This document shows, in pieces, positions 1 to 64,000 of a stretch of DNA of 64,000 bases. The notes beneath the pieces were generated by a model. It saw only the letters and a list, made by a program, of their open reading frames with translations, was not told where the DNA came from and ran no database searches. The DNA comes from a virus (taxonomy: Duplodnaviria; Caudoviricetes). Position 1 is the first letter of the stretch, and the number at the start of each line of letters is the position of its first letter. Location of the stretch: IMG/VR virus record IMGVR_UViG_3300036770_007283; one strand, given 5' to 3'. The position numbers were made by a program, and so were the translations under genes.

Positions 1-1273
1 CATTTTGGCTGCCACCAGATATTACCGTGTATTGATCAGATGCTTGGTTGGTATTACCACCACCTATAAAGCTATATGCACCAGAAATCGTATTGCTAAA
101 TCCACCAGAAATAGTTGAGTAACTTTTTGATATTTCATTATCCCTGCCGCCACCAACAAAAGCGTAATCTGTACCCAACCCACTCCCATCTATTAGGTTG
201 GATCTTCCGCCCACGATGGTGCTATAATCTGCATAAGCACCAGAAATTTCATTATCTATTCCGCCACCAATAAGGGCTGCGCCATAGTAAGCAGTTGGCG
301 GCCTAGCTCCAACACCATCTAGGTTTATTTTATTTCCCAAGCCACTATCTTTTCCACCTCCACCAATAAATGAAGATTTGGATGCTGGACCAGATATGTA
401 ATTCTCTACACCACTTAGAATTCCAGACTTCTCAGAATTATCAATTTCATTTTTATATCCAGAACCAATAAAAGACTTGATGCTTCCAGCTTTCACCTGG
501 TTAAGTTCGCCGCTAATTATAGAAGAATCATCAGCCGAACTAACGTTATCATGACCACCACCAATATAATTTCTGGAACCAGTGGCTTGATTATTTTCGC
601 CACCAGAAACTGTACTTGATTCACCAGAAGAAAGATTTTCTTTTCCGCCAGTTACAGAAGACTTATCACCAGAAGAAATATTATCCAATCCTACGCCAAA
701 GGAATAAAGGCCCCGATTGGAATCGTCCCATTGTGTTGAGTTTGTTTTACCGCCCCTAACGGCACCTTTTACCTTGTCAAAAATAAACCTAGAACTATAT
801 TTTGGATCAGGATCCTTTTCTAATGAAGGTGCCCCAACAACATAGCTATATTCCAGAAACTCAGGGGCTGGTTTAATAATTTCTTCTGTATAATCTACTG
901 CAGCAGGAATTTCGCTTCTTATTTGCGAAAGATCTAAATAATAATAAGTATCACCATCTATCACTTCTGACTCTGGGATTGCAGAATCTTGGTCTAAGAA
1001 TGGCTGAACATTTCTGACAGTAATCGCATTATCTGCTATGTTGGAATTTTGAATTTGCCCAGTTACATGACTAACCAAATCAATTTTTTGTGCAGAACCA
1101 TCTTTGTGTAGTCCATCATGCTTATGGCCTGCAACAAGTGGATCTGTTGGTTCATATAGATCACCTTCGGTGCTTCCATATAAACCGCCAAACATAGCGT
1201 TGGCAGATTCGGCGGTAAATACGGTTTGTGACTCAACATACTTAGTTAACTTATTGCGAATTTTTCTGGCCAT
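1..1273 (-). CDS. Tail-fibre/adhesin-like protein with SxIxGGxxN beta-roll repeats (runs off the window, 3' partial)
   Basis: Absent from the ORF track because no stop lies in the window. Translated by hand from ATG 1273 after a GGAG SD: MARKIRNKLTKY...; the distal part has many repeats such as SFIGGGNTN, STISGGFSN, YIGGGHDN, FVGGGRDN. Confidence 0.7.
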   Translation of the reverse strand, partial: MARKIRNKLTKYVESQTVFTAESANAMFGGLYGSTEGDLYEPTDPLVAGHKHDGLHKDGSAQKIDLVSHVTGQIQNSNIADNAITVRNVQPFLDQDSAIPESEVIDGDTYYYLDLSQIRSEIPAAVDYTEEIIKPAPEFLEYSYVVGAPSLEKDPDPKYSSRFIFDKVKGAVRGGKTNSTQWDDSNRGLYSFGVGLDNISSGDKSSVTGGKENLSSGESSTVSGGENNQATGSRNYIGGGHDNVSSADDSSIISGELNQVKAGSIKSFIGSGYKNEIDNSEKSGILSGVENYISGPASKSSFIGGGGKDSGLGNKINLDGVGARPPTAYYGAALIGGGIDNEISGAYADYSTIVGGRSNLIDGSGLGTDYAFVGGGRDNEISKSYSTISGGFSNTISGAYSFIGGGNTNQASDQYTVISGGSQN

Positions 1274-1286
1274 AGAATACTCCTAA

Positions 1287-1583
1287 TCAATCTTCATTAG
1301 AAGACAAATCTTTTAATAGTTTTTTAACTACATTACTAGTTTTAAACCTTAAAGATTTATATGATTTTAAAATCATTTCTTCCTGTGTCTTAGGATTTCT
1401 AACTGGACGTGGTTCATGCTCATAAAGATAAAATCTTCCGAATCCTACAATAGAGATTTCTTGCCCTGCTTTAAGTTCGTCTACCATAAGCTTAAACAAT
1501 TCTTCTAAAATAACATCTGCTTCTTTTTGATTAAGAAATGTTCTTTTTGCTAACTTTTTAGACAAAGTTTTTTTATTGATCAT
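1287..1583 (-). CDS. hup: HU/IHF-family histone-like DNA-binding protein
   Basis: ISIVGFGRF and RPVRNPKTQEEM..LRFK match the HU/IHF signature. Confidence 0.9.
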   Translation of the reverse strand: MINKKTLSKKLAKRTFLNQKEADVILEELFKLMVDELKAGQEISIVGFGRFYLYEHEPRPVRNPKTQEEMILKSYKSLRFKTSNVVKKLLKDLSSNED

Positions 1584-2059
1584 TCTTTTCCCTTTTGATA
1601 AAGGTAAATTTTAGAAACATGTTCTAAAAACTTCTCCTTATCATTCTTATGTTTTAAAAAATTACAACTAGTGCAACAAGGAACTAGATTGCTTTTAAAG
1701 TAGCCTAGAACATTATCTACCCTATCTAAGCTAATTCTATATAACTTGTCACCGCAGTAATGACAGATAGAATCTTTAAAAGAAAAAAATTCTTTCTTGG
1801 TTAATTTAAATTCAATATTTCTTTTGGCGGCACTTCTTTTGCATTCTCTGTATAATCTATCAGGATTAGACTTCCAAGAATCATCCCAATTTTTTCTTTT
1901 ATTATTTCTACAAAGACTACAAATTCTGTGCCGCCCTCTAGAGCCGTTCTTATGAAAATTCTGTATAGCTTTTGTTTGAGAACAAGAATTGCATTTTCTT
2001 TCGACTTCTTCATTCATTATTACTCCGTACACGCGCGTGTGCGTGTGCAGTCTAACCAA
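1580..2059 (-). CDS. HNH endonuclease with N-terminal CxxC zinc ribbon
   Basis: CNSC...CSLC, then CHYCG...LDRVDNVLGY..SNLVPCCTSCN. The real start is probably at MNEEV. Confidence 0.8.
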   Translation of the reverse strand: MVRLHTHTRVYGVIMNEEVERKCNSCSQTKAIQNFHKNGSRGRHRICSLCRNNKRKNWDDSWKSNPDRLYRECKRSAAKRNIEFKLTKKEFFSFKDSICHYCGDKLYRISLDRVDNVLGYFKSNLVPCCTSCNFLKHKNDKEKFLEHVSKIYLYQKGKE

Positions 2060-2264
2060 CTATATCATCAGAAAACTTTCCCCTATATTTTTCAGATTCT
2101 TTAAGATCATCATCTATATTTTTACCAGAAGAAATATAGGCTTTGCCAAGTCTTTCAAACTCATCATCTTCCATGCTAGAAGTATCTATGCCATAATTTT
2201 CATAAAGCCTTTCTAATTTCTTAGAAAATTCGCTTCTTTCTTTTTCTGGCTTAGTATTCTTCAT
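2052..2264 (-). CDS. Hypothetical protein
   Basis: ORF packed in an operon with overlapping neighbours. Confidence 0.6.
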   Translation of the reverse strand: MKNTKPEKERSEFSKKLERLYENYGIDTSSMEDDEFERLGKAYISSGKNIDDDLKESEKYRGKFSDDIVG

Positions 2265-2524
2265 TATTCTAATGGTTTGTTCATTACATTTATTAGTACC
2301 CTAACACCATTCTTGGCACCAGAGGCTTTTGAGATAGTACGAAGGGCACTTGCTACACGGCCACCCTTTCCGATTAACTTGCCTACATCATCTTTTGCAA
2401 CTGTAATCTCATAAAGAACACCCTTCTCGGATTGCTCTTCCGTAATCTTAACATTTTGCACATCATCAACAATGGATTTCACCATTGTTTCAACTAACAC
2501 CTTGATCTCTTTCATCTTTCCCAT
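2264..2524 (-). CDS. khpA: KH-domain RNA-binding protein, KhpA/YlqC family
   Basis: DDVGKLIGKGGRVASALRTI (KH GxxG loop); length typical of the family. Confidence 0.9.
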   Translation of the reverse strand: MGKMKEIKVLVETMVKSIVDDVQNVKITEEQSEKGVLYEITVAKDDVGKLIGKGGRVASALRTISKASGAKNGVRVLINVMNKPLE

Positions 2525-3026
2525 CCTTAATTTTAATAGTTAAAAAATCTACTTTTACTTTTTCTGGAATCATAATATGAAGCAATCCATGCCGCATGGT
2601 TGCAGAAGATTTAAAGATATCAAATTCTTCACTAATAAAGAGCCTGACACAAAACTTTCTTCTGGCGATTCCACGCGAAATGGTGCCAATATGAATTCTA
2701 GGCCGGCTCTCTTTAGAATACTCCTGAAAAGAATCATCAGGCTCTACGTTTGGGGTGCTGGATTGTGAGATACTATCCAAACCATTACCCTTTACAATTA
2801 AAACACTGTTTTCAACTTCTACCGAAATATCTTCGGGGGCATAACCTGCAAGAGCAAAAGAAATGTTAAATCCATTTTGATCCCGCCACTCATCTGTCTT
2901 GGGAAAGTTAGTAATGGATCCTTTGTTGAGTTTTACAACTTCATTAAAGTAATTATCATTACTAAATAACATTTCAACAACCTTTGCAGGCAAGGAATAC
3001 CTTTTTTTATCCATCGGTGTCTTCAT
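2490..3026 (-). CDS. Small heat-shock protein (Hsp20/IbpA-like)
   Basis: FALAGYAPEDISVEVENSVLIVKG, ISRGIARRKF, ATMRHGLLHI. The start is probably ATG 3014. Confidence 0.85.
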   Translation of the reverse strand: MKTPMDKKRYSLPAKVVEMLFSNDNYFNEVVKLNKGSITNFPKTDEWRDQNGFNISFALAGYAPEDISVEVENSVLIVKGNGLDSISQSSTPNVEPDDSFQEYSKESRPRIHIGTISRGIARRKFCVRLFISEEFDIFKSSATMRHGLLHIMIPEKVKVDFLTIKIKDGKDERDQGVS

Positions 3027-3354
3027 CCTCTTCTGTCTTCATATTTGATTCAGTTTTCTCTAACTCTTTTGCTTTTAGAGCAATAATCATGTCAAGATAG
3101 TCAATAATATAACCAAGCTTATAAGCTAAAAGACTAATAGTGGCACCCGCAACAACTGGGTGAATTCCAAAAATAAAACTTAAAATTAACCCAACCCAAA
3201 AGCCAGAACACATCATGCAAGATATTAATTTCCCAAAAAATCCTGATTTCGCAGTAATGAAATTTCTGATTTTGTCAAAAATTGATGCATTGACCACTAA
3301 ATTCGTTATACCAACACCAGACAATAGAAACAATAAAAAATTGATAATTGTCAT
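3007..3354 (-). CDS. Membrane protein with CxxC (DUF1360-like)
   Basis: Hydrophobic segments around GKLISCMMCSGFWVG. Confidence 0.6.
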   Translation of the reverse strand: MTIINFLLFLLSGVGITNLVVNASIFDKIRNFITAKSGFFGKLISCMMCSGFWVGLILSFIFGIHPVVAGATISLLAYKLGYIIDYLDMIIALKAKELEKTESNMKTEEDEDTDG

Positions 3355-3360
3355 AACGAT

Positions 3361-3939
3361 TTACCTCTTTCCATTGAAAAAACTGATTTGACCAAGGTTA
3401 TCAGCATCAATATATTCTACACAGTCTTCGCCCATAAACTTAATTCTATATCTAGCCATCTTATCAGGATCCTCATCGCTAGGCTTTTCTACAAACTGTC
3501 CGTTAATAGAAGGGCTGATTTTAATGTAACCGCCATGACCACCGTTGTGAGTATTTAACTTAATCCACAGATCCTTCTGATCGTATTCTATATCAGAAAC
3601 CAATTTTAAGACACCCTTACCTGGTGCAATCCTTTTTTCTAAATCCAGTACGTCTGGCTTGTAAGTAATAAAACCAGTTACAACTACACCTACATAGGAT
3701 GCAAACAAATCTTTAAGTGGCTCCAGCATAAACTGCTGAGGTTCTTCTGGCGGAACAACAATCATAACCTCATTAACTGTCGCTACCTTTTCTGGTGGCG
3801 GTGTCATTTCATTTGTAGCCACAGTTTCTTTTGATTCCAAATCCGATAATTCTTCGGATAGAATCTCTTTAATCTCTAAGATATTCTTCCAAAGTTCTTT
3901 GCATTTGTTGACTAATCCAGATGTGTTCAGTTTGCGCAT
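3361..3939 (-). CDS. Hypothetical protein
   Basis: 192-aa ORF overlapping the end of thyX. Confidence 0.6.
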   Translation of the reverse strand: MRKLNTSGLVNKCKELWKNILEIKEILSEELSDLESKETVATNEMTPPPEKVATVNEVMIVVPPEEPQQFMLEPLKDLFASYVGVVVTGFITYKPDVLDLEKRIAPGKGVLKLVSDIEYDQKDLWIKLNTHNGGHGGYIKISPSINGQFVEKPSDEDPDKMARYRIKFMGEDCVEYIDADNLGQISFFNGKR

Positions 3940-4819
3940 GTCGTGAATTCCTTAATGGTAAATAGTTATTGTAGAAATCATCAAGATAGAATGTTACATA
4001 CATCTCTGTCATTCTACCCTCTGGTAATACAAATCTAGCAAATTCCCTAAACCTTTTATACTCATCGTTAGAAATTAATCCTTCGTCTTTTGCTTTCTTT
4101 GCAGATGCCATAGCACCTTCGTACTTTTCAATTATAATGTTAGTAGAGTCTAAATACTCACCCAAGTCCATTCCGATTTTTCTGGCAATTTGGGTGCAAT
4201 CATCCACAGGCGGAATAACCTCTTGATGAATTGTTTTATACCTTCCAGATACGGCATTGAAGCTGCCTTTTCTGTGGCGCAGGGCTTGAGTGGCGATTGA
4301 AAGCGGCATTTTCAGACGCCACGTTGCTCGACTTAATGAACGTTCAGATTCAGGATGCACACTCACCAATTCAACCGACATACCATGATTACCCAAAATA
4401 TGATCTACAGAAGGTGGGTAATCTTCTTCAAAATAAGTCATATTGGAACACAAGGCGGATAGCTCTGGCCTTGCTTGGCAAAATAACTTCCACGGCTCAC
4501 GCGCATACAAATTTTGTGTACGTGTGATCTTAACAAAGTTTAAAAGATCCAGAGTACATTTAGCACCACTAACCCTAGACCACTTATTCTCAAAATAGAG
4601 AACCCCACCAGTATCAATAATCTCTCTAGAATCTTCGTCATCATATTCTAGAGTAAGAGTTACTGATTCTAGTGGAGAGGTGTGGTGATTATCTATCAGA
4701 AACTTAACCACTCGCAACGCGTCTTGATCTGATCTGCTGGCCGCTTTTACTTCTGACATGGTAGAAATCCATGCAGAATTAGCTACGTCACGATAATCAC
4801 CCGTAATCTTAAGCTTCAT
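3869..4819 (-). CDS. thyX: Flavin-dependent thymidylate synthase
   Basis: NHHTSPLE, RHRKGSFNAVSGRY (RHRx7S ThyX motif), LR..RHAQTE. Confidence 0.92.
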   Translation of the reverse strand: MKLKITGDYRDVANSAWISTMSEVKAASRSDQDALRVVKFLIDNHHTSPLESVTLTLEYDDEDSREIIDTGGVLYFENKWSRVSGAKCTLDLLNFVKITRTQNLYAREPWKLFCQARPELSALCSNMTYFEEDYPPSVDHILGNHGMSVELVSVHPESERSLSRATWRLKMPLSIATQALRHRKGSFNAVSGRYKTIHQEVIPPVDDCTQIARKIGMDLGEYLDSTNIIIEKYEGAMASAKKAKDEGLISNDEYKRFREFARFVLPEGRMTEMYVTFYLDDFYNNYLPLRNSRHAQTEHIWISQQMQRTLEEYLRD

Positions 4820-6014
4820 TTTTAACTTCCTCGCGACAGATCAAAGTTAGCTTTTGTTCTGGATTAAAATTGCGTCGGGCTGCAAGCAAAATATCTGCCA
4901 CAGTTACATCCGCAATCTTTTTCTCTAATTCTTCTAAACTTTCTTGACCATAAAATGCTCTGACAGAAGAATCCATAGCAAGTGAACGACTACTTTCTGT
5001 CAAGCTGTAAATATGTGTTCTATACTTGTTTTTTGCTCGCTGCAATTCTTCTTCGGTCACTTCTTCTGACTTAATTCTCTCAATCTCCTTATCAATTAGC
5101 AATAACATCTCTTCCACATTTTCATCACGAGTAGATGTAACAATAGATGTAAAACCATAATCACGATAAGCACTAGCACCGGCATTAATGCTATAGCATA
5201 AACCACGCTTTTCTCGAACCTCTGTAAATAACCTAGAATCCATGCCTTCACCCAAGATGGAGAATAGCACGTCATCTACAACAGTATGCGGTGACTTAAT
5301 AGACTCACCTGGAAATACTGTCCATACATAAGTATGCTCTAATTCTGGGCGAGTAACTTCTACACGTCGTGTTCCCTTCCACTCTGGATTGTAAGAATCT
5401 TCAAGGTGACGCATCTTTCCATTTGCACTTCCAAAGTACTTACGCAACATCTTCTTTGCTTCACGCTTGGAGAAATTGCCACTAAAAGAAACTAGGGCGT
5501 CCTTTCGCTTATAGAACTTCTTATAAAATCTTACAAGTTCCTTATGGGTAAATCCAGAAATAGACTCCTGTGTACCAATAATAGGCACCCCATAACGTCC
5601 CTGCCACATATCCTTACATAAGGCGTCCCACATAAAACTTTGAATATCATCCTTTGATGACATTTCTTCTTCCTTCACTACCTCTCGTTCCTTCTTAAAT
5701 TCATCTTCTGGAAGTACAGAATTAAAAACAATATCAGAGAGAATTTCCATAGCCTTCTCTGTGTTTTCATAAGGAACGGAAATGTAAAAAGTTACCTTTT
5801 CCATAGAAGTAAAGGCGTTAAAATATCCGCCAAGAAAACCTACTTCCTTTGGGATATCCAAATACGTGCGTGTGGGTGTACCCTTAAAAATCATATGTTC
5901 CAACATATGTGCTAGACCGGGTGAGAATTTTTCACCCTCTGCTCGGGCACCTGCATCAAAGGTTACTGTTACGGTTGAAATACGGCTCTGAACCTTGTCA
6001 AAAATTTGAATCAA
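4809..6014 (-). CDS. M16 (pitrilysin-family) zinc peptidase
   Basis: GLAHMLEHMIFKGT (HxxEH), NAFTS, SRLFTEVREKRGLCY. Confidence 0.92.
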   Translation of the reverse strand: MIQIFDKVQSRISTVTVTFDAGARAEGEKFSPGLAHMLEHMIFKGTPTRTYLDIPKEVGFLGGYFNAFTSMEKVTFYISVPYENTEKAMEILSDIVFNSVLPEDEFKKEREVVKEEEMSSKDDIQSFMWDALCKDMWQGRYGVPIIGTQESISGFTHKELVRFYKKFYKRKDALVSFSGNFSKREAKKMLRKYFGSANGKMRHLEDSYNPEWKGTRRVEVTRPELEHTYVWTVFPGESIKSPHTVVDDVLFSILGEGMDSRLFTEVREKRGLCYSINAGASAYRDYGFTSIVTSTRDENVEEMLLLIDKEIERIKSEEVTEEELQRAKNKYRTHIYSLTESSRSLAMDSSVRAFYGQESLEELEKKIADVTVADILLAARRNFNPEQKLTLICREEVKNEA

Positions 6015-6061
6015 CTTTCCTCCAATTTAATCTATTGATAATCATACTATAATTTTGAATG

Positions 6062-6107
6062 AAAAACAAAAAAGCCTACCCACCGATTTTTCAGCAGGTA
6101 GGCTTTT
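6062..6107 (-). terminator. Intrinsic terminator
   Basis: 11-bp stem AAAAGCCTACC/GGTAGGCTTTT followed by a T-run on the minus strand, just after the vWA gene stop. Confidence 0.75.
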
Positions 6108-6117
6108 GAAGCTAAAA

Positions 6118-7356
6118 CTACTTATCCTTGATTTCTACCACCACACGCTTACCAAATGGCGGATTTACACTTGCACCTGCTGGACTCAAGGCCCATAGAA
6201 CACGATTACTGGGACGATAATCAAACGGTGCGCAACCATCAGTAAAGATAACTACACCATCATACTTATGTTCATCAGAGTATTGAAGTAGCGGTGTGAA
6301 GTTTGTACCACCACGACCCACAATCTCCATAGTCTTAATCTTCTTCTTGATTTCTACTGGCTCACCCAGAAGTGCGGTATCAAACATAACAACATCACAG
6401 TGAACTTTTTCAGCGACCATTCCGTTAATCTCGGACAAGAAAATCTCGATTTCTTGGTCTGTAATTGATCCCGATGTATCAATTCCTACAAGTAACTTCT
6501 GTGTATAATTTCGACGTTGCCCTGGCTGAATATACACATTTCGTAGTTCATCTGTACGATTAGAACGAATAGCCTGTTCACGACGATTAATGCGCGTGCG
6601 TGTGGTCCTGTGTCCTGCAAGAATCAACTTGTTGATAAACCAACGTAGTTCTCGCTTCCAATTAACCACAGGCTTGTTTGCTTCAATAATTGCCTTAGCC
6701 AGACCAGAACCAATATCTGACCAACCCTTCTCTTCCTGAGCCTTGATACACTTGTCAGCAATACTCCGAATCTTTTCCTTGACTACATCACTTTCACACT
6801 CACCCCAACGACCGTGACTATCTACAAGCTCACCCTTGCCTTCAGTATATCCATTCACATCCTGCTGATTCTTCTCAGCTTCCTTCTTCAGATTTTCATA
6901 GTACCATTCAGCCGCTTCGAACTCTGGCATCTGAAAAGTGCTAGGATAAAAACATCCAGCCGGAAGATTTGAAACGTGACAATTGATTGCCATATCTGCA
7001 GCAATATTGTATCCACGCTTGTTGTAATCAAAATGATCAGAACGAGTGATGTGATGAAGAAGAACGTGCAAAGCCTCGTGCTGAAGAACTGCACGCAACT
7101 CACCACTAGTAAGTGTCATAATCCACTCAGGGTTGTAGTAAAGGCCAAGATCAACCTGCTTCAAAATACCTACACCCATCGTCGGAAGATCCCGAACCTG
7201 TCGCTTATTAAGGAACATAAAGACAGTTCCGAAAATAGGCTTGAAAACAATCAACTTTGAGATTGCCGAATCAAGACGATCTTGAGCTTCTTTGTTATGC
7301 CCCAAAATCGCTGGCTGCTCCACCTTCGGTGCTTCCTTGTTTTCTTGAATGGACAT
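6118..7356 (-). CDS. Metallopeptidase-like (HExxH) + vWA domain protein (DUF2201-type), partner of the adjacent AAA+ ATPase
   Basis: VLQHEALHVLLHH; GIDTSGSI (MIDAS DxSxS); GRGGTNF; VIFTDG. Confidence 0.85.
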   Translation of the reverse strand: MSIQENKEAPKVEQPAILGHNKEAQDRLDSAISKLIVFKPIFGTVFMFLNKRQVRDLPTMGVGILKQVDLGLYYNPEWIMTLTSGELRAVLQHEALHVLLHHITRSDHFDYNKRGYNIAADMAINCHVSNLPAGCFYPSTFQMPEFEAAEWYYENLKKEAEKNQQDVNGYTEGKGELVDSHGRWGECESDVVKEKIRSIADKCIKAQEEKGWSDIGSGLAKAIIEANKPVVNWKRELRWFINKLILAGHRTTRTRINRREQAIRSNRTDELRNVYIQPGQRRNYTQKLLVGIDTSGSITDQEIEIFLSEINGMVAEKVHCDVVMFDTALLGEPVEIKKKIKTMEIVGRGGTNFTPLLQYSDEHKYDGVVIFTDGCAPFDYRPSNRVLWALSPAGASVNPPFGKRVVVEIKDK

Positions 7357-7380
7357 TCTTACTCCTAATATTTTAAGGTA

Positions 7381-7412
7381 AATAAAATGGGGCCGGTATA
7401 TCCAGCCCCATT
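7381..7412 (-). terminator. Hairpin/terminator between the ATPase and vWA genes
   Basis: 8-bp stem AATGGGGC/GCCCCATT followed by TTATTT. Confidence 0.5.
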
Positions 7413-7415
7413 AGA

Positions 7416-8471
7416 TCAGCGGCAGTATACGCTACGAATGAATCCTGCAAAGTCCTTATCAGTCTGCCACTTGAGAATAATCTTCTTCATCTTGCTGATT
7501 TCAAGAAGATCAGTCCAGAACTGCGAAGCCACATCCTTTGGCAACATCTGCATAAATGCCTTGATGTTATCCTGCTGCTCTTCCTGTAGTGAAGCAGCAG
7601 TTCGCTTATCAATAGTCTTGCTTACAGAACGTGAAAGTGCTGCAATACTTTCAATATCATTTGCGGCAGCCTCAACCTTGTGCTTAACTTCAGCAAGATT
7701 GTCCAGAATATCGTCTGGCTTGAGTCGGGCAAAGTCGTTCATAAAGAACTTGGGGAAGGTGATTGATACAGTAGAACCTAACCAACCCTTAGTAATCTGA
7801 GTAAGGAATCCTTCATCCATATCATCCCAAAGACCAAGTGCCTGCACCGTGTCATTAAACTGAACCCAAGAACGACGGGAAGGATAAACCTTACCTGCTT
7901 CCAAATTACCTACAGGTGGATCTAGATGCTCAGGATTCTGTGCAATATAATCTACAACGGCTGGATGCACACCCGCGCTCGTAGCCCAGTTCATCCATTC
8001 CTTTGCAGTTGGATCGAAATCAATAAAGAACCAACGATCCAGAAGCGCAGGGTCAAGCTCCACAACGTCGTAATCATCAGAACCGTTGATTGCTGCAACC
8101 ACTCGCCAACCAGCGGGAAGTGCCTCACCATCCAAACGACGATCCAAACAAATCTCGAAAACTGCCTGAAGAACATCCTTTGAAGCTCGGTTCAACTCAT
8201 CAAAGAATAGAATCCCGCGAGACTCTGGATCACGAGGCCACCAGTAAGGCTTGAGGAATTCAGTACGGTTAGACTTTTCGTTGAGAAATGGTAGCCCCTT
8301 GATATCCCCTACTTCACACTGAGAGAGGCGAACATCGAAGTATCCGATACCCTGCTCCTTAGCAACCTGCTTAACAACCGATGACTTGCCGACACCGTGT
8401 TTTGCAACAAGCATAACAGACTTGTCGGTTGGAATGTCACGAAGGATTCGCTTGGTTTGTGATGCGTTCAT
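7416..8471 (-). CDS. MoxR-like AAA+ ATPase
   Basis: Degenerate Walker A AKHGVGKS, Walker B LFFDELNRA, LDPALLDRW; directly upstream of the vWA gene. Confidence 0.88.
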   Translation of the reverse strand: MNASQTKRILRDIPTDKSVMLVAKHGVGKSSVVKQVAKEQGIGYFDVRLSQCEVGDIKGLPFLNEKSNRTEFLKPYWWPRDPESRGILFFDELNRASKDVLQAVFEICLDRRLDGEALPAGWRVVAAINGSDDYDVVELDPALLDRWFFIDFDPTAKEWMNWATSAGVHPAVVDYIAQNPEHLDPPVGNLEAGKVYPSRRSWVQFNDTVQALGLWDDMDEGFLTQITKGWLGSTVSITFPKFFMNDFARLKPDDILDNLAEVKHKVEAAANDIESIAALSRSVSKTIDKRTAASLQEEQQDNIKAFMQMLPKDVASQFWTDLLEISKMKKIILKWQTDKDFAGFIRSVYCR

Positions 8472-8579
8472 TTTGGATTCTCCTATTCAGCAGTTACAAT
8501 TTTGAATTCTTGGTGGAAGATTTTTATTCTTCATACCGCTTTTAGTTACCGGGGGAGGGGTTTCATCCCTCACACCATA

Positions 8580-8608
8580 GATATAGCAGGATAGATTTTG
8601 ATATTAAA
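8580..8608 (-). promoter_or_regulatory. Promoter class A: TTTAAT-N17-TATATC
   Basis: Exact 17-bp spacer, TG in the extended -10 position; one of six copies. Confidence 0.65.
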
Positions 8609-8637
8609 ACTTTTTTGTTAGATAGAACAATAAGGTT

Positions 8638-10191
8638 TTATGTTTTAAAAACATATAATCTTTGTCCAGCGTCCCAGATCTTGTGCAAACCTAGCTCTTT
8701 GGCATGTTCTTTTTCTGAAAGCCCCCTGTTATCCATGTTGGCACGACATTTAAGCCTATTAAAAGTAGTTTTATAATCAGTCCATTCCCAACCTTGTGTT
8801 TCTTTATCTAAGACAAAACTATGATTCAATAAAAACTTTCCCGTTCCATATCTTAAATCTACCCAATAATGTATAGAAAGATTTCCAACGAGGTTAGTGA
8901 TTCCTTTCAATAGTTTTGAAAAAGCACCAACCACATTAGTATTTATTTTGGAGCAAAACCTTTCTACTTTAATAATCTTAGATTCTTGAATTTTATAAGA
9001 CATTATAGAAATTAGCTCTTCATTTAAGAAAAGTCCAATATGCTTAGCGGGCTTATAGCCTTTAATATGGTGTTGTTCTAAGAATGATTTAGCAAGTGCA
9101 GTAGTGACTTCTTTTAAGGTTGTTTTTCTAGCTCCTATTTTGCCTTGAGAATTTCCTATAGCGTTATTGATCATAGATTTTATGATAGGCATTTTAAAGT
9201 AAATTTCATCTGCACGAAATTGAAAAAGCCTAAGATTTAGGTCTTCATATTTTTTTCTCATTACAAAATGATAATCAGCAGGTAGCTTTTCTTCTGAATG
9301 CCAATATAGCCCATCAGCATTTAAATATATAGTATCAGTAATTTTAAAATCAGGTCGATATGAAAATCCGGCAATAGGTTGCTTGTTCCAAAGTGTTAGG
9401 CCTAATGAATTTGAAACAAGGTTTTCAATATCAGAAATCTTATGCACATAATTCTGACAGAATTCTTTGAAGTCTTCTTCTGCAAACTCTTTATTAATCT
9501 GTAGCCATTTATAGATTGCCATATCAGAAATATTATATTCTTGCGACCAAAAAGCTGGTGTTTTTCCGCAAACCAACGTTATCTGTCCGTTGTTGGCTTG
9601 TGTCTCTTGGATCTTCTTTCTTATTTCTTCAGATTGAAATGGATTTAGAACACCATATCTTTCAAGAAGTGTTGCCTCAGCTTTTGCTTTAATTTCTGGA
9701 TTTTTAAGAGTGCAATCAGAGCCATATCTTTCTCTTACGGTTTCAGAAAACTTTTGAAGTATGGCTTCACTTTTTAATGGTGAATCTACACCATAATTTT
9801 TAATGATGGTTGCCATTTTTTTGTCTTTAACTTCTTGGGATTGGGATGGATTTTCTACACCATATTTAGATAGGTTTGTTTGCTTTATCTTTTCTTTAAC
9901 TTGACTATTTTGAAATTGGTTTTCTGTGCCATATTTTTGAAGGTTAGTTTGCTTCTTTTTCTCTATGGCAGTTTTACTATGTGCAGCATTAACTACGCCA
10001 TGATTTTGCAACATAGTTTTTTCTCTGGCTTCTTTAACCTTGTTCGATTCTTTTTTGAAGCCATACATTTTAACCATTTTATTAATAAAGTAGGGGCTGC
10101 ATCCTGCCAGTTGAGCTAACTCAACCCAGCTTAGATTTTCAACAATATATTTTTGATAAAGCCAATCTTTATCCAAATTTGTTTTTTTCAT
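8638..10191 (-). CDS. Homing-endonuclease-like protein: N-terminal KQTNLxKYGVEN repeats, PD-(D/E)xK-like core, Hef-like C-terminus
   Basis: Repeats such as KKKQTNLQKYGTEN and KIKQTNLSKYGVEN; YRPDF...LNADGLYWHSE; GARK...FLEQHHIKGY...VERFCSK. Confidence 0.75.
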   Translation of the reverse strand: MKKTNLDKDWLYQKYIVENLSWVELAQLAGCSPYFINKMVKMYGFKKESNKVKEAREKTMLQNHGVVNAAHSKTAIEKKKQTNLQKYGTENQFQNSQVKEKIKQTNLSKYGVENPSQSQEVKDKKMATIIKNYGVDSPLKSEAILQKFSETVRERYGSDCTLKNPEIKAKAEATLLERYGVLNPFQSEEIRKKIQETQANNGQITLVCGKTPAFWSQEYNISDMAIYKWLQINKEFAEEDFKEFCQNYVHKISDIENLVSNSLGLTLWNKQPIAGFSYRPDFKITDTIYLNADGLYWHSEEKLPADYHFVMRKKYEDLNLRLFQFRADEIYFKMPIIKSMINNAIGNSQGKIGARKTTLKEVTTALAKSFLEQHHIKGYKPAKHIGLFLNEELISIMSYKIQESKIIKVERFCSKINTNVVGAFSKLLKGITNLVGNLSIHYWVDLRYGTGKFLLNHSFVLDKETQGWEWTDYKTTFNRLKCRANMDNRGLSEKEHAKELGLHKIWDAGQRLYVFKT

Positions 10192-10205
10192 GCAGCCCCT
10201 AATTA

Positions 10206-10574
10206 TTAAGAAGTTAAACCATCAAGAATTAAGCTATAGGCCCCATTGATCTTTTCTAGATTTTTAACCATTCCGGGTAAAGATGGGTGATATTTTTCTC
10301 CCACTTGAATTTGGGCAACGGCTTGAATATTGGCTCTGATTTGAGAACCAATATCTTGAAGGATTTGCATTCTACGATCTAATTCTAGAACGGCAGATTC
10401 TTCTTTGGCCTTTATGGTTTCTTTTTGTTCTGCAACCTTTCCTTCCATCATATTTAAAGTTGCTTTTAACTGGGAAAGGCGATCCATTAACTCTTGACGC
10501 TTTTCCTGGGTAATCAGTTGGCTAACAACTTGCTCTGGTGGTTGTGTAGAATTAACTAGGTTCTGCTGTGACAT
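10206..10574 (-). CDS. Hypothetical coiled-coil protein
   Basis: Heptad-rich ORF after an AGGAG SD. Confidence 0.6.
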   Translation of the reverse strand: MSQQNLVNSTQPPEQVVSQLITQEKRQELMDRLSQLKATLNMMEGKVAEQKETIKAKEESAVLELDRRMQILQDIGSQIRANIQAVAQIQVGEKYHPSLPGMVKNLEKINGAYSLILDGLTS

Positions 10575-10582
10575 ATTTCTCC

Positions 10583-11257
10583 TTATTTTTTGGTGCCATA
10601 AGCATGTGATTCATTTAGGCTAGACTGGGTAATGACAATGTAGGTATCAAACTTCTGTAACTCTGCAATGGTTCTGGTATTGGTATAAGACATGCCTGAC
10701 TTAAGACCACCCACAAACCCATCATCACCGTAGAGAACTTCTTTTAAGGATCCTACGTATGGAATATGGGTAGTTACACCTTCGGAACAAGTACCTTCTT
10801 TTAGGCCGCCACGAAGATCTTTTTGTACTGATGCTGAGGCCATACCTCGATACATCTTTTTGGGAACTTCGTCAATATAAACTAAACTTGAGGGTGACTC
10901 ATCTGTTCCAGCAAAAACGCCACCACACATAACAGCATCTGCCCCACCAATAATTGACTTAACAACGTCGGATGGATAACGGATTCCACCGTCTGCAATA
11001 ATTGATGGATATTTCATGTTGGGATTATTTTTATTATAATATTTGAATTTATGCCTTGCTCTAGCGCAATCGACCACAGAGGATAAAGTCGGGATTCCAA
11101 CGGAGCTTTGGATGCGTGTTTTGCAGATTGAGTTGTGTAAAAATACACCATTTGAAGAAAATGAGTGTGAATTTTCTACTGTGATATCATAGACCATTCC
11201 TGAAAAATGGAATCTCTTAATATTCGACGGCTTGGAGAGTTTGTATTTCTTTAGCAT
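10583..11257 (-). CDS. guaB: IMP dehydrogenase C-terminal half preceded by a 42-aa split-intein C fragment
   Basis: MLKKYKL...VYDITVENSHSFSSNGVFLHN|SICKTR; IIADGGIRYPSD; KMYRGMAS; EGVTTHIPY. Confidence 0.93.
   Translation of the reverse strand: MLKKYKLSKPSNIKRFHFSGMVYDITVENSHSFSSNGVFLHNSICKTRIQSSVGIPTLSSVVDCARARHKFKYYNKNNPNMKYPSIIADGGIRYPSDVVKSIIGGADAVMCGGVFAGTDESPSSLVYIDEVPKKMYRGMASASVQKDLRGGLKEGTCSEGVTTHIPYVGSLKEVLYGDDGFVGGLKSGMSYTNTRTIAELQKFDTYIVITQSSLNESHAYGTKK
11132..11257 (-). mobile_element. Split intein IntC
   Basis: Block F VYDITV, terminal HN, Ser at +1. Confidence 0.9.
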
Positions 11258-12293
11258 CTTTTAACTCCTGAATTATTTTCAGCAATACGTATGTTTTTTC
11301 ATAATCTTTAGATTCTGACTCTCTAATTCTATAAATAACAAAGTTATGTTTTTTTGCTAATTCATCTTTGTAGGCATCATTATTTTTTATTTTTAAAATT
11401 TTATCCACTGATAATATCGGATGGTTATCTTCTTCTGGGTGCCAAAAATCTCCATCAAATTCGACCAATATTTTATCAAATAAGCAGGCATCATAATAAC
11501 GGTCACCCAGTCGATATGTTCTTTTTATATTGTTTGGACCAACAAAGTATGATAACATATCAAAATATTCTGTTTCTGGTTTTGAGGCAATTGAATCTTT
11601 GAAAATATCTGAGTAATCATTTACTGCAAACTCATTAATTCTTTTTTTCAATACCCACGAAGAGATGTTTAATTGATAAAGATCAATAATTTTTTGATAT
11701 GAGGTTGTTTTTCCTTCAGACTTTATATAGTCAAGATATTTTATAACGACATCCATTGTCTCCTCAGGGACTTTTATATAGCAACCATTTTTTTCTCCAA
11801 GGTTGGAATAAACTAACTGATGCTTTTTCGCATTTGAATCTATAGTTTTCTTAGATGCTATCTTTAATTTAATCCACCAATTCTTAATGGTTCTAAAGTC
11901 ATGACCAGATATTTCTGATATCTTGTATGCGGGATACTTTGGTGATTGGTATTTTTCCCAGTAATCTTCTAGCGATTCTTTTGTTAATCCAATTTTTGTA
12001 TAATTATCCTTGAAAGTTTCTAATAATGATTCTGAAATTTGCTTCTTTCTTTCTTTTGGAACTGCACAATATCTAACGTGATCTCCTACATATTTTAGAT
12101 ATTTTCCTTTTTCAAATTTAGTTTCATTTCCACAGCCACAACCACAAGTTGGTTTTACGTCATTATGTGTATATTTTAAAACGTAGCTTTCTAAAGTTAT
12201 AGAGTGATCTTTTTTAAGATGAAATGAAAATTGAGCATATCTTCTTGAATCTTGATAATGAGAAAAATCCTTGTCACAAAGTAAGCATTTCAT
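11217..12293 (-). CDS. Free-standing Vsr-like/PD-(D/E)xK homing endonuclease between the guaB halves
   Basis: YYDACLFDKILVEFDGDFWHP...D..KD.LAKKHNFVIYRIRE; N-terminal C2H2-like and CGCGC motifs. The start was moved to ATG 12293, which follows a GGAGG SD. Confidence 0.8.
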   Translation of the reverse strand: MKCLLCDKDFSHYQDSRRYAQFSFHLKKDHSITLESYVLKYTHNDVKPTCGCGCGNETKFEKGKYLKYVGDHVRYCAVPKERKKQISESLLETFKDNYTKIGLTKESLEDYWEKYQSPKYPAYKISEISGHDFRTIKNWWIKLKIASKKTIDSNAKKHQLVYSNLGEKNGCYIKVPEETMDVVIKYLDYIKSEGKTTSYQKIIDLYQLNISSWVLKKRINEFAVNDYSDIFKDSIASKPETEYFDMLSYFVGPNNIKRTYRLGDRYYDACLFDKILVEFDGDFWHPEEDNHPILSVDKILKIKNNDAYKDELAKKHNFVIYRIRESESKDYEKTYVLLKIIQELKDAKEIQTLQAVEY

Positions 12294-12323
12294 GCGACTA
12301 GCCCTCCGCATACTATGCTTTTG

Positions 12324-12332
12324 TATTAGCAG
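12324..12332 (-). promoter_or_regulatory. Candidate late promoter CTGCTAATA
   Basis: Same 9-mer at 41283 and 45100; lies inside a CTAGCC/GGCTAG stem upstream of the endonuclease RBS. Confidence 0.45.
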
Positions 12333-12357
12333 ATTTGGCTAGAAAAATTAAAACATG

Positions 12358-12666
12358 TTATTCATCACCATGGCCCACCAACATGTGATTATCGTTAATT
12401 TCTCCTGCTGGAAGCCAAAATGCAAAATTATGAATATTTTCATCTGTAAGCTTATCAATATCCTGCACATTAACAACGTAGTATTTGTGATCTGTTGTGG
12501 TTTCTATTCCGTTGATAGAAATAACTTCTTCATTTTTAAGAGAAGTAATTATATCAGTTACAGAATTCCATTCTCCAGAGTGGGTAAGAACTACATCTCC
12601 CAACTCAATTTCTGAAATGGGAATGTCACCACGCTTCGTCAAAACGGTGGTTGTAGGCATTAAACA
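12358..12666 (-). mobile_element. Split intein IntN
   Basis: Cys1 after GIGGG, block B-like TTDHKYY; the ORF ends 102 aa later. Confidence 0.9.
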
Positions 12667-13200
12667 ACCGCCTCCTATCCCTACCCGTACCGCATCGACA
12701 CCTAATTCAATCATAAATTCATAGCCATGAAAAGTAGCAATATTTCCTGCCATGATTGGTAGTCCTGGATAAGTTGCCTTTACCCAGTCTACCATTTCTT
12801 TCATTAGAATAGAGTGTCCATTAGCAACATCAATAGATACCATATGGATTGGAATTGCTGCTTCCATTAGAGTGGTGAGTCTTTTTCTTTCAACCTCTCC
12901 CACTCCGATTGCCGGCACTACCCATTGATTTTCTTGGGCGACTTTTTGACATTCTTCTACTTGACGTTGAGGATCCATAAACCTATGGATAATGCCTAGA
13001 CCTCCAAGCCTTCCTAATTCGATAGCCATATTGGATTCTGTAACAGTATCCATAGGCGAAGAAATAAAAGGAATTTTTAGCTCTAGGGGTCCAACTTTTG
13101 TAGAGGTATCTGGTTCGGAACGAGAACGAATATCGGAATAAACTGGTGGGATAAGAATATCGTCAAAAGACAAACCTTTGATTCTTTTGTGTTCAATCAT
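12358..13200 (-). CDS. guaB: IMP dehydrogenase N-terminal half (no CBS domains) fused to a 102-aa split-intein N fragment
   Basis: LSFDDILI, PFISSPMDTVTE, GGLGIIHR, IDVANGHS, VRVGIGGG|CLMPTT. Confidence 0.93.
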   Translation of the reverse strand: MIEHKRIKGLSFDDILIPPVYSDIRSRSEPDTSTKVGPLELKIPFISSPMDTVTESNMAIELGRLGGLGIIHRFMDPQRQVEECQKVAQENQWVVPAIGVGEVERKRLTTLMEAAIPIHMVSIDVANGHSILMKEMVDWVKATYPGLPIMAGNIATFHGYEFMIELGVDAVRVGIGGGCLMPTTTVLTKRGDIPISEIELGDVVLTHSGEWNSVTDIITSLKNEEVISINGIETTTDHKYYVVNVQDIDKLTDENIHNFAFWLPAGEINDNHMLVGHGDE

Positions 13201-13203
13201 ATT

Positions 13204-13809
13204 TCACCTTCTACTTTCTAAGTAATACAGTTCAAATTGTTCAGCAAACAATTCAACTTGATAGTTAAATTGTGTACCCAGGCAAAACCTATCATACCAA
13301 AAGTGACCCATTTCGTGAGCAAAGATTTTGTTAGTTTGAAATCCTCGATCTATCAGTATAATTGCTGAGACACCAGACTCTTCATTTCTGGCATCATACA
13401 GCCCCACGATATTGGGTATTTGTTGATAATTTGCCTGCCATTGATTAAATAGTTCATGATCATTGAGAACACTATCAGGAACCATAAAGATTTCTAAATT
13501 AGAATTATCTTTACATTGAACTAACTTAAAGTTTCTTTCTTCTGCGAATTGAAAAAATAAGTTAGAATCATATCTAATTTGCTCCGCTATAGTTTGTGGT
13601 GAGGTATACTCATTAAAGGAGCAATATTGATAAGTTATTTTGTAATTATAGCTAGCATCTGGATAAAAAGAAGACCGATAGCAACTGGACCAAGGATAGT
13701 CTTCTAGTGGTTTGTATGTGGTTACTAAGGGGGTATAAGGTCCGGCCCCCAATAGTAACCACAACAAAGCTTTAGTCATCTTTAGTCTTTGGTCTACGCT
13801 TCTTATCAA
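13204..13809 (-). CDS. Secreted/membrane zinc metallopeptidase-like protein
   Basis: Hydrophobic N-terminus; FAHEMGHFWY (HExxH) followed by ELFA. Confidence 0.6.
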   Translation of the reverse strand: MIRSVDQRLKMTKALLWLLLGAGPYTPLVTTYKPLEDYPWSSCYRSSFYPDASYNYKITYQYCSFNEYTSPQTIAEQIRYDSNLFFQFAEERNFKLVQCKDNSNLEIFMVPDSVLNDHELFNQWQANYQQIPNIVGLYDARNEESGVSAIILIDRGFQTNKIFAHEMGHFWYDRFCLGTQFNYQVELFAEQFELYYLESRR

Positions 13810-13984
13810 GGCTGTATTCTAGAACTTCTACGTCTAGATTGGAATTGCATTGAATCCAAGAAACATCTTCTTTAGATAGATTCTTGTGAATATCAACTCT
13901 TCCACAGACCTTATTGGTGACTTTGACGGTGATATTTTTATCACTCCACTTTTTTGGTGCTTTACTATCCATGATTTCCTCCAT
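13772..13984 (-). CDS. Hypothetical protein
   Basis: Short ORF packed in an operon. Confidence 0.55.
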   Translation of the reverse strand: MEEIMDSKAPKKWSDKNITVKVTNKVCGRVDIHKNLSKEDVSWIQCNSNLDVEVLEYSLDKKRRPKTKDD

Positions 13985-14831
13985 TCAAATCCTCCAAGCT
14001 TTTAACACTAAATCCTGCGGCGTTTCTATGTCCACCGCCTCCGGGAAACTGCTTTGCAATTTCGGAAACATCTAAGCCTTCATCTGTTGATCTCAAGGAA
14101 AAGACGAATTCTTCTCCATCATAATGATACCCGGCAGAAAAAGATTCGCCAACTGCTAAATCACCCAACATTTCAGAACGAAAGAACGGTGTGTTTAAAA
14201 TAGGAACTTCAAAACCTTTGATCTTGGCACGATATGTATTTTTAATAATTGAGTTTATCAAAGTTTTGTTATATCTAAGGATTGCAGCTCCTTCGTTTAA
14301 TAATTTTGAGAAACCCTCTGGTGTTTCTATCAGGTTATTTAATTTATCCCAAGTTTCAAAGTTTTTGGGATAAGAATCTATTGCGGTTAGCAATTCTCTT
14401 GCATAAGGTAAAATGCAATTTTGTGGACCATGCAAATCACGATCCTCGATATATTGAAGTAATTTTGGTGTCTCGTCATCAGGAAAGCAATAATCCCAGG
14501 CCAAGATAGCACCGGAATGATCCATGTCAAAATGGGTAAAGCTTAGATCGCCAAGTAATTTCTGTGCAGATAAGTGGTGATCTAAAATAAGAAACTTTTT
14601 AGCAATTTCATTTATAACAATGGAGTCTTCTCGTTCCAAGGAAAAATCTACCATAATAACTTCCCGATCTCTTAAATCTTCGGGATTCAAACCTTTGAAG
14701 GGAGCAAGAATATGGGCTAATGGCTGGTAGTCTATTGTGTCACTATATTTCTTCCAAAAGGAAAAAGCCGCACCAAACCCATCAGGACATTCATCATGAT
14801 AAATTAAGATTGGCTTGTTAGTGGTTGTCAT
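13965..14831 (-). CDS. DHH/DHHA1 phosphoesterase
   Basis: YHDECPDGFGAA, MVDFS, LDHH, GGGGHRNAAGF. Confidence 0.9.
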   Translation of the reverse strand: MTTTNKPILIYHDECPDGFGAAFSFWKKYSDTIDYQPLAHILAPFKGLNPEDLRDREVIMVDFSLEREDSIVINEIAKKFLILDHHLSAQKLLGDLSFTHFDMDHSGAILAWDYCFPDDETPKLLQYIEDRDLHGPQNCILPYARELLTAIDSYPKNFETWDKLNNLIETPEGFSKLLNEGAAILRYNKTLINSIIKNTYRAKIKGFEVPILNTPFFRSEMLGDLAVGESFSAGYHYDGEEFVFSLRSTDEGLDVSEIAKQFPGGGGHRNAAGFSVKSLEDLNGGNHG

Positions 14832-15847
14832 ATTGTCTCCGGAGAGAATGAATATTCTATCGCTTTAACTAAATGACTTCTTTCTGATACCTCTTGTGAT
14901 ATAAAATTTGTCATTTGTTTTAAATCTTTAAAATCCTGTAAGGTTTGTTTATAGAATAACTTATAAACCCCTACTTGATCAAGTATATCACATTTACTAA
15001 TAATTAAATTAGTTGTTCCAGAAATATTAACCGCCTCAATTAAGTAATCCAAATTTAACCAGTTAACAACCCTTCTTCTCCCCGTTGTAACACCATACTC
15101 TTGGCCTAAACGACCGATTTCAGATAGAATGGGATCTTCCAACAATGACTTGGGGAACAATGGGTCTTCACCGCTCCTTGTATCATAAATTTTAGCCGCA
15201 CCATAAATATTTTTAATTTTTTGTGGTGGGAAACCTAAACTACAAGCAGCATAAGGAAGTGTATTACTAGAGGTTACATAAGGATAATTTCCTTGATCTA
15301 AGTCAAGCCAGAATCCCTGGGCACCCTCGCATAATATCCTACCTTGAAGGTCACTTTGCCACAATAAATTCTTAGAAAGAACTTCTTTGGCTAAGACACC
15401 AGTTCTTGCAGCTTTATCAGCATAAACTGGTGCAATCCCTCTTGAGGTGGTTCCTAATTTGGCAGCTAGATTTTGTTTATCTTGCTCAATATGCTTTTCT
15501 TGAATAATATGACAATTAGGATGAACCTTAACCAGCGAGATATCAAATCCATTATCTGACAGATAATCCAATTCTTTGTTAAAGGATTCTGGATGCAAAA
15601 CACAACCTGGCCCGACTAATGATTGGACGCCATAAAAAACGCCAGAGGGAACTAGGTGTGTTTTGTATTTTTTACCATTAACAAAAACTGTATGTCCCGC
15701 ATTATTTCCACCGCCCCACCTAGCCACTAATGAATAATCACCTGAGCTTGCTAGTTGGCTTGTAATTTTTCCTTTTGCTTCGTCGCCTGGGGTTTAACCC
15801 CAAGCTAAACCAACAACGATATCTACGCTGTCAATCTGCTTGGACAT
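14828..15847 (-). CDS. purA: Adenylosuccinate synthetase (short type); frame interrupted by an in-frame TAA at 15794-15796
   Basis: SD AAGGAGGT, ATG 15847: MSKQIDSVDIVVGLAWG*TPGDEAKGK, in frame with ARWGGGNNAGHT, CEGAQG, YPYVTSSNT and YGVTTGRRR. The ORF track shows only the part after the stop. Confidence 0.88.
15785..15805 (-). other. Stop-codon hairpin GCTTGGGGT-TAA-ACCCCAGGC inside purA
   Basis: 9-bp stem (one G-U pair) with the TAA loop in frame; removing 12 nt restores W-G-D-E. Confidence 0.85.
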
Positions 15848-15891
15848 TAAGCACCTCCTTTATTTTAAGGGTTGTGGTTCTAGCTTTAATC

Positions 15892-17037
15892 TTATACGTA
15901 ATCTTCTTTCCAAGTAACTTCTTTTGATTCACCCTCTCCACGAGCCAACCTACCTTGGATTTCAACAAAGTTTTTTACTTCTTCAAGAACAGAGGGTGTG
16001 GTGGAATTCAAGAATGTGAAAATATAGTTTTCGTTAAAATATTCCATGCTAATTAAATCTTTAAAATGAAACAGGAAGTTATTTACAACATTAGATAATG
16101 TCTCCCTATCCATTGAAAAAATTGTCCTTCCGTAAGCATCCTCAACCTCAACTACACTTTTTGAAATTTCTAAGTCAGCTTCCTTCCCAGACTTAATCTT
16201 TTTATTCAAGTCTTCTGCTTCATAGAAAATTTGGGTAATTTCTTCGCAAGTGTTTTTGTCAAACTGTAGCTTATATCTCTTGGAATATTTAAATGCCCGT
16301 TCGGCAGCCCAAATTTTGCCAATAACAGAAGAATTTCTACGAACATTTCCAAAGGCAAGTAGCCGTTCTTGAAACAATTGTTCGAGTCCGTCCGCGAAAT
16401 AGAAGCTTCCATTATAGTACGCAGCACAACAATTTAAGATATCAAAAGTATCAAATAAAGTTTGAATATCCTTGATTTTCTTTTTAATTGCTTGGATCGG
16501 CTTGCAGAAACCATTTGTTTTTTTAGAACGAAAGGTGTTAGCCCAAGAAGTAGAATTTGAGATAGAGTGAATTGAATCTAAACCAAGAACATCCATCCTA
16601 TCCTTATAGAATGCTCCTGACTGATAAAAGGTGGGCGCACAACCATAAATTTTATGGTTCTTGGAAGGTGGGTCTACTTCATGATCACCTACCAAGAAAT
16701 AGAATGAATTGCCTGCATCCCAGATTACATTATCTTCCATAAACCAAAGATCAATATCACCAAACTTAAAAGATTCTGTTTTTTCAATTTGGGTATTTCC
16801 AGGCGTAGTAGTGTTGTTAAGAATTTCAAAAATCTTAAAATTATCAAAAGAAGCTTTGTTATCAGAATTTAGAATCTGCTCTAGCTTTTCTTTGACAGCC
16901 GGATTTTTAAGGCACATAATATCCTGATAAAGCGAAACAATAAACCCACCTGCAATAACTGGATTTAGCTTGAGGATATTTTCGGGCACAAACATTTTTA
17001 GAATTTTTTCTGCATTCTCATGCTTAACAATGTGCAT
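15892..17037 (-). CDS. Pol-beta-superfamily nucleotidyltransferase-like protein (CCA/poly(A) polymerase-like head)
   Basis: IAGGF...GDIDLWF; later FDTFDILNC and RAFKYSKR. The start was moved to ATG 17037 (GGAG SD, downstream of a promoter). Confidence 0.55.
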   Translation of the reverse strand: MHIVKHENAEKILKMFVPENILKLNPVIAGGFIVSLYQDIMCLKNPAVKEKLEQILNSDNKASFDNFKIFEILNNTTTPGNTQIEKTESFKFGDIDLWFMEDNVIWDAGNSFYFLVGDHEVDPPSKNHKIYGCAPTFYQSGAFYKDRMDVLGLDSIHSISNSTSWANTFRSKKTNGFCKPIQAIKKKIKDIQTLFDTFDILNCCAAYYNGSFYFADGLEQLFQERLLAFGNVRRNSSVIGKIWAAERAFKYSKRYKLQFDKNTCEEITQIFYEAEDLNKKIKSGKEADLEISKSVVEVEDAYGRTIFSMDRETLSNVVNNFLFHFKDLISMEYFNENYIFTFLNSTTPSVLEEVKNFVEIQGRLARGEGESKEVTWKEDYV

Positions 17038-17069
17038 ATAAACTCCGGGGCATAGCTCGGCCCACAAAA

Positions 17070-17098
17070 AGTATAGCGCATTCTAATTTAATATTAAA
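17070..17098 (-). promoter_or_regulatory. Promoter class A: TTTAAT-N17-TATACT
   Basis: Exact 17-bp spacer. Confidence 0.7.
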
Positions 17099-17149
17099 GC
17101 AAATAGCTTGAGGCAAAAATTAAATAAAATAAAAATAGTCTATTTCTTT

Positions 17150-18661
17150 TTATTTCTGCCTAGATTGCTTATAAAGAATACTAATCAAATCCCTTCTTGA
17201 TGCTTTCTTGTCTTCAGCATTATTACGGCGCCTTATTCTTCTTCTAGACCTGGATTCATTTGGACTAAATAATCCACTGTCTTGCCTTCTCTCCCTGCCT
17301 AACTCTCTTGCTATCCCCCTATCAAGGTCCAGAGCCTTTCTTTCAGCTCTTGTAAGTGGCATGGCAATCCATTTCTTTTCGGCCTCATCGAAAACTACAC
17401 CATCATACCTCAGATCCGTTGGTAAAGCTAGCTCTATATCTGGACCTTGATCCAATCCATAACTCAAATCTGCGACGCCAACTTTTCTACCTTGTGGGCC
17501 TGTCATTTCTTTTATGATAGTAATATTTTGATTGTTATCCCACCTAGAGACTAATCTTCTATATAAGTCTCTTGCTTGGTTTACGGTATTCCCTCTATCA
17601 ATATAATAATTTATAATTTCATTTCTTTTTTCTTCACGACCTTCCTCTGGAATAATAACAGTTACACTTCCGGTTTCTGCACTATTAGGTGGTGGAACTA
17701 CTTCTTCATTAGATGGGGTGTAAGGAATTCCAGTAAACTGCTGTTCGTTAGCCATAAACATGGCTGATAGCTCATCAAACGTCATAGGTGTATTTGTATT
17801 ATCTACACTTGGTGCTTGATTTATGACTGGTTCTGGTGTTGTAAGTGCAGGTGGTGAGGATACTGGAGGTACTGGTGGTACCGGAGGTGTATTACCTGGT
17901 TCTGGTGTTGGAACAGTAGGTGGTGAGGATGCTGGTGGCAAAGCAGGTGGTGGAGGCGTTGTGGTTACAGGGTTAGAACCATCCATCCATTCTTTTGTTG
18001 CTTCGTTCCAAGTCAAAGAAGGGTCTGGGACTATACCCTTAAGCTTTGTTGGTTCCTTATAAAAGAATGCTACTTTATTTGTTGTACCCCAAGAATTTCT
18101 GGTGTTAAACAAACCGCACTTTAAAGCTTTAATAGCTTTTTTCATGTCAGTAACTTTAGTTTCTTTATCATCTTCATCATACGCATATAATGTAGAGCCA
18201 ACTATCGCATAATACTCAGTGGGTGTACAATACCAATAGCTTGTAGTTTCGCCACCGGGACTTTCCGCATGGATAGATTGTGATAGAATATTGGGTGGTG
18301 CATCTGGGAAAAGTATTTCTGGATGCTCGATATAATACTGCAAATACTTTTCTTGATCCCTTGGCGCTTTTTCTATCATCTTTTTAAGGATTTCTTTTCC
18401 CTGCTCTTTATCTACAATCCTTGTATCATAGCTTGTAGAAAACCAATACCTATCATTTGCATACAATTCATTATTTTCAATATAATATTCAATGCCATCA
18501 ATAAATATATCTTCAATAGCATAGTTAGGTGGAGGTGCCACAGCGGCTATTGTGGCGTTATTTTGATCAGCCATTCTAATCAAGAAAGCTATTTTTCTTT
18601 GATATTCCTTCTTGTTATGTGACTTAAGGAATCTTTCTAGTTTTAGAAGTTCATTTTTCAA
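17150..18661 (-). CDS. Pro/Thr-rich hypothetical, probably virion-associated; paralogous to the adjacent 18685-21036 protein
   Basis: Leader MKNELLKLERFL...LIRMA; C-terminal domain IPEEG...GPQGRKVG...LPTDLRYDG shared with the neighbour. Confidence 0.65.
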   Translation of the reverse strand: MKNELLKLERFLKSHNKKEYQRKIAFLIRMADQNNATIAAVAPPPNYAIEDIFIDGIEYYIENNELYANDRYWFSTSYDTRIVDKEQGKEILKKMIEKAPRDQEKYLQYYIEHPEILFPDAPPNILSQSIHAESPGGETTSYWYCTPTEYYAIVGSTLYAYDEDDKETKVTDMKKAIKALKCGLFNTRNSWGTTNKVAFFYKEPTKLKGIVPDPSLTWNEATKEWMDGSNPVTTTPPPPALPPASSPPTVPTPEPGNTPPVPPVPPVSSPPALTTPEPVINQAPSVDNTNTPMTFDELSAMFMANEQQFTGIPYTPSNEEVVPPPNSAETGSVTVIIPEEGREEKRNEIINYYIDRGNTVNQARDLYRRLVSRWDNNQNITIIKEMTGPQGRKVGVADLSYGLDQGPDIELALPTDLRYDGVVFDEAEKKWIAMPLTRAERKALDLDRGIARELGRERRQDSGLFSPNESRSRRRIRRRNNAEDKKASRRDLISILYKQSRQK

Positions 18662-18684
18662 ATTTCCACCAGTGATATTAATTG

Positions 18685-21036
18685 TTATCTGTGGGCTTTC
18701 TTATGTATCAAGGCCACCAAATTTCTTCTGGCAGTTCGCCTATCTGATAGATGGTCTGTGGCTGTAGATGTAGATGTAGCTGTAGCTGCCGCTTCGTTTC
18801 TACGACTTTCTCTTCTTCTAATTCTTTTTCTGGACCTACCTTCATTAGGTGGTAAAATCCTTCTGCCTCTTCTTCTCTCACGCCTTAGCTCTGCAGCTAA
18901 TGGTCCAGATTGTAGAGCGCGAATTTCTTTTTTGGATAATCTTCCGGCAACCCAGGCGTTTTGACTTGTATCAAAATAAGCTCCATCATACCTTAGGTCC
19001 ATAGGAAGGCCAAAACTACCATCTTTATCAAGGTCCATGATGCCAATCTTTCTACCATCGGGACCATCCTTTTCATCTTTGATGATGGTATTGGTTCCAG
19101 TTTTCCAAGCTTCAAAGACTTTTGTTGTCTCTTGCTGTGCAGTATTGGAGTCTTTAGAGTTATAATAAGCAAGGATCTCATCAAATTTTTCTTTCATACC
19201 TTCTTCTGGAATAAGAACTTGGTTTGGTGCTGTTGTTGTATCTTCTGGACGTGCTGCACCACCAGAAACACCACCTGGCGGTGTTTCAGCTGGTGGTGCT
19301 GATGCTGGTGCTGTCTGCCTGCTAGGATCAGGGTGACCTGATCCATAGGCTTCGGTAAGTAGGTAGTCATAAACAGTTTTCACTGCTGCTTCAGTAGAAT
19401 TTTTACAATACTCTTTTCCTTTGGGGTAGATGTCGCTATCCGTAGTTTTTACCACAAAGCATTCAGTAGTTGTATTATAAATATAACTAAAGGTTACACC
19501 TGGGACACCTGGTATGGTAATAGGGCCAGGTGTGGTTTCATCTGATTGTGTTGTCCCACCGCTTGGTGATGGTGGTACTGATGGTGATGGTACTGGTGAT
19601 GGTGGTGTTTGACCTGGTACTGCCAAACCGGCCCCAGCAGTCTCCATTTGTTCTCTAGTTATGTTCTGGTTTGCAATACTTCCATCTGACCTGCGATATG
19701 CTGTAAATGTGGTGCCATTTGGGTCGTTTGGTTTATAGGCATATGTTTCATCACCATTAATAAATATATATCCTGCTGCTGCTCTTTGAATTGGTCCACT
19801 AACTGCTGGTGCTGCTCCGCCACCTGATGTTTGTGTTCTGCCACCCATTGGTGGAGATGAATTTTGTTGGGTGTCTGTAGCAGGAGAGGATGGTTGACTA
19901 CGATAATAAGAAATTACCTTTTGAATGGCGTCTATAACTCCTTGCGTTCCAACATCAGGAGGGTGGATTTTGTATTCCTCAAGCAATAAGTTGGCTTCAA
20001 ACGCTGCATCTTCTCCAACAACCTTGGTAAAAGAACTTCCTACATCAGGACGGTCATAAACTTCAGGATTGGCATCATTTATTATCACAAGCAATATTTG
20101 GCTCTTATTATAGATACGTGTTCCATTAGAAGGCACAAAATTGTCTGTTAATATAGTTTTGCCAGTACCAATGTCTTTTCTTTTTACCCAATAAACTATA
20201 TTATTATTAGTTAATACTGGATATAATTCATCCTGTTGTGCGTCGGATGTTGCCCCCCTTCCTAGTAGTGAGTTTTTTTCTTCTTGTGTCAAATCAAGAA
20301 GATTTAGTAATTCACCAAAGTCGTTTGTACTACTAGGTATATGCAATCCGCCTGACATAAAACTAGGTCCACGATTGTCTGAGTAAACTTTGCTATCGAC
20401 TATATAGATATCATAACCAAAAGTATAGATCTGATTATTTTTCTCAAGAAAACTAAAAATTCCCCTGGGTATATCCCCATATTCTATATGCTTACTTGGT
20501 TTATTTACTTTGTCAGAAGAACTTGGTGGCGTAGTATTTCCCGCAGTTATTGCTAACTTAACCAATTCTGCGAGCCTTAGAGCTTGCTTTTCTTTTCCGG
20601 CATACTTTAAATAAGCTTCCAATTTTGCAATTTCAGTCTTCATTTTTCCTTCTCCATTTTTTTTGTTTGCAGGTGGCAACTCATCAAAATTGCCTGTGGC
20701 ACCATAAAAATCGGCCTCTTCATCATCACCCAGCTCCCTAGCTAAACCCGGATTCTGTTTGGTACCCCTAAAATTAGCAACTTCAAAAGTATCCTCATCA
20801 CCAAATTCACCTATACCTGTAGGTACATCCAATAATCCCATCCCTATCTTTTTGTTTAAATTTTTTTTAGCACTCTTAACATCTTCTTCCAACAAATCTT
20901 CCTCTCTATACTCCGAGATAACTTCATCACTAATATTACTATTTTCTCCAGACCAAACCGTACTAGATACCATATGCTGACCCGAAGCCACATCAGTACC
21001 CGTATTCAAAGCTCCAATTGGAATTTCTTGCTTCAA
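18685..21036 (-). CDS. Large Pro/Gly/Thr-rich hypothetical, probably virion-associated
   Basis: Internal leader MKTEIAKLEAYL...LVKLA; IPEEG...GPDGRKIG...LPMDLRYDG; Arg-rich tail. Confidence 0.65.
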   Translation of the reverse strand: MKQEIPIGALNTGTDVASGQHMVSSTVWSGENSNISDEVISEYREEDLLEEDVKSAKKNLNKKIGMGLLDVPTGIGEFGDEDTFEVANFRGTKQNPGLARELGDDEEADFYGATGNFDELPPANKKNGEGKMKTEIAKLEAYLKYAGKEKQALRLAELVKLAITAGNTTPPSSSDKVNKPSKHIEYGDIPRGIFSFLEKNNQIYTFGYDIYIVDSKVYSDNRGPSFMSGGLHIPSSTNDFGELLNLLDLTQEEKNSLLGRGATSDAQQDELYPVLTNNNIVYWVKRKDIGTGKTILTDNFVPSNGTRIYNKSQILLVIINDANPEVYDRPDVGSSFTKVVGEDAAFEANLLLEEYKIHPPDVGTQGVIDAIQKVISYYRSQPSSPATDTQQNSSPPMGGRTQTSGGGAAPAVSGPIQRAAAGYIFINGDETYAYKPNDPNGTTFTAYRRSDGSIANQNITREQMETAGAGLAVPGQTPPSPVPSPSVPPSPSGGTTQSDETTPGPITIPGVPGVTFSYIYNTTTECFVVKTTDSDIYPKGKEYCKNSTEAAVKTVYDYLLTEAYGSGHPDPSRQTAPASAPPAETPPGGVSGGAARPEDTTTAPNQVLIPEEGMKEKFDEILAYYNSKDSNTAQQETTKVFEAWKTGTNTIIKDEKDGPDGRKIGIMDLDKDGSFGLPMDLRYDGAYFDTSQNAWVAGRLSKKEIRALQSGPLAAELRRERRRGRRILPPNEGRSRKRIRRRESRRNEAAATATSTSTATDHLSDRRTARRNLVALIHKKAHR

Positions 21037-21043
21037 TTATCAC

Positions 21044-22627
21044 CTATTTATACTTTGCGTTAGATCTTCCAAATGGTGTCTTTGAACCAAAAATAAAAAT
21101 TTGTGATAAGTCTTTTTTATTGGCTGCTTTGCCCATAGAATCTTCACCTTTATCAGCGCTGGAAGTTTGCTCTGGAATAACACCCATAGATTCATAAAGT
21201 TCTTCTTCGGTAATTTCTCCAGGATGTGAAAAATAACTTGCTTCACCTAAATATTTATTTATCATAGAAACATCTGAACGACTAAAATCTTGTCCATGAA
21301 TTCTCATTGCTCTTTGCAAATAATTTCTATATTCTTCGCTGTTTTTATCTATCTCTTCAAATCCTTCCCATGGAGCACCTGAACTCGTTGATGTTTTTCC
21401 CTCAGTGTCAGAAATAAACAGGTGGCCGTTAGGGTTGAGCCAGAAAAAATAAGCAGGGGTTCCTTCCGGAGCATCATTATGTAGTGGGGCTCCAGCATGA
21501 GATTCTACCCAACCCACACCAGTAGTATCACCAACAGGATTTGCTATAAGGCCATGAATCCTTGCTTGTTTTACCAAGGTCTCATATCCGGGCCCACCTG
21601 GCTTAATTTGTATGCCAACAAAACTTTCTAAAGCTCTTCCATCTGGTGTCTTTCCACCTTTTCTTTCTTCGACCACGCCCTGAATTTTGAAAGTCTTGGT
21701 TGCGGCATCATAATAATAAATGAATGGATCGCCAGCCTCTCCATATAATTCGCCAGAACGACCTGTCCAGCCAGGATTCTTCTTTGTTGAAGCAAGCGGT
21801 GCCCTCTGCACATAGACACTCCTCGAAAGATCTGGAGGCACCATAAGTGGAACAGTAATATCTGGACCAGATGGGGTAACTTCTATACCCTCCACCCTTG
21901 GCTGTTGAGAAAGCGATGAGCGTTCACCCAAGTTAAAACCAGCAATTTCACGATCATCTGCTTTTTTAATTTGAGCTGCATGTTTTTTAATTATTGCATC
22001 CACAACGCCAGCTAATTTTTTATTTTCTGACTTTGCTAGATTTTTTCTTAAATCTTTTAAAATTTGTTCTATTTTAGTATCTTCTGCGCTCATAATTCCT
22101 CTCTTATTTTTCTGAATATTATTTAAATTATTAGTAGCTCCCACCTTGCTTTGAACTACTGATTCTTCAACGAAAGGACTCCTTCCTGATTCCAGGTCTT
22201 CTTTCTTTACAACTAATTTTGGTTGCCCACCAAAGTGTTCGTATTCATGAACAATAATTTGAGCCAAAGTTTCTAAAGCGTAAGCAGTTTCTTGTGGTGT
22301 TAGCCCAAAAATATTGTTGGGTTGAATATTGGAACCCTGTAAGCTTCTTTCAATGACTGGTGCTACCAAGTGGATTTTATCTATTGTATTATTATCATCC
22401 ATGTCTTCGCCAATAACATATCCTGCCGCATCAGGCTGGTTTTTTAGAGGCGTGGTTTCCCACTTAATATTATCAAGATTGATTCCAGACATCATTGTTC
22501 TTAGCTGCTTTATATTGGGATAATTTGCAATATTATTATTTATCTCTGTGGCCAGCAAACCTTGTGGATGCAAAATATTATTATATATCCTTACCTTCTG
22601 AGATTCTAAAAATGCTTTTTTATTCAT
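21044..22627 (-). CDS. Hypothetical protein with an HExxH-like motif (HEYEH), probably virion-associated
   Basis: IIVHEYEHF; internal leader-like helix ending KKHAAQIKKADD. Confidence 0.6.
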   Translation of the reverse strand: MNKKAFLESQKVRIYNNILHPQGLLATEINNNIANYPNIKQLRTMMSGINLDNIKWETTPLKNQPDAAGYVIGEDMDDNNTIDKIHLVAPVIERSLQGSNIQPNNIFGLTPQETAYALETLAQIIVHEYEHFGGQPKLVVKKEDLESGRSPFVEESVVQSKVGATNNLNNIQKNKRGIMSAEDTKIEQILKDLRKNLAKSENKKLAGVVDAIIKKHAAQIKKADDREIAGFNLGERSSLSQQPRVEGIEVTPSGPDITVPLMVPPDLSRSVYVQRAPLASTKKNPGWTGRSGELYGEAGDPFIYYYDAATKTFKIQGVVEERKGGKTPDGRALESFVGIQIKPGGPGYETLVKQARIHGLIANPVGDTTGVGWVESHAGAPLHNDAPEGTPAYFFWLNPNGHLFISDTEGKTSTSSGAPWEGFEEIDKNSEEYRNYLQRAMRIHGQDFSRSDVSMINKYLGEASYFSHPGEITEEELYESMGVIPEQTSSADKGEDSMGKAANKKDLSQIFIFGSKTPFGRSNAKYK

Positions 22628-22638
22628 AATAATTCCTA

Positions 22639-23001
22639 TTAAAGCTTTATTTTTTCAGGGTCTTTAACAACGTATTTGGGCTTAAACCAATCATTTCTAA
22701 TAGTCAGAACATCTATGTAACCATCTCTAAGTGCAGAAACAAAAATAACGCCTCTTGAATCTACTCTTAACTCGCCCAACTCTCTTTTTCCTTTCTTATC
22801 TAATCTAGTGTAATGCCTAACACCAGAACCACCTCTGGTAAATTGCCTTCCGATTTCATTACTCAAAGTTTTATTATCCATACCACCATATAGGTCTGGT
22901 GCTAATTCCCTATAATATTCGCGAACAGTATGACTTGTTCTAATTTTCCTTCCGCTGGTTGCAGTATCTGCAATTCCAGCTTCGATAAAGCTTGATGACA
23001 T
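22639..23001 (-). CDS. Hypothetical protein
   Basis: ORF after a GAGGA SD. Confidence 0.6.
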   Translation of the reverse strand: MSSSFIEAGIADTATSGRKIRTSHTVREYYRELAPDLYGGMDNKTLSNEIGRQFTRGGSGVRHYTRLDKKGKRELGELRVDSRGVIFVSALRDGYIDVLTIRNDWFKPKYVVKDPEKIKL

Positions 23002-23044
23002 ACTATCCTCTGGTTTAAAATAAAATATTATATGATTTAGAAGA

Positions 23045-23081
23045 AAATAAAAAACCCCATCCTAAAAAAATAGGATGGGGT
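23045..23081 (-). terminator. Intrinsic terminator
   Basis: 11-bp stem ACCCCATCCTA/TAGGATGGGGT followed by a T-run on the minus strand. Confidence 0.8.
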
Positions 23082-23096
23082 CTAGATTTTATTTTT

Positions 23097-23384
23097 TTAA
23101 GTTTCGCTAAGGGGTGTCAGAATTGCCAGCAGTCTAAAAAAATCTTCTTCATTTTTTACCGGAAATTCTCTCGGCATTTTTTTAATGCCATATCGGTAAG
23201 CTCTAACTTCTGCGTCTGAAAAGAATTTCTGAACAGCATCCCTCTTCACACCCACAATAGAACCGTCAATAGTTAAAACCAATTGCTCTAAAATGTGAGC
23301 ACCTTCTTCTGACTCCAAGGAAAGTAAACCTGAAAAACGATTAAGATGAATTGCTTTATCAAGAAAAACTTGGTCGTCCATCAA
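23097..23384 (-). CDS. Hypothetical protein
   Basis: Overlaps the stop of the upstream gene; operon packing. Confidence 0.6.
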   Translation of the reverse strand: MMDDQVFLDKAIHLNRFSGLLSLESEEGAHILEQLVLTIDGSIVGVKRDAVQKFFSDAEVRAYRYGIKKMPREFPVKNEEDFFRLLAILTPLSET

Positions 23385-24247
23385 ACCTCCGAAACTTCCA
23401 TTCGACGTTCCAAAATCTTCAAGGCCATACTATCTTTAATTCCCATTAGGAATGGAACAAGATTCATTGGCATATTCATAGCAATATACCGTGCCACCCA
23501 CTTATGCTTGGTATCAGCAAACTGTGTTACCAGATCCTGAAACTCTTCTTCCTTGTAAAGATTACGATTTTCAAACAAGCAAGCGAGAACTTCTGCTGAA
23601 AGTGAACCGCTAGAATCCGAACGAATTCTTCTTGCAATCTTCACATCCAAAAGCCCTAGCTTAACTAACTGCTTATACAGCTTAGATTTTAGTTCTGATG
23701 GATAACTTTTTGTTTCTGTCTTGTAAAGAAGATTCTTTAGATTTTGCGGATCTGATTCAACCAGCCAATCCAGTACCGTTGTAAAACCACCGCATTGAAT
23801 ACCTGTCATAACCATTGCTTGGCTTAGCTGAGATAAAATATCATGCCAAGAAACTTCTTCTCGTAAATCTCGAACACGATTTAGCAAAACATAAAAAGCA
23901 CTATTATTTGCCAAATAAATTGTATCTTGATTCTTAAAGTTACCTAGAGTCTTTTGAATATAAGACCACCAAGATTCTTCTGTGACCAAGGTGTTAGGAT
24001 TCTCTGAAAGAACAGCCTCCACTACGCCAGACTGAATCTCCATAGTGAGAAGATGAAGTCTTGGCAAAACTAATTCTGGATAAGTGTTTAGAATTTGTGC
24101 TTTAAGTTGTCGGCTGACTGGATCAATACGAGAAATAATCGTATTAAGCCCCTGAACCAAAACAAATTCCATAGGATTCATTGGCTCTGGCTTTGCAGCT
24201 TCTACCATAGTTTGGACACTATTTTCTTCAGACATTGCTTGCCTCAA
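23381..24247 (-). CDS. Hypothetical helical protein
   Basis: 288-aa ORF in an operon. Confidence 0.65.
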   Translation of the reverse strand: MRQAMSEENSVQTMVEAAKPEPMNPMEFVLVQGLNTIISRIDPVSRQLKAQILNTYPELVLPRLHLLTMEIQSGVVEAVLSENPNTLVTEESWWSYIQKTLGNFKNQDTIYLANNSAFYVLLNRVRDLREEVSWHDILSQLSQAMVMTGIQCGGFTTVLDWLVESDPQNLKNLLYKTETKSYPSELKSKLYKQLVKLGLLDVKIARRIRSDSSGSLSAEVLACLFENRNLYKEEEFQDLVTQFADTKHKWVARYIAMNMPMNLVPFLMGIKDSMALKILERRMEVSEV

Positions 24248-24509
24248 TCTTGTTTTTTAGGAAGTTCTCAAAATCTGGCATGTATAACTTAAATACATAA
24301 AATTTAATTTTATCATCCAGCATATCCCAACAGGGAAATACCTTGTCAAAGGACTCTGTGATAAACTTATCCAAAAGATCCTTGTCTGGCCCCTTGCTGT
24401 AGGTTGCGGTAGAAACCAAGGAATTAAGACCAGCAGCCAAAACCTTATTTAAGACTTTCTGCTTTTCGGTCAATTCATCAACTCTAACAACTGCTTGTGA
24501 ATCCATCAC
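24228..24509 (-). CDS. Hypothetical protein
   Basis: AGGAGG SD; first gene after a class A promoter. Confidence 0.65.
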   Translation of the reverse strand: MMDSQAVVRVDELTEKQKVLNKVLAAGLNSLVSTATYSKGPDKDLLDKFITESFDKVFPCWDMLDDKIKFYVFKLYMPDFENFLKNKIEASNV

Positions 24510-24524
24510 CGTCCTCCTAGACTA

Positions 24525-24553
24525 GATATAACCCATGCTAACTAAATATTAAA
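24525..24553 (-). promoter_or_regulatory. Promoter class A: TTTAAT-N17-TATATC
   Basis: Exact 17-bp spacer. Confidence 0.65.
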
Positions 24554-24558
24554 GCCTT

Positions 24559-26178
24559 TTATTTTTCTTCTTCATCACAAATTGTAACTTCTGTAGTGAG
24601 CAAAGTTCCGCTGGCAGAAGCTGCATGTTCTAAAGAAGATCTAACTACCTTAGTTGGATCTACAATTCCACGTTCCAACATATTAGAAACATATTCTAAT
24701 CTTAGGGCATCAAATCCTGCAAAAGAACCAGCTTCCAAAACTCTCCTTAGATAATCAGACCTTTCCTCTTCCAATCCTGCGTTTGATAAGATCTGATTAA
24801 AAGGTGCCTTGAGGGCGGCCTTCACCACCTCAATACCTACAACCTCTTCTGGTAGTAAGGTGTTTTTATCGAGGGTTTCTAATGCTCTTAGACAATGAAT
24901 CAAAGCACATCCACCGCCAGGAACTACGCCTTCTGATAGGGCTGATTTAACAGCATTAATAGCATCTTCTACACGGTCCTTCTTCTCACGCATTTCACTT
25001 TCTGATGTGGCACCTACCTTAAAGATAGCAACACCACCACTTAATCTTGAAATTCTGGAGCGAATTAAATCCCTTTGCTCATCAAAGATGGTGGACTCTG
25101 AGGCTCTATTTTTAAGCAACCCAATAGCCTTTTCTAGCACTTCCTTAGATTGCTTGCCATTAATAATATTTGTATTGGTGGTACTAACGACTACCTTTCT
25201 GGCGGAACCTAAGTCTGTAATTTTTGCGTCCTTTAATTCTCTACCGTCTGAATTGGTGAATAATTTAGCGCCGGTAATAATTGCCAAATCTTCCATTAAG
25301 GCTCTTCTATGATCCCCAAAGCCAGGTGCCCTAACTACACAGCATCTAATCACTCCCTTCATCTTGTTTAGAACTAGGTGTGTTAATGGCTCAGGATCAA
25401 TAGACTTAACGATCATTAAGATCTGGCGACCTTCTTGAATTACTTGATTCAAGATTTCTACCAACATATGAACATTCTTTACGTCGGCATCATAAATAAG
25501 AATATAAGGATCTTCCATTTCGCAAGTATTTCTTGCGGGGTTGGTAATAAACTCCTCGCTAATCCAGCCTTTCTCCAATTTTAAACCGTCGCTATATTGC
25601 ACTTCGGTTACATTACCGGCTGCTTCTTCTACTGAAACAATTCCATCATTTCCAACAGCGGAAACTGCTTCTGCAATCATTTTGCCCAAAGTAGGGTTAT
25701 TGTTAGCAGAGATAGTAGCTACGTGCGCTAAGGTTTCTTCATCAGAAACCTGAATGCTCATCTCTTTAAGTTTTGCGACCACTTTCTCTACGGCCAGATC
25801 AATTCCGCGCTTTACTAAGACAGGATTATTTCCATTGGCTACAAATTTAAGACCACGTCCATAGATTTCTTGTGCTAGAACTGTAGCCGTAGTAGTTCCG
25901 TCACCAGCCTCCATATTAGCGTCTGCTGCGACTGACTTAATTAATTGGGCACCCATATTTTGGATTGGGTGATCTAGATTAATATATCTTGCTACCGTTA
26001 CACCGTCTTTAGTGATTAGAGGCGGTCCCATTTTTCTTTCAATAGCTGCGTGCCTGCCTCTTGGACCCAAAGTAGCCTTAACAGCATTGGCTAAAATATC
26101 CACACCTTCTTTCATCTGATCTCTGGCGTCTGAACCAATAACAACCTGTTTTCCCACTTTACACTCCTTATGTCTCAT
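24559..26178 (-). CDS. groEL: Group I chaperonin GroEL (no GGM tail; no groES in the window)
   Basis: [52 protein letters not shown]. Confidence 0.97.
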
Positions 26179-26806
26179 AAACGTTTGTATAAACCTCCTT
26201 CATTTTGTTCTGTAAGGAGGCGTTATTTAATACAGCAGCCCTCATTGGATTGGAACCGGCAAAGGGATCCGCACAAATTTCATTATTTTCCGCACCTAAT
26301 AGCAATATATCTTCCCAAATTTGGTAAGGCTTTGGTGAAGTACCTGTTGGGGAATAGTTGATGGATGGAATGGCATCTGAAATAGTAGGTTTTTTATAAT
26401 TAAAAATATTGCTTCTGGATTTAACATAAACTTTTGGATTACCCTTTGAAGCATAAACAATATACTCTGCTTGGTTTCTCCAGTGATAACCACCACCAAA
26501 ATGTTGTTTGTCCCAGATTAGAATATTTAAAAATTTAAAACCGGCACCTTCGACAGAGGCCAGGGTATTAAATAATCCATCTCGATTACAAAAGATATAA
26601 GCTCGACCACCCTCCACCGTCTTATTATACATCTTCTTGATTACATCATCAATTTTATTCCAAGTAAATCTTTTGTACATTCCATTATATCTTCCCGTAC
26701 CATTCTGTGAAGAAAATGGATAAGGTGGATCAGTAATCCAAATATCAATATTTTCTTTTAATTGATTAAACCAATCATCAATATCTAGATTGTCAACATG
26801 AATCAT
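26168..26806 (-). CDS. DNA N6-adenine/N4-cytosine methyltransferase (beta class)
   Basis: ITDPPY (motif IV) precedes ADPFAGS (motif I); NILIWDK. Confidence 0.8.
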   Translation of the reverse strand: MIHVDNLDIDDWFNQLKENIDIWITDPPYPFSSQNGTGRYNGMYKRFTWNKIDDVIKKMYNKTVEGGRAYIFCNRDGLFNTLASVEGAGFKFLNILIWDKQHFGGGYHWRNQAEYIVYASKGNPKVYVKSRSNIFNYKKPTISDAIPSINYSPTGTSPKPYQIWEDILLLGAENNEICADPFAGSNPMRAAVLNNASLQNKMKEVYTNVYET

Positions 26807-27136
26807 TTAAATCTCCAATGGCTTTTCAATTTTTGCAGGACCATCCATCTTAGACTCTTTAGTCTTAGCCTTGGCTCGCTCTTGCTGGTCTCGAATTGCC
26901 CTACGCTTTCCAATAACTGTATTTGTGGCCAAATCAACTTGCTCTCGGTCTAAGCCCATTGCAAAAAACCAAAAGGCTGCTCTCTTACCTTCTGATAGAC
27001 CTTCTTCTAATTTTTCGATTTGTTCCTTCATGTTTTGAATAGCAATCATATCTCGCAGTAAGCCTTCTGCTACTGAAAGCAATTCTTCATCCTTAATATC
27101 ATTAATTAAATCCTGAAATTCCGTTAGAGAACTCAT
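26807..27136 (-). CDS. Hypothetical protein
   Basis: AGGAGG SD. Confidence 0.6.
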   Translation of the reverse strand: MSSLTEFQDLINDIKDEELLSVAEGLLRDMIAIQNMKEQIEKLEEGLSEGKRAAFWFFAMGLDREQVDLATNTVIGKRRAIRDQQERAKAKTKESKMDGPAKIEKPLEI

Positions 27137-27187
27137 CGTGCCTCCTTTTCGACTAATATTTTGTTTTTCTGTAGTTAGGGGTATTTC

Positions 27188-28357
27188 ATGAAATATTTAA
27201 ACAACAATTATGAAATTGAAGATTATTTTTATAAAAATTTTTATAAAAAGGCATCGCAAGATACCGCAGCATGGGAAAACTTACAGGAAAAAATAAGCAA
27301 CATACCTGTCAATAAAAACGTTTCCGCCCTAGCAAAACAATCCGCGGAACAAGCTCAGGTTTTAAAAAGCAGTCTGTCTAAAGCTGATGAGGGCGGGCTT
27401 ATGGAGTTGGGTAGTGAATTTATATCAGACTCCATTAGCTTTATCATTAAGTATACCGGTATTGATGTTGGATTACAATCTACTTGGGAATCTATAAAAT
27501 CTACAGTAATGGGTTTTATTGAATATATAAAAGAAGTTATTGAGAGATATACACCCATAAAGATGGGTAATCAATATATTTTTCCAGATGAGGCTTTGAT
27601 TAAGGAAGCAAGCACCTATAGCTTTTTCTCTGATCTAGGGAAACTTTTTACTAAGTACGGTGGGAAAAGATTACTAACTGCAATCCCCTATCTTGGTTAT
27701 GTTTTCCAAGCTTTTTTTGCCTTCAGAAGCTTGTATGCCATATATGCCGCTTATAAGGCCGCACTACCTTATATAGAAGAATTAGGAATTCCTTGGATGG
27801 ATACTTTGCAGCCAACTGCAACCACCTTAAACAATAAATTTGAAGAATATAAAGACGATCCGGTTAAGTTAGAAAAACTACTTACAATATGTGAGACTGC
27901 CAGAATTTTCATAACAGAAGGATTCTTCTTAGCTGCCGTTACACTAGATACCATAAAGGATTTGGTTTTTGACTTTATTATTCAGCCCGGTTCAGCCTTA
28001 TCTGGATTCTTCTTAGTTGTTGTACTTGGTGCTGCAATTGCAATTAATATGGCAATAGCTTTAGCAATTTATGTTGCACTTGCAGAAGCAGGCGATGCTT
28101 ATGCAGCAGGTGTTGTTGGAGTTAGAGAAAAAATAATACAACGCACTAAGGAAATTTTAGAACCTCCTGCACCAGAAGCACCAGAAGCATCGGCTGGAGG
28201 TACCGAAACTAGAAATTATGATCCAAGCAACCCTGATGATATTGAAGCTTATTTTCGTGATAATGCACCTAAGCCACTACCAAGCTCTGATAGTAATGAT
28301 CTGTTACTTCAGGATATTACAGAAGATTCTATTGCTAATTATTTTGGCGTAAGATAA
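27188..28357 (+). CDS. Hypothetical protein with several hydrophobic helices (virion-internal or membrane)
   Basis: KKAS and KEAS motifs; hydrophobic stretch GFFLVVVLGAAIAINMAIALAIYVAL. Confidence 0.65.
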   Translation: MKYLNNNYEIEDYFYKNFYKKASQDTAAWENLQEKISNIPVNKNVSALAKQSAEQAQVLKSSLSKADEGGLMELGSEFISDSISFIIKYTGIDVGLQSTWESIKSTVMGFIEYIKEVIERYTPIKMGNQYIFPDEALIKEASTYSFFSDLGKLFTKYGGKRLLTAIPYLGYVFQAFFAFRSLYAIYAAYKAALPYIEELGIPWMDTLQPTATTLNNKFEEYKDDPVKLEKLLTICETARIFITEGFFLAAVTLDTIKDLVFDFIIQPGSALSGFFLVVVLGAAIAINMAIALAIYVALAEAGDAYAAGVVGVREKIIQRTKEILEPPAPEAPEASAGGTETRNYDPSNPDDIEAYFRDNAPKPLPSSDSNDLLLQDITEDSIANYFGVR

Positions 28358-28365
28358 AGGATTGT

Positions 28366-28395
28366 TATAGGCCGTATTTTTACACACGGCCTATA
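28366..28395. terminator. Hairpin between convergent transcription units
   Basis: 10-bp stem TATAGGCCGT/ACGGCCTATA. Confidence 0.65.
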
Positions 28396-28536
28396 TTAGA
28401 TTAATTAATTTCCTTAATCTTATTAACTCGATGCCACCAATCTAGCCATGATCGCTCCCAATCTTGTTGAGAAACCATGATCTGACGACCATTGTGATAC
28501 AAAAAATAAAATACTTGATTTTCCATTTTCACTCCT

Positions 28537-28899
28537 TTAAATTAAGGCATAACATTTCTTGTTATCCATATAAACTTTCTTAGCATTATAAAATGGCGTT
28601 CCTGAATTGTCTACAAAGGTGGAGCTTTTATAAGGATTATAATGTAATTCCACCCAGGTATTTGGAACTAAAAAGTCTAGCTTATCATGGATGATTAAAC
28701 TTTTACATCTAACAAAAGCGTGTACATTCTTTCTCTTTGTTTCGAGAACCCTCCTTCTTCCGCCTGGTTGAACTACTAACTGACAATCTTCTGCCAGAAT
28801 CTTTAGAGGATGTAAAATCACCCTGCCTTTGTCTTTAACACTCCAGCAACCCAGGTGCAGATTCCAATAAATATCTAATTTTGAACCTTTGGAACCCAA
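28537..28899 (-). CDS. Conserved phage hypothetical protein
   Basis: IYWNLHLGCWSV...GRRRVLETKRKNVHAFV...YNPYK, a pattern I recognise from phage ORFans. Confidence 0.65.
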   Translation of the reverse strand: MGSKGSKLDIYWNLHLGCWSVKDKGRVILHPLKILAEDCQLVVQPGGRRRVLETKRKNVHAFVRCKSLIIHDKLDFLVPNTWVELHYNPYKSSTFVDNSGTPFYNAKKVYMDNKKCYALI

Positions 28900-29702
28900 T
28901 GTGTTGTCCTCCCATCCTCTGTTTCTTCACGAATTACCTTATTACCTAGAGGATCTGTTTCTTGACCATAAACCATAAATCGACTCGTAAAATTGCCGAC
29001 CTCACCATTGAAATCCTGATAGGTTCGGAAGGTGGAGCCACCAGTTCTATAACTCTCCCGAATTATACATGAAACTGCTTTATTTAGTGTGTTGATTTCC
29101 AAGTCTGATAGACTAGACATTTTTCTATGTGGTGATATCTTGGCTAGATATAATGCCTCTGCTTTAATATAATTGCCTACCCCAGATAAAATAGACTGAT
29201 CCATTAAAAACTCTGGAAGGGTTTTCTTTCCATGTTTTTTAACCTTGGATCTAAAATCCAAATCTGAAACATCTTCTACTAACACATCTGGCCCTAGTGA
29301 TTTAAGCTTTGCATTTAATTCTTTTTTAGAATTAACAAACTTAATAGTTCCAAAGTTTCTAATGTCTTTAAAGTGAACTGTATAACCATCATCGAAAGTT
29401 AATGAAAGCCTAAGATGTGTAGCATCCGGGTCTGTAACAGCTGATTCTTTTTTTAGCCAAGAACCCGACATACCTAGCGTATTCCAAATGTTCCATTCGC
29501 TATCTGTAAGAAAATAAATAAACTTACCCTTGCATTTAATCTCTTCTATCTTTAGGGGTAAGGCTTTTTCAAAGTTAGCTAAGCCTTCTGGCGGTTTTTT
29601 AAGATATCGACCGCTCAGAACTTGAATCTGAGTTAAGGTTTTCCCCACCAGAACCTTCGACATTTGATCCACAATCTTCTTTACTTCCGGTCCCTCTGGC
29701 AT
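28875..29702 (-). CDS. Fpg/Nei DNA glycosylase/AP lyase with a zincless finger
   Basis: N-terminal MPEGPEV, CKGKF, TLGMSG, D.RNFG, LMDQSILSGVGNYIKAEALY; the finger region lacks the four Cys. Confidence 0.92.
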   Translation of the reverse strand: MPEGPEVKKIVDQMSKVLVGKTLTQIQVLSGRYLKKPPEGLANFEKALPLKIEEIKCKGKFIYFLTDSEWNIWNTLGMSGSWLKKESAVTDPDATHLRLSLTFDDGYTVHFKDIRNFGTIKFVNSKKELNAKLKSLGPDVLVEDVSDLDFRSKVKKHGKKTLPEFLMDQSILSGVGNYIKAEALYLAKISPHRKMSSLSDLEINTLNKAVSCIIRESYRTGGSTFRTYQDFNGEVGNFTSRFMVYGQETDPLGNKVIREETEDGRTTHWVPKVQN

Positions 29703-30048
29703 CTTTACCTCCAACCCAACTCGGCATTTCAAAGTTTTTGAAGATTTTCCAACTATCTCTTACTTTAACAGCAGTTATTTCCGTACATTCCTGCTTGTCA
29801 TAAAAAGCATATACAATTTTTGTAAACCCTGCCTCAGAAACCTTTGCTTCTATAAGATTAATGGTGCCAATACCCCGATAGAAACCAACCGGCAGTTCTT
29901 CTAAAGAAATAACATCCCAGCCTTTTTGTGGATGTGGCACCAAAACATTATTTTTATCTAAGCATAGAATGTGTTTATGACTCACATAGTTTTGTCCTGG
30001 CTTCCAACAGAAAATAGTTTCGCCAGGATTAGGCTTAGAATATTCCAT
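29599..30048 (-). CDS. Hypothetical protein
   Basis: ORF abutting the lysin gene. Confidence 0.55.
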   Translation of the reverse strand: MEYSKPNPGETIFCWKPGQNYVSHKHILCLDKNNVLVPHPQKGWDVISLEELPVGFYRGIGTINLIEAKVSEAGFTKIVYAFYDKQECTEITAVKVRDSWKIFKNFEMPSWVGGKDARGTGSKEDCGSNVEGSGGENLNSDSSSERSIS

Positions 30049-30833
30049 CAGGGAATGACAATTCCAAAACGATATGTTAGTGGTGTGTCTAGATTCCAGT
30101 TGTCTGCTGCCGCAACCTTAAGGATTGCAGTAACACGCTCTGCGGATCTTTGAACTAGAGGATTTGGATAAGCTTTTAGCCAAGAATATCTAGCATTCAG
30201 AAATGCTTTTGCCCAAGCCTTCTCTTCACCGCCAGTAGCAGGGGGACGCTCTGGAAATACTTTTCTGAGTGAATCAATACGACCGGGTCCAGAGTGAATA
30301 GAAGTATCATACAAAGCCAGATAGGTAAATGGCAAAGTTAACTTCATGGCAGTCCCTCTCTGAAGAACAGGAACCCAATATAACTCTTCAAAAACCTGGT
30401 CTTGTGCTTGTTGCATTAAAGGATCTTTTCCAGCCAAAGATAGAAGCTGCATTAATTCTTTAACTTCTGCAGGAGGATTTTTCGGGTCCACCTTGGAAGA
30501 GAAATTGGCAGTTAACTTTGGCAGAAACTTATCAAACTTATCAGAATGTGCCCCGCCAAGATCTAAATAGCGCATTACAATAGCATCTAAGGAGCCGCTT
30601 CTGTCAGTAGACTGATGTTTGCCATAAGAAATTCCTGCACCATCTGCTAGAACTGTAACAGTGGAATAAGCAGTAGGCGAAGGAAGCTTGCCAGTCTCGT
30701 TAATAGATAAGACGGAATCAATAACCCTTTTTTGTGTGGCACTAAGTTGCATTAAAAACTCCTTATTTTCCAGCAGAATTAGATGTATAGGTAATTCTTG
30801 CGCCATATAATTTTGTGTTTCCAACCGAGTCAT
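30048..30833 (-). CDS. GH46 chitosanase/lysozyme-fold hydrolase, candidate endolysin
   Basis: INETG...DGAGISYGKHQST; QQAQDQVFEELYWVP; LYDTSIHSGP. Confidence 0.7.
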   Translation of the reverse strand: MTRLETQNYMAQELPIHLILLENKEFLMQLSATQKRVIDSVLSINETGKLPSPTAYSTVTVLADGAGISYGKHQSTDRSGSLDAIVMRYLDLGGAHSDKFDKFLPKLTANFSSKVDPKNPPAEVKELMQLLSLAGKDPLMQQAQDQVFEELYWVPVLQRGTAMKLTLPFTYLALYDTSIHSGPGRIDSLRKVFPERPPATGGEEKAWAKAFLNARYSWLKAYPNPLVQRSAERVTAILKVAAADNWNLDTPLTYRFGIVIP

Positions 30834-31494
30834 CTGTGATCGATACTTGGATCACATAACTGTAATCTTCATAGTCTATCGTTACATTTGTTCCCAAGAC
30901 AATCTCTGCATATTCAACCGTTCCTACTATATTGAAAACACCACCACCACCAACGGAAGTAAAGGCACCAGTTGTATTATTAATCTTTCCAATGGCTACG
31001 CTAAACACATCGCCGGTATCTGACCTCTCATAAGTAAGTCCTACAGTAGAAATAACAGAGCCATCTGGAAGATCTGTAATCGGTGCCCAAACCTTTCTAG
31101 TTGTAGTGGAACGAATTTGTAAGTAAGGTGGATCTTCGATCCTAAATGAAGTGGCACCATATTCTGGCACAAAAGCAACAGCAGGATAGCTTTTATATCT
31201 AGTAACTGCATCGCCAGGTGAAATAACCGTAGGAATTCTTTCAAAGTTAAGCGCCTGTCCTCCGATCAAAACACCTTGTGCTTCGATGGTGATTGCACTA
31301 TAAGCTAGAATATCTATCTCACCACTAGGGTTGACAGCATTAATTTCTAAAGTAGAATCTGTGCTAATTAACTCAGTCTTAACTTCAGGTGAGGTGACCA
31401 AATCAGAAACTGATAAATTATCTTTAATATTTACAGTTTTAGTATCACCTACCACCTCTAGCGTGTGATCATCTGAATATCTATCCTTTGCCAT
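30763..31494 (-). CDS. Putative virion structural protein
   Basis: Thr/Ser/Val/Gly-rich, beta-strand-type composition; TGCTAATA upstream at 31535-31542. Confidence 0.5.
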   Translation of the reverse strand: MAKDRYSDDHTLEVVGDTKTVNIKDNLSVSDLVTSPEVKTELISTDSTLEINAVNPSGEIDILAYSAITIEAQGVLIGGQALNFERIPTVISPGDAVTRYKSYPAVAFVPEYGATSFRIEDPPYLQIRSTTTRKVWAPITDLPDGSVISTVGLTYERSDTGDVFSVAIGKINNTTGAFTSVGGGGVFNIVGTVEYAEIVLGTNVTIDYEDYSYVIQVSITDDSVGNTKLYGARITYTSNSAGK

Positions 31495-31508
31495 TCATTC
31501 TCCTGGGA

Positions 31509-31772
31509 TTAAAAAATCTCTCCTTTATATTTAATATTAGCATTATATCCCTCAGGAAAGATTTTAACTGACAAGTTGTTTCCCCAACATTGTCTTGCAT
31601 CAAAGATCACTTGCGCAATCTTTTGATAAGAACCGCCAAGATTCCTAACCCACTCTACGCCATTAAAAAGATCTGCTGTCCAAAGACAGCTGTTTTTAGG
31701 ATCCAAGCTAACACAAATCCAGTTCTTCATTTTAACTCCTATTTGCATATTGACGGCAATATTCATTAACAA
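31509..31772 (-). CDS. Hypothetical protein
   Basis: Short ORF in an operon. Confidence 0.5.
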   Translation of the reverse strand: MLMNIAVNMQIGVKMKNWICVSLDPKNSCLWTADLFNGVEWVRNLGGSYQKIAQVIFDARQCWGNNLSVKIFPEGYNANIKYKGEIF

Positions 31773-32271
31773 AGGCAGTTCCAGTCTGACTTGTATTTAG
31801 ACAAAAGCCTAAACCCCACATCGGGATATGAATCTTGTCAGAATTCAAAAGAATCTCTGTTGGAACACCAGACGTCTCGTTTCCTAATACAATACAATTA
31901 TGGGTTTGAAAATCAAAACTATAATCGTAAAGACTTACCGAACCTTCTGTTAGCTCAGCAGAAACCAACTGCCAATTAGATAGTTTAGCTAAAGCTAAAA
32001 AATCTGAAGGTTTGTTGTACTGCCTAAGTTCAACAAAGTCAACCAAACTACCTGAGGAATTAAACAAGGCTTTTCTAGAAGGAATTGAACCAATAACATG
32101 AATTGTACGAATACCATAACATGCTGCAGTTCTAATCAAAAAAGCTAAGTTTTCATCCAGTTGAAAGTTTACAGTAACTAGTGAGGCTGGTAAAGTTACT
32201 GCTTCTTTTTGCTTACCTAAGTATCTCTCAATTCTTGTCTCTGACCGCTTCAGCCTGCTCGCTTGCAACAT
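31732..32271 (-). CDS. SpoU/TrmH-family RNA 2'-O-methyltransferase
   Basis: ENLAFLIRTAACYG, VLGNETSGV, IHIPM.G...LNTSQ. Confidence 0.85.
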   Translation of the reverse strand: MLQASRLKRSETRIERYLGKQKEAVTLPASLVTVNFQLDENLAFLIRTAACYGIRTIHVIGSIPSRKALFNSSGSLVDFVELRQYNKPSDFLALAKLSNWQLVSAELTEGSVSLYDYSFDFQTHNCIVLGNETSGVPTEILLNSDKIHIPMWGLGFCLNTSQTGTAFVNEYCRQYANRS

Positions 32272-32677
32272 TTACAACCTCATAGCTAAACTCACCCTTT
32301 TTAAAGTGGTGAGAAAATCCTTTGCCCTCTTGGATTAATGAAGCTAATTTAATCATAAACTCATGAGTACCCTCTTCCGCCTTAGGTTGGTTAGAATACC
32401 AATATAAGCTAAGCTCTCTTGGTGAAGGCAACCATCGCTTTAAAAACTGCTCTGGTGTCATTGAGGCTAAGCTTGTAAAGTATCTTTTATAATCAGATAA
32501 TAAAGTAACATTATCAAATTCAGAATTGCCCATCTGCCTAGCAACAACCAAAGGTTTTGTATAATCAATCAAATCGGAAGGAATCCATCCATATTCAACC
32601 ACACCCTTTTCTTTGACAACCTGATGATACACATACGATTTACTTACACCAAGCTTGCTTTTGTAACCTTCCGACAT
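32228..32677 (-). CDS. Hypothetical protein
   Basis: ORF in an operon. Confidence 0.55.
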   Translation of the reverse strand: MSEGYKSKLGVSKSYVYHQVVKEKGVVEYGWIPSDLIDYTKPLVVARQMGNSEFDNVTLLSDYKRYFTSLASMTPEQFLKRWLPSPRELSLYWYSNQPKAEEGTHEFMIKLASLIQEGKGFSHHFKKGEFSYEVVNVASEQAEAVRDKN

Positions 32678-33586
32678 TTACATCCACCTTGCATAAAAGA
32701 AATTGCTCCATGCTGTATGAAACTGTTTAACCAAAACCTCGGCTAAGGTGGTAACAAAATTAGAACTAAGCTTGTCTACAAAGCCCCTCTTTTCGCCCAA
32801 GTATTTAATCTTAACAATCTCATATTTACTAATGTTCTCTAAAATATATTCATCAGAAGTCTTTAACTCATCCACAAGCTTTAGCCTAAAGGCATCTAAT
32901 CCATTCCAATGCTCACCAGTAGCAATCTCGCTAATATGCTCTGTTAAACAAGGTCGATTATGAATGATATGTTGACAAAAAGCTTGATATACGCCTAACA
33001 AATTTTCTTTAAACTTTGCTTCGCCTTCTTGCGTCAAAGGACCAAGTGGTGAAACAGTTCTTTTAAAGGCACCTGCGGTATATTGCTTATATTCCACACC
33101 TAAATTTTGCAATAGCTGAAAAAAGTTAGGAAATTCAGAAACCACACCAACCGAACCAATAATGGCCCAAGGTGAAGCTAAAATCTTGTCGGAAACACAA
33201 GCCATTAAGTATCCGCCAGATGCAGCGATTTTATCAACAGCGATAACCAACGGAATCTTGGCATTTTTAATTCTAGCAAGCTGAGCGGCAGCATAACCAT
33301 AAGTATGTGCTGCACCACCGGGAGAATTTAATCTAACAAGAACCTGATCCCCATCTTTAGCATTACAGATTACTGCTGTGATCTCGGAGGCTAGTGCAGA
33401 AGCCTGACTAGCTAGTGTATCACCCTCAAAGTCTAATACAAAGATCCTGTTAGCTTTATATTTACGACGCAAGAACTTAGGTTCTTCCCCAAGAGCTAAG
33501 CTTACATCATTAACAGTAGAAGCATAAATATCATTTAGACTAGTTACAGAGATAAAGTTCTTTTTATATTTTCCCCAATTAAACAT
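32678..33586 (-). CDS. sohB: S49-family serine peptidase, SohB-like
   Basis: VRLNSPGG, VDKIAASGGYLMAC, IIGSVGV, AGAFKRT, ATGEHW.G. Confidence 0.9.
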   Translation of the reverse strand: MFNWGKYKKNFISVTSLNDIYASTVNDVSLALGEEPKFLRRKYKANRIFVLDFEGDTLASQASALASEITAVICNAKDGDQVLVRLNSPGGAAHTYGYAAAQLARIKNAKIPLVIAVDKIAASGGYLMACVSDKILASPWAIIGSVGVVSEFPNFFQLLQNLGVEYKQYTAGAFKRTVSPLGPLTQEGEAKFKENLLGVYQAFCQHIIHNRPCLTEHISEIATGEHWNGLDAFRLKLVDELKTSDEYILENISKYEIVKIKYLGEKRGFVDKLSSNFVTTLAEVLVKQFHTAWSNFFYARWM

Positions 33587-33604
33587 AACCTATCTCCTGT
33601 TAGA

Positions 33605-33633
33605 ATTATAGCCGTGCCAAATTTTTTTCTCAA
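33605..33633 (-). promoter_or_regulatory. Sigma70-type promoter TTGAGA-N17-TATAAT
   Basis: Near-consensus boxes upstream of the sohB SD. Confidence 0.7.
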
Positions 33634-33753
33634 ATATTTTTTACATTTTTTTTCAAAAATAAAATTGTTCAAGAAAAAACTGGAAAATTAAACGGCTAAA
33701 TTTATTTTAAAAATTTTGCTTGCAAAAATGTTGCGGTGCTAGTACTAAGCAGA

Positions 33754-33817
33754 CACCAGTAATCCCCGACTGGTGAAAAGGCCAGGGATGATAGTTTTCC
33801 CCACCATCCCTGGCCTT
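33754..33817 (-). terminator. Tandem hairpins (13-bp and 7-bp stems), probable terminator
   Basis: AAGGCCAGGGATG/CATCCCTGGCCTT followed by TTTT on the minus strand, then CACCAGT/ACTGGTG. Confidence 0.6.
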
Positions 33818-33969
33818 AAAAAGCGAATCACTAAGTATATCAAAGTTGGATGGACCTGGCTGAGATTATCCTAGTAGTCGCAGAACTATTTGTTCTATTT
33901 TTTTATAGGGTTTTTGTTGTATTGGTGCCCGAGTTTAACCACCAAAATCACGGGCGGTGGGTTTCAGAA

Positions 33970-34176
33970 TCAGCCTAGATTGTTGTTTAGGAAGTTCTGA
34001 AGTGCGCGGGCTTGACGAAGGGTTAGCCGAACCTCTACATCGGAGCGATCACCGGGAACGCGGACGACTAGGCAGTTTGATAGCATCTGCTTACGTTTTG
34101 ACCCTGTGGTTAGCGCAACTTCTAGACCAGAATAATTCTTTGACTTCTCACTTGATGTTTTTGATGATGTCATCAT
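33970..34176 (-). CDS. Hypothetical protein
   Basis: AGGAGG SD. Confidence 0.6.
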   Translation of the reverse strand: MMTSSKTSSEKSKNYSGLEVALTTGSKRKQMLSNCLVVRVPGDRSDVEVRLTLRQARALQNFLNNNLG

Positions 34177-34469
34177 TTACCTCCTAGGTTAAATGGGTTG
34201 ATTGAATTTGAAAAATTCTTCTTTTTAGTTTGTTTTGGTAGTTCTTTGCACAGATCTAATTCTGGCTTTTGCATTACTGGTCGGGGAGGGCTTAAAAAAA
34301 CGTCAACTGGTGTTCCCTCTGCGATTGCTTTTTCTCTCAGGGTTGGGTGTAATAAGACTGCTACCGGAAGTCCATCTTGCCCTACCCAGGTTACTATCTC
34401 GCCCATCTTTTTATAGTGATAAACCTTTGTGCCATTTTTAACTGATGCTAAAACTTGCGAAATGCTCAA
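34173..34469 (-). CDS. Hypothetical protein
   Basis: GGAGG SD; follows a class A promoter. Confidence 0.6.
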   Translation of the reverse strand: MSISQVLASVKNGTKVYHYKKMGEIVTWVGQDGLPVAVLLHPTLREKAIAEGTPVDVFLSPPRPVMQKPELDLCKELPKQTKKKNFSNSINPFNLGGK

Positions 34470-34488
34470 TCCGCCCTCCGATGCTAGT

Positions 34489-34517
34489 AGTATAACACTT
34501 GCAATTTTTTTATTAAA
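34489..34517 (-). promoter_or_regulatory. Promoter class A: TTTAAT-N17-TATACT
   Basis: Exact 17-bp spacer. Confidence 0.7.
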
Positions 34518-34543
34518 ACAAATTCTGTATATAAGTTGGTAAA

Positions 34544-34885
34544 TTATGTTTTTGTTTTTTTGAATTTTTTCTCAAGTTCGTTTGCTAAACTTGTGAAGTC
34601 CATTTTTAAATTGTCATTATGAACTATCAGAAATGCTGTGATGCTGCTACACTCTGAATCGGAAATGCCAGCCCATTCCCTTACCTTTTGGGGTAGGTAG
34701 TTCACTTGGTTTAGATAAACCATTTTGTTGGAATAAGGATCTTGTTCCCAACTTCCCAACTCAGAAATATCGCATAGAACTCCCAAAGCACAGTAGCAAT
34801 CACCGACCCGTAAAGCACCTCTTACTTTTTTATACTTTTGTGAACGTAAGGCTTCTAGCCATTTTTCAAGGCAGGATTTTTTCAT
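34544..34885 (-). CDS. Conserved phage hypothetical protein
   Basis: KWLEALRS..Y....G.L....YCALGVLCDI, a pattern I recognise from phage ORFans. Confidence 0.65.
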   Translation of the reverse strand: MKKSCLEKWLEALRSQKYKKVRGALRVGDCYCALGVLCDISELGSWEQDPYSNKMVYLNQVNYLPQKVREWAGISDSECSSITAFLIVHNDNLKMDFTSLANELEKKFKKTKT

Positions 34886-35180
34886 GGATGACTCTAAGAA
34901 TTATATTTATATCATAACTAATGGTGAAGATTATAAAGTTGGATTTAGCAAGAATCCTAACAAAAGATTAAAGCAATTACAGACTGGCAATTCTAAAAAA
35001 CTAAAATTGATAAACGTATATCAAGTGCCAGATCGATTAGTTAGGATTATAGAAAAAGAAGCACATCGAGAAATTCGCATCAGATATGAAAAACGTGGCG
35101 AATGGTTCAAGGGTGCTTCTGAATTTTATGTTAAGCTTTTGGTAGATATGGTCTGTGAAAAATACTATCCACAGACCTAG
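34884..35180 (+). CDS. GIY-YIG/T5orf172-family nuclease
   Basis: YIYII...YKVGFSKNPNKRLKQLQTGN...EKEAH...RGEWF. Confidence 0.85.
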   Translation: MDDSKNYIYIITNGEDYKVGFSKNPNKRLKQLQTGNSKKLKLINVYQVPDRLVRIIEKEAHREIRIRYEKRGEWFKGASEFYVKLLVDMVCEKYYPQT

Positions 35181-35209
35181 TGCATTATCTACAATAAAAA
35201 CGTTGGGGT

Positions 35210-35521
35210 TTAGGCAGCCGAAATGTTTTCAATTTGCGGAAGTGACTTAACCTTTTCAATCGTATCTTTTGGAATCTTAATCTTGATTGTAGGTTGAAAC
35301 ATTCTATATTCAGAGTCTAGGGTGTATTTATCTAAACAAAAACTTCCGCCTAGATCCACTACCGCATTAAGTACCTTAAAGAAGTCAGTTTCATAAATCT
35401 TCTTTAATTCTTCGGTTCTTTTTTGACGAAGCTTGTAGTCTGAGCTGTAATTATAGGGGACTTGCTCCTGCTTGATTCTAATGGTGCAGTAGACGTACTT
35501 CTGCTCAATTTCTTGTGTCAT
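35210..35521 (-). CDS. Hypothetical protein
   Basis: Overlaps the stop of the upstream gene. Confidence 0.55.
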   Translation of the reverse strand: MTQEIEQKYVYCTIRIKQEQVPYNYSSDYKLRQKRTEELKKIYETDFFKVLNAVVDLGGSFCLDKYTLDSEYRMFQPTIKIKIPKDTIEKVKSLPQIENISAA

Positions 35522-35787
35522 TGTTTAATCACTCCTAGTACTAGTGGGTGTGCCAGAACAACATCAGTTTCTTCGTTAGTTAGCTTGGCGTAAAAAAATG
35601 GGGCGATGAAAATATTTAGTTCCCAAGAATCAAGCCAGGCGGTTCCACCAATTGCTACAATTGAATTTGTAATATTTAAAATTGTATTCAATCTATTATC
35701 TAAAAATTCTTCATAGTTTGGGGTTAGCTTTGATTCTTCTAAAATTTGGATGATATAGCAATTGCGTTCAACCATCCCGCCCCCCAT
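35518..35787 (-). CDS. Hypothetical protein
   Basis: Follows a class A promoter; the start is probably the second Met. Confidence 0.55.
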   Translation of the reverse strand: MGGGMVERNCYIIQILEESKLTPNYEEFLDNRLNTILNITNSIVAIGGTAWLDSWELNIFIAPFFYAKLTNEETDVVLAHPLVLGVIKQ

Positions 35788-35793
35788 GCAATA

Positions 35794-35822
35794 GGTATAG
35801 CAACATGGAAATAAAAATTAAA
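35794..35822 (-). promoter_or_regulatory. Promoter class A: TTTAAT-N17-TATACC
   Basis: Exact 17-bp spacer, TG in the extended -10 position. Confidence 0.65.
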
Positions 35823-35849
35823 GCATTTTATCACCATGCTTCATTAAGC

Positions 35850-35885
35850 AAGAATGGGCCAGATTTGCTGACCCATTCTTTTTTA
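35850..35885. terminator. Terminator-like hairpin after hsp20
   Basis: 9-bp stem AAGAATGGG/CCCATTCTT. Confidence 0.55.
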
Positions 35886-35895
35886 GGATTAAAAA

Positions 35896-36399
35896 CTAAG
35901 AGATTTTAATCTGTCTTGGTCTTGGCGATTCTTGTGGCTTTAGCTTTGGGATGGTTAAATACAACATTCCATCCTCAAATTTGGCCGAAATATTGGTAGC
36001 GTCTAATGTTTCAGTTAGGGTCCAAGACCTTCTAAAAGAAGACCTCTTTAATTCCCGATACAAATAGGAAGCACCACCTTTGGCCTGATCACCACCTCGC
36101 TTTTCGCCAGAGATAGTAAGTACACCTTCATGCACATCAACCGAAATATCTTCTTTCGACATTCCGGGTACTGCTGCTTCAATTACCAAAGATTCTTTGG
36201 TTTCTAAAATATCTACCTTGGGGTAGGCACCTTTTTCAAAGAAGTCTGCTCCAAATTTAGTTTGAAGACCGGGAAACTTTGATCTTACAAACTCATCAAA
36301 GATTCTATCAAACGGCATCATAAATTCAACAAACAGATCATCTCTTTTGGTATTGTTTAGTTTATTTTGACCTCTTTGAATATCATTTCTTACTGACAT
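35896..36399 (-). CDS. Small heat-shock protein Hsp20
   Basis: YPKVDILE, AAVPGMSKEDISV, LTISGEK, SFRRSWTL, AKFEDGMLYLTIPK. Confidence 0.93.
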   Translation of the reverse strand: MSVRNDIQRGQNKLNNTKRDDLFVEFMMPFDRIFDEFVRSKFPGLQTKFGADFFEKGAYPKVDILETKESLVIEAAVPGMSKEDISVDVHEGVLTISGEKRGGDQAKGGASYLYRELKRSSFRRSWTLTETLDATNISAKFEDGMLYLTIPKLKPQESPRPRQIKIS

Positions 36400-36496
36400 T
36401 TTTACTCCTAATTACCTCTTTTGAGTGTAATTTAGCTACACCATCACTATGATTGGTTCGCTATTTTCGTGCCATAATGGTCACGAAAGTTTAATG

Positions 36497-37120
36497 CTAG
36501 TCTTGGACTTCTACCACCTCAGATTGCTCTAATAGCGGTTCTGGGACGACTGGATCATCTGGGGTTCCATCACCCCAAGCATCCCATCCCTCAGCCCTCT
36601 GCCTAGCAAATAATTCAATCCTGGGCAGATCCCCAAACAGCTTGGTTATCCGCTCCCTTGTAATAGGTGGCTTAACGCTATGTCCACGTCTTGGCTCCAT
36701 CATAATCTGTGGAATGGTTTTATCCACCGCTTTAATATGCCCCCTCATTCCAAGCAAACAAATCTCTATATTGGATTTGGTATAGCTGCCCATTCCATTT
36801 AAGGGTTGACCATCCTTTTTAACCTTGACCCAAGTAAAGGCACAAGTCTTATATTTAAAGCCCCAAGACTTCATAACCTCAATAGAATCTGGTAAGGTTG
36901 GCATTGTTGCCCATAAAAATAAGGCGCAGTTTTTATCCCTTAAATCTTTGATGGGTAAATTGCAAATCTGCTGCGTAGTCATGGTATTATAATGTCTTTC
37001 TGGTGCAAAGTTTCCACCATCCTTTCCGGTTCCCCATAGGTAAGACCAAGGTGGATCTGCATAGATAATGCTATATTTGTTAGTTATTTTGCTTAGATCT
37101 TTATATCTTTTTCCTGACAT
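36497..37120 (-). CDS. MT-A70-family adenine methyltransferase
   Basis: IIYADPPW, CALFLWAT, WGFKYKT..FTWVK, HSVKP, RIELFAR. Confidence 0.9.
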   Translation of the reverse strand: MSGKRYKDLSKITNKYSIIYADPPWSYLWGTGKDGGNFAPERHYNTMTTQQICNLPIKDLRDKNCALFLWATMPTLPDSIEVMKSWGFKYKTCAFTWVKVKKDGQPLNGMGSYTKSNIEICLLGMRGHIKAVDKTIPQIMMEPRRGHSVKPPITRERITKLFGDLPRIELFARQRAEGWDAWGDGTPDDPVVPEPLLEQSEVVEVQD

Positions 37121-37121
37121 T

Positions 37122-37424
37122 TTACACCATCTTTTTTATCTTTATTAATAAATTACTATCGCCTGATATGATACGATGCCAAGTTAATTTATTAATAAAG
37201 ATTTCTTCACCTTGAATAAGTAATCTTGGAACTTGGTTGTCAAACTGAATTTTCCATCCACCTGGCTCCACAATAGTAATCAGCCTGTCTTCAAAGTCAA
37301 CATGCCACTCTAATTCTTGTTCTTGATTACCAGGAAGAAACAACCTAAAACTTCCATATTCTATATATGGCTCAGTCTCGCTTGGAGTGACTATCCCTAA
37401 TTGGTTTTCTTCCCTTTCCTTCAC
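37122..37424 (-). CDS. Cupin-like conserved phage protein
   Basis: ELEWHVD.EDR...GGWKIQFDNQVP...WHRII. Confidence 0.6.
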   Translation of the reverse strand: MKEREENQLGIVTPSETEPYIEYGSFRLFLPGNQEQELEWHVDFEDRLITIVEPGGWKIQFDNQVPRLLIQGEEIFINKLTWHRIISGDSNLLIKIKKMV

Positions 37425-39282
37425 TTTTTCTTTTCCTTTGTTTTCTTCTTTTTTGTGATATTGCAGACTTCTTCTCTTTGGCCGTCATTTCTTTGGTAGT
37501 CTGTGGTGTTTTCTTATTAACTCTTTTAGAGGGCCTACACTTAGGATACTTGCCAGGTTTAGCATCAGATCGACCACAGGGAGCATATTTACCAGATTTA
37601 TCCTTTCTAGAAATATCAACCCACTTTTCTTTAAACCAGCGGCCTAATCCACTATCCTTATAAACTGCAGTTTTTAAGAAATCATCTGATAGATATTCGC
37701 TCCATCTTTCTAAGAAGTAATCTATTGGGTTGTGAATCTTTGATGCTTTCTTGTGATGGTGACCATGATTCATATAATCTAGAACGTGACCAATATCACT
37801 TACCATATCAGATATTAATGATTCTACCCACTCTGGAACTTCTTCTTCTTTGAGGGCATTCATTATATCTAATAGCATTCCAGAAGATTCTATAAGTTCT
37901 GAAAGTTGTGATAGATACATTTCATCGTTAGATTCATTTCTATGCTTCATGTAGTCAATCACATGAGACATATCTCTAGCCACTTGTGAAATAAGCGACT
38001 CTACCCATTCTGGTATTTCATTTTCGCTAAGTGTTTCTAGGTTATCATAAAGCTCTTCAGAAGACTGTTGCAAATTAGATAACTGTCCTAAAAACATTCT
38101 ATCTTCTGCTTTGTTACGCTTCTTTTTAACCTTTGATTTTCGCCATTTACCGCCTCTTTCCTTATACCATCGGCTTGCCCACGCATTGCTGTTGCCAGTG
38201 ATTGTTACAGTATGCCCTTGCTTCATAACCCAAGTACCATATTCAGTCTCTGGGCACCAAACATCTCTAAGTCCTTCCACCTCACTCTTCTCTAATTTAC
38301 TACATAAAATAATCCTTCTAGATTTTATGTGGAGAGGCTTACAACTACTGCCCTTAATAATATCGCCCTCAGAAACCATATGTCCAGTTAAAAATCCAGC
38401 AAGCCTAACCGCTTCTAGGTTTGATAAATCTTTTTGACTAAATCCATAACTACAAGAATATTCTGAGTCGTTAGTTTGCCAACCATCACACATTATTGCG
38501 GAATATAAAAATGATTCAAGCTGGCTGTAAGACATAGATAGGACCATCTTTACAGGATCTGTTTTGTATTTTATATATCTATCCAAAGATGAATTTTCAT
38601 ATTTTTCATCAAGCTTCGCAGATACAACCAAGAATCCATTTCCGTTTGGCAAACTTTCAACTTCACGAAGTTTGGGCATGTCAGATTTTATATTTAGCAA
38701 AAATTCTTTTAGATTTAAATCACCATATTTTTCAGACCAGTGCTGTATTGATGGAAATATTTCTCTTGCTTTATTGTATGTTAAAATTCCAGACTTTACA
38801 TTTGAAATTATTGTATGCTTTTCTTTAGAATCTTTTATAAAAGATTCTCTTTTTTCAAACCAACTTCTAGAATATCCTAGAACTTTTTTATGATTAGGTG
38901 TGCATTCTACAGAATAAAGAAGTCCCGGAGATTCAATTTTTATAACCTTTTGACTTTTAAATCTATGCAATGATTTTACTGGTGAATATTTTAAAGAATC
39001 ACTCAAAATATCATAGCATAAAATTTCATCACTAATATTTAATTCACCTGCCCATTTCCACCCATCCCGAGTTAATGCCTGTGAATTATCTTCAGGAACA
39101 CAATAAGCGCTGGGATATACGTCAAATTTGGCCTTTGCCGCCGCTTTTGCCCGACTCCATAAGGCTTTGTTTGTTGGTACGTTTTTAGATTTGGCAATTG
39201 TGATTATAGTATCTTCAAATAAGTCTAAGTTATTTGAATCATAATTAATACTGGCTAATTTTAATAATCTTTCTTTTGACAT
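37372..39282 (-). CDS. Multi-motif basic phage protein (DUF5872-like N-domain, two ~58-aa PEWVES repeats, GLGRWFKEKW domain) interrupted by an intein
   Basis: The spliced junction gives NKALWSRAKAAAKAKFDVYPSAY-SNAWASRWYKERGGKW. The start was moved to ATG 39282 (MSKERLLKLAS). Confidence 0.8.
   Translation of the reverse strand: MSKERLLKLASINYDSNNLDLFEDTIITIAKSKNVPTNKALWSRAKAAAKAKFDVYPSAYCVPEDNSQALTRDGWKWAGELNISDEILCYDILSDSLKYSPVKSLHRFKSQKVIKIESPGLLYSVECTPNHKKVLGYSRSWFEKRESFIKDSKEKHTIISNVKSGILTYNKAREIFPSIQHWSEKYGDLNLKEFLLNIKSDMPKLREVESLPNGNGFLVVSAKLDEKYENSSLDRYIKYKTDPVKMVLSMSYSQLESFLYSAIMCDGWQTNDSEYSCSYGFSQKDLSNLEAVRLAGFLTGHMVSEGDIIKGSSCKPLHIKSRRIILCSKLEKSEVEGLRDVWCPETEYGTWVMKQGHTVTITGNSNAWASRWYKERGGKWRKSKVKKKRNKAEDRMFLGQLSNLQQSSEELYDNLETLSENEIPEWVESLISQVARDMSHVIDYMKHRNESNDEMYLSQLSELIESSGMLLDIMNALKEEEVPEWVESLISDMVSDIGHVLDYMNHGHHHKKASKIHNPIDYFLERWSEYLSDDFLKTAVYKDSGLGRWFKEKWVDISRKDKSGKYAPCGRSDAKPGKYPKCRPSKRVNKKTPQTTKEMTAKEKKSAISQKRRKQRKRKSEGKGRKPIRDSHSKRD
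38191..39102 (-). mobile_element. 304-aa intein with a degenerate LAGLIDADG-type endonuclease
   Basis: Starts CVPEDNSQALT; block B CTPNH; AIMCDGW and FSQKD endonuclease blocks; block F DVWCPET; ends TITGN|S. Confidence 0.88.
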
Positions 39283-39365
39283 GAAGAACCCGGTATCCAT
39301 AAATTATTTGTTGCATTGCCAAAACAAAACATATCAATTATCAGCCGATGCTTTAGCATATAAAA

Positions 39366-40370
39366 TTACACATTAGCAGAATGAACAGTTACATGGTAAT
39401 GTGGTCCAGAGGTCCATGTTTCATCAATTATACTTATATTAAATCTTCCACCATCTCGTATGGCGTGCAAGACTGGCAAAATCTTATCGGTATTCCATCT
39501 AATATCTAAAGCTTGTCCTGGCTCTTTGGTATGTGAGCTGCCAACAATCTCTTTTAGGTAATTAAAAAGTTCTTCGATGCAGCCCTTTCTATCCTCACCT
39601 TCTTCACCAATTTTATATTTAGCAATTATAGAGGAATATTTAGCGCCATTAGTAGTTCCATATAAACTGATTAAGTACTGGTCACCACCATTTTTACCAC
39701 CGTTAGACTTCCAATTATCAATGATAACTCTAGCCTGAGAACGCTTGCTTCTGTATCCGCTAGTTATAACCGGTCTTTCGGCACCCATTACCTGTGCTAC
39801 ACGACCCAACTCATTAATAAACTTTCTTGTATCAGGTGTGATATTTTCAATATCAACATTCTGCTTGACCTTTACTAAGTTATTTGCAATAGCATCTATT
39901 AATTCAATAGATTCATCGGGTCTGGTGCTAGCTGGTTCCACCATGCTATCTGGTGTGGATTCTGGCAAGGGTTGACTGACTGTGCCTTTATCTTTGCCAT
40001 ATTCTTTAACCAAGGTCATTACAGAACCTAGCCCAGTATTCATTAGCTTTTTATATCCAGAATTATCTGGACCCATCTTAAAACCAACGCGTTGAATATT
40101 ATCATCTTTTAAGTCGGTAACAACTTCAAAGTAATCACCACCACCATGAGAGGGATCACCTTTTCCTGGTGGGATATATTTATAAGTATATTTATTATCC
40201 CCTGGCAAAGTGATAGGACCAAGTTCTGAAGGTTGCTCCGATTGTCCTTCAGAATTATCTGTGGGTAAAGATTGATTAGCCAAAGAAATTAGTTTGCTAA
40301 TTCTAAGGGCTGAATCTTTTTCTGAAAGCCAGGATAAGCTTTTTTGTAATCTAACAAGACTTCCTATCAT
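39366..40370 (-). CDS. Virion-type protein with a C-terminal M15-like (Hedgehog/DD-peptidase fold) wall hydrolase
   Basis: PVITSGYRS, SSH...GQALDIR, DE...GPHYHV; N-terminal leader helix. Confidence 0.7.
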   Translation of the reverse strand: MIGSLVRLQKSLSWLSEKDSALRISKLISLANQSLPTDNSEGQSEQPSELGPITLPGDNKYTYKYIPPGKGDPSHGGGDYFEVVTDLKDDNIQRVGFKMGPDNSGYKKLMNTGLGSVMTLVKEYGKDKGTVSQPLPESTPDSMVEPASTRPDESIELIDAIANNLVKVKQNVDIENITPDTRKFINELGRVAQVMGAERPVITSGYRSKRSQARVIIDNWKSNGGKNGGDQYLISLYGTTNGAKYSSIIAKYKIGEEGEDRKGCIEELFNYLKEIVGSSHTKEPGQALDIRWNTDKILPVLHAIRDGGRFNISIIDETWTSGPHYHVTVHSANV

Positions 40371-40373
40371 TTA

Positions 40374-41021
40374 TCACCAATTTGGTGGGTATCTACAAGC
40401 CCAATAACCTGCTGTAGTTCTATCTTTTTTAAGGTGGCATTTGTGCCTGGCTCTAAAAGATTTCCTTGCTTTAGGGCTACTTGGCTTTGCTCTAAGGGTG
40501 GCGTCACCAAACGAAATTCTTTTCACCCTATCTCCATCCTTAACAAAGACAACATATTGCTTTTTGCCATAGCCCGGCTCGCCCTTTCTTAAGTTTCTAG
40601 GTTTGCCTAATTGAACTTTTCGACCTTTATATTCGGCAGCAGATTTGATAATCCTTTCTTCTTCTTCCATAGCCATAGGAAAGTCCAAGGGAACTAATTC
40701 ACCATTCCATTCCGCAAATTCTCCTAAATTTCCTTCTAACATCCATTCTGAGTCAGAAGATACAACCAATTTTCCAGCGGTATGTAAGCTTCTAGCTTCT
40801 TTTAATAGCTCAAAGTAGGCTTCTGAAAACTTTCTATAAACTGGCTGAGTTAGTGGAATGTTATTTTCAATGTGATATCTTAAGCCATCAGAAATATCTT
40901 GATTGCCAACCAAAATTGGACCAAGCAAACCTTCTTCTAGGACATCTTTGATTTGCGCAATTTTGTCTTGTTGACCAACCTTTTGCAAGGTTTCAATAAG
41001 GGCACCTAACTTTTTCTCCAT
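40374..41021 (-). CDS. Conserved phage protein with a basic C-terminal Cys/His motif
   Basis: AEYKGRKVQLGKP...YVVFVKDG..VKRISFGD...ARKSFRARHKC...AGYWAC, a motif I recognise from many large phages. Confidence 0.7.
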   Translation of the reverse strand: MEKKLGALIETLQKVGQQDKIAQIKDVLEEGLLGPILVGNQDISDGLRYHIENNIPLTQPVYRKFSEAYFELLKEARSLHTAGKLVVSSDSEWMLEGNLGEFAEWNGELVPLDFPMAMEEEERIIKSAAEYKGRKVQLGKPRNLRKGEPGYGKKQYVVFVKDGDRVKRISFGDATLRAKPSSPKARKSFRARHKCHLKKDRTTAGYWACRYPPNW

Positions 41022-41059
41022 AATTAACCTCTCACAGTAAAAGAGATTAATTAGTAAAA

Positions 41060-41254
41060 TTATTCATCTTCATGAATTTCTGTCAAAAGATTGACTAATA
41101 ATTTTAACTCTTTGATTAAAGCTAATATGGCTAATTCTTCTGTCTCACCTTCCGCAGTCAAAATAGAAGATGTGGCCACCCATTTCTTTTTCTTTTTTTG
41201 AATGACTGAAACTTTTACATTAGCCTTCATGTCATCAAAGAAAATCTCTCTCAT
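41060..41254 (-). CDS. Small hypothetical protein with a hairpin-sequestered RBS
   Basis: ATG 41254 lies 5 nt after GGGGG. Confidence 0.55.
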   Translation of the reverse strand: MREIFFDDMKANVKVSVIQKKKKKWVATSSILTAEGETEELAILALIKELKLLVNLLTEIHEDE

Positions 41255-41259
41255 GAGAA

Positions 41260-41304
41260 CCCCCAAATAAAGCTAGGCAGACTATTAGCAGCTTTATTTG
41301 GGGG
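41260..41304 (-). promoter_or_regulatory. 15-bp RBS-sequestering hairpin containing CTGCTAATA
   Basis: CCCCCAAATAAAGCT/AGCTTTATTTGGGGG; the 3' arm is the SD; the 9-mer is at 41283-41291. Confidence 0.7.
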
Positions 41305-41317
41305 CCTGTTATTTGAA

Positions 41318-41821
41318 TTATTTTCTTGGGCCTAAAATCATAAAGATATGATCGCCCATATATTTAGGTGGTGATTCTAACTCAGCCACATCTTGAAGAT
41401 CATTGAAGATTTTTTCGCAACGTGTGATGATCAAATTAGAATGGCTGGCTTGCCGACCCAAAAAGCGAATAGAAAATTTAACACGATTTCCATCTGTTAG
41501 AAATTCTCTAGCCTGCTTTGTTTTTAACTCTACATAACTATCATCGGTCTGAAAATTAAATTTAATTTCTTTATTCTTGATAGTAGGTGTAGTGTTATTT
41601 TTTGACTTCTTCTTTAAGGCATATAGATACTTTCCATAGTCCATCAACTTACAGGTGGGCTTCTGTCCCTCGCTTACCATTACTAAATCTAGCCCAATTT
41701 CTTCGGCCATCTTTAGAGCATCTGAGCGGTGGAATTCACCGCGAAGATTTCCATCCTGATCAATTAGGATGAGTCTGTTGGCTCGAATTTCATCATTTAC
41801 AGGTAAACCTTCTGACTTCAA
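41318..41821 (-). CDS. infC: Translation initiation factor IF-3
   Basis: VNDEIRA..LILID, LDLVMVS, CKLMDYGKYLY, KEIKF, GNRVKFSIRFLGRQ. Confidence 0.93.
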   Translation of the reverse strand: MKSEGLPVNDEIRANRLILIDQDGNLRGEFHRSDALKMAEEIGLDLVMVSEGQKPTCKLMDYGKYLYALKKKSKNNTTPTIKNKEIKFNFQTDDSYVELKTKQAREFLTDGNRVKFSIRFLGRQASHSNLIITRCEKIFNDLQDVAELESPPKYMGDHIFMILGPRK

Positions 41822-41832
41822 AATATCTTCTC

Positions 41833-42777
41833 CTATGCTAGTGTTACTTTGTCTTGGTGTGTTTTGTAATATTTGAAAAGGGCCAATTCCTTTTCTTTTG
41901 CTTCAATCATAATATCGACATCAAAACCGTGGGTGTTGATGTATTTGTAAACATAATCAGAATGTGCTTGCGGTTTAATGGTGGGATCTCCCTGTTCAGC
42001 AGACCGGGACTCGGAATAGTGAACTACTGGCTTGATACCATTCCAAGTAGAATAAGCCAAAGCCAAAGCTTCACTTTCTGTCTGGCCACCATCACAAAAA
42101 GTATGATGGTGGTAATCAAAAACAATAGGAATTCCAATTTCTTGATAAATATATTTGTACAATTCTTGTGTAGAATAAAGGGATGCTTTATCATCATTTT
42201 CTACAGTCAGTCTGCTTCTAACAGAACTTGATAAGTTTTTAAAATTCTTGATGAAGTTTTTGCAAGCTTTGGGCTTATCATCATATGCTGCACCAACATG
42301 AATATTGATTTTGGCATAGGGTGACTGTGGAAGTTGCAAAAGATCAAAAAACTCACCATGAATTTCCAAATCCCTTGCGGTGTTTTTAATAACCGTAGGA
42401 TCTTCGGAAGGTAGTTTGTTAAAGGGTCCGGGGTGTGAGGTAAGCCTTTGGCCGACTTTTTTTGCATAAGCACCAGTTAGTTCAAGCGATTCTCGAATGG
42501 CTCGATAATCTGGCAATGATGCGATATCATAATCTGACGCCCAAGGGAACAAATCAGAGCTAATTCTAAAGAATTTTATACCTTGTTTTTCATTCCATTG
42601 CACAATTTTATTTAAGTCTTTGCAGTTTTCAAGTGCTAATTGTGATGCGTAAACCTTTCCTTTGCTTGCAAAGGTTTTCTTAATCATAGACCGGTTAGTA
42701 GTAATTCTGGAGCTTTTGGGAAGTGAGTCTAGAGTCATATTAATACAAGCATATCCTAGAGCCATATATTCCTCCAT
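41833..42777 (-). CDS. uvsE: UV damage endonuclease
   Basis: LGYACIN, FFRISSDLFP, RLTSHPGPF, LTVENDD, FDYHHH, HYSESR, IEAKEKELA. Confidence 0.93.
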   Translation of the reverse strand: MEEYMALGYACINMTLDSLPKSSRITTNRSMIKKTFASKGKVYASQLALENCKDLNKIVQWNEKQGIKFFRISSDLFPWASDYDIASLPDYRAIRESLELTGAYAKKVGQRLTSHPGPFNKLPSEDPTVIKNTARDLEIHGEFFDLLQLPQSPYAKINIHVGAAYDDKPKACKNFIKNFKNLSSSVRSRLTVENDDKASLYSTQELYKYIYQEIGIPIVFDYHHHTFCDGGQTESEALALAYSTWNGIKPVVHYSESRSAEQGDPTIKPQAHSDYVYKYINTHGFDVDIMIEAKEKELALFKYYKTHQDKVTLA

Positions 42778-42795
42778 TCAATTTTGAATAAAATC

Positions 42796-43497
42796 TTACC
42801 TGATTGATTGTAGCCACCGATATGTTACACCTAAGTTTACTTGAGTATCTCCTTCATTTATATATTCTATTTTTAGTGAGAAACCTTCCTCTATAAAGTG
42901 TCTATTTATTTCAAAATAGGACTGGCCATAATTAGCTGGCATTACAGGAACTTCAGATAAAAACTGATGAATGGTGGCACCAGTTTCCGTATTGATAACA
43001 GACAAGCTGATCTTATCACCGACATTAGAATTGCTAGTCCAATAATAAATACCCTCAATATAAATTGAAGCATCAAGTACAAGCTCATGCGAAGTTGTGC
43101 CACTATTGCAATAATATAAATTGCCAACTAATTTTGACTCAAAAAGTTCACCGTTATCAAATTCTTCTCTAACCGGTAATATGTCTGATTTAAAGTTTGT
43201 TTCAAAATCTATTTGGTCTTCAGACTTTGGCTTTACCATAGGAACAACTACGGTCCTCAATACATTTCCGTCAAGTGCTACTACTTTATAGAAAGACCTC
43301 TCATCCTGGTAACTTATAATTCCCGCATCTTCATAGATGGAATCCATATAACCGTTACCAAAGTTACCCCAAACATATCTCAGGGTGGCGTATTGACCAT
43401 TTATCCATTTTTTAAATTCGGACCATCCCTTGTTATGATCTATTATAACCGAGCCGTCACGAATCGTAAGTGAATCAATCATAATCCCTCCGACCAA
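42796..43497 (-). CDS. Putative virion structural protein
   Basis: Downstream of the repeat-rich structural gene; beta-rich composition. Confidence 0.5.
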   Translation of the reverse strand: MVGGIMIDSLTIRDGSVIIDHNKGWSEFKKWINGQYATLRYVWGNFGNGYMDSIYEDAGIISYQDERSFYKVVALDGNVLRTVVVPMVKPKSEDQIDFETNFKSDILPVREEFDNGELFESKLVGNLYYCNSGTTSHELVLDASIYIEGIYYWTSNSNVGDKISLSVINTETGATIHQFLSEVPVMPANYGQSYFEINRHFIEEGFSLKIEYINEGDTQVNLGVTYRWLQSIR

Positions 43498-45071
43498 TCA
43501 AAATTGCAAGTTGCTACGCTATTGTTATTGGCAGGTGTTACATAAGCAACTAATACTAACGGTCCTGTTAAAGTAACTGAAACTTGATAAGTTCTGGTAA
43601 GCGAGTTACCTTGCGCAGCATTTAAAAAGTCGCTAACAACTACAAATGGACTGTTTGGATCAGTAGGGTTTCTAGACCTAATCACTGTAACACTTGATCC
43701 ACCACCCGCTGCCGCAATAATACCTGCAACTACTGAATACCCTCTAATTCCTACGCCAGAAGGAACATAGTGATGACAGTAAAATGTTTGATTATCTCCA
43801 ATGCCAGTAGCCACAGCACCCGTTCCAATTGCAGCAAATATAACGCCAGTGGCATTGATTCCTGTATATAAGTTTAAAGTTCCTACATTAGACCCGTTAC
43901 TACCAACAGATATAACATCCATTCTTTCTATAAAGCAGATATTTGTAGCTACTGTGTTTACTGCCGTCGTACCGTTTAAAGTTACTGTTTCGTAAAATGG
44001 TCCAGCACAGGTTTGGTCATAATAAGTTATTCTTACTGTTCTGGCTCCAGTTCCAAGCGCCGTATCGGATGCGGAGGTACTAACCAAGCTTCTTTGAGCA
44101 TTTGTAGTCTGCTCAACATATGTAGTTTGTCTTACCGGAACGAAAACGTTGGCTGATAAGTTAGATGCTCTTCCGATGGAAGAACCAGCTGTATCTGTAG
44201 CTGGAACAACTGTTGTTGGAATAGGAACTTGGTTTGGTGAAATATAAACAACCAAAGCTTTGTCTGTAACAGAACCTACAGTAGATGCTGGCAAAACTCT
44301 TGCCGGACCATTTGTACCATCAGATATTTGTGTAAAAATAGACCTAGCAGAAGCATCGCCTGTTGGCAGAAAGTTTGTTCCATCCGTTACTTGTACAGGC
44401 CAACGATTTGCTGCTGTGTTTGGAGAGCCCTGTGCAGCAGTAGCATTTAAATTTGCAGCAGTAGGTTGAACTGCTGTAACTGTACCAATCGAATTGGTTC
44501 CGGTTGGCAAGGGCGAATTAGGCGATAAGCCAACGACAATAGACGTATCTGTTGCTTGTGCGGCGGTAGATGCAGCCTTTATTGTTACATTGTTAGTCCC
44601 ATCAGTGGGTTTTACAAATATAGCCCTAGTTTTATCATCACCTGTTGGTAGAGTGTTTGTACCGTCCGTAACCTCCACAGACCAAGCGTTGGCTAAGGCA
44701 GCAGGTGTTCCTTGATTTGCTGTAACGGTTCCATCTACAGTTAGGGAACTTCCACCATCAGAAACTGGTTGCGCAGTAGTTCCGGTAGGATCTATCCTAA
44801 TTGGATTAGCTGCATCCCCTAGATCGACTGTATCCCCAGGGTTTCTTATTTGAACTTTACCAATAAGATTGGAACCATCTGGTAAAGGCGAGTTTGGTGA
44901 TAGCCCTACGACCAGCGCACTATCCGTAGCCTGGGCCGCTGTTGAAGGACTAGTCACTATCGCAGTATCTACACCATCTGTAACCTTAACAGGCCAAGCA
45001 TCTGATGATGACGCTGGATTGCCTTGATCTGCAAGGCCAGAGCTTGATTGTGTTGGAATTATTCTTGACAT
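43479..45071 (-). CDS. Thr/Ala/Gly-rich virion (fibre/spike-like) protein with three internal repeats
   Basis: W(P/S)VxVTDG...ST(AAQ/VGS)xTDxxxVVxxSPN repeated three times. Confidence 0.65.
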   Translation of the reverse strand: MSRIIPTQSSSGLADQGNPASSSDAWPVKVTDGVDTAIVTSPSTAAQATDSALVVGLSPNSPLPDGSNLIGKVQIRNPGDTVDLGDAANPIRIDPTGTTAQPVSDGGSSLTVDGTVTANQGTPAALANAWSVEVTDGTNTLPTGDDKTRAIFVKPTDGTNNVTIKAASTAAQATDTSIVVGLSPNSPLPTGTNSIGTVTAVQPTAANLNATAAQGSPNTAANRWPVQVTDGTNFLPTGDASARSIFTQISDGTNGPARVLPASTVGSVTDKALVVYISPNQVPIPTTVVPATDTAGSSIGRASNLSANVFVPVRQTTYVEQTTNAQRSLVSTSASDTALGTGARTVRITYYDQTCAGPFYETVTLNGTTAVNTVATNICFIERMDVISVGSNGSNVGTLNLYTGINATGVIFAAIGTGAVATGIGDNQTFYCHHYVPSGVGIRGYSVVAGIIAAAGGGSSVTVIRSRNPTDPNSPFVVVSDFLNAAQGNSLTRTYQVSVTLTGPLVLVAYVTPANNNSVATCNFDWSEGL

Positions 45072-45099
45072 TATATATTCTCTCTAGAGATATGTGTCT

Positions 45100-45108
45100 T
45101 ATTAGCAG
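45100..45108 (-). promoter_or_regulatory. Candidate late promoter CTGCTAATA
   Basis: About 30 nt upstream of the structural gene start. Confidence 0.5.
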
Positions 45109-45158
45109 ACAAAATAATTTGTTCTATATTTCTTTTGCATAACTTTGTGGTAATTTTA

Positions 45159-45341
45159 TTATGTAATAACCCAGCACCAATGAATTGCAACAAAATCTTG
45201 TACCAATTCATCATTATCCAAATTACAAACATCTTGATATAGATTTTTCATATGCTTTATTATCTGTTCCTCTGTAATATCAATCGTACAATGACCACCT
45301 GTATAATGTGGCTCTACAAACCTATAAGTTTTCATCATCAC
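45159..45341 (-). CDS. Hypothetical protein
   Basis: Short ORF in an operon. Confidence 0.5.
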   Translation of the reverse strand: MMMKTYRFVEPHYTGGHCTIDITEEQIIKHMKNLYQDVCNLDNDELVQDFVAIHWCWVIT

Positions 45342-45567
45342 CTTCCGGTATGGGCGTCGTTAGTGTGTTGAGTATCATATCATAGTTACAATTTGCACTC
45401 ACACAATAAATAGATAAAGAGTCTGGTGGATAATATAAGTCCCTATAAAATGGCGAATGATTATTAGTCATTGCACCATTCCTAATGGCTCTAGATGTCA
45501 TCATTGCTGCAGCTACCCTACCACCACACCAAGGGCAAATAGGATAATCTCTACGTTTTGTTTTCAT
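45322..45567 (-). CDS. Small zinc-ribbon hypothetical protein
   Basis: CPWC...C(VSAN)C. Confidence 0.5.
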   Translation of the reverse strand: MKTKRRDYPICPWCGGRVAAAMMTSRAIRNGAMTNNHSPFYRDLYYPPDSLSIYCVSANCNYDMILNTLTTPIPEGDDENL

Positions 45568-45937
45568 CTTTTACCTTTGAGACTGTAAACCCAGATCTAT
45601 CACCAAACTCATCCCAGATCTCTGTTTCGTGAAGATAAACTGCATCACCTTCTTTCAAGGTGAGCCTCCTCACTAATTCATCTGGAATTGGTAAGAAAAA
45701 CTTACCATCATCTAGTTGAACTATTTTAGTCTGTTTTTCTATTTGTTTTTTATTTTCATCTTGCAAATCAAAGGCACCACAATTACAAGCGTGCCAGTCC
45801 CTATGCCAAGGACAGTTTGGTGGATGTTCTTCATACTTTTTCATTTGGCATCCTACAGAACAATACCGCATCCAGGAATCTGTATAGGTCTGAAACTCCC
45901 TTCCACATTCTGCACAATTTAGCTTGATTGCTGCCAT
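45551..45937 (-). CDS. Cys-rich N-terminus plus AbrB/MazE-like DNA-binding domain
   Basis: CAECG...CSVGC; KIVQLDDGKFFLPIPDELVRRLTLKEGDAV. Confidence 0.6.
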   Translation of the reverse strand: MAAIKLNCAECGREFQTYTDSWMRYCSVGCQMKKYEEHPPNCPWHRDWHACNCGAFDLQDENKKQIEKQTKIVQLDDGKFFLPIPDELVRRLTLKEGDAVYLHETEIWDEFGDRSGFTVSKVKDENKT

Positions 45938-45940
45938 TAT

Positions 45941-46381
45941 TTATGCTCCTATTGGCCTTAAGGTATCTGGACTTAATTCCTTGTCCTCTACATCAACTAC
46001 GACTAGCGTACCATAAGTATCAGGCTTCATACCAAAGTTATTAAATTTGGAAATAATATTTTTGGCATAATTACCTTTACCATTTATCAATGGCCACTCA
46101 AAAGGAAGCGAAGAATACCTTCTCCAGAAAAAATCTAGACCGGAATACTCTGGCTTTCCATCCCAGGCGAAAATTAAACCAAAGGTATGAAAATTAGAAT
46201 CAATCTGGCTATCTGGATAATATCGACACCATTTTGCTGGCAAATCAGAATATCTTTTTTCAAAATAAGCCTGTGGTGGTAGAAAACCAGAATTATATGG
46301 ATCCAAAATAGACTTATCTTTTGGAATCATAATTATTTTACTTATCATAAAAATATAGTCCCTCAAGATATTTGGCAGCAT
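45941..46381 (-). CDS. Hypothetical protein
   Basis: ORF in an operon. Confidence 0.5.
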   Translation of the reverse strand: MLPNILRDYIFMISKIIMIPKDKSILDPYNSGFLPPQAYFEKRYSDLPAKWCRYYPDSQIDSNFHTFGLIFAWDGKPEYSGLDFFWRRYSSLPFEWPLINGKGNYAKNIISKFNNFGMKPDTYGTLVVVDVEDKELSPDTLRPIGA

Positions 46382-46625
46382 CTTCTAAGTTATCAAATGT
46401 TTTAACCTCAGAGTTGTAAGGCGCACTAATCCATAAATTATGAAACCAAACCTTACCTAAGTAATAATTTTCTTTTGTTGAATAAAGCTCAAAACCTTTG
46501 CCGTGGATAGATTTTCTCCAATTACAAAATCTAGTAAAGAGCCAAAGAAAAATTCTTTCTCTCAGGATTGCTTCCTCTAATTCCGCTTGCGATAAGTTTG
46601 GTAAGTCCTTTGGTAATCCTTCCAT
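46338..46625 (-). CDS. Hypothetical protein
   Basis: ORF in an operon. Confidence 0.55.
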   Translation of the reverse strand: MEGLPKDLPNLSQAELEEAILRERIFLWLFTRFCNWRKSIHGKGFELYSTKENYYLGKVWFHNLWISAPYNSEVKTFDNLEDAAKYLEGLYFYDK

Positions 46626-46632
46626 ATAACAC

Positions 46633-46860
46633 CTAAATAACTAAAATTTTTTCTGCAACACTTAGCTCAATAGCAAATGTTGCATTACGTATCCTTACAA
46701 TTAGTTGTCCTAATATGGGTTTCTTTTGTATTACCATAACTGGGGTGCCAGAAACAAAGCCTAATTCCAATAATCTTGTTCTGAAGGAACCAGGCAAATC
46801 AACCTTTTGTAGTGTATAACTTTCCAAGATTGGCAGATCAACTAATCTATTCAAACACAA
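46633..46860 (-). CDS. feoA: FeoA-family SH3-like protein
   Basis: RLLELGFVSGT.V.V....LG..IVRIRNATFAI...A.KILV. Confidence 0.85.
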   Translation of the reverse strand: MCLNRLVDLPILESYTLQKVDLPGSFRTRLLELGFVSGTPVMVIQKKPILGQLIVRIRNATFAIELSVAEKILVI

Positions 46861-47503
46861 AACTCCAGTAACGAGTATTTTCCTGTTCTTGGATTTGGTC
46901 CCAATATATTGATCTTGCGATATAAGAAGGTACTTTATTTCTACTGCAATGATAGACCCAATTGCTCTCCATCTTCTTATAGGCTTCTCGACCTTGCTTA
47001 TTATTATACTTTAGATCTTCTAGGCCATAAAGTCTAAGCTGATGAATATCCCCACAAAGAACGCGAGCATCATTGGGATGGATCATCTCTAGGGCAAAGC
47101 TAACTTTTGCCATACCCAAACCATTGATTTTATCAACAATCTGGTCACGCTTTGTAAGGTGACATTTTTTGCTTGTAAAGTAATAGTCTTTGGTCGAATT
47201 CCAGAACTGATTCTTAAAGTCCCAAATATAATTTGAACGGTTATTGTATAACCCTGAACCGGAATTTTTTAATTTTTCCAAAAGTAGTTCTTTGCTGTGA
47301 AACCATTCTTCGAAATTTTGAATGGCTTGGTAGCCTTTAATATTACCTTGGAAGGTGGTATGCACGGAACAAAAGGCAAAGAGGTATCTTTTAAAGATTT
47401 CTTCATGGGTCGTTGGTGTAATAGAATCCCAATACTCACAATACCCATCTACCTTGTCTTTTGGAAACTTGTTGAAAAAACTTTTTACCGCCTCTACTTT
47501 CAT
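46847..47503 (-). CDS. HhH-GPD-like DNA glycosylase
   Basis: FAFCSVHT, GLYNNRS, HhH-like INGLGMAKVSF, DIHQLR. Confidence 0.6.
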   Translation of the reverse strand: MKVEAVKSFFNKFPKDKVDGYCEYWDSITPTTHEEIFKRYLFAFCSVHTTFQGNIKGYQAIQNFEEWFHSKELLLEKLKNSGSGLYNNRSNYIWDFKNQFWNSTKDYYFTSKKCHLTKRDQIVDKINGLGMAKVSFALEMIHPNDARVLCGDIHQLRLYGLEDLKYNNKQGREAYKKMESNWVYHCSRNKVPSYIARSIYWDQIQEQENTRYWSFVFE

Positions 47504-47506
47504 GTT

Positions 47507-47758
47507 TTAGACCTCTGGATCTAATGGTAAAGCTTCAGATAATCTACGGGCTTGATTGGCAACGGTTAAATATAACTGGCTAAAATATAAATTATTTTTG
47601 GCCAAAGATTCAAATCTAGTTGACGACAAATCATTATCTTCAATCTTTTTAGAAATCTTTTCATATTCTAATTGATAAATCTTTGCCTGCTCATCAGCCC
47701 ATTTGGCTAGAGATAATAAACCGTCACGATTCCCGCGTTGATAATCAGTAAGATTCAT
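47507..47758 (-). CDS. Hypothetical protein
   Basis: GAGG SD. Confidence 0.55.
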   Translation of the reverse strand: MNLTDYQRGNRDGLLSLAKWADEQAKIYQLEYEKISKKIEDNDLSSTRFESLAKNNLYFSQLYLTVANQARRLSEALPLDPEV

Positions 47759-47825
47759 TGTAACCTCATAAAAGCAGAAGGTGTAGCAGCCTAAACCACC
47801 ACACCTTTAGAATATAATTTTAGAA

Positions 47826-48479
47826 TCAAAATCCGATAATATATCCGCGTTCTCGAAGTTTGCCCTCAGCAAAAGATTTAACATCACCTTCTGCACGTTG
47901 CCCATGATGAACAAAGGGGGTGTCAATTTGGTATTCACCGGCAACAATAACCCGCCACTTAGGAGAGCCCTTGATAATCTGGGCTACCTCATCCCCAAAG
48001 ATAGTGGTAAGTCTAAAGCCACTAATGTGGGTAGTGCTGGTGGCTACTTTTACAAACTCTTTTGGTGACTGCCCTGGTGGAACGGGAACTTCATTAACTG
48101 GATTACCATCAGTTCCAATAGGCTCCCAAGGCTTTGTAATCTTACCCAGCACTTGGATTAAAGATAGAGCTTGCGAAGGCTGTGTTCTTAGTTCTTCAAC
48201 AAGTTGAGTGATGATTGATGGTGTTGAACTAGTAACCTCTGGATAATCAAAAATTTGATGTGTAGGGATTACTGGTTCTACTTCAATAGAAAGGGCACCC
48301 ATCTCAATAGGTGTTTTTTCAATCTCTTCTGCTGTGCTCATATAAGTCTCCTGTCTTGATACTTTTTGACCTTTTTGTTTTTTTGAAAATTTAACTTCAT
48401 CTGTGCTTTCTTCCATGTTTACCTCACTTAATTTTAGTGCTAGCTTTCTTGATTGTATTCGTGCTGCCGTGAACTTCAA
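47826..48479 (-). CDS. Hypothetical protein
   Basis: ORF followed by a terminator-like hairpin near 47780-47810; the start is probably at MEES. Confidence 0.6.
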   Translation of the reverse strand: MKFTAARIQSRKLALKLSEVNMEESTDEVKFSKKQKGQKVSRQETYMSTAEEIEKTPIEMGALSIEVEPVIPTHQIFDYPEVTSSTPSIITQLVEELRTQPSQALSLIQVLGKITKPWEPIGTDGNPVNEVPVPPGQSPKEFVKVATSTTHISGFRLTTIFGDEVAQIIKGSPKWRVIVAGEYQIDTPFVHHGQRAEGDVKSFAEGKLRERGYIIGF

Positions 48480-49086
48480 ACATTACTGTTTTACTTCGTG
48501 TATGATCATTTACCTTGCACAAAGTACAGGTATTGCAAGTTATATCTTGCTTGCCGGGAACATCATGTCTGGCAGGACAAAGATATGCCATTTCACCATT
48601 AGAAAGCTTCTTTGACTTTGGTGAGTTAGGCGGAACAATCAATGTAGTTGCCCACCCCATACCCCTAGCCTCAGAAACTTCTTCTTCTGTTTGACAAGAA
48701 GCACGAAACCATTTCTTTAAAGGCTGCGAAGCTTCTTCCTTCCAAGTGTGGGTATAGCCAATATTGATTAGGCCAGCTTCCACTACCTCATCACATTCTT
48801 TTAGTGTTTGTTCTACATCACCGACGACATCACCAGCAATACGATGCCGTACAATTCGACAACTATTTAATCTTTCAGAAACTGCTTCCTTAAGTGAGGC
48901 ATATTTGATTGCACCACGCTCCAACTTGCCACCCAAGATATTAATGTAAAATAGTCCCCAGGCGTAGCAACCACCTGTCTTTAGGGTGCAACTATCTGGA
49001 CAAGTACTTTTAGGCGAGTAAGAAGCTACTACCATTCCTGTCTTCTTATCTTTTGACCTTGGAACCCAATGCACTTTTCTTGTCAT
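48424..49086 (-). CDS. Conserved Cys-containing phage protein
   Basis: TCPDSC...CYA, RHRIAGD, GYTH, CP...CNTCTLC. The start was moved to ATG 49086. Confidence 0.6.
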   Translation of the reverse strand: MTRKVHWVPRSKDKKTGMVVASYSPKSTCPDSCTLKTGGCYAWGLFYINILGGKLERGAIKYASLKEAVSERLNSCRIVRHRIAGDVVGDVEQTLKECDEVVEAGLINIGYTHTWKEEASQPLKKWFRASCQTEEEVSEARGMGWATTLIVPPNSPKSKKLSNGEMAYLCPARHDVPGKQDITCNTCTLCKVNDHTRSKTVMFEVHGSTNTIKKASTKIK

Positions 49087-49087
49087 A

Positions 49088-49303
49088 TTAATCCTCAACA
49101 AATTTATCAATTTCTTCACACCAGACTAAATAAAGTTTGCCTTTATACTTCAAGTGATATAGGTTTTTGTCTGTAAAGACAACGGATTCAAATCCAACAA
49201 CCTCCATAGGCTTTGGAACTAAATCCCAAAGCGAGTCTATTAAATCTGGTTCGTTCTTAAGGAATTCTTTCCAAGAACGATATTTTAAAATTACTTTTGC
49301 CAC
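49088..49303 (-). CDS. Hypothetical protein
   Basis: Short ORF. Confidence 0.5.
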   Translation of the reverse strand: MAKVILKYRSWKEFLKNEPDLIDSLWDLVPKPMEVVGFESVVFTDKNLYHLKYKGKLYLVWCEEIDKFVED

Positions 49304-49324
49304 TATTATTATTTAACATAAGGA

Positions 49325-49801
49325 TTGGGGGTAATCATGGGACAATACTTTGATACATATTTTTCACCAAATGGTGGTGCTGCTGATTATATAGTTAAAT
49401 TTATAGATAAAACATCAGCGACCTTAGATATCGCAGTTTATAGTCTAACCCATGATTTAATTTCAGATGCCATTATTAGAGCGCAAAAACGTGGTGTTAA
49501 GATTAGATTTTTAACGGACGATTTGCAATCTAAAGGTGGCGGTTCTGATGATGAAAAATTAGAAGCAGCAGGTGTTTTGGTTAGAAGAGATACGCAATCT
49601 GGACTTATGCATCATAAGTTTGTGATTAGCGATCAAAATGCTTTAGGTCTAGGTAGTTTTAATTGGTCTATTAACGCTGACAAACGCAATATGGAAAACT
49701 GGAATGTTTGCAGAATTAAGTATGTAATAGAAGACTACCAGAAAGAATTTGAGAAGATTTGGGACTTAAACAAACCTAAAGCCGCCCCACCAACTATATA
49801 G
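49325..49801 (+). CDS. Phospholipase D-family (Nuc-like) single-HKD nuclease
   Basis: LDIAVYSLT, MHHKFVISD, GSFNWS..A...N.EN. Confidence 0.9.
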   Translation: MGVIMGQYFDTYFSPNGGAADYIVKFIDKTSATLDIAVYSLTHDLISDAIIRAQKRGVKIRFLTDDLQSKGGGSDDEKLEAAGVLVRRDTQSGLMHHKFVISDQNALGLGSFNWSINADKRNMENWNVCRIKYVIEDYQKEFEKIWDLNKPKAAPPTI

Positions 49802-49822
49802 CTGTAGCAATCCAAATATTAA

Positions 49823-50188
49823 TCAGTTTTTCTTGATCTTGTCTGAAAGAATATCTAGGTGAAAAAGTAAACTTTCTACTTTGGCCGGATCACAAAGATC
49901 AAATATTTGGTCTAAATCCCAAGTGGAATTGGGGACAATCTTTCCTTCTAAATTTTTCTTGGTAGAAAGGTGGTATCCAAACCATTGCGTTTCAAAAGAC
50001 CCATCATCTAGCTTATTGATAAAGCAACCATAAATGGTTCCATCTAAAATATAAGCTTGAATACCAACTTCTTTTAATCTAGATACTAGGTTGTTATTAG
50101 GATGCCAAAACAACTCCCAATCCTGCCTAGATAATCCAGAAATACTAATATAATCGTCGTTTACTTTAGAAGTTTGGATTGTATCCAA
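49823..50188 (-). CDS. Hypothetical protein (ends ..ESLLFHLDIL)
   Basis: TTG start after GGAG. Confidence 0.5.
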   Translation of the reverse strand: MDTIQTSKVNDDYISISGLSRQDWELFWHPNNNLVSRLKEVGIQAYILDGTIYGCFINKLDDGSFETQWFGYHLSTKKNLEGKIVPNSTWDLDQIFDLCDPAKVESLLFHLDILSDKIKKN

Positions 50189-50312
50189 AATCGGACTCCT
50201 GATGTTGCAAATAGAAATACTATTTGCTTGTAGTATACTCTTTTTGTATTTTTACTACAAAACTTTAAGAACCCTATAATAATTCTAAAGTAATTTTCAG
50301 ATATTATTAGTT

Positions 50313-51596
50313 TTAAAACCCAACAAAGCTCTTTGACTTTTCTTTAATATTTTGATTAATCAAAATATCATCGTCTAAGCTCTCTTTTAAAGAATAGATT
50401 TCTGCTAATGAGTACTGAGTTTTGTTATCATTAATCTCTACACCAATATTTTTGGCAAGCTTTTTAGCATCTTCCCTGTCTAGGGGGCCGAATTCATATT
50501 TGGAAATCAGCCTTCCTTTTCTAAGCAGAGCTTCGTCAATACAATTGATTTCAGTATTAAAAGTTAAAATAACTTGAATATTAAAAATATCATTTAGAAT
50601 ACCATCTGTAATATTTAGAAGTGTAGAAACAACGGCACTTCTAAATCCGCCATTGGAATCTCGCTTAGAGATAATAGACTCTGCATCCTCAATAATAAAA
50701 ACAGATTGTTCGTCGCCAAAAGTTTCAACCATAAAGGAGTTAAAGTCTGGTGACTCTAGGCTCTCTAAAACATGCTTGGGAATAAGGACTACTCTTTTAC
50801 CTAGCTCTACCAGCTTAGGAATAATACTTCTAATGTAGTAGGTCTTACCAGTTCCAGGCAGGCCATGAAACATAACAATGCCCTTGCTTCGACTAGCGAT
50901 TCTGTTGATTAGTTTGTTGTGATAATTTTCAAACCCTTCGCCATAATGAAGATCTAAATCGTAAAGCCCTGGATGTTCTAAGTCCACATTTCTTAGAAAT
51001 AGTCCGGTGGGTGATGTAGCAATCATATCAATATGAGAAGCAGACTTAGTATGCTTAAGATAAGTGATAGTCTTTAGATTATTAACAAGTTGACTTACAA
51101 CTGTGTTAGAAGTCTTATAAATTATTGAAACATCAAAGCAAGATAAAATAGTTCCCTGAAAAGTTTCATCATCAGAAATATTGGAGTATTCGCTGGCTGG
51201 AGCGTATTCAATCTGACCTAGAGAAATAAAGATGGACTCATCACCAATCTTTAAAAGAAGCACACACCCAATTGGCAAACCACCCATAGTATGGTTTGAC
51301 ATAAGATGATATACAACACCACTTTCTTTTAGGATCTTAATAAATGAATTTAGCTTGACAGGCTGAAAGAATAAAACAGATGGTGAAGAACCAAAATATT
51401 TTTCAGCACCCAACTTAACCCAATCAGAAAATGAACACTCAACCACACTATGGTTAAAATAATCAACATCCAAGTTCTGGATACCATAGTGATTGTCCAA
51501 GAATAAGAATGGTGAATTAATCTTATCAAATACACTTACTTCGGCGGCATCTCTGTTGCGCTTGGACACCTTCACACCTCGTAATAATCTAGGCAT
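50313..51596 (-). CDS. AAA+ ATPase (single AAA domain)
   Basis: GLPGTGKT, FIIEDAE, LLNITDG, DEALLRKGRL. Confidence 0.88.
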   Translation of the reverse strand: MPRLLRGVKVSKRNRDAAEVSVFDKINSPFLFLDNHYGIQNLDVDYFNHSVVECSFSDWVKLGAEKYFGSSPSVLFFQPVKLNSFIKILKESGVVYHLMSNHTMGGLPIGCVLLLKIGDESIFISLGQIEYAPASEYSNISDDETFQGTILSCFDVSIIYKTSNTVVSQLVNNLKTITYLKHTKSASHIDMIATSPTGLFLRNVDLEHPGLYDLDLHYGEGFENYHNKLINRIASRSKGIVMFHGLPGTGKTYYIRSIIPKLVELGKRVVLIPKHVLESLESPDFNSFMVETFGDEQSVFIIEDAESIISKRDSNGGFRSAVVSTLLNITDGILNDIFNIQVILTFNTEINCIDEALLRKGRLISKYEFGPLDREDAKKLAKNIGVEINDNKTQYSLAEIYSLKESLDDDILINQNIKEKSKSFVGF

Positions 51597-53046
51597 CTTT
51601 TACCTTCCTTGTTGGAAATAAAATTACATCACGAATACTAGACTTATTTGTTAATAACATTACTAATCTATCAATTCCAATTCCTTGACCAGCAGTAGGA
51701 GGCATACCGTAAGACAAGGCTCTAATGTAGTCTTGATCAAAATACATAGCCTCATCATCACCATTAGACTTTCTAACAGACTGTAAGTTGAACCTTTCTG
51801 CTTGGTCTACTGGATCGTTTAATTCTGAAAAACCATTGGCAATTTCAAAACCATTGATAAATAACTCAAAACGATCTGTAAGTCTTGGATCATCATCATT
51901 CCTTCTAGCTAAGGGGCTTAGTTCTGCTGGATATAGAGTAATAAAAGTTGGATTAATTAGATTTGGTTCAACAAAAAGATCAAAGACCTTTTGTTGCAAA
52001 TCACCCAAACTTCCTTCCAGATTGGCAAAACCTTTTTGATTTAGGAATGAAATAATCGAATCTTGTGACCAAGGATCTTGAACACCAGCCTCAATTAAGG
52101 ATTGACAAAATGGCAAAGTGGTCCAGCTAGAAAAATCAATACACCTATCTTCATAGGTTAGATTTAAGGAGCCATTAATTTCAAGGACCAGATCATTGAT
52201 AAGTGATGTAGTAAAAGAAATTAAGTCTTGATAAGTAGCGTGGGCTTGATAAAACTCCACCATTGTAAATTCTGGATTATGCTTCTGTGAGATTCCTTCG
52301 TTTCTAAAATTCTTTCCAATCTCAAAGACTCTCTCGAATCCGCCTACGATTAACCTTTTTAGATAAAGCTCTGGAGCAATACGCATATAAAGCTCTGTAT
52401 CAAGAGCATTATGGTGCGTTTGAAATGGTTTTGCAGTTGCCCCGCCCGGAATTGTTTGAAGAATTGGTGTTTCTACTTCAACAAAACTATGATCTTCTAG
52501 GTAGTGACGGATAAACTTGATAATTTTAAAACGTAGCTCAAATGTCTTTCGTGAGTCTTGATTTACAATTAGATCAAGATATCGCATTCTATGTCTTGTT
52601 TCGATATCTGTTAGGCCAGCAACCTTATCCGGCATACCTTGCATACACTTTGAATAAAGAGAAAGCTCCTTACATTCAAAGGTTAATTCTCCGGTTCTGG
52701 TTCGCGTAAAAAAACCTGTTACAAAAATCCAATCGCCCACATCAACCTTCTTCCAGGCATGAAAAGATTCAGCAGTTACCAGATTCTTTTTTACAGATAG
52801 CTGGATTGACTCACCAGAAACATCTGCTCGGGCAAAGCCAAGATTTCCCATTTCATTTTTAAATCTAACTCTTGCAGCAAAAGTAAAAATACCATCTGCC
52901 TCCAAGGTTAGAATAGACTCTTCACGAATTGATCTAATCTGTTCTGCAATATCTTCACAGACCTTCTTTCCAGATGGATATGGATTAATTCCCGATGCTC
53001 TTAACTCTTGGAGCTTCTTTAATTGAGCAGAATCAAATTCAAACAT
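51589..53046 (-). CDS. lysS: Lysyl-tRNA synthetase, class II
   Basis: GINPYP, RMRYLDLI, EVETPIL, YMRIAPELYLKRL, FRNEG...HNPEFT, GMPPTAGQGIGIDRLVM. Confidence 0.97.
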   Translation of the reverse strand: MFEFDSAQLKKLQELRASGINPYPSGKKVCEDIAEQIRSIREESILTLEADGIFTFAARVRFKNEMGNLGFARADVSGESIQLSVKKNLVTAESFHAWKKVDVGDWIFVTGFFTRTRTGELTFECKELSLYSKCMQGMPDKVAGLTDIETRHRMRYLDLIVNQDSRKTFELRFKIIKFIRHYLEDHSFVEVETPILQTIPGGATAKPFQTHHNALDTELYMRIAPELYLKRLIVGGFERVFEIGKNFRNEGISQKHNPEFTMVEFYQAHATYQDLISFTTSLINDLVLEINGSLNLTYEDRCIDFSSWTTLPFCQSLIEAGVQDPWSQDSIISFLNQKGFANLEGSLGDLQQKVFDLFVEPNLINPTFITLYPAELSPLARRNDDDPRLTDRFELFINGFEIANGFSELNDPVDQAERFNLQSVRKSNGDDEAMYFDQDYIRALSYGMPPTAGQGIGIDRLVMLLTNKSSIRDVILFPTRKVKDA

Positions 53047-53048
53047 CT

Positions 53049-53405
53049 TTACCCCAATACAAGTTCAAGTTCGACAATAATAAAACAGATGGCATCTTTA
53101 TCCATAAGAGTTCGACCATCTAAGATTTCTTGAATTGCTGTTTCCCTAATATTTTTGATTGTGGAAACAATCTCCAAAACCTCAGTTTTATTGCAAAGGT
53201 TGTTGTTTAAAAGATTATAGTATTCTTTGTGTTTTTTGAGGAATTGGCTTCTGTAGGCGGAAGTATCTGAAGATTTCTCGCAATCTTCAATTACCTTTTT
53301 CCACCTATCATATAAAGATTGAAGGCGACTCAAAACTGAATCGCCTTTTAATTTTGTTTTAGATCTAAAATTATCAAGGTAACTATCAATTTCAACGAAG
53401 TGCAT
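53049..53405 (-). CDS. Hypothetical protein
   Basis: First gene after a class A promoter, upstream of lysS. Confidence 0.55.
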   Translation of the reverse strand: MHFVEIDSYLDNFRSKTKLKGDSVLSRLQSLYDRWKKVIEDCEKSSDTSAYRSQFLKKHKEYYNLLNNNLCNKTEVLEIVSTIKNIRETAIQEILDGRTLMDKDAICFIIVELELVLG

Positions 53406-53420
53406 TTACCCCTCTGCTTT

Positions 53421-53449
53421 AGTATAGCAGATACTATTTTAAAATTAAA
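53421..53449 (-). promoter_or_regulatory. Promoter class A: TTTAAT-N17-TATACT
   Basis: Exact 17-bp spacer, TG in the extended -10 position. Confidence 0.7.
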
Positions 53450-53467
53450 CTATTTTTAGAGCTACCC

Positions 53468-53989
53468 TTATTTTAGTAATCCTGGGTTTTCTTTAACCAG
53501 CAGCTTATATTTATTTTTGGTTAGCTTGCCAGCTTTGGAATAAAGAGTTACACCGTCTAGATGCTCCATTTCGTGCAAAATAATTCTGGCTTGCCAATCT
53601 TCAAATTCCTGCTCAGTGACTTCTCCAGACAAAGTTTGGTAAGAAACCTTGATGCTAAGGGGTCTTTCTACCTGAACCTTTAGGCTTGGAAAAGAAAGAC
53701 ATTGTTCTTCGGCCTTTACAGTTTCTTCAGATGTGCTAAGCAATCTTGGATTAATCATTTTAAGCAATTCATTACCATATTGTTTATTGACGCAGTAACC
53801 AATATCAGCTACCAAAACCCGAATAGATAATCCGACTTGTGGTGCCGCCAAGCCTACGCCACGGGAAGCATACATTGTTACGGCCATATCTGATAAGGTT
53901 TTATCTAGTTCTGGACCAAACTCTTCTGGTGTAACTTCACGGCACAAGGTGGATAGTGATTTGTCTTTATATTTTTTAATTTGAAACAT
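53468..53989 (-). CDS. def: Peptide deformylase
   Basis: GVGLAAPQVG, EEQCLSFP, ILHEMEHLDG. Confidence 0.95.
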   Translation of the reverse strand: MFQIKKYKDKSLSTLCREVTPEEFGPELDKTLSDMAVTMYASRGVGLAAPQVGLSIRVLVADIGYCVNKQYGNELLKMINPRLLSTSEETVKAEEQCLSFPSLKVQVERPLSIKVSYQTLSGEVTEQEFEDWQARIILHEMEHLDGVTLYSKAGKLTKNKYKLLVKENPGLLK

Positions 53990-54002
53990 TTAAAATCCTA
54001 TT

Positions 54003-54341
54003 TTATGATTCTTTCTTCTTTGACTTCTTGGTTTCAACCACTTCGGGAGGTAATGGCTCTGGCTTGGGGGCAGGAGGTGACATAACTTGCTGTAAAGCTT
54101 GTGCTTGTTGGGCGGTCTGCTGAACAGTTTGCTGTACAGACTGTTGAGCGGCCTGTTGTAGTTTTAAAACCTCCGCCTCATATTTTCTTAGGTCAACAAC
54201 ACTGTCTGCCAAATGCTTTAGCCAACCGATTCTAGTCATGTGAGTTTCGTAATTAGTTTCTTGCTGCTTAATTAGCTGCTCCAAAGATTTTAGCATAGTA
54301 ATACTTTTATTGTACCTTTCTTCAATTTCTTGTGGACTCAT
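54003..54341 (-). CDS. Gln/Pro-rich coiled-coil hypothetical protein
   Basis: AGGAG SD. Confidence 0.55.
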   Translation of the reverse strand: MSPQEIEERYNKSITMLKSLEQLIKQQETNYETHMTRIGWLKHLADSVVDLRKYEAEVLKLQQAAQQSVQQTVQQTAQQAQALQQVMSPPAPKPEPLPPEVVETKKSKKKES

Positions 54342-54362
54342 TTTTTCTCCTTTTGTTAAGAT

Positions 54363-54391
54363 AACATACTAATTTATATTAGTAAAGTCAA
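54363..54391 (-). promoter_or_regulatory. Sigma70-type promoter TTGACT-N17-TATGTT
   Basis: In the divergent intergenic region. Confidence 0.5.
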
Positions 54392-54404
54392 GGGGTGTTC
54401 TTCG

Positions 54405-54782
54405 ATGCCAAAAATAACGAGATTTTTTAATGATATAAGTATTACCACATCTGGAATTGAAATATTAGATATTTTAAGTGGTATTAAAAATATACACAAT
54501 GGAATAATAGAACAAATTATTATACAAAGAAAATCTGGTTCCGCAACATTAATGAATGTAGAAATTAGATATGAAGCTGGGTACTCAGGTCGTGAAAAAT
54601 TAATTTACTTATTTGAGGATGCAGAACTCCCAACATTCGTAGATAGTGATATCCATGCGCCATTCAGCTTATCTAGCAGAAAAGAAAACGACGGTGATAT
54701 TCATCTTTATATTTTACCAGATGCTAATTGTACCGTCAGTATCAGGCTGGATATAAATCTAGAAGATAAGCTGGGAATTTAG
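54405..54782 (+). CDS. Hypothetical protein
   Basis: Plus-strand ORF after AGGGG. Confidence 0.55.
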   Translation: MPKITRFFNDISITTSGIEILDILSGIKNIHNGIIEQIIIQRKSGSATLMNVEIRYEAGYSGREKLIYLFEDAELPTFVDSDIHAPFSLSSRKENDGDIHLYILPDANCTVSIRLDINLEDKLGI

Positions 54783-55051
54783 TACAGTTCTTCAAAGCGT
54801 AAGGCTAGGGCTTTAGCTTCGTAATAGTAATAAACTGCAGACTTACCGTTTTCCAGCTTACATTCTACCAGGGTGGGTTGTGTAGTTCTGTTATTGCAGG
54901 GAGATATTATTTTGGTCACAATACCTAGTGATTCTGATACCCTATTTTTTACTAAGTCATAATCTATATCATAACTGGCAAAATCTATAGAATACTTGGA
55001 TGCTTTCAAAATAACAGCCACGCCAATCTCAAAAGGCTCTATGGAATGCAT
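54779..55051 (-). CDS. Hypothetical protein
   Basis: GGAGG SD. Confidence 0.55.
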   Translation of the reverse strand: MHSIEPFEIGVAVILKASKYSIDFASYDIDYDLVKNRVSESLGIVTKIISPCNNRTTQPTLVECKLENGKSAVYYYYEAKALALRFEELY

Positions 55052-55067
55052 AATACCTCCGAAACTA

Positions 55068-55376
55068 TTATTCTGGTTCTAGATCAATGTTTTTAAATAC
55101 AGGTTCTTTTATTTCATCTTTATAGTAGCAGTTTTTACATGAATATCCTGCATAATGCACGGGCCACTCATTAGGGCTAATTCCTTCAGAGACTTTTAAG
55201 GCAGAAAAATGAAAGTCTTTTTTGCAATCGGGGCATTTACCAAAAGAATTAAATGGAAAAATAGAATCTTTTATTTTAAAGTATAATTCTTTTTTGGTTT
55301 CTGAGCATTTATATATCTTAGGATTTTCACCTACTTTCTTTGCTCTTTTCATGGCCATATCTTTCCAATCAATCAT
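55068..55376 (-). CDS. Zinc-ribbon hypothetical protein
   Basis: CPDC...CKNC. Confidence 0.55.
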   Translation of the reverse strand: MIDWKDMAMKRAKKVGENPKIYKCSETKKELYFKIKDSIFPFNSFGKCPDCKKDFHFSALKVSEGISPNEWPVHYAGYSCKNCYYKDEIKEPVFKNIDLEPE

Positions 55377-55626
55377 GACTGCCCCCTCCTCTTATTTTAT
55401 TTATAACAACAAAAGCAATTAGCGAAGTTAAACTAGCTGACATTATAGTAAAAAAAGCACTTTGATCAAAGGTAAATCCAATAATAAATGTTAGCCCCCA
55501 AACAAACTTCCAGTCCGATAAAAGATTGTAAACCAAAAGTTTAAAATCAACTTTGTCATCTATAAACTTTTTCATACTACCTCCTAAGGTAACTGTTCTA
55601 TAATACTCCAAGGTTCTGTAATACAA
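55369..55626 (-). CDS. Small membrane protein
   Basis: Two hydrophobic segments; the start is probably at MKKF. Confidence 0.5.
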   Translation of the reverse strand: MYYRTLEYYRTVTLGGSMKKFIDDKVDFKLLVYNLLSDWKFVWGLTFIIGFTFDQSAFFTIMSASLTSLIAFVVINKIRGGGSHD

Positions 55627-56255
55627 ATATCAATAATGATTTGACTTACTAAGTGATAAGATTCAGCAGCATCCGCACAAGAAGTAACTTGTGGTGATAA
55701 CTCCCTTGGACCTACTATACTGGCAGCAATAAAAGTACTGCCCCATAAATTTTGAAAATCTTGTGCAGATATATTAGACTGTTCGCTTTCATCAGAAACA
55801 AAAATAATTAAAGTTTGTGCTTCCGTTCTGAACCAATCACCATGAATTGTCTTGGCAGTAAGTGCTGATGAAAATCCTTCTTCTAAGCCACCAGCATTAG
55901 TTCTTAAAAGATCAATCAAGGATATAATCTCCCAACCCAAATCTGGCAAGCTAGAATCTAATTCTAAGAATAAACCATCAGTAGGATCCATGCTGATTAA
56001 AGATAATTTCCAATCAATACTTTTGTCGTCTAACTCTTGCGGAACTTTGGTTAGACCATAAGAAATAAAGCTCCAATCTTCCAACATAGAACAGCTATTA
56101 TCTAACACCAACAATACATCAAGCTTCGATGATTCTTGCAAAACATCAGTATCATGCTTTATATTTGGAATTTCGCGTAATTCATTCTCAGAATTACATG
56201 ACGCAACAATAACAAATAGTGTCAGCATAAATATATACTTAATATATTTTAGCAT
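55584..56255 (-). CDS. vWA-domain lipoprotein
   Basis: Lipobox VASC; LDVLLVLDNSCSM; IIFVSDE. Confidence 0.7.
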   Translation of the reverse strand: MLKYIKYIFMLTLFVIVASCNSENELREIPNIKHDTDVLQESSKLDVLLVLDNSCSMLEDWSFISYGLTKVPQELDDKSIDWKLSLISMDPTDGLFLELDSSLPDLGWEIISLIDLLRTNAGGLEEGFSSALTAKTIHGDWFRTEAQTLIIFVSDESEQSNISAQDFQNLWGSTFIAASIVGPRELSPQVTSCADAAESYHLVSQIIIDICITEPWSIIEQLP

Positions 56256-56437
56256 TTTCCCTCTCTATGTTTTAGATGTTACCTCGCTTTAAATTAACTA
56301 TTTTAGAATGGGGTGTTGAATTTAGAGACTAAAGCTATTATTTAAAATAGTAGATTATTATATCATAAAGTATTATACAATTAATTTTAATAAAATAGTT
56401 GCTAATTTTAGATAGTAAATTGTCATTGGAGATTATT

Positions 56438-59400
56438 ATGGAAGACAAGTTAGTAAAGCTTTATAATACAATCAAAAAATCATCGGGCAATCAAAAGGTT
56501 TTAAATAATTTATCCGATTTAATATCGGAATTCTCTGATGGAAGCATTATTAAAAATGCTTCTGATACAAAAGAAGCTCTTCGTGATAAGCTTAGGCGTC
56601 GGAACGAAGCACCTGCTAAGGTAGAAGAAGCAGGAAGAGAAAAAGAACTTATTGGTGGAGGCGAAAGTAGCCCACTACCAGACAGTAATGAAGATAAGCC
56701 TGAAGCTATACCTGCACCTAAAGATGAGCCTAAGAACCAAACTGATAGCACCAAATCAAATGTGAATACTAGTGATGTAAAAAAACCAGAAGGCAAAGGT
56801 AAAGGTGGGGATACATCTTTTAATCCATTTTCAAAAGGCTCTAAAGCTAAGGGTCTATTTCCCAAATCAGACGTACCAAAGGCGAGTGTAGGTTCTGAAG
56901 GTAAAACCCCAACCCCAAAAATGGAAATACCAAAAGGTAAAGAAAAGACGCAGATAGAAATGGAGTTTGAAGAATTTCTAAAAGACAGACTTAATGATCC
57001 TATGCTTAAAATCTATGAAGATGTTATAAGAAGGGACCGCCAGTTTTATCCTTATGGCAAGACTCTAGAAGAAATATTTCCTGAACATTATAAAGAAGTA
57101 TCAGTAGGCAAAGGAGCAACCGGCAAACAAGTGCCTTCAACAAAAGATGCGCCAAAAGATGCACCAAAAGATGATGAAAAGAAAGTTGTACCTGCGGCAC
57201 CTAAGGTTGAAGAAGTTGTTACAGAATACATTGAAGCAAAGGGCCCAAAGCCCATAACTATTGATAATGATGAACGATTATATAAACTCGACAGTGGTAT
57301 TTTAAGTATATATACTGTTGGTGGTAAATTTCTCTATAATCTAGATATAAAAACTATTGTACATTTAGAAGAGCCTCGTATTTTATACGAAAAAAATGTA
57401 TTTACATTGGTTAACGAAAATAATGAGCCGTATAATATTGTGCTTGATGAAAATACACAACAAATTTATAATGAAGCACAAGAAAATATAACTCAACCTG
57501 AATACATTAAAGAGGATGATGAGGGCCAGTTTAATGATGTAAGATTACCGCCAGCCCCTGCAGAAGGTGTTCAAGAAGCCGGCATTGCACCACCACAAGA
57601 TGAAAAGAACAAAGAAGTGGATGATAAAATAAGTGAGCTAAGAAATCACATCAAAGATACAATAGGCCCAAATACAGCGCTATTCAATGTGGCAACAGAA
57701 ATAGTTAATAACTACGAAGAACAGATGAGAATAAATCCAAAATCTAAAAAACTAAAAATAGAAGATATTAATAATATAATAAATTTGAAAAACTATGATG
57801 AAGGCCGAGGTGGTCGTCTTATCCCAAGTATTAAGAACATGAATATTGCAGGAAAAATAAAAGCGGCAATACCGGCAATTAATGATATGAAAATCAATGA
57901 ATTCAGGCAGTCGCTACTTTCTGAAAAGCCTACAGAAACAGCCGAAGTAAATGAATCACCACCAGCCGAAGATGTGGCTGTCGCAGAAAAGCCTAGTGGA
58001 GCAGCACAGCCTAATAAGGAAGTAACCTTTGCTGAAGGTGAATCCCCTGTTGAAGAAATACTGGGCCATAGATTATACATGGACTTTCAAATTGTGAACG
58101 CCGGTGTTCCGCCAACTGAACCCGCGGTAAAAGAAAAATATGATAAAATATATGAATTAGAAGGATTTGATACTTCTTATCATACTAAATATAAAGAAAA
58201 TAAAGAACTTATAGATAGTATTTACCATTTAAATATGGACAATGACGCGTACGCTTCAAGTGTTAATTTTTCTGTAGAAAGTGCATTTAATCGTGCATAT
58301 ACAGTCTTTGTCTTGCTGGGTATCATAAAGGATGATTCAGATTTAAATGAGATGATTAGAGGAATTAATAAAGTTAGTATTAAAAATAATAATGAAGATT
58401 CAAAAATATATACGACCTATTTGAATATGACAAAAGATATACAACTTTTAAAAGATTTTAATGTAGATGACCTAAGTGAACAAGACAAACGAGCACAAAA
58501 TAAGTTGGACTTTTGTAGGCTTTATCTATCAGAGAGTGATAGCCTAGAGGATATATTACCTTTCAATATAGATGACGCTGTTATTAATATCTACCAACCA
58601 GTTGGAGAAGGTCGTCTTTCATTTGCTATTAAAGACGTTATTGATCGCGTTTTTAATATAGCAAAAATATACGAATTTTATAACAACCATAATAGTGAGA
58701 GAGGTTATGCTTCTAATGTTTCTGCCGAACTTTTTATATCTAGATTTAATCTAGATTTAATTAGATTTAATTATATCAACCATATTAAACTTAGTAATCA
58801 CTGGCGCTCTAAGTATGATAAAATAAAAAAAATCAAAGACGCAGAAGGTTTTGATAATGCTATTATTCAAGAAGCATATAAAAATAATAAAACAAAAGCT
58901 GATAAAATATACTCAACAGAATTGGAAGATAGTTCAAGTATCCTAATGCGAAGAAGTAATCAAGACGTTATTAACCGCCTATTTGAAGTATTTAAATTTT
59001 CAAATTTGGTTGATGAGTCCGATATTCCTGCCGAAGAAAATGTGGGGGCTTATGAACAAACTTTTGATGAAGATATTATATCGTCAGAATTTGAGTCAGT
59101 ATTATTGCGCATAAATAAAGACGTAACTACATTGGGCAAGATAAATGCCGATACTCTTTCGCCCGAATTGAAAGTTAATTATGAAGATATTATTAAATCT
59201 CGTAACTTGCTTGATTCAAAAAATATTATAGCAACATTTATGAACCATAAAGATAAGAAAATTATTATAAGTGATCTACTAAAGATAGTTAGTGACACCA
59301 AAGAATATTATACTGGAGAAGAAACAGACAAACAGCTTATTGAACGTATGTCCAAATACCTTAATTTTATTAAGAATAAAATTTCAAATACTCCCCCAAC

Positions 59401-61444
59401 AGAGAAAGAACTTACCGAAGTTAAAACTCCAGCTGATATAAACCCTGAATTGGTGACTGAATTTTCAGAACAAGAACAAACAGCAGAACCTGCTCAAAGT
59501 ACAACAGAAACTGTATACAATGAAAATGATGAAGTAAAAGAAAAACTCTCGAAAAGAATAAACGATGACTTCGATAAATTAAAGAAAATTAATACAGATG
59601 AACTTAACCAAGATAAACTAAAAAAATATAATGATGTTGAAAAACTTAATATAAGTAAGGCTTTAGCAGCAGTTAGTAATATATTCGAAGAAAAAAAGTA
59701 TGAACTTTCAAGTCTGTATCTTTTAGAAGAAAAAAATATCCAACAACACATGACAGATACTGACGTTATTGACCGACTATTTAAATTGTCTAACCTAATC
59801 CAAACAGAACCTACTTCTGAACCTGCAGCTGAAGCTGCAACTACTGTTAGGATTCCAGCGCAGTCGAATGACCTAGGGCTATCTGGTGATATCAGTCAGG
59901 CCACTATGCTAGGTTTGGTTGGCTATATAAATAGGCTTAATGGCTTAGGCGGCAGTAGGGATACAGACGTTATAAATTATCATAATAGTACAAAAGAAAA
60001 AATCATTCCAATAATAAATGAAATATTTAGACTAGCCAAGAAACGTGGTGATTATTACTCAACATTTAAGACCCTTAAAAAAGAGATTGATGAATTAGCT
60101 GAAAAACCAAATGCCAGTAAGACAGTACAAGTTGCTAAATATTTAAATGATTTAATCTCACAATTTGAAACTGCAAAAAATGATTTAGAAGCAAAAATCA
60201 AAGAAAAGGAAGAACAAGACTCAAAAGCTAAGCAAGAAGCTGAGTCCACCAAGACTTCAGAGTTACAAAATAAGATTCAACAACTACCAGAATATTTTTC
60301 CAATGCTTTTAATACTTTAATTAGTATGTCTGATGATCAAAAAATAATACAATTAAAAAGCGGCAAGGATGTAAACGTTGAAGATTATTTTAAGAATACA
60401 ATCTTCGTCATTCCAAGTATCCCTAATATAGATGATTTTGTTGAAAAAATGAGTCATGAAATTTCCAATAGTACAAAACTTGGAGATAAACTTGTAGAAA
60501 TCTGGATCGACAAAAGAAGTAATGAATTTTATAATAGAAAAATTAATGAAAAAATTTATAATACCGGATTCTTGGTCCAAAAGTACATGCGGCCTAGACC
60601 TACTAAAAAACAAGAGGATACAACCGATCCATCTGGTACAAAACAAGAAACGCATCCTGCACCTAGTGAAAAAGCTGAAAAAGCTGAAGAAGCTACAAGA
60701 ACTAGCATGGATGATTTACTTAATATGATTGGTCAAACACCGGAGAAAAGTGTAGCAGAACCAACTGCATCTGAAACTGCAACTGAAGATAGGCCACCTG
60801 CAACCAAAGAAGTCAATCAACCAGAGAAAGAAGGTAGAACAAGACAAAATCAAAATCAAAATCAAAACCAAAGAGCACTTGGTAGATTGCTTAGTACTAG
60901 AACAGAAGGAGCACCTGGGGGCCTTGCTGAAAAGATTGTGACGCCAGTAGTCGAACCAGAAGTAACAGCACCGCCAGCAGAACCTTCCGAACCACCATCA
61001 AAACCAGCAGAGTTACCACCAACACCACAACCACCACCCGAAATTCAAGAGCCCAAGGTGGTTAAGAAAGCTGATAAACTATTAAAATTTATAAAAGATA
61101 CCAATCAAAATCGTGACATTGTTATTGTAGGAAATGATAAAGGTAATAAAAAATATTCACTTTATAGGGGTGAAGACACTAATAATGAATGGGTGTATTT
61201 TGAGGGTGTTATTATCGAAAATAAGAAAGCAAAATACAACAACATAAGCCAACCAGAAGGTGTAAATACAGCTTTAGAACAGCTTCGTGAGATAGCAGAT
61301 CTTGATAAATATATAAAAGATAGCAATGTCGAAGTAAATGAAGTTAATACGGCAAAAAAACAAGGGCTTATAGACTTAAACAGTATCTTAATTAGTGAGA
61401 GAACAATTAACAATACAAATACATTTAACAAGCTATTAGTTTAA
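56438..61444 (+). CDS. Very large (~1668 aa) acidic, low-complexity protein; candidate internal/ejection or structural protein
   Basis: The start was moved to ATG 56438 (GGAG SD). Leader MEDKLVKLYN...IIKNAS; PKDAPKD, QNQNQNQN and PEP-rich linkers. Confidence 0.7.
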   Translation: MEDKLVKLYNTIKKSSGNQKVLNNLSDLISEFSDGSIIKNASDTKEALRDKLRRRNEAPAKVEEAGREKELIGGGESSPLPDSNEDKPEAIPAPKDEPKNQTDSTKSNVNTSDVKKPEGKGKGGDTSFNPFSKGSKAKGLFPKSDVPKASVGSEGKTPTPKMEIPKGKEKTQIEMEFEEFLKDRLNDPMLKIYEDVIRRDRQFYPYGKTLEEIFPEHYKEVSVGKGATGKQVPSTKDAPKDAPKDDEKKVVPAAPKVEEVVTEYIEAKGPKPITIDNDERLYKLDSGILSIYTVGGKFLYNLDIKTIVHLEEPRILYEKNVFTLVNENNEPYNIVLDENTQQIYNEAQENITQPEYIKEDDEGQFNDVRLPPAPAEGVQEAGIAPPQDEKNKEVDDKISELRNHIKDTIGPNTALFNVATEIVNNYEEQMRINPKSKKLKIEDINNIINLKNYDEGRGGRLIPSIKNMNIAGKIKAAIPAINDMKINEFRQSLLSEKPTETAEVNESPPAEDVAVAEKPSGAAQPNKEVTFAEGESPVEEILGHRLYMDFQIVNAGVPPTEPAVKEKYDKIYELEGFDTSYHTKYKENKELIDSIYHLNMDNDAYASSVNFSVESAFNRAYTVFVLLGIIKDDSDLNEMIRGINKVSIKNNNEDSKIYTTYLNMTKDIQLLKDFNVDDLSEQDKRAQNKLDFCRLYLSESDSLEDILPFNIDDAVINIYQPVGEGRLSFAIKDVIDRVFNIAKIYEFYNNHNSERGYASNVSAELFISRFNLDLIRFNYINHIKLSNHWRSKYDKIKKIKDAEGFDNAIIQEAYKNNKTKADKIYSTELEDSSSILMRRSNQDVINRLFEVFKFSNLVDESDIPAEENVGAYEQTFDEDIISSEFESVLLRINKDVTTLGKINADTLSPELKVNYEDIIKSRNLLDSKNIIATFMNHKDKKIIISDLLKIVSDTKEYYTGEETDKQLIERMSKYLNFIKNKISNTPPTEKELTEVKTPADINPELVTEFSEQEQTAEPAQSTTETVYNENDEVKEKLSKRINDDFDKLKKINTDELNQDKLKKYNDVEKLNISKALAAVSNIFEEKKYELSSLYLLEEKNIQQHMTDTDVIDRLFKLSNLIQTEPTSEPAAEAATTVRIPAQSNDLGLSGDISQATMLGLVGYINRLNGLGGSRDTDVINYHNSTKEKIIPIINEIFRLAKKRGDYYSTFKTLKKEIDELAEKPNASKTVQVAKYLNDLISQFETAKNDLEAKIKEKEEQDSKAKQEAESTKTSELQNKIQQLPEYFSNAFNTLISMSDDQKIIQLKSGKDVNVEDYFKNTIFVIPSIPNIDDFVEKMSHEISNSTKLGDKLVEIWIDKRSNEFYNRKINEKIYNTGFLVQKYMRPRPTKKQEDTTDPSGTKQETHPAPSEKAEKAEEATRTSMDDLLNMIGQTPEKSVAEPTASETATEDRPPATKEVNQPEKEGRTRQNQNQNQNQRALGRLLSTRTEGAPGGLAEKIVTPVVEPEVTAPPAEPSEPPSKPAELPPTPQPPPEIQEPKVVKKADKLLKFIKDTNQNRDIVIVGNDKGNKKYSLYRGEDTNNEWVYFEGVIIENKKAKYNNISQPEGVNTALEQLREIADLDKYIKDSNVEVNEVNTAKKQGLIDLNSILISERTINNTNTFNKLLV

Positions 61445-61884
61445 TAATCTCTAAAACTTTTAGAGAGTAAATAACCAATAGAGTCGCCAGCATTTTCTTC
61501 GTTCAAATGCCGCCCTTCTAAAATTAGATTTGATGGACCCAAAAAGTAATAACATGCTTGGTTGGGTCCATTATTTGTTTTGCCACCCTTTGTTAGACGA
61601 TACCATTCTCGATAAGCATCTTGTTGATACAAATCCTTAGTTACCTTAGACCAAGAATCACCATTAAAATACCAAACCACATAAGGGTCTTTGATTTTTG
61701 AACTCCGACTCCTCCAATTTCCAAAAGCTTTTGCAATATCTAAGACCAACTCTTCATCGAAACCTAACTCTGAATTGGAACCATTTTCCAATCCAGAAGA
61801 CAAGCTGTTATAAATATCCATAGAATATAAAGAAATTAATTCCATCGCCTCTTTGATTGACTTATTAGACATTGTTTTCTCCAA
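61441..61884 (-). CDS. Hypothetical protein
   Basis: Convergent with the giant ORF. Confidence 0.55.
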   Translation of the reverse strand: MEKTMSNKSIKEAMELISLYSMDIYNSLSSGLENGSNSELGFDEELVLDIAKAFGNWRSRSSKIKDPYVVWYFNGDSWSKVTKDLYQQDAYREWYRLTKGGKTNNGPNQACYYFLGPSNLILEGRHLNEENAGDSIGYLLSKSFRDY

Positions 61885-61911
61885 AAACTATTTATATTTT
61901 TCTATAAAATC

Positions 61912-62280
61912 ATGAAAGATAAACTAAAAAAACTAGCTCAAGAAATTAAACAATGGGATTTGGAAAGATGCTATCAAATTGAAAAATTAGCTGGCAGATA
62001 TGACAAAGCAATTTCACCACCTCCTGAAGGTTTACAGCATTGTATTAAATATATAATCTATCTAAAACTAATGAGAAATTTAGATGATGCTTCATTCCAC
62101 GCCTTAAAAAGAAAGTATCGAGATACCAAAACCGAAATACAGCTAGAATGTCAAAAAGAATTAGATAAATTAATTTTAGAAGATGCTATTAAACAGAAAA
62201 TCCCTTCTTCGACCATAAGAAGGGAGTTTCAAGATAGATTTGAAAAGTATTTTCCAACATATATAAAAGAAGATTCTTAA
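61912..62280 (+). CDS. Hypothetical protein with the shared leader motif
   Basis: MKDKLKKLAQEI...IEKLA. Confidence 0.6.
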   Translation: MKDKLKKLAQEIKQWDLERCYQIEKLAGRYDKAISPPPEGLQHCIKYIIYLKLMRNLDDASFHALKRKYRDTKTEIQLECQKELDKLILEDAIKQKIPSSTIRREFQDRFEKYFPTYIKEDS

Positions 62281-62290
62281 AAATAAGATA

Positions 62291-62444
62291 AAGTCAGGAT
62301 GGGATTTTAACCCACCTCCTCTCCTAAAAGAACGTTAGTATTGCAAATTGAAAGAAAATCAAATAAAGATTAATTTGCAATTAATTTTATATTTTGCGAG
62401 CGCTCTGTAGTTCTTTCTACTAGGTATCATTGAGCTACTGACTT
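62291..62444 (-). ncRNA. tRNA-like structured RNA, copy B (no recognisable anticodon loop, no encoded CCA)
   Basis: Acceptor AAGTCAG/CTGACTT, TAGCTC..GAGC D-stem, T-arm GGTGGG-TTAAAAT-CCCATC, 72-nt central insert. Confidence 0.75.
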
Positions 62445-62806
62445 TACTTATTGTTTAAGAATGTTCTCAAATTAAACACAATTTCTTCTTTAGCTTTATT
62501 AGAAATAAGATTACTGTCCAAAACTTCTTCCAGCGAAGTGTCTAAAAACTTTTTCTTATTTTTCTGTTTTAACTTCCAAATAAGTTTAATATCAACAAAC
62601 TCACCAATCCCACTTGGCCAAAAAACTTTTTTAACTATCAGAAAGAATCTACTTCCACGGATGTTAAATATTTCTGCATCTGGTGAATAGGCTGGACCTA
62701 TTTTTGTTAGTACAAAAGTATTCAAACTATTTAATTCATTTATTTTCTTCTGAAATCTGTCTTGGGCATCTTCATAGCTCTCAAATAAATTGTCTAATGA
62801 AATCAT
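62444..62806 (-). CDS. Hypothetical protein between the two tRNA-like RNAs (ends ..EEIVFNLRTFL)
   Basis: The start was moved to ATG 62806; the longer ORF-track start runs through RNA copy A. Confidence 0.6.
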   Translation of the reverse strand: MISLDNLFESYEDAQDRFQKKINELNSLNTFVLTKIGPAYSPDAEIFNIRGSRFFLIVKKVFWPSGIGEFVDIKLIWKLKQKNKKKFLDTSLEEVLDSNLISNKAKEEIVFNLRTFLNNK

Positions 62807-62816
62807 GTTGCACCAA

Positions 62817-62980
62817 AAGCCGGGGCGGGATTTTAACCCGCCTCCTCTCCTAACTATTAGGTATATAATACAAACTGGAAGAAGCCTATCGGCTAATCTG
62901 TATCTCAAATGCTTAAAAACATAGAATCTTATGGAGCGCTCTGTAGTTCCTCCTACTAAGTATCATTGAGCTACCGGCTT
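62817..62980 (-). ncRNA. tRNA-like structured RNA, copy A
   Basis: Acceptor AAGCCGG/CCGGCTT, D-stem GCTC/GAGC, T-arm GGCGGG-TTAAAAT-CCCGCC, 82-nt central insert. Confidence 0.78.
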
Positions 62981-63018
62981 TTTAAATGGTACCAATTTTG
63001 CTTTGGGCTTTCAAAAAA

Positions 63019-63405
63019 TTATATTTCTACCAGATTATATAAAATAGTGACTAAGGTAATTCTGTATTGCAATTCTATTTTAAGAGGCCCAGAAACATAC
63101 GCAATCTTCTCACCTAATGTTATTTCTGAAATATAAGTAGTAAACCATACTTCTATCTTATGGCAGACCAATTCTATATATTTTTCCATTTCACCATCAT
63201 CGTAGTCGAAGACTTCATATGAATGAACTGGAACTATTACCTTAGCCTCTCTAATTGGCTCTAGCGGAAGGCTAGTATCAAATGTAATATGACGATCATA
63301 AATGGCTGGATTAAGCCAAGCCATTTTATGATCGCCACCTCTTTGCTCTAATTTTAGGATTACTTTACCTCTTATTTCTTGCTCTACTTGCTCTCTGTAT
63401 GACAT
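63019..63405 (-). CDS. Hypothetical protein
   Basis: ORF in an operon. Confidence 0.55.
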   Translation of the reverse strand: MSYREQVEQEIRGKVILKLEQRGGDHKMAWLNPAIYDRHITFDTSLPLEPIREAKVIVPVHSYEVFDYDDGEMEKYIELVCHKIEVWFTTYISEITLGEKIAYVSGPLKIELQYRITLVTILYNLVEI

Positions 63406-63566
63406 TGATTTTCTCGCTCAATACGAAGCAAAACATCTTTTTTTTCTTCATCTGTCATACCTCGCCATGTGCGAAATTCATCAACGGTTCTTTTGCAGCC
63501 AAGACAGGTGTTTGTTACTTCGTCAAAGTTACAATTTTTAATGCAGGGTGATTTTACCATTTCCAC
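63384..63566 (-). CDS. DUF1289-like small Cys protein
   Basis: SPCIKNC...CLGCKRT..E...W..M...EK. Confidence 0.75.
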   Translation of the reverse strand: MEMVKSPCIKNCNFDEVTNTCLGCKRTVDEFRTWRGMTDEEKKDVLLRIERENQCHTESK

Positions 63567-63656
63567 ATCCTTATTTGGTTTGGGAAGTAATAAAACAACA
63601 GATGCACAACACCTTTATTATAAAAATTCCCAGATATTTTAGTCTGGGAATAATTA

Positions 63657-63938
63657 TCAATGGGCTGGAGTGGTTGGTACGGCAGTAGTAGTTGGTGTAA
63701 CTGTGGTTGTAGTTGGGGTAACAGTTGTAACACCATCTACAACTACTGGAGTAACTTCAGTAGTGGTAACTGCTTCTGATACACCGGTGGTTACATCAGT
63801 AGATGAAACTGGGGTTACAACAGGTGCAGGGGTAACTACTGCTGCGGCATCGGTATCTTGCACACTTGGGGTCTGCTCACTTACCTCAACGCCACCACAA
63901 GCAGTTAAAAATAGTGTCATCCATACTAACTTAGTCAT
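63657..63938 (-). CDS. Thr/Val/Pro-rich small lipoprotein
   Basis: Lipobox LTAC followed by low-complexity TTVTP repeats. Confidence 0.6.
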   Translation of the reverse strand: MTKLVWMTLFLTACGGVEVSEQTPSVQDTDAAAVVTPAPVVTPVSSTDVTTGVSEAVTTTEVTPVVVDGVTTVTPTTTTVTPTTTAVPTTPAH

Positions 63939-64000
63939 CTTGTCTCCTTTTATTTATTAACTTATTTTTGCAAGTTAATAATCTATTGTTAAAACTTGAA

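Follow-up and report, generated by a model that had tools for sequence, protein, structure and literature searches.

The window, a 64,000-nucleotide stretch of DNA that forms part of a 147.7-kb IMG/VR virus record judged to be about 44% complete and thus derived from a large phage, carries on its minus strand a purA gene with an in-frame stop codon near its 5' end. Its product is adenylosuccinate synthetase (AdSS), as indicated by the match to Pfam PF00709 (E = 1.3e-76) and by matches to AdSS in the PDB from B. anthracis (E = 1e-56) and E. coli (E = 3e-48). Identity as PurZ, of the 2-aminoadenine pathway, was rejected, since the PurZ structures 6fko and 7vf6 matched with E values of only 5e-15 and 2e-12, as against 1e-56 for PurA; the PHROG name is generic. 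No other AdSS gene was found in the 147.7-kb record, whose completeness is estimated at about 44%. A nucleotide search of GenBank phages with this region gave no match, and the protein search made alongside it returned distant AdSS only. Downstream lies a DHH/DHHA1 phosphoesterase gene (phrog_4771; 13965..14831, minus strand), which overlaps purA by ATGA, and the same gene follows purA in the related loci L010, L176, L179, L181, and L184, indicating synteny.

Direct reading of the minus strand bore out every element of the arrangement that an earlier note on this DNA had described, namely a Shine-Dalgarno (SD) sequence, ATG 15847, and the reading GLAW-GGT-TAA-ACC-CCA-GGC-GAC. The SD sequence AAGGAGGT (15853..15860) stands 5 nt upstream of the start codon ATG (15847-15845), from which exon 1 runs for 17 codons (MSKQIDSVDIVVGLAWG; 15797..15847) and ends with TGG (15802-15800) and the putative take-off codon GGT (15799-15797). 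The in-frame stop codon TAA (15794..15796) is placed right behind this GGT. The 12 nt that would have to be skipped (15785..15796) consist of TAA ACC CCA and the candidate landing triplet GGC (15787-15785), which is the sole triplet of the gap able to re-pair with a GCC anticodon. Exon 2 (14831..15784) opens with GAC GAA GCA AAA GGA AAA and comprises 318 open codons, from GAC, the equivalent of Asp13, via the P-loop DEAKGK to the end of AdSS as defined by PF00709, and its stop codon is at 14830-14828. As the earlier note had stated, removal of the 12 nt restores W-G-D-E-A-K-G-K, and the remainder of the gene is intact. In the PDB alignment, the Gly and Asp flanking the gap align with G12 and D13 of E. 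coli AdSS; judged by this alignment, the gap sits in the phosphate-binding loop, beside the catalytic Asp.

According to the reading of the open frames, the first in-frame start past the TAA is a GTG (15725..15727, minus strand). This is the start chosen by gene callers, and its 299-aa product is without the P-loop, which agrees with the earlier statement that a downstream start would lose the catalytic Asp. The stretch from GAC 15784 through TTA 15728, which is the 19 codons separating the landing site from the GTG, encodes the conserved P-loop and is itself conserved.

RNAfold confirmed the proposed 9-bp stem with the in-frame TAA as its loop. The hairpin (15785..15805, minus strand) has a 5' arm, GCTTGGGGT, made up of the Ala-Trp-Gly codons, the TAA loop, and a 3' arm, ACCCCAGGC; in the folded 21 nt, GCUUGGGGU pairs with ACCCCAGGC through 9 bp, including one G.U, around the loop UAA. 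Its dG is -15.8 kcal/mol, compared with -4.5 +/- 2.3 for shuffled sequences (z = -5.0), and the hairpin core, with up to 2 mismatches allowed, occurs within the window only at purA. A loose scan of the 147.7-kb record for other take-off/stop/landing sites gave more than 1,000 chance candidates and was too noisy. Two further structural proposals fared less well. A competing helix, GGTTTA/TAAACC, is present in the window allele, but L012 and other relatives have not retained it. Besides, the right-arm G that yields the landing GGC, which the earlier note had singled out because a perfect inverted copy would have A there, simply complements the GCC Ala codon that relatives have.

The insert was found unchanged in Logan contigs from three runs of one subsurface-metagenome study, possibly the source samples, at a depth of 17-29. 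Assembly error, raised earlier as an alternative, was rejected because the Logan assemblies of the three runs agree and carry the insert without differences. Contigs conceal rare variants, and a minor insert-free subpopulation is therefore compatible with this result. Separately, the unitigs of one run break at 15804-15833, which hints that a strain variant lies close by rather than that the insert is lost.

Inserts at the same junction in related phages

The protein search gave thousands of homologues, of which the best 120 were inspected. Most of these 120 are 330 to 340 aa long and have an intact MxxxADVVVGLAWGDEAKGK start, and approximately 23 were called either short (270 to 308 aa, with a start past the P-loop) or in another frame running into GDEAKGK. 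Using the DNA of these oddly called homologues together with IMG/VR and metagenome relatives, we obtained a set of 15 distinct inserts (that of the window and 14 others), 7 to 33 nt in length, all located at the same junction, TGG GGT / GAY GAR of the P-loop. Identical alleles were found on separate contigs from differing samples and archives (JGI, ENA, and Logan). Ten inserts are short forms that begin with TAA, with lengths of 12 nt (the window and L025), 13 nt (L011/L200, L035/L195, L182, and L184), 14 nt (L012), 11 nt (L176), 8 nt (L175), and 7 nt (L178). The other five are long forms that begin with TGA, with lengths of 29 nt (L010, 1415-1443), 30 nt (L026, 1471-1500, and L181, 1414-1443), 32 nt (L005, 2972-3003), and 33 nt (L185, 1400-1432). 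Ten of the 15 lengths are not divisible by three.

A start codon with an SD sequence is retained in all 15 alleles, both exons are open (exon 2 over 318 to 329 codons), and in all of them the stop codon comes right after the take-off codon, as TAA in the 10 short forms and TGA in the 5 long forms. The other short-form alleles have the same SD and start context as the window purA. Exon 1 encodes 14 to 17 residues of an ordinary AdSS N-terminus, and the short forms with a hairpin share a 3-residue MS[KR] extension. These alleles are related, and thus counts of 15/15 do not represent 15 independent events.

The take-off codon is GGT in 15/15 alleles; the intact genes here have GGT in 28 cases, GGA in 22, GGC in 20, and GGG in 7, i.e., GGT in 36%. 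At the landing position, GGU or GGC is found in 6 of the 15 alleles, GGA in 4, and AGY or UGU in 5, and every triplet seen (GGT, GGC, GGA, AGT, AGC, and TGT) is able to pair with a GCC anticodon at two or more adjacent positions, of which the middle position is always one. The pairing of Gly codons emphasized in the earlier note is therefore present in the window (GGT/GGC), but Gly/Gly matching is not a rule of the family, given the GGA, AGY, and UGU landings. Instead, the landing triplet in all 15 alleles is the first one past the hairpin tip with two adjacent pairs to the GCC anticodon, in which triplets buried in the tip of UUCG hairpins are left out of account. The scanned parts of the gaps, before the landing triplet, contain 0 G in 138 nt, as against the 20% expected from the strand average; the C-run of the short forms is fixed by the hairpin, and the 82 nt of the long-form tails, which are free to vary, are likewise G-free. 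An SD-like element 5 to 7 nt before the landing site is absent from all alleles, as no gap has a G ahead of its landing triplet.

Hairpins with z values of -3.2 or lower relative to shuffled sequences were obtained with RNAfold in 12 of the 15 alleles, with varied loops and arm lengths, and the 7- and 8-nt alleles have no hairpin. The short hairpin forms are built alike: the 5' arm is the Ala-Trp-Gly coding sequence, the stop codon is in the loop, and the gap equals the loop plus the 3' arm. Among the long forms, the hairpin of L005 consists of 11 bp with a 5-bp extension (dG, -20.3; z = -5.0), differs from that of L181 by a compensatory change from C-G to G-C, and has a counterpart in L010 with one extra pair. 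A UUCG tip (CC-UUCG-GG or GC-UUCG-GC) is present in four of the five long alleles (L005, L026, L010, and L181), and all five end in a G-free, A-rich tail.

A micro-intron would account for this family if the 7 to 33 nt were cut from the mRNA and the ends rejoined, e.g., by an endonuclease and an RNA ligase. Indeed, one boundary rule, UGGGG | U-stop...G | N-GAY, fits 15/15 alleles, and the hairpins could serve as recognition sites. We regard such splicing as quite improbable, however. No Rfam intron or other RNA family was detected in the window, nor was there any even at E <= 1 in 14500-16500; inserts of 7 to 14 nt are far under any self-splicing size, and the hairpins are plain stems with no bulge-helix-bulge. 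To our knowledge, there is no bacterial or phage pathway for such removal at the RNA level. Besides, splicing leaves unexplained why a stop codon follows the Gly codon, why the take-off codon is GGT, why the tails are G-free, and why landing follows a Gly-anticodon rule. The stop codon common to all alleles, the lack of G in the gaps, and the landing rule favour the ribosome over a micro-intron.

Selection and decoding of the interrupted gene

Comparison of exon 2 between pairs of interrupted genes gave pS values of 0.63 to 0.93, meaning that synonymous sites are saturated, and pN values of 0.15 to 0.26, with omega at about 0.1 where computable, including the window versus L011 (about 0.1). 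In the last 12 codons of exon 1, the protein is conserved among the 15 interrupted alleles and the changes are mostly synonymous, as illustrated by synonymous/nonsynonymous counts of 2/0 (window versus L011), 6/1 (L005 versus L026), and 6/1 (L182 versus L185). Both flanks are, on these comparisons, under strong purifying selection. A dead gene is unlikely, because the flanks are open and constrained across distances at which synonymous sites are saturated. Thus, the alignment with relatives suggested in the earlier note revealed the insert, the stop codon, usually the hairpin, and low dN/dS on both flanks; the alternative of a recent pseudogenising insertion, also raised there, was rejected in view of an omega of about 0.1 on both flanks and the exact junction kept by 15 alleles.

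The same data bear on a more general form of inactivation, in which the insert is a knockout and the gene makes either nothing useful or the P-loop-less 299-aa protein from GTG 15727. Gene callers do pick that frame, and auxiliary metabolic genes of phages are often dispensable. Yet the omega of about 0.1 includes exon 1 and the P-loop segment ahead of the internal start, the exact junction is preserved in 15 alleles, and a protein without Gly12-Lys18 would have neither phosphate-binding loop nor catalytic Asp; we give this explanation very little credence.

If the gene is read, ordinary recoding might suffice: readthrough of UAA or a +1 or -1 shift would add 2 to 5 residues before Asp13. Open +1 or -1 paths exist in the alleles of 7 to 14 nt that are not multiples of three, a single stop codon blocks the 12- and 30-nt alleles, and for the window allele taken alone, UAA readthrough with a 4-residue insertion is formally possible. 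In contrast, L005, L010, and L185 meet stop codons in every readthrough, +1, -1, or +2 path. Moreover, near-identical cassettes would need three mechanisms, i.e., readthrough for 12 nt, +1 for 13 and 7 nt, and -1 for 14, 11, and 8 nt. The added residues would fall inside the GTP-binding P-loop beside the catalytic Asp, and the peptides that would be inserted (KSPG, NYPG, LNTPG, and LTPG, among others) show no conservation. Ordinary recoding therefore has little claim to be the answer. An alternative genetic code was also rejected; long open reading frames are open under table 11, and recoding of a stop codon cannot mend inserts whose lengths are not multiples of three.

We consider it likely that the purA insert is skipped by programmed translational bypassing, i.e., a ribosome hop. 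This reading is preferred because 14 other versions of the insert occupy the same spot in related phages, and a single mechanism, from the Gly codon to the triplet before GAY, explains all alleles and always yields W-G-D-E. The earlier proposal of a hop from GGU over UAA-ACC-CCA to GGC is supported by the comparative evidence (recurrent inserts, the stop codon, the hairpin, and low dN/dS). The sequences directly show the anatomy, its recurrence, selection on the two flanks, the lack of any other decoding path in three alleles, and the landing rule, and from these we infer that a hop takes place, how efficient it is, and what the hairpin does. The ribosome would start at ATG 15847, make the 17-residue N-terminus, and pause while peptidyl-tRNA(Gly) is on GGU and the A site holds UAA. 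The tRNA would then release GGU and stay in the P site while the mRNA advances by 12 nt, re-pair with GGC, and allow decoding to resume at GAC. The product would be a normal AdSS with the P-loop W-G-D-E-A-K-G-K and the junction peptide QIDSVDIVVGLAWGDEAK. The hairpin, with the take-off codon in its 5' arm, probably hampers access of the release factor and helps to push the mRNA forward. A nascent-peptide signal like that of T4 gene 60 is doubtful, since exon 1 has only 14 to 17 residues and is an ordinary AdSS N-terminus. Other features also count against bypassing: the landing codons are not strictly matched, there is no mini-SD, and two alleles are hairpin-free. As for helper factors of the phage, the 147.7-kb record (about 44% complete) contains no release-factor gene and no tRNA-Gly; its three tRNAs are Ser-GCU, Arg-UCU, and Ile-UAU.

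A narrower and rather tentative suggestion concerns the short forms of 11 to 14 nt. These may represent a minimal, mechanistically distinct bypass that operates without a nascent-peptide signal or an internal SD and that belongs, together with the T4-like long forms, to a natural allelic series arising from endonuclease-driven turnover. In such a minimal bypass, the hairpin of the just-read Ala-Trp-Gly codons and the gap would zip as the mRNA leaves the P site, and the zipping would bring the first G-containing triplet to the waiting Gly-tRNA, for which two base pairs would suffice. If so, the natural allelic series would define the smallest sufficient set of hop signals.

Likeness to known bypass systems

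Efficient programmed bypassing in bacteria is essentially represented by one studied system, T4 gene 60 and its topoisomerase homologues, and according to a 2022 survey, nothing similar had yet been reported from other phages. The published natural cases are gene 60 with these homologues, the byps of Magnusiomyces mitochondria, and the 10-nt blocks in the terminase of phiHau3. Full-text searches of the published literature found no paper tying bypassing to adenylosuccinate synthetase. If the bypass reading is true, purA would be a second, independent bypass family in a different gene, with 15 natural alleles of 7 to 33 nt at one junction. The alleles, with a T4-like stem-loop, a minimal hairpin, or none, would constitute a ready-made mutational series bearing on which signals are sufficient for a hop, how far a peptidyl-tRNA can slide, and what codon-anticodon pairing landing needs. 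Furthermore, gene callers truncate such purA genes or pick the wrong frame, and auxiliary purine metabolism of large phages is thereby misread.

The resemblance to T4 gene 60 (Huang 1988) lies first in the Gly take-off codon with an immediate stop and in a stem-loop whose 5' arm contains that codon. [quoted passage not shown] The UUCG-type long alleles share with gene 60 the CC-UUCG-GG tip, cognate-like GGN triplets hidden in the 3' arm, and an A/U-rich tail before landing. Their tip triplets are exempt from the landing rule, much like the cognate GGG in the 5' part of the T4 gap, which is reported not to be scanned (bioRxiv 10.1101/2024.12.09.627546). The features conserved in gene 60 homologues are paired codons always read by one tRNA, a stop codon (UAG, sometimes UGA), the CC-UUCG-GG tip, an A/U-rich stretch, a mini-SD 5 to 7 nt before landing, nascent-peptide residues, and a MobA element (Manning and Atkins, bioRxiv 10.1101/2022.08.31.505936); the purA family has the first four, in a looser form. 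Both also show a patchy distribution, and one purA allele stands beside a homing-endonuclease-like gene.

The differences from gene 60 are equally clear. The purA site is the P-loop of AdSS, at codon 14 to 17, in another phage group; it has neither a mini-SD nor a long nascent peptide, and landing needs two adjacent pairs. The stem tip in the window is a UAA triloop, and the short-form gap consists only of the loop and the 3' arm. No endonuclease gene adjoins the window purA, and such a gene is not regular across the family. The purA gaps measure 7 to 33 nt, compared with 50 nt in gene 60 and 20 nt in one gene 60 clade (bioRxiv 10.1101/2022.08.31.505936). The remark in the earlier note that the gap is far shorter than the 50 nt of gene 60 holds for the 12 nt of the window, but the gap is not uniquely short, since the published candidates include the 10-nt blocks of phiHau3 and the 20-nt clade.

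In Streptomyces phage phiHau3, 10-nt blocks in the terminase gene are bypassed at a UUA codon (Antonov et al. 2023, PMC10732093), and the junction peptide was detected by mass spectrometry in E. coli with UUA replaced by UAA (PMC10732093). A very short gap, an essential conserved phage gene, and local RNA structure that brings the landing codon close are points of likeness to purA, whereas in the terminase a rare sense codon, linked to host development, causes the pause, and the expected efficiency is low. The byps of Magnusiomyces capitatus mitochondria, which are 27 to 55 nt long and number 81 copies across 12 genes, the A-site codon being an unassigned sense codon, resemble the purA inserts as short noncoding sequences in conserved genes that are precisely skipped and behave like small mobile elements. 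In contrast to byps, purA has one site in one gene, and the hairpin motif is found nowhere else in the window. Finally, E. coli shows low-level hops over a stop or hungry codon (Weiss, Gallant), unprogrammed and about one percent efficient, with re-pairing a few nucleotides farther on after a slow A-site codon. The hairpin-free 7- and 8-nt purA alleles resemble these hops, but the purA site is fixed in a conserved gene and usually has a strong hairpin.

Evolution and mobile-element setting

In the tree, all interrupted genes fall into one subclade of 32 sequences, which also contains 17 intact genes interspersed among them. At three places a short form is sister to a long form, and at least seven changes of state are needed. 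A single origin, with the 15 interrupted genes as one clade, was rejected by the AU test (p = 0.0005), implying repeated gain, loss, or exchange of the inserts. An insert could be lost precisely by way of the GG(Y) repeats on its two sides.

Such loss might also operate as a switch at the DNA level, in which the insert is precisely lost in part of the phage population, e.g., by slippage between the flanking GG(Y) repeats, and only those genomes express purA. This would fit the short direct repeats at both ends of every insert, and the interleaving of intact and interrupted genes on the tree is itself a sign of precise gain or loss over evolutionary time. Nevertheless, the Logan contigs of the three runs (depth, 17-29) contain the interrupted form only, with any rare variants hidden, and a switch leaves the conserved stop, the hairpin, and the G-free features unexplained. 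We rate it the least probable of the explanations considered here.

Among carriers of like inserts, third-position identity is 76 to 94% in exon 1, as against 43 to 62% in exon 2. This likeness fits either a constraint from the 5' arm or the transfer of a 5' cassette, and with exon 1 only 17 codons long it is a hint.

A homing-endonuclease-like gene (DUF7487/TnsA-like, phrog_3339) is located directly upstream of purA on the opposite strand in L176, one of the 15 alleles. No consistent endonuclease neighbour was found among the loci; whether or not purA is interrupted, the upstream gene encodes a conserved protein of approximately 190 aa or a Gad2-like protein. In mobA/gene 60, the insert protects the target site from cutting, and by analogy, an origin of this kind, in which the purA insert would shield its target from cutting, is plausible. 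The patchy spread and the endonuclease-like gene of L176 suggest that the cassettes are traces of mobile-element traffic, not a regulator of purine synthesis. The regulation of AMP supply proposed in the earlier note is no more likely than a connection with homing endonucleases.

No endonuclease gene was found adjoining purA in the window, in which a 517-aa DUF7487 endonuclease-like open reading frame lies 4.6 kb away (from the purA stop at 14828 to the start of the frame at 10191). An intein-split IMPDH/GMP reductase gene is situated between the two, and DnaE is also intein-split in this genome. These observations imply that the neighbourhood has been heavily visited by mobile elements.

Exon 1 of the interrupted purA alleles

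Comparison of purA alleles revealed a three-residue N-terminal extension in exon 1, the codons preceding the insert, of every hairpin short form (TAA-type inserts of 11 to 14 nt) and of one long form (TGA type, 29 to 33 nt), L185. The alleles carrying it were those of the window (15839-15847) and of the related-phage loci L011, L012, L025, L035, L176, L182, L184, and L185. The extension reads MS[KR] in the ATG-start alleles, LSR in L184, which starts with TTG, and LSM in L185, and the SD-start context of the extended alleles is closely alike (AAAGGAGGT...(A/T)TGTCC). Intact purA genes and most long forms start with MI(D/N) and have 14 residues up to the junction, the Gly12/Asp13 site of the insert. 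The extension and the SD-start context may belong to a cassette that can be transferred, or to a bypass signal.

Probable strain variation and translation genes

The Logan assembly of run X3 was split at window positions 15804-15833 into two contigs with an exact 30-nt overlap. Such an overlap is a sign of an assembly-graph branch, and therefore a co-occurring strain variant is probable, differing probably at about 15803 or 15834. Position 15803 is the third base of an Ala codon in the 5' arm of the purA hairpin. The available 147.7 kb of the record contained neither a tRNA-Gly gene nor a release-factor gene; its three tRNA genes (Ser-GCU, Arg-UCU, and Ile-UAU) lie outside the window, at 124053-146227 of the whole-record contig.

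Genes near purA

The gene upstream of purA (15892-17067, minus strand) has counterparts at L011:265-1368, L181:295-1350, and L184:221-1297, and the proteins of this subgroup comprise 350 to 390 aa. Relatives of this upstream protein carry a precomputed Pfam tag, PF26128 (Gad2); the window copy itself gave no Pfam or PHROG match.

An IMPDH/GMP reductase gene is fragmented at 10583-13200 on the minus strand. Domain matches assigned IMPDH positions 1-185 and the start of a Hint domain to one minus-strand ORF (12358-13200), and an intein C-terminal splicing motif and IMPDH positions 178-344 to another (10583-11257). Between them lies a 364-aa ORF (11217-12311, minus strand) without a Pfam match. 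The interruption resembles an intein or, alternatively, a split intein into which a gene has been inserted.

In L176, a homing-endonuclease-like, TnsA-like gene is located directly upstream of the interrupted purA. A relative of this gene is present in the window as a 517-aa ORF (8638-10191, minus strand) with two stretches matching DUF7487.
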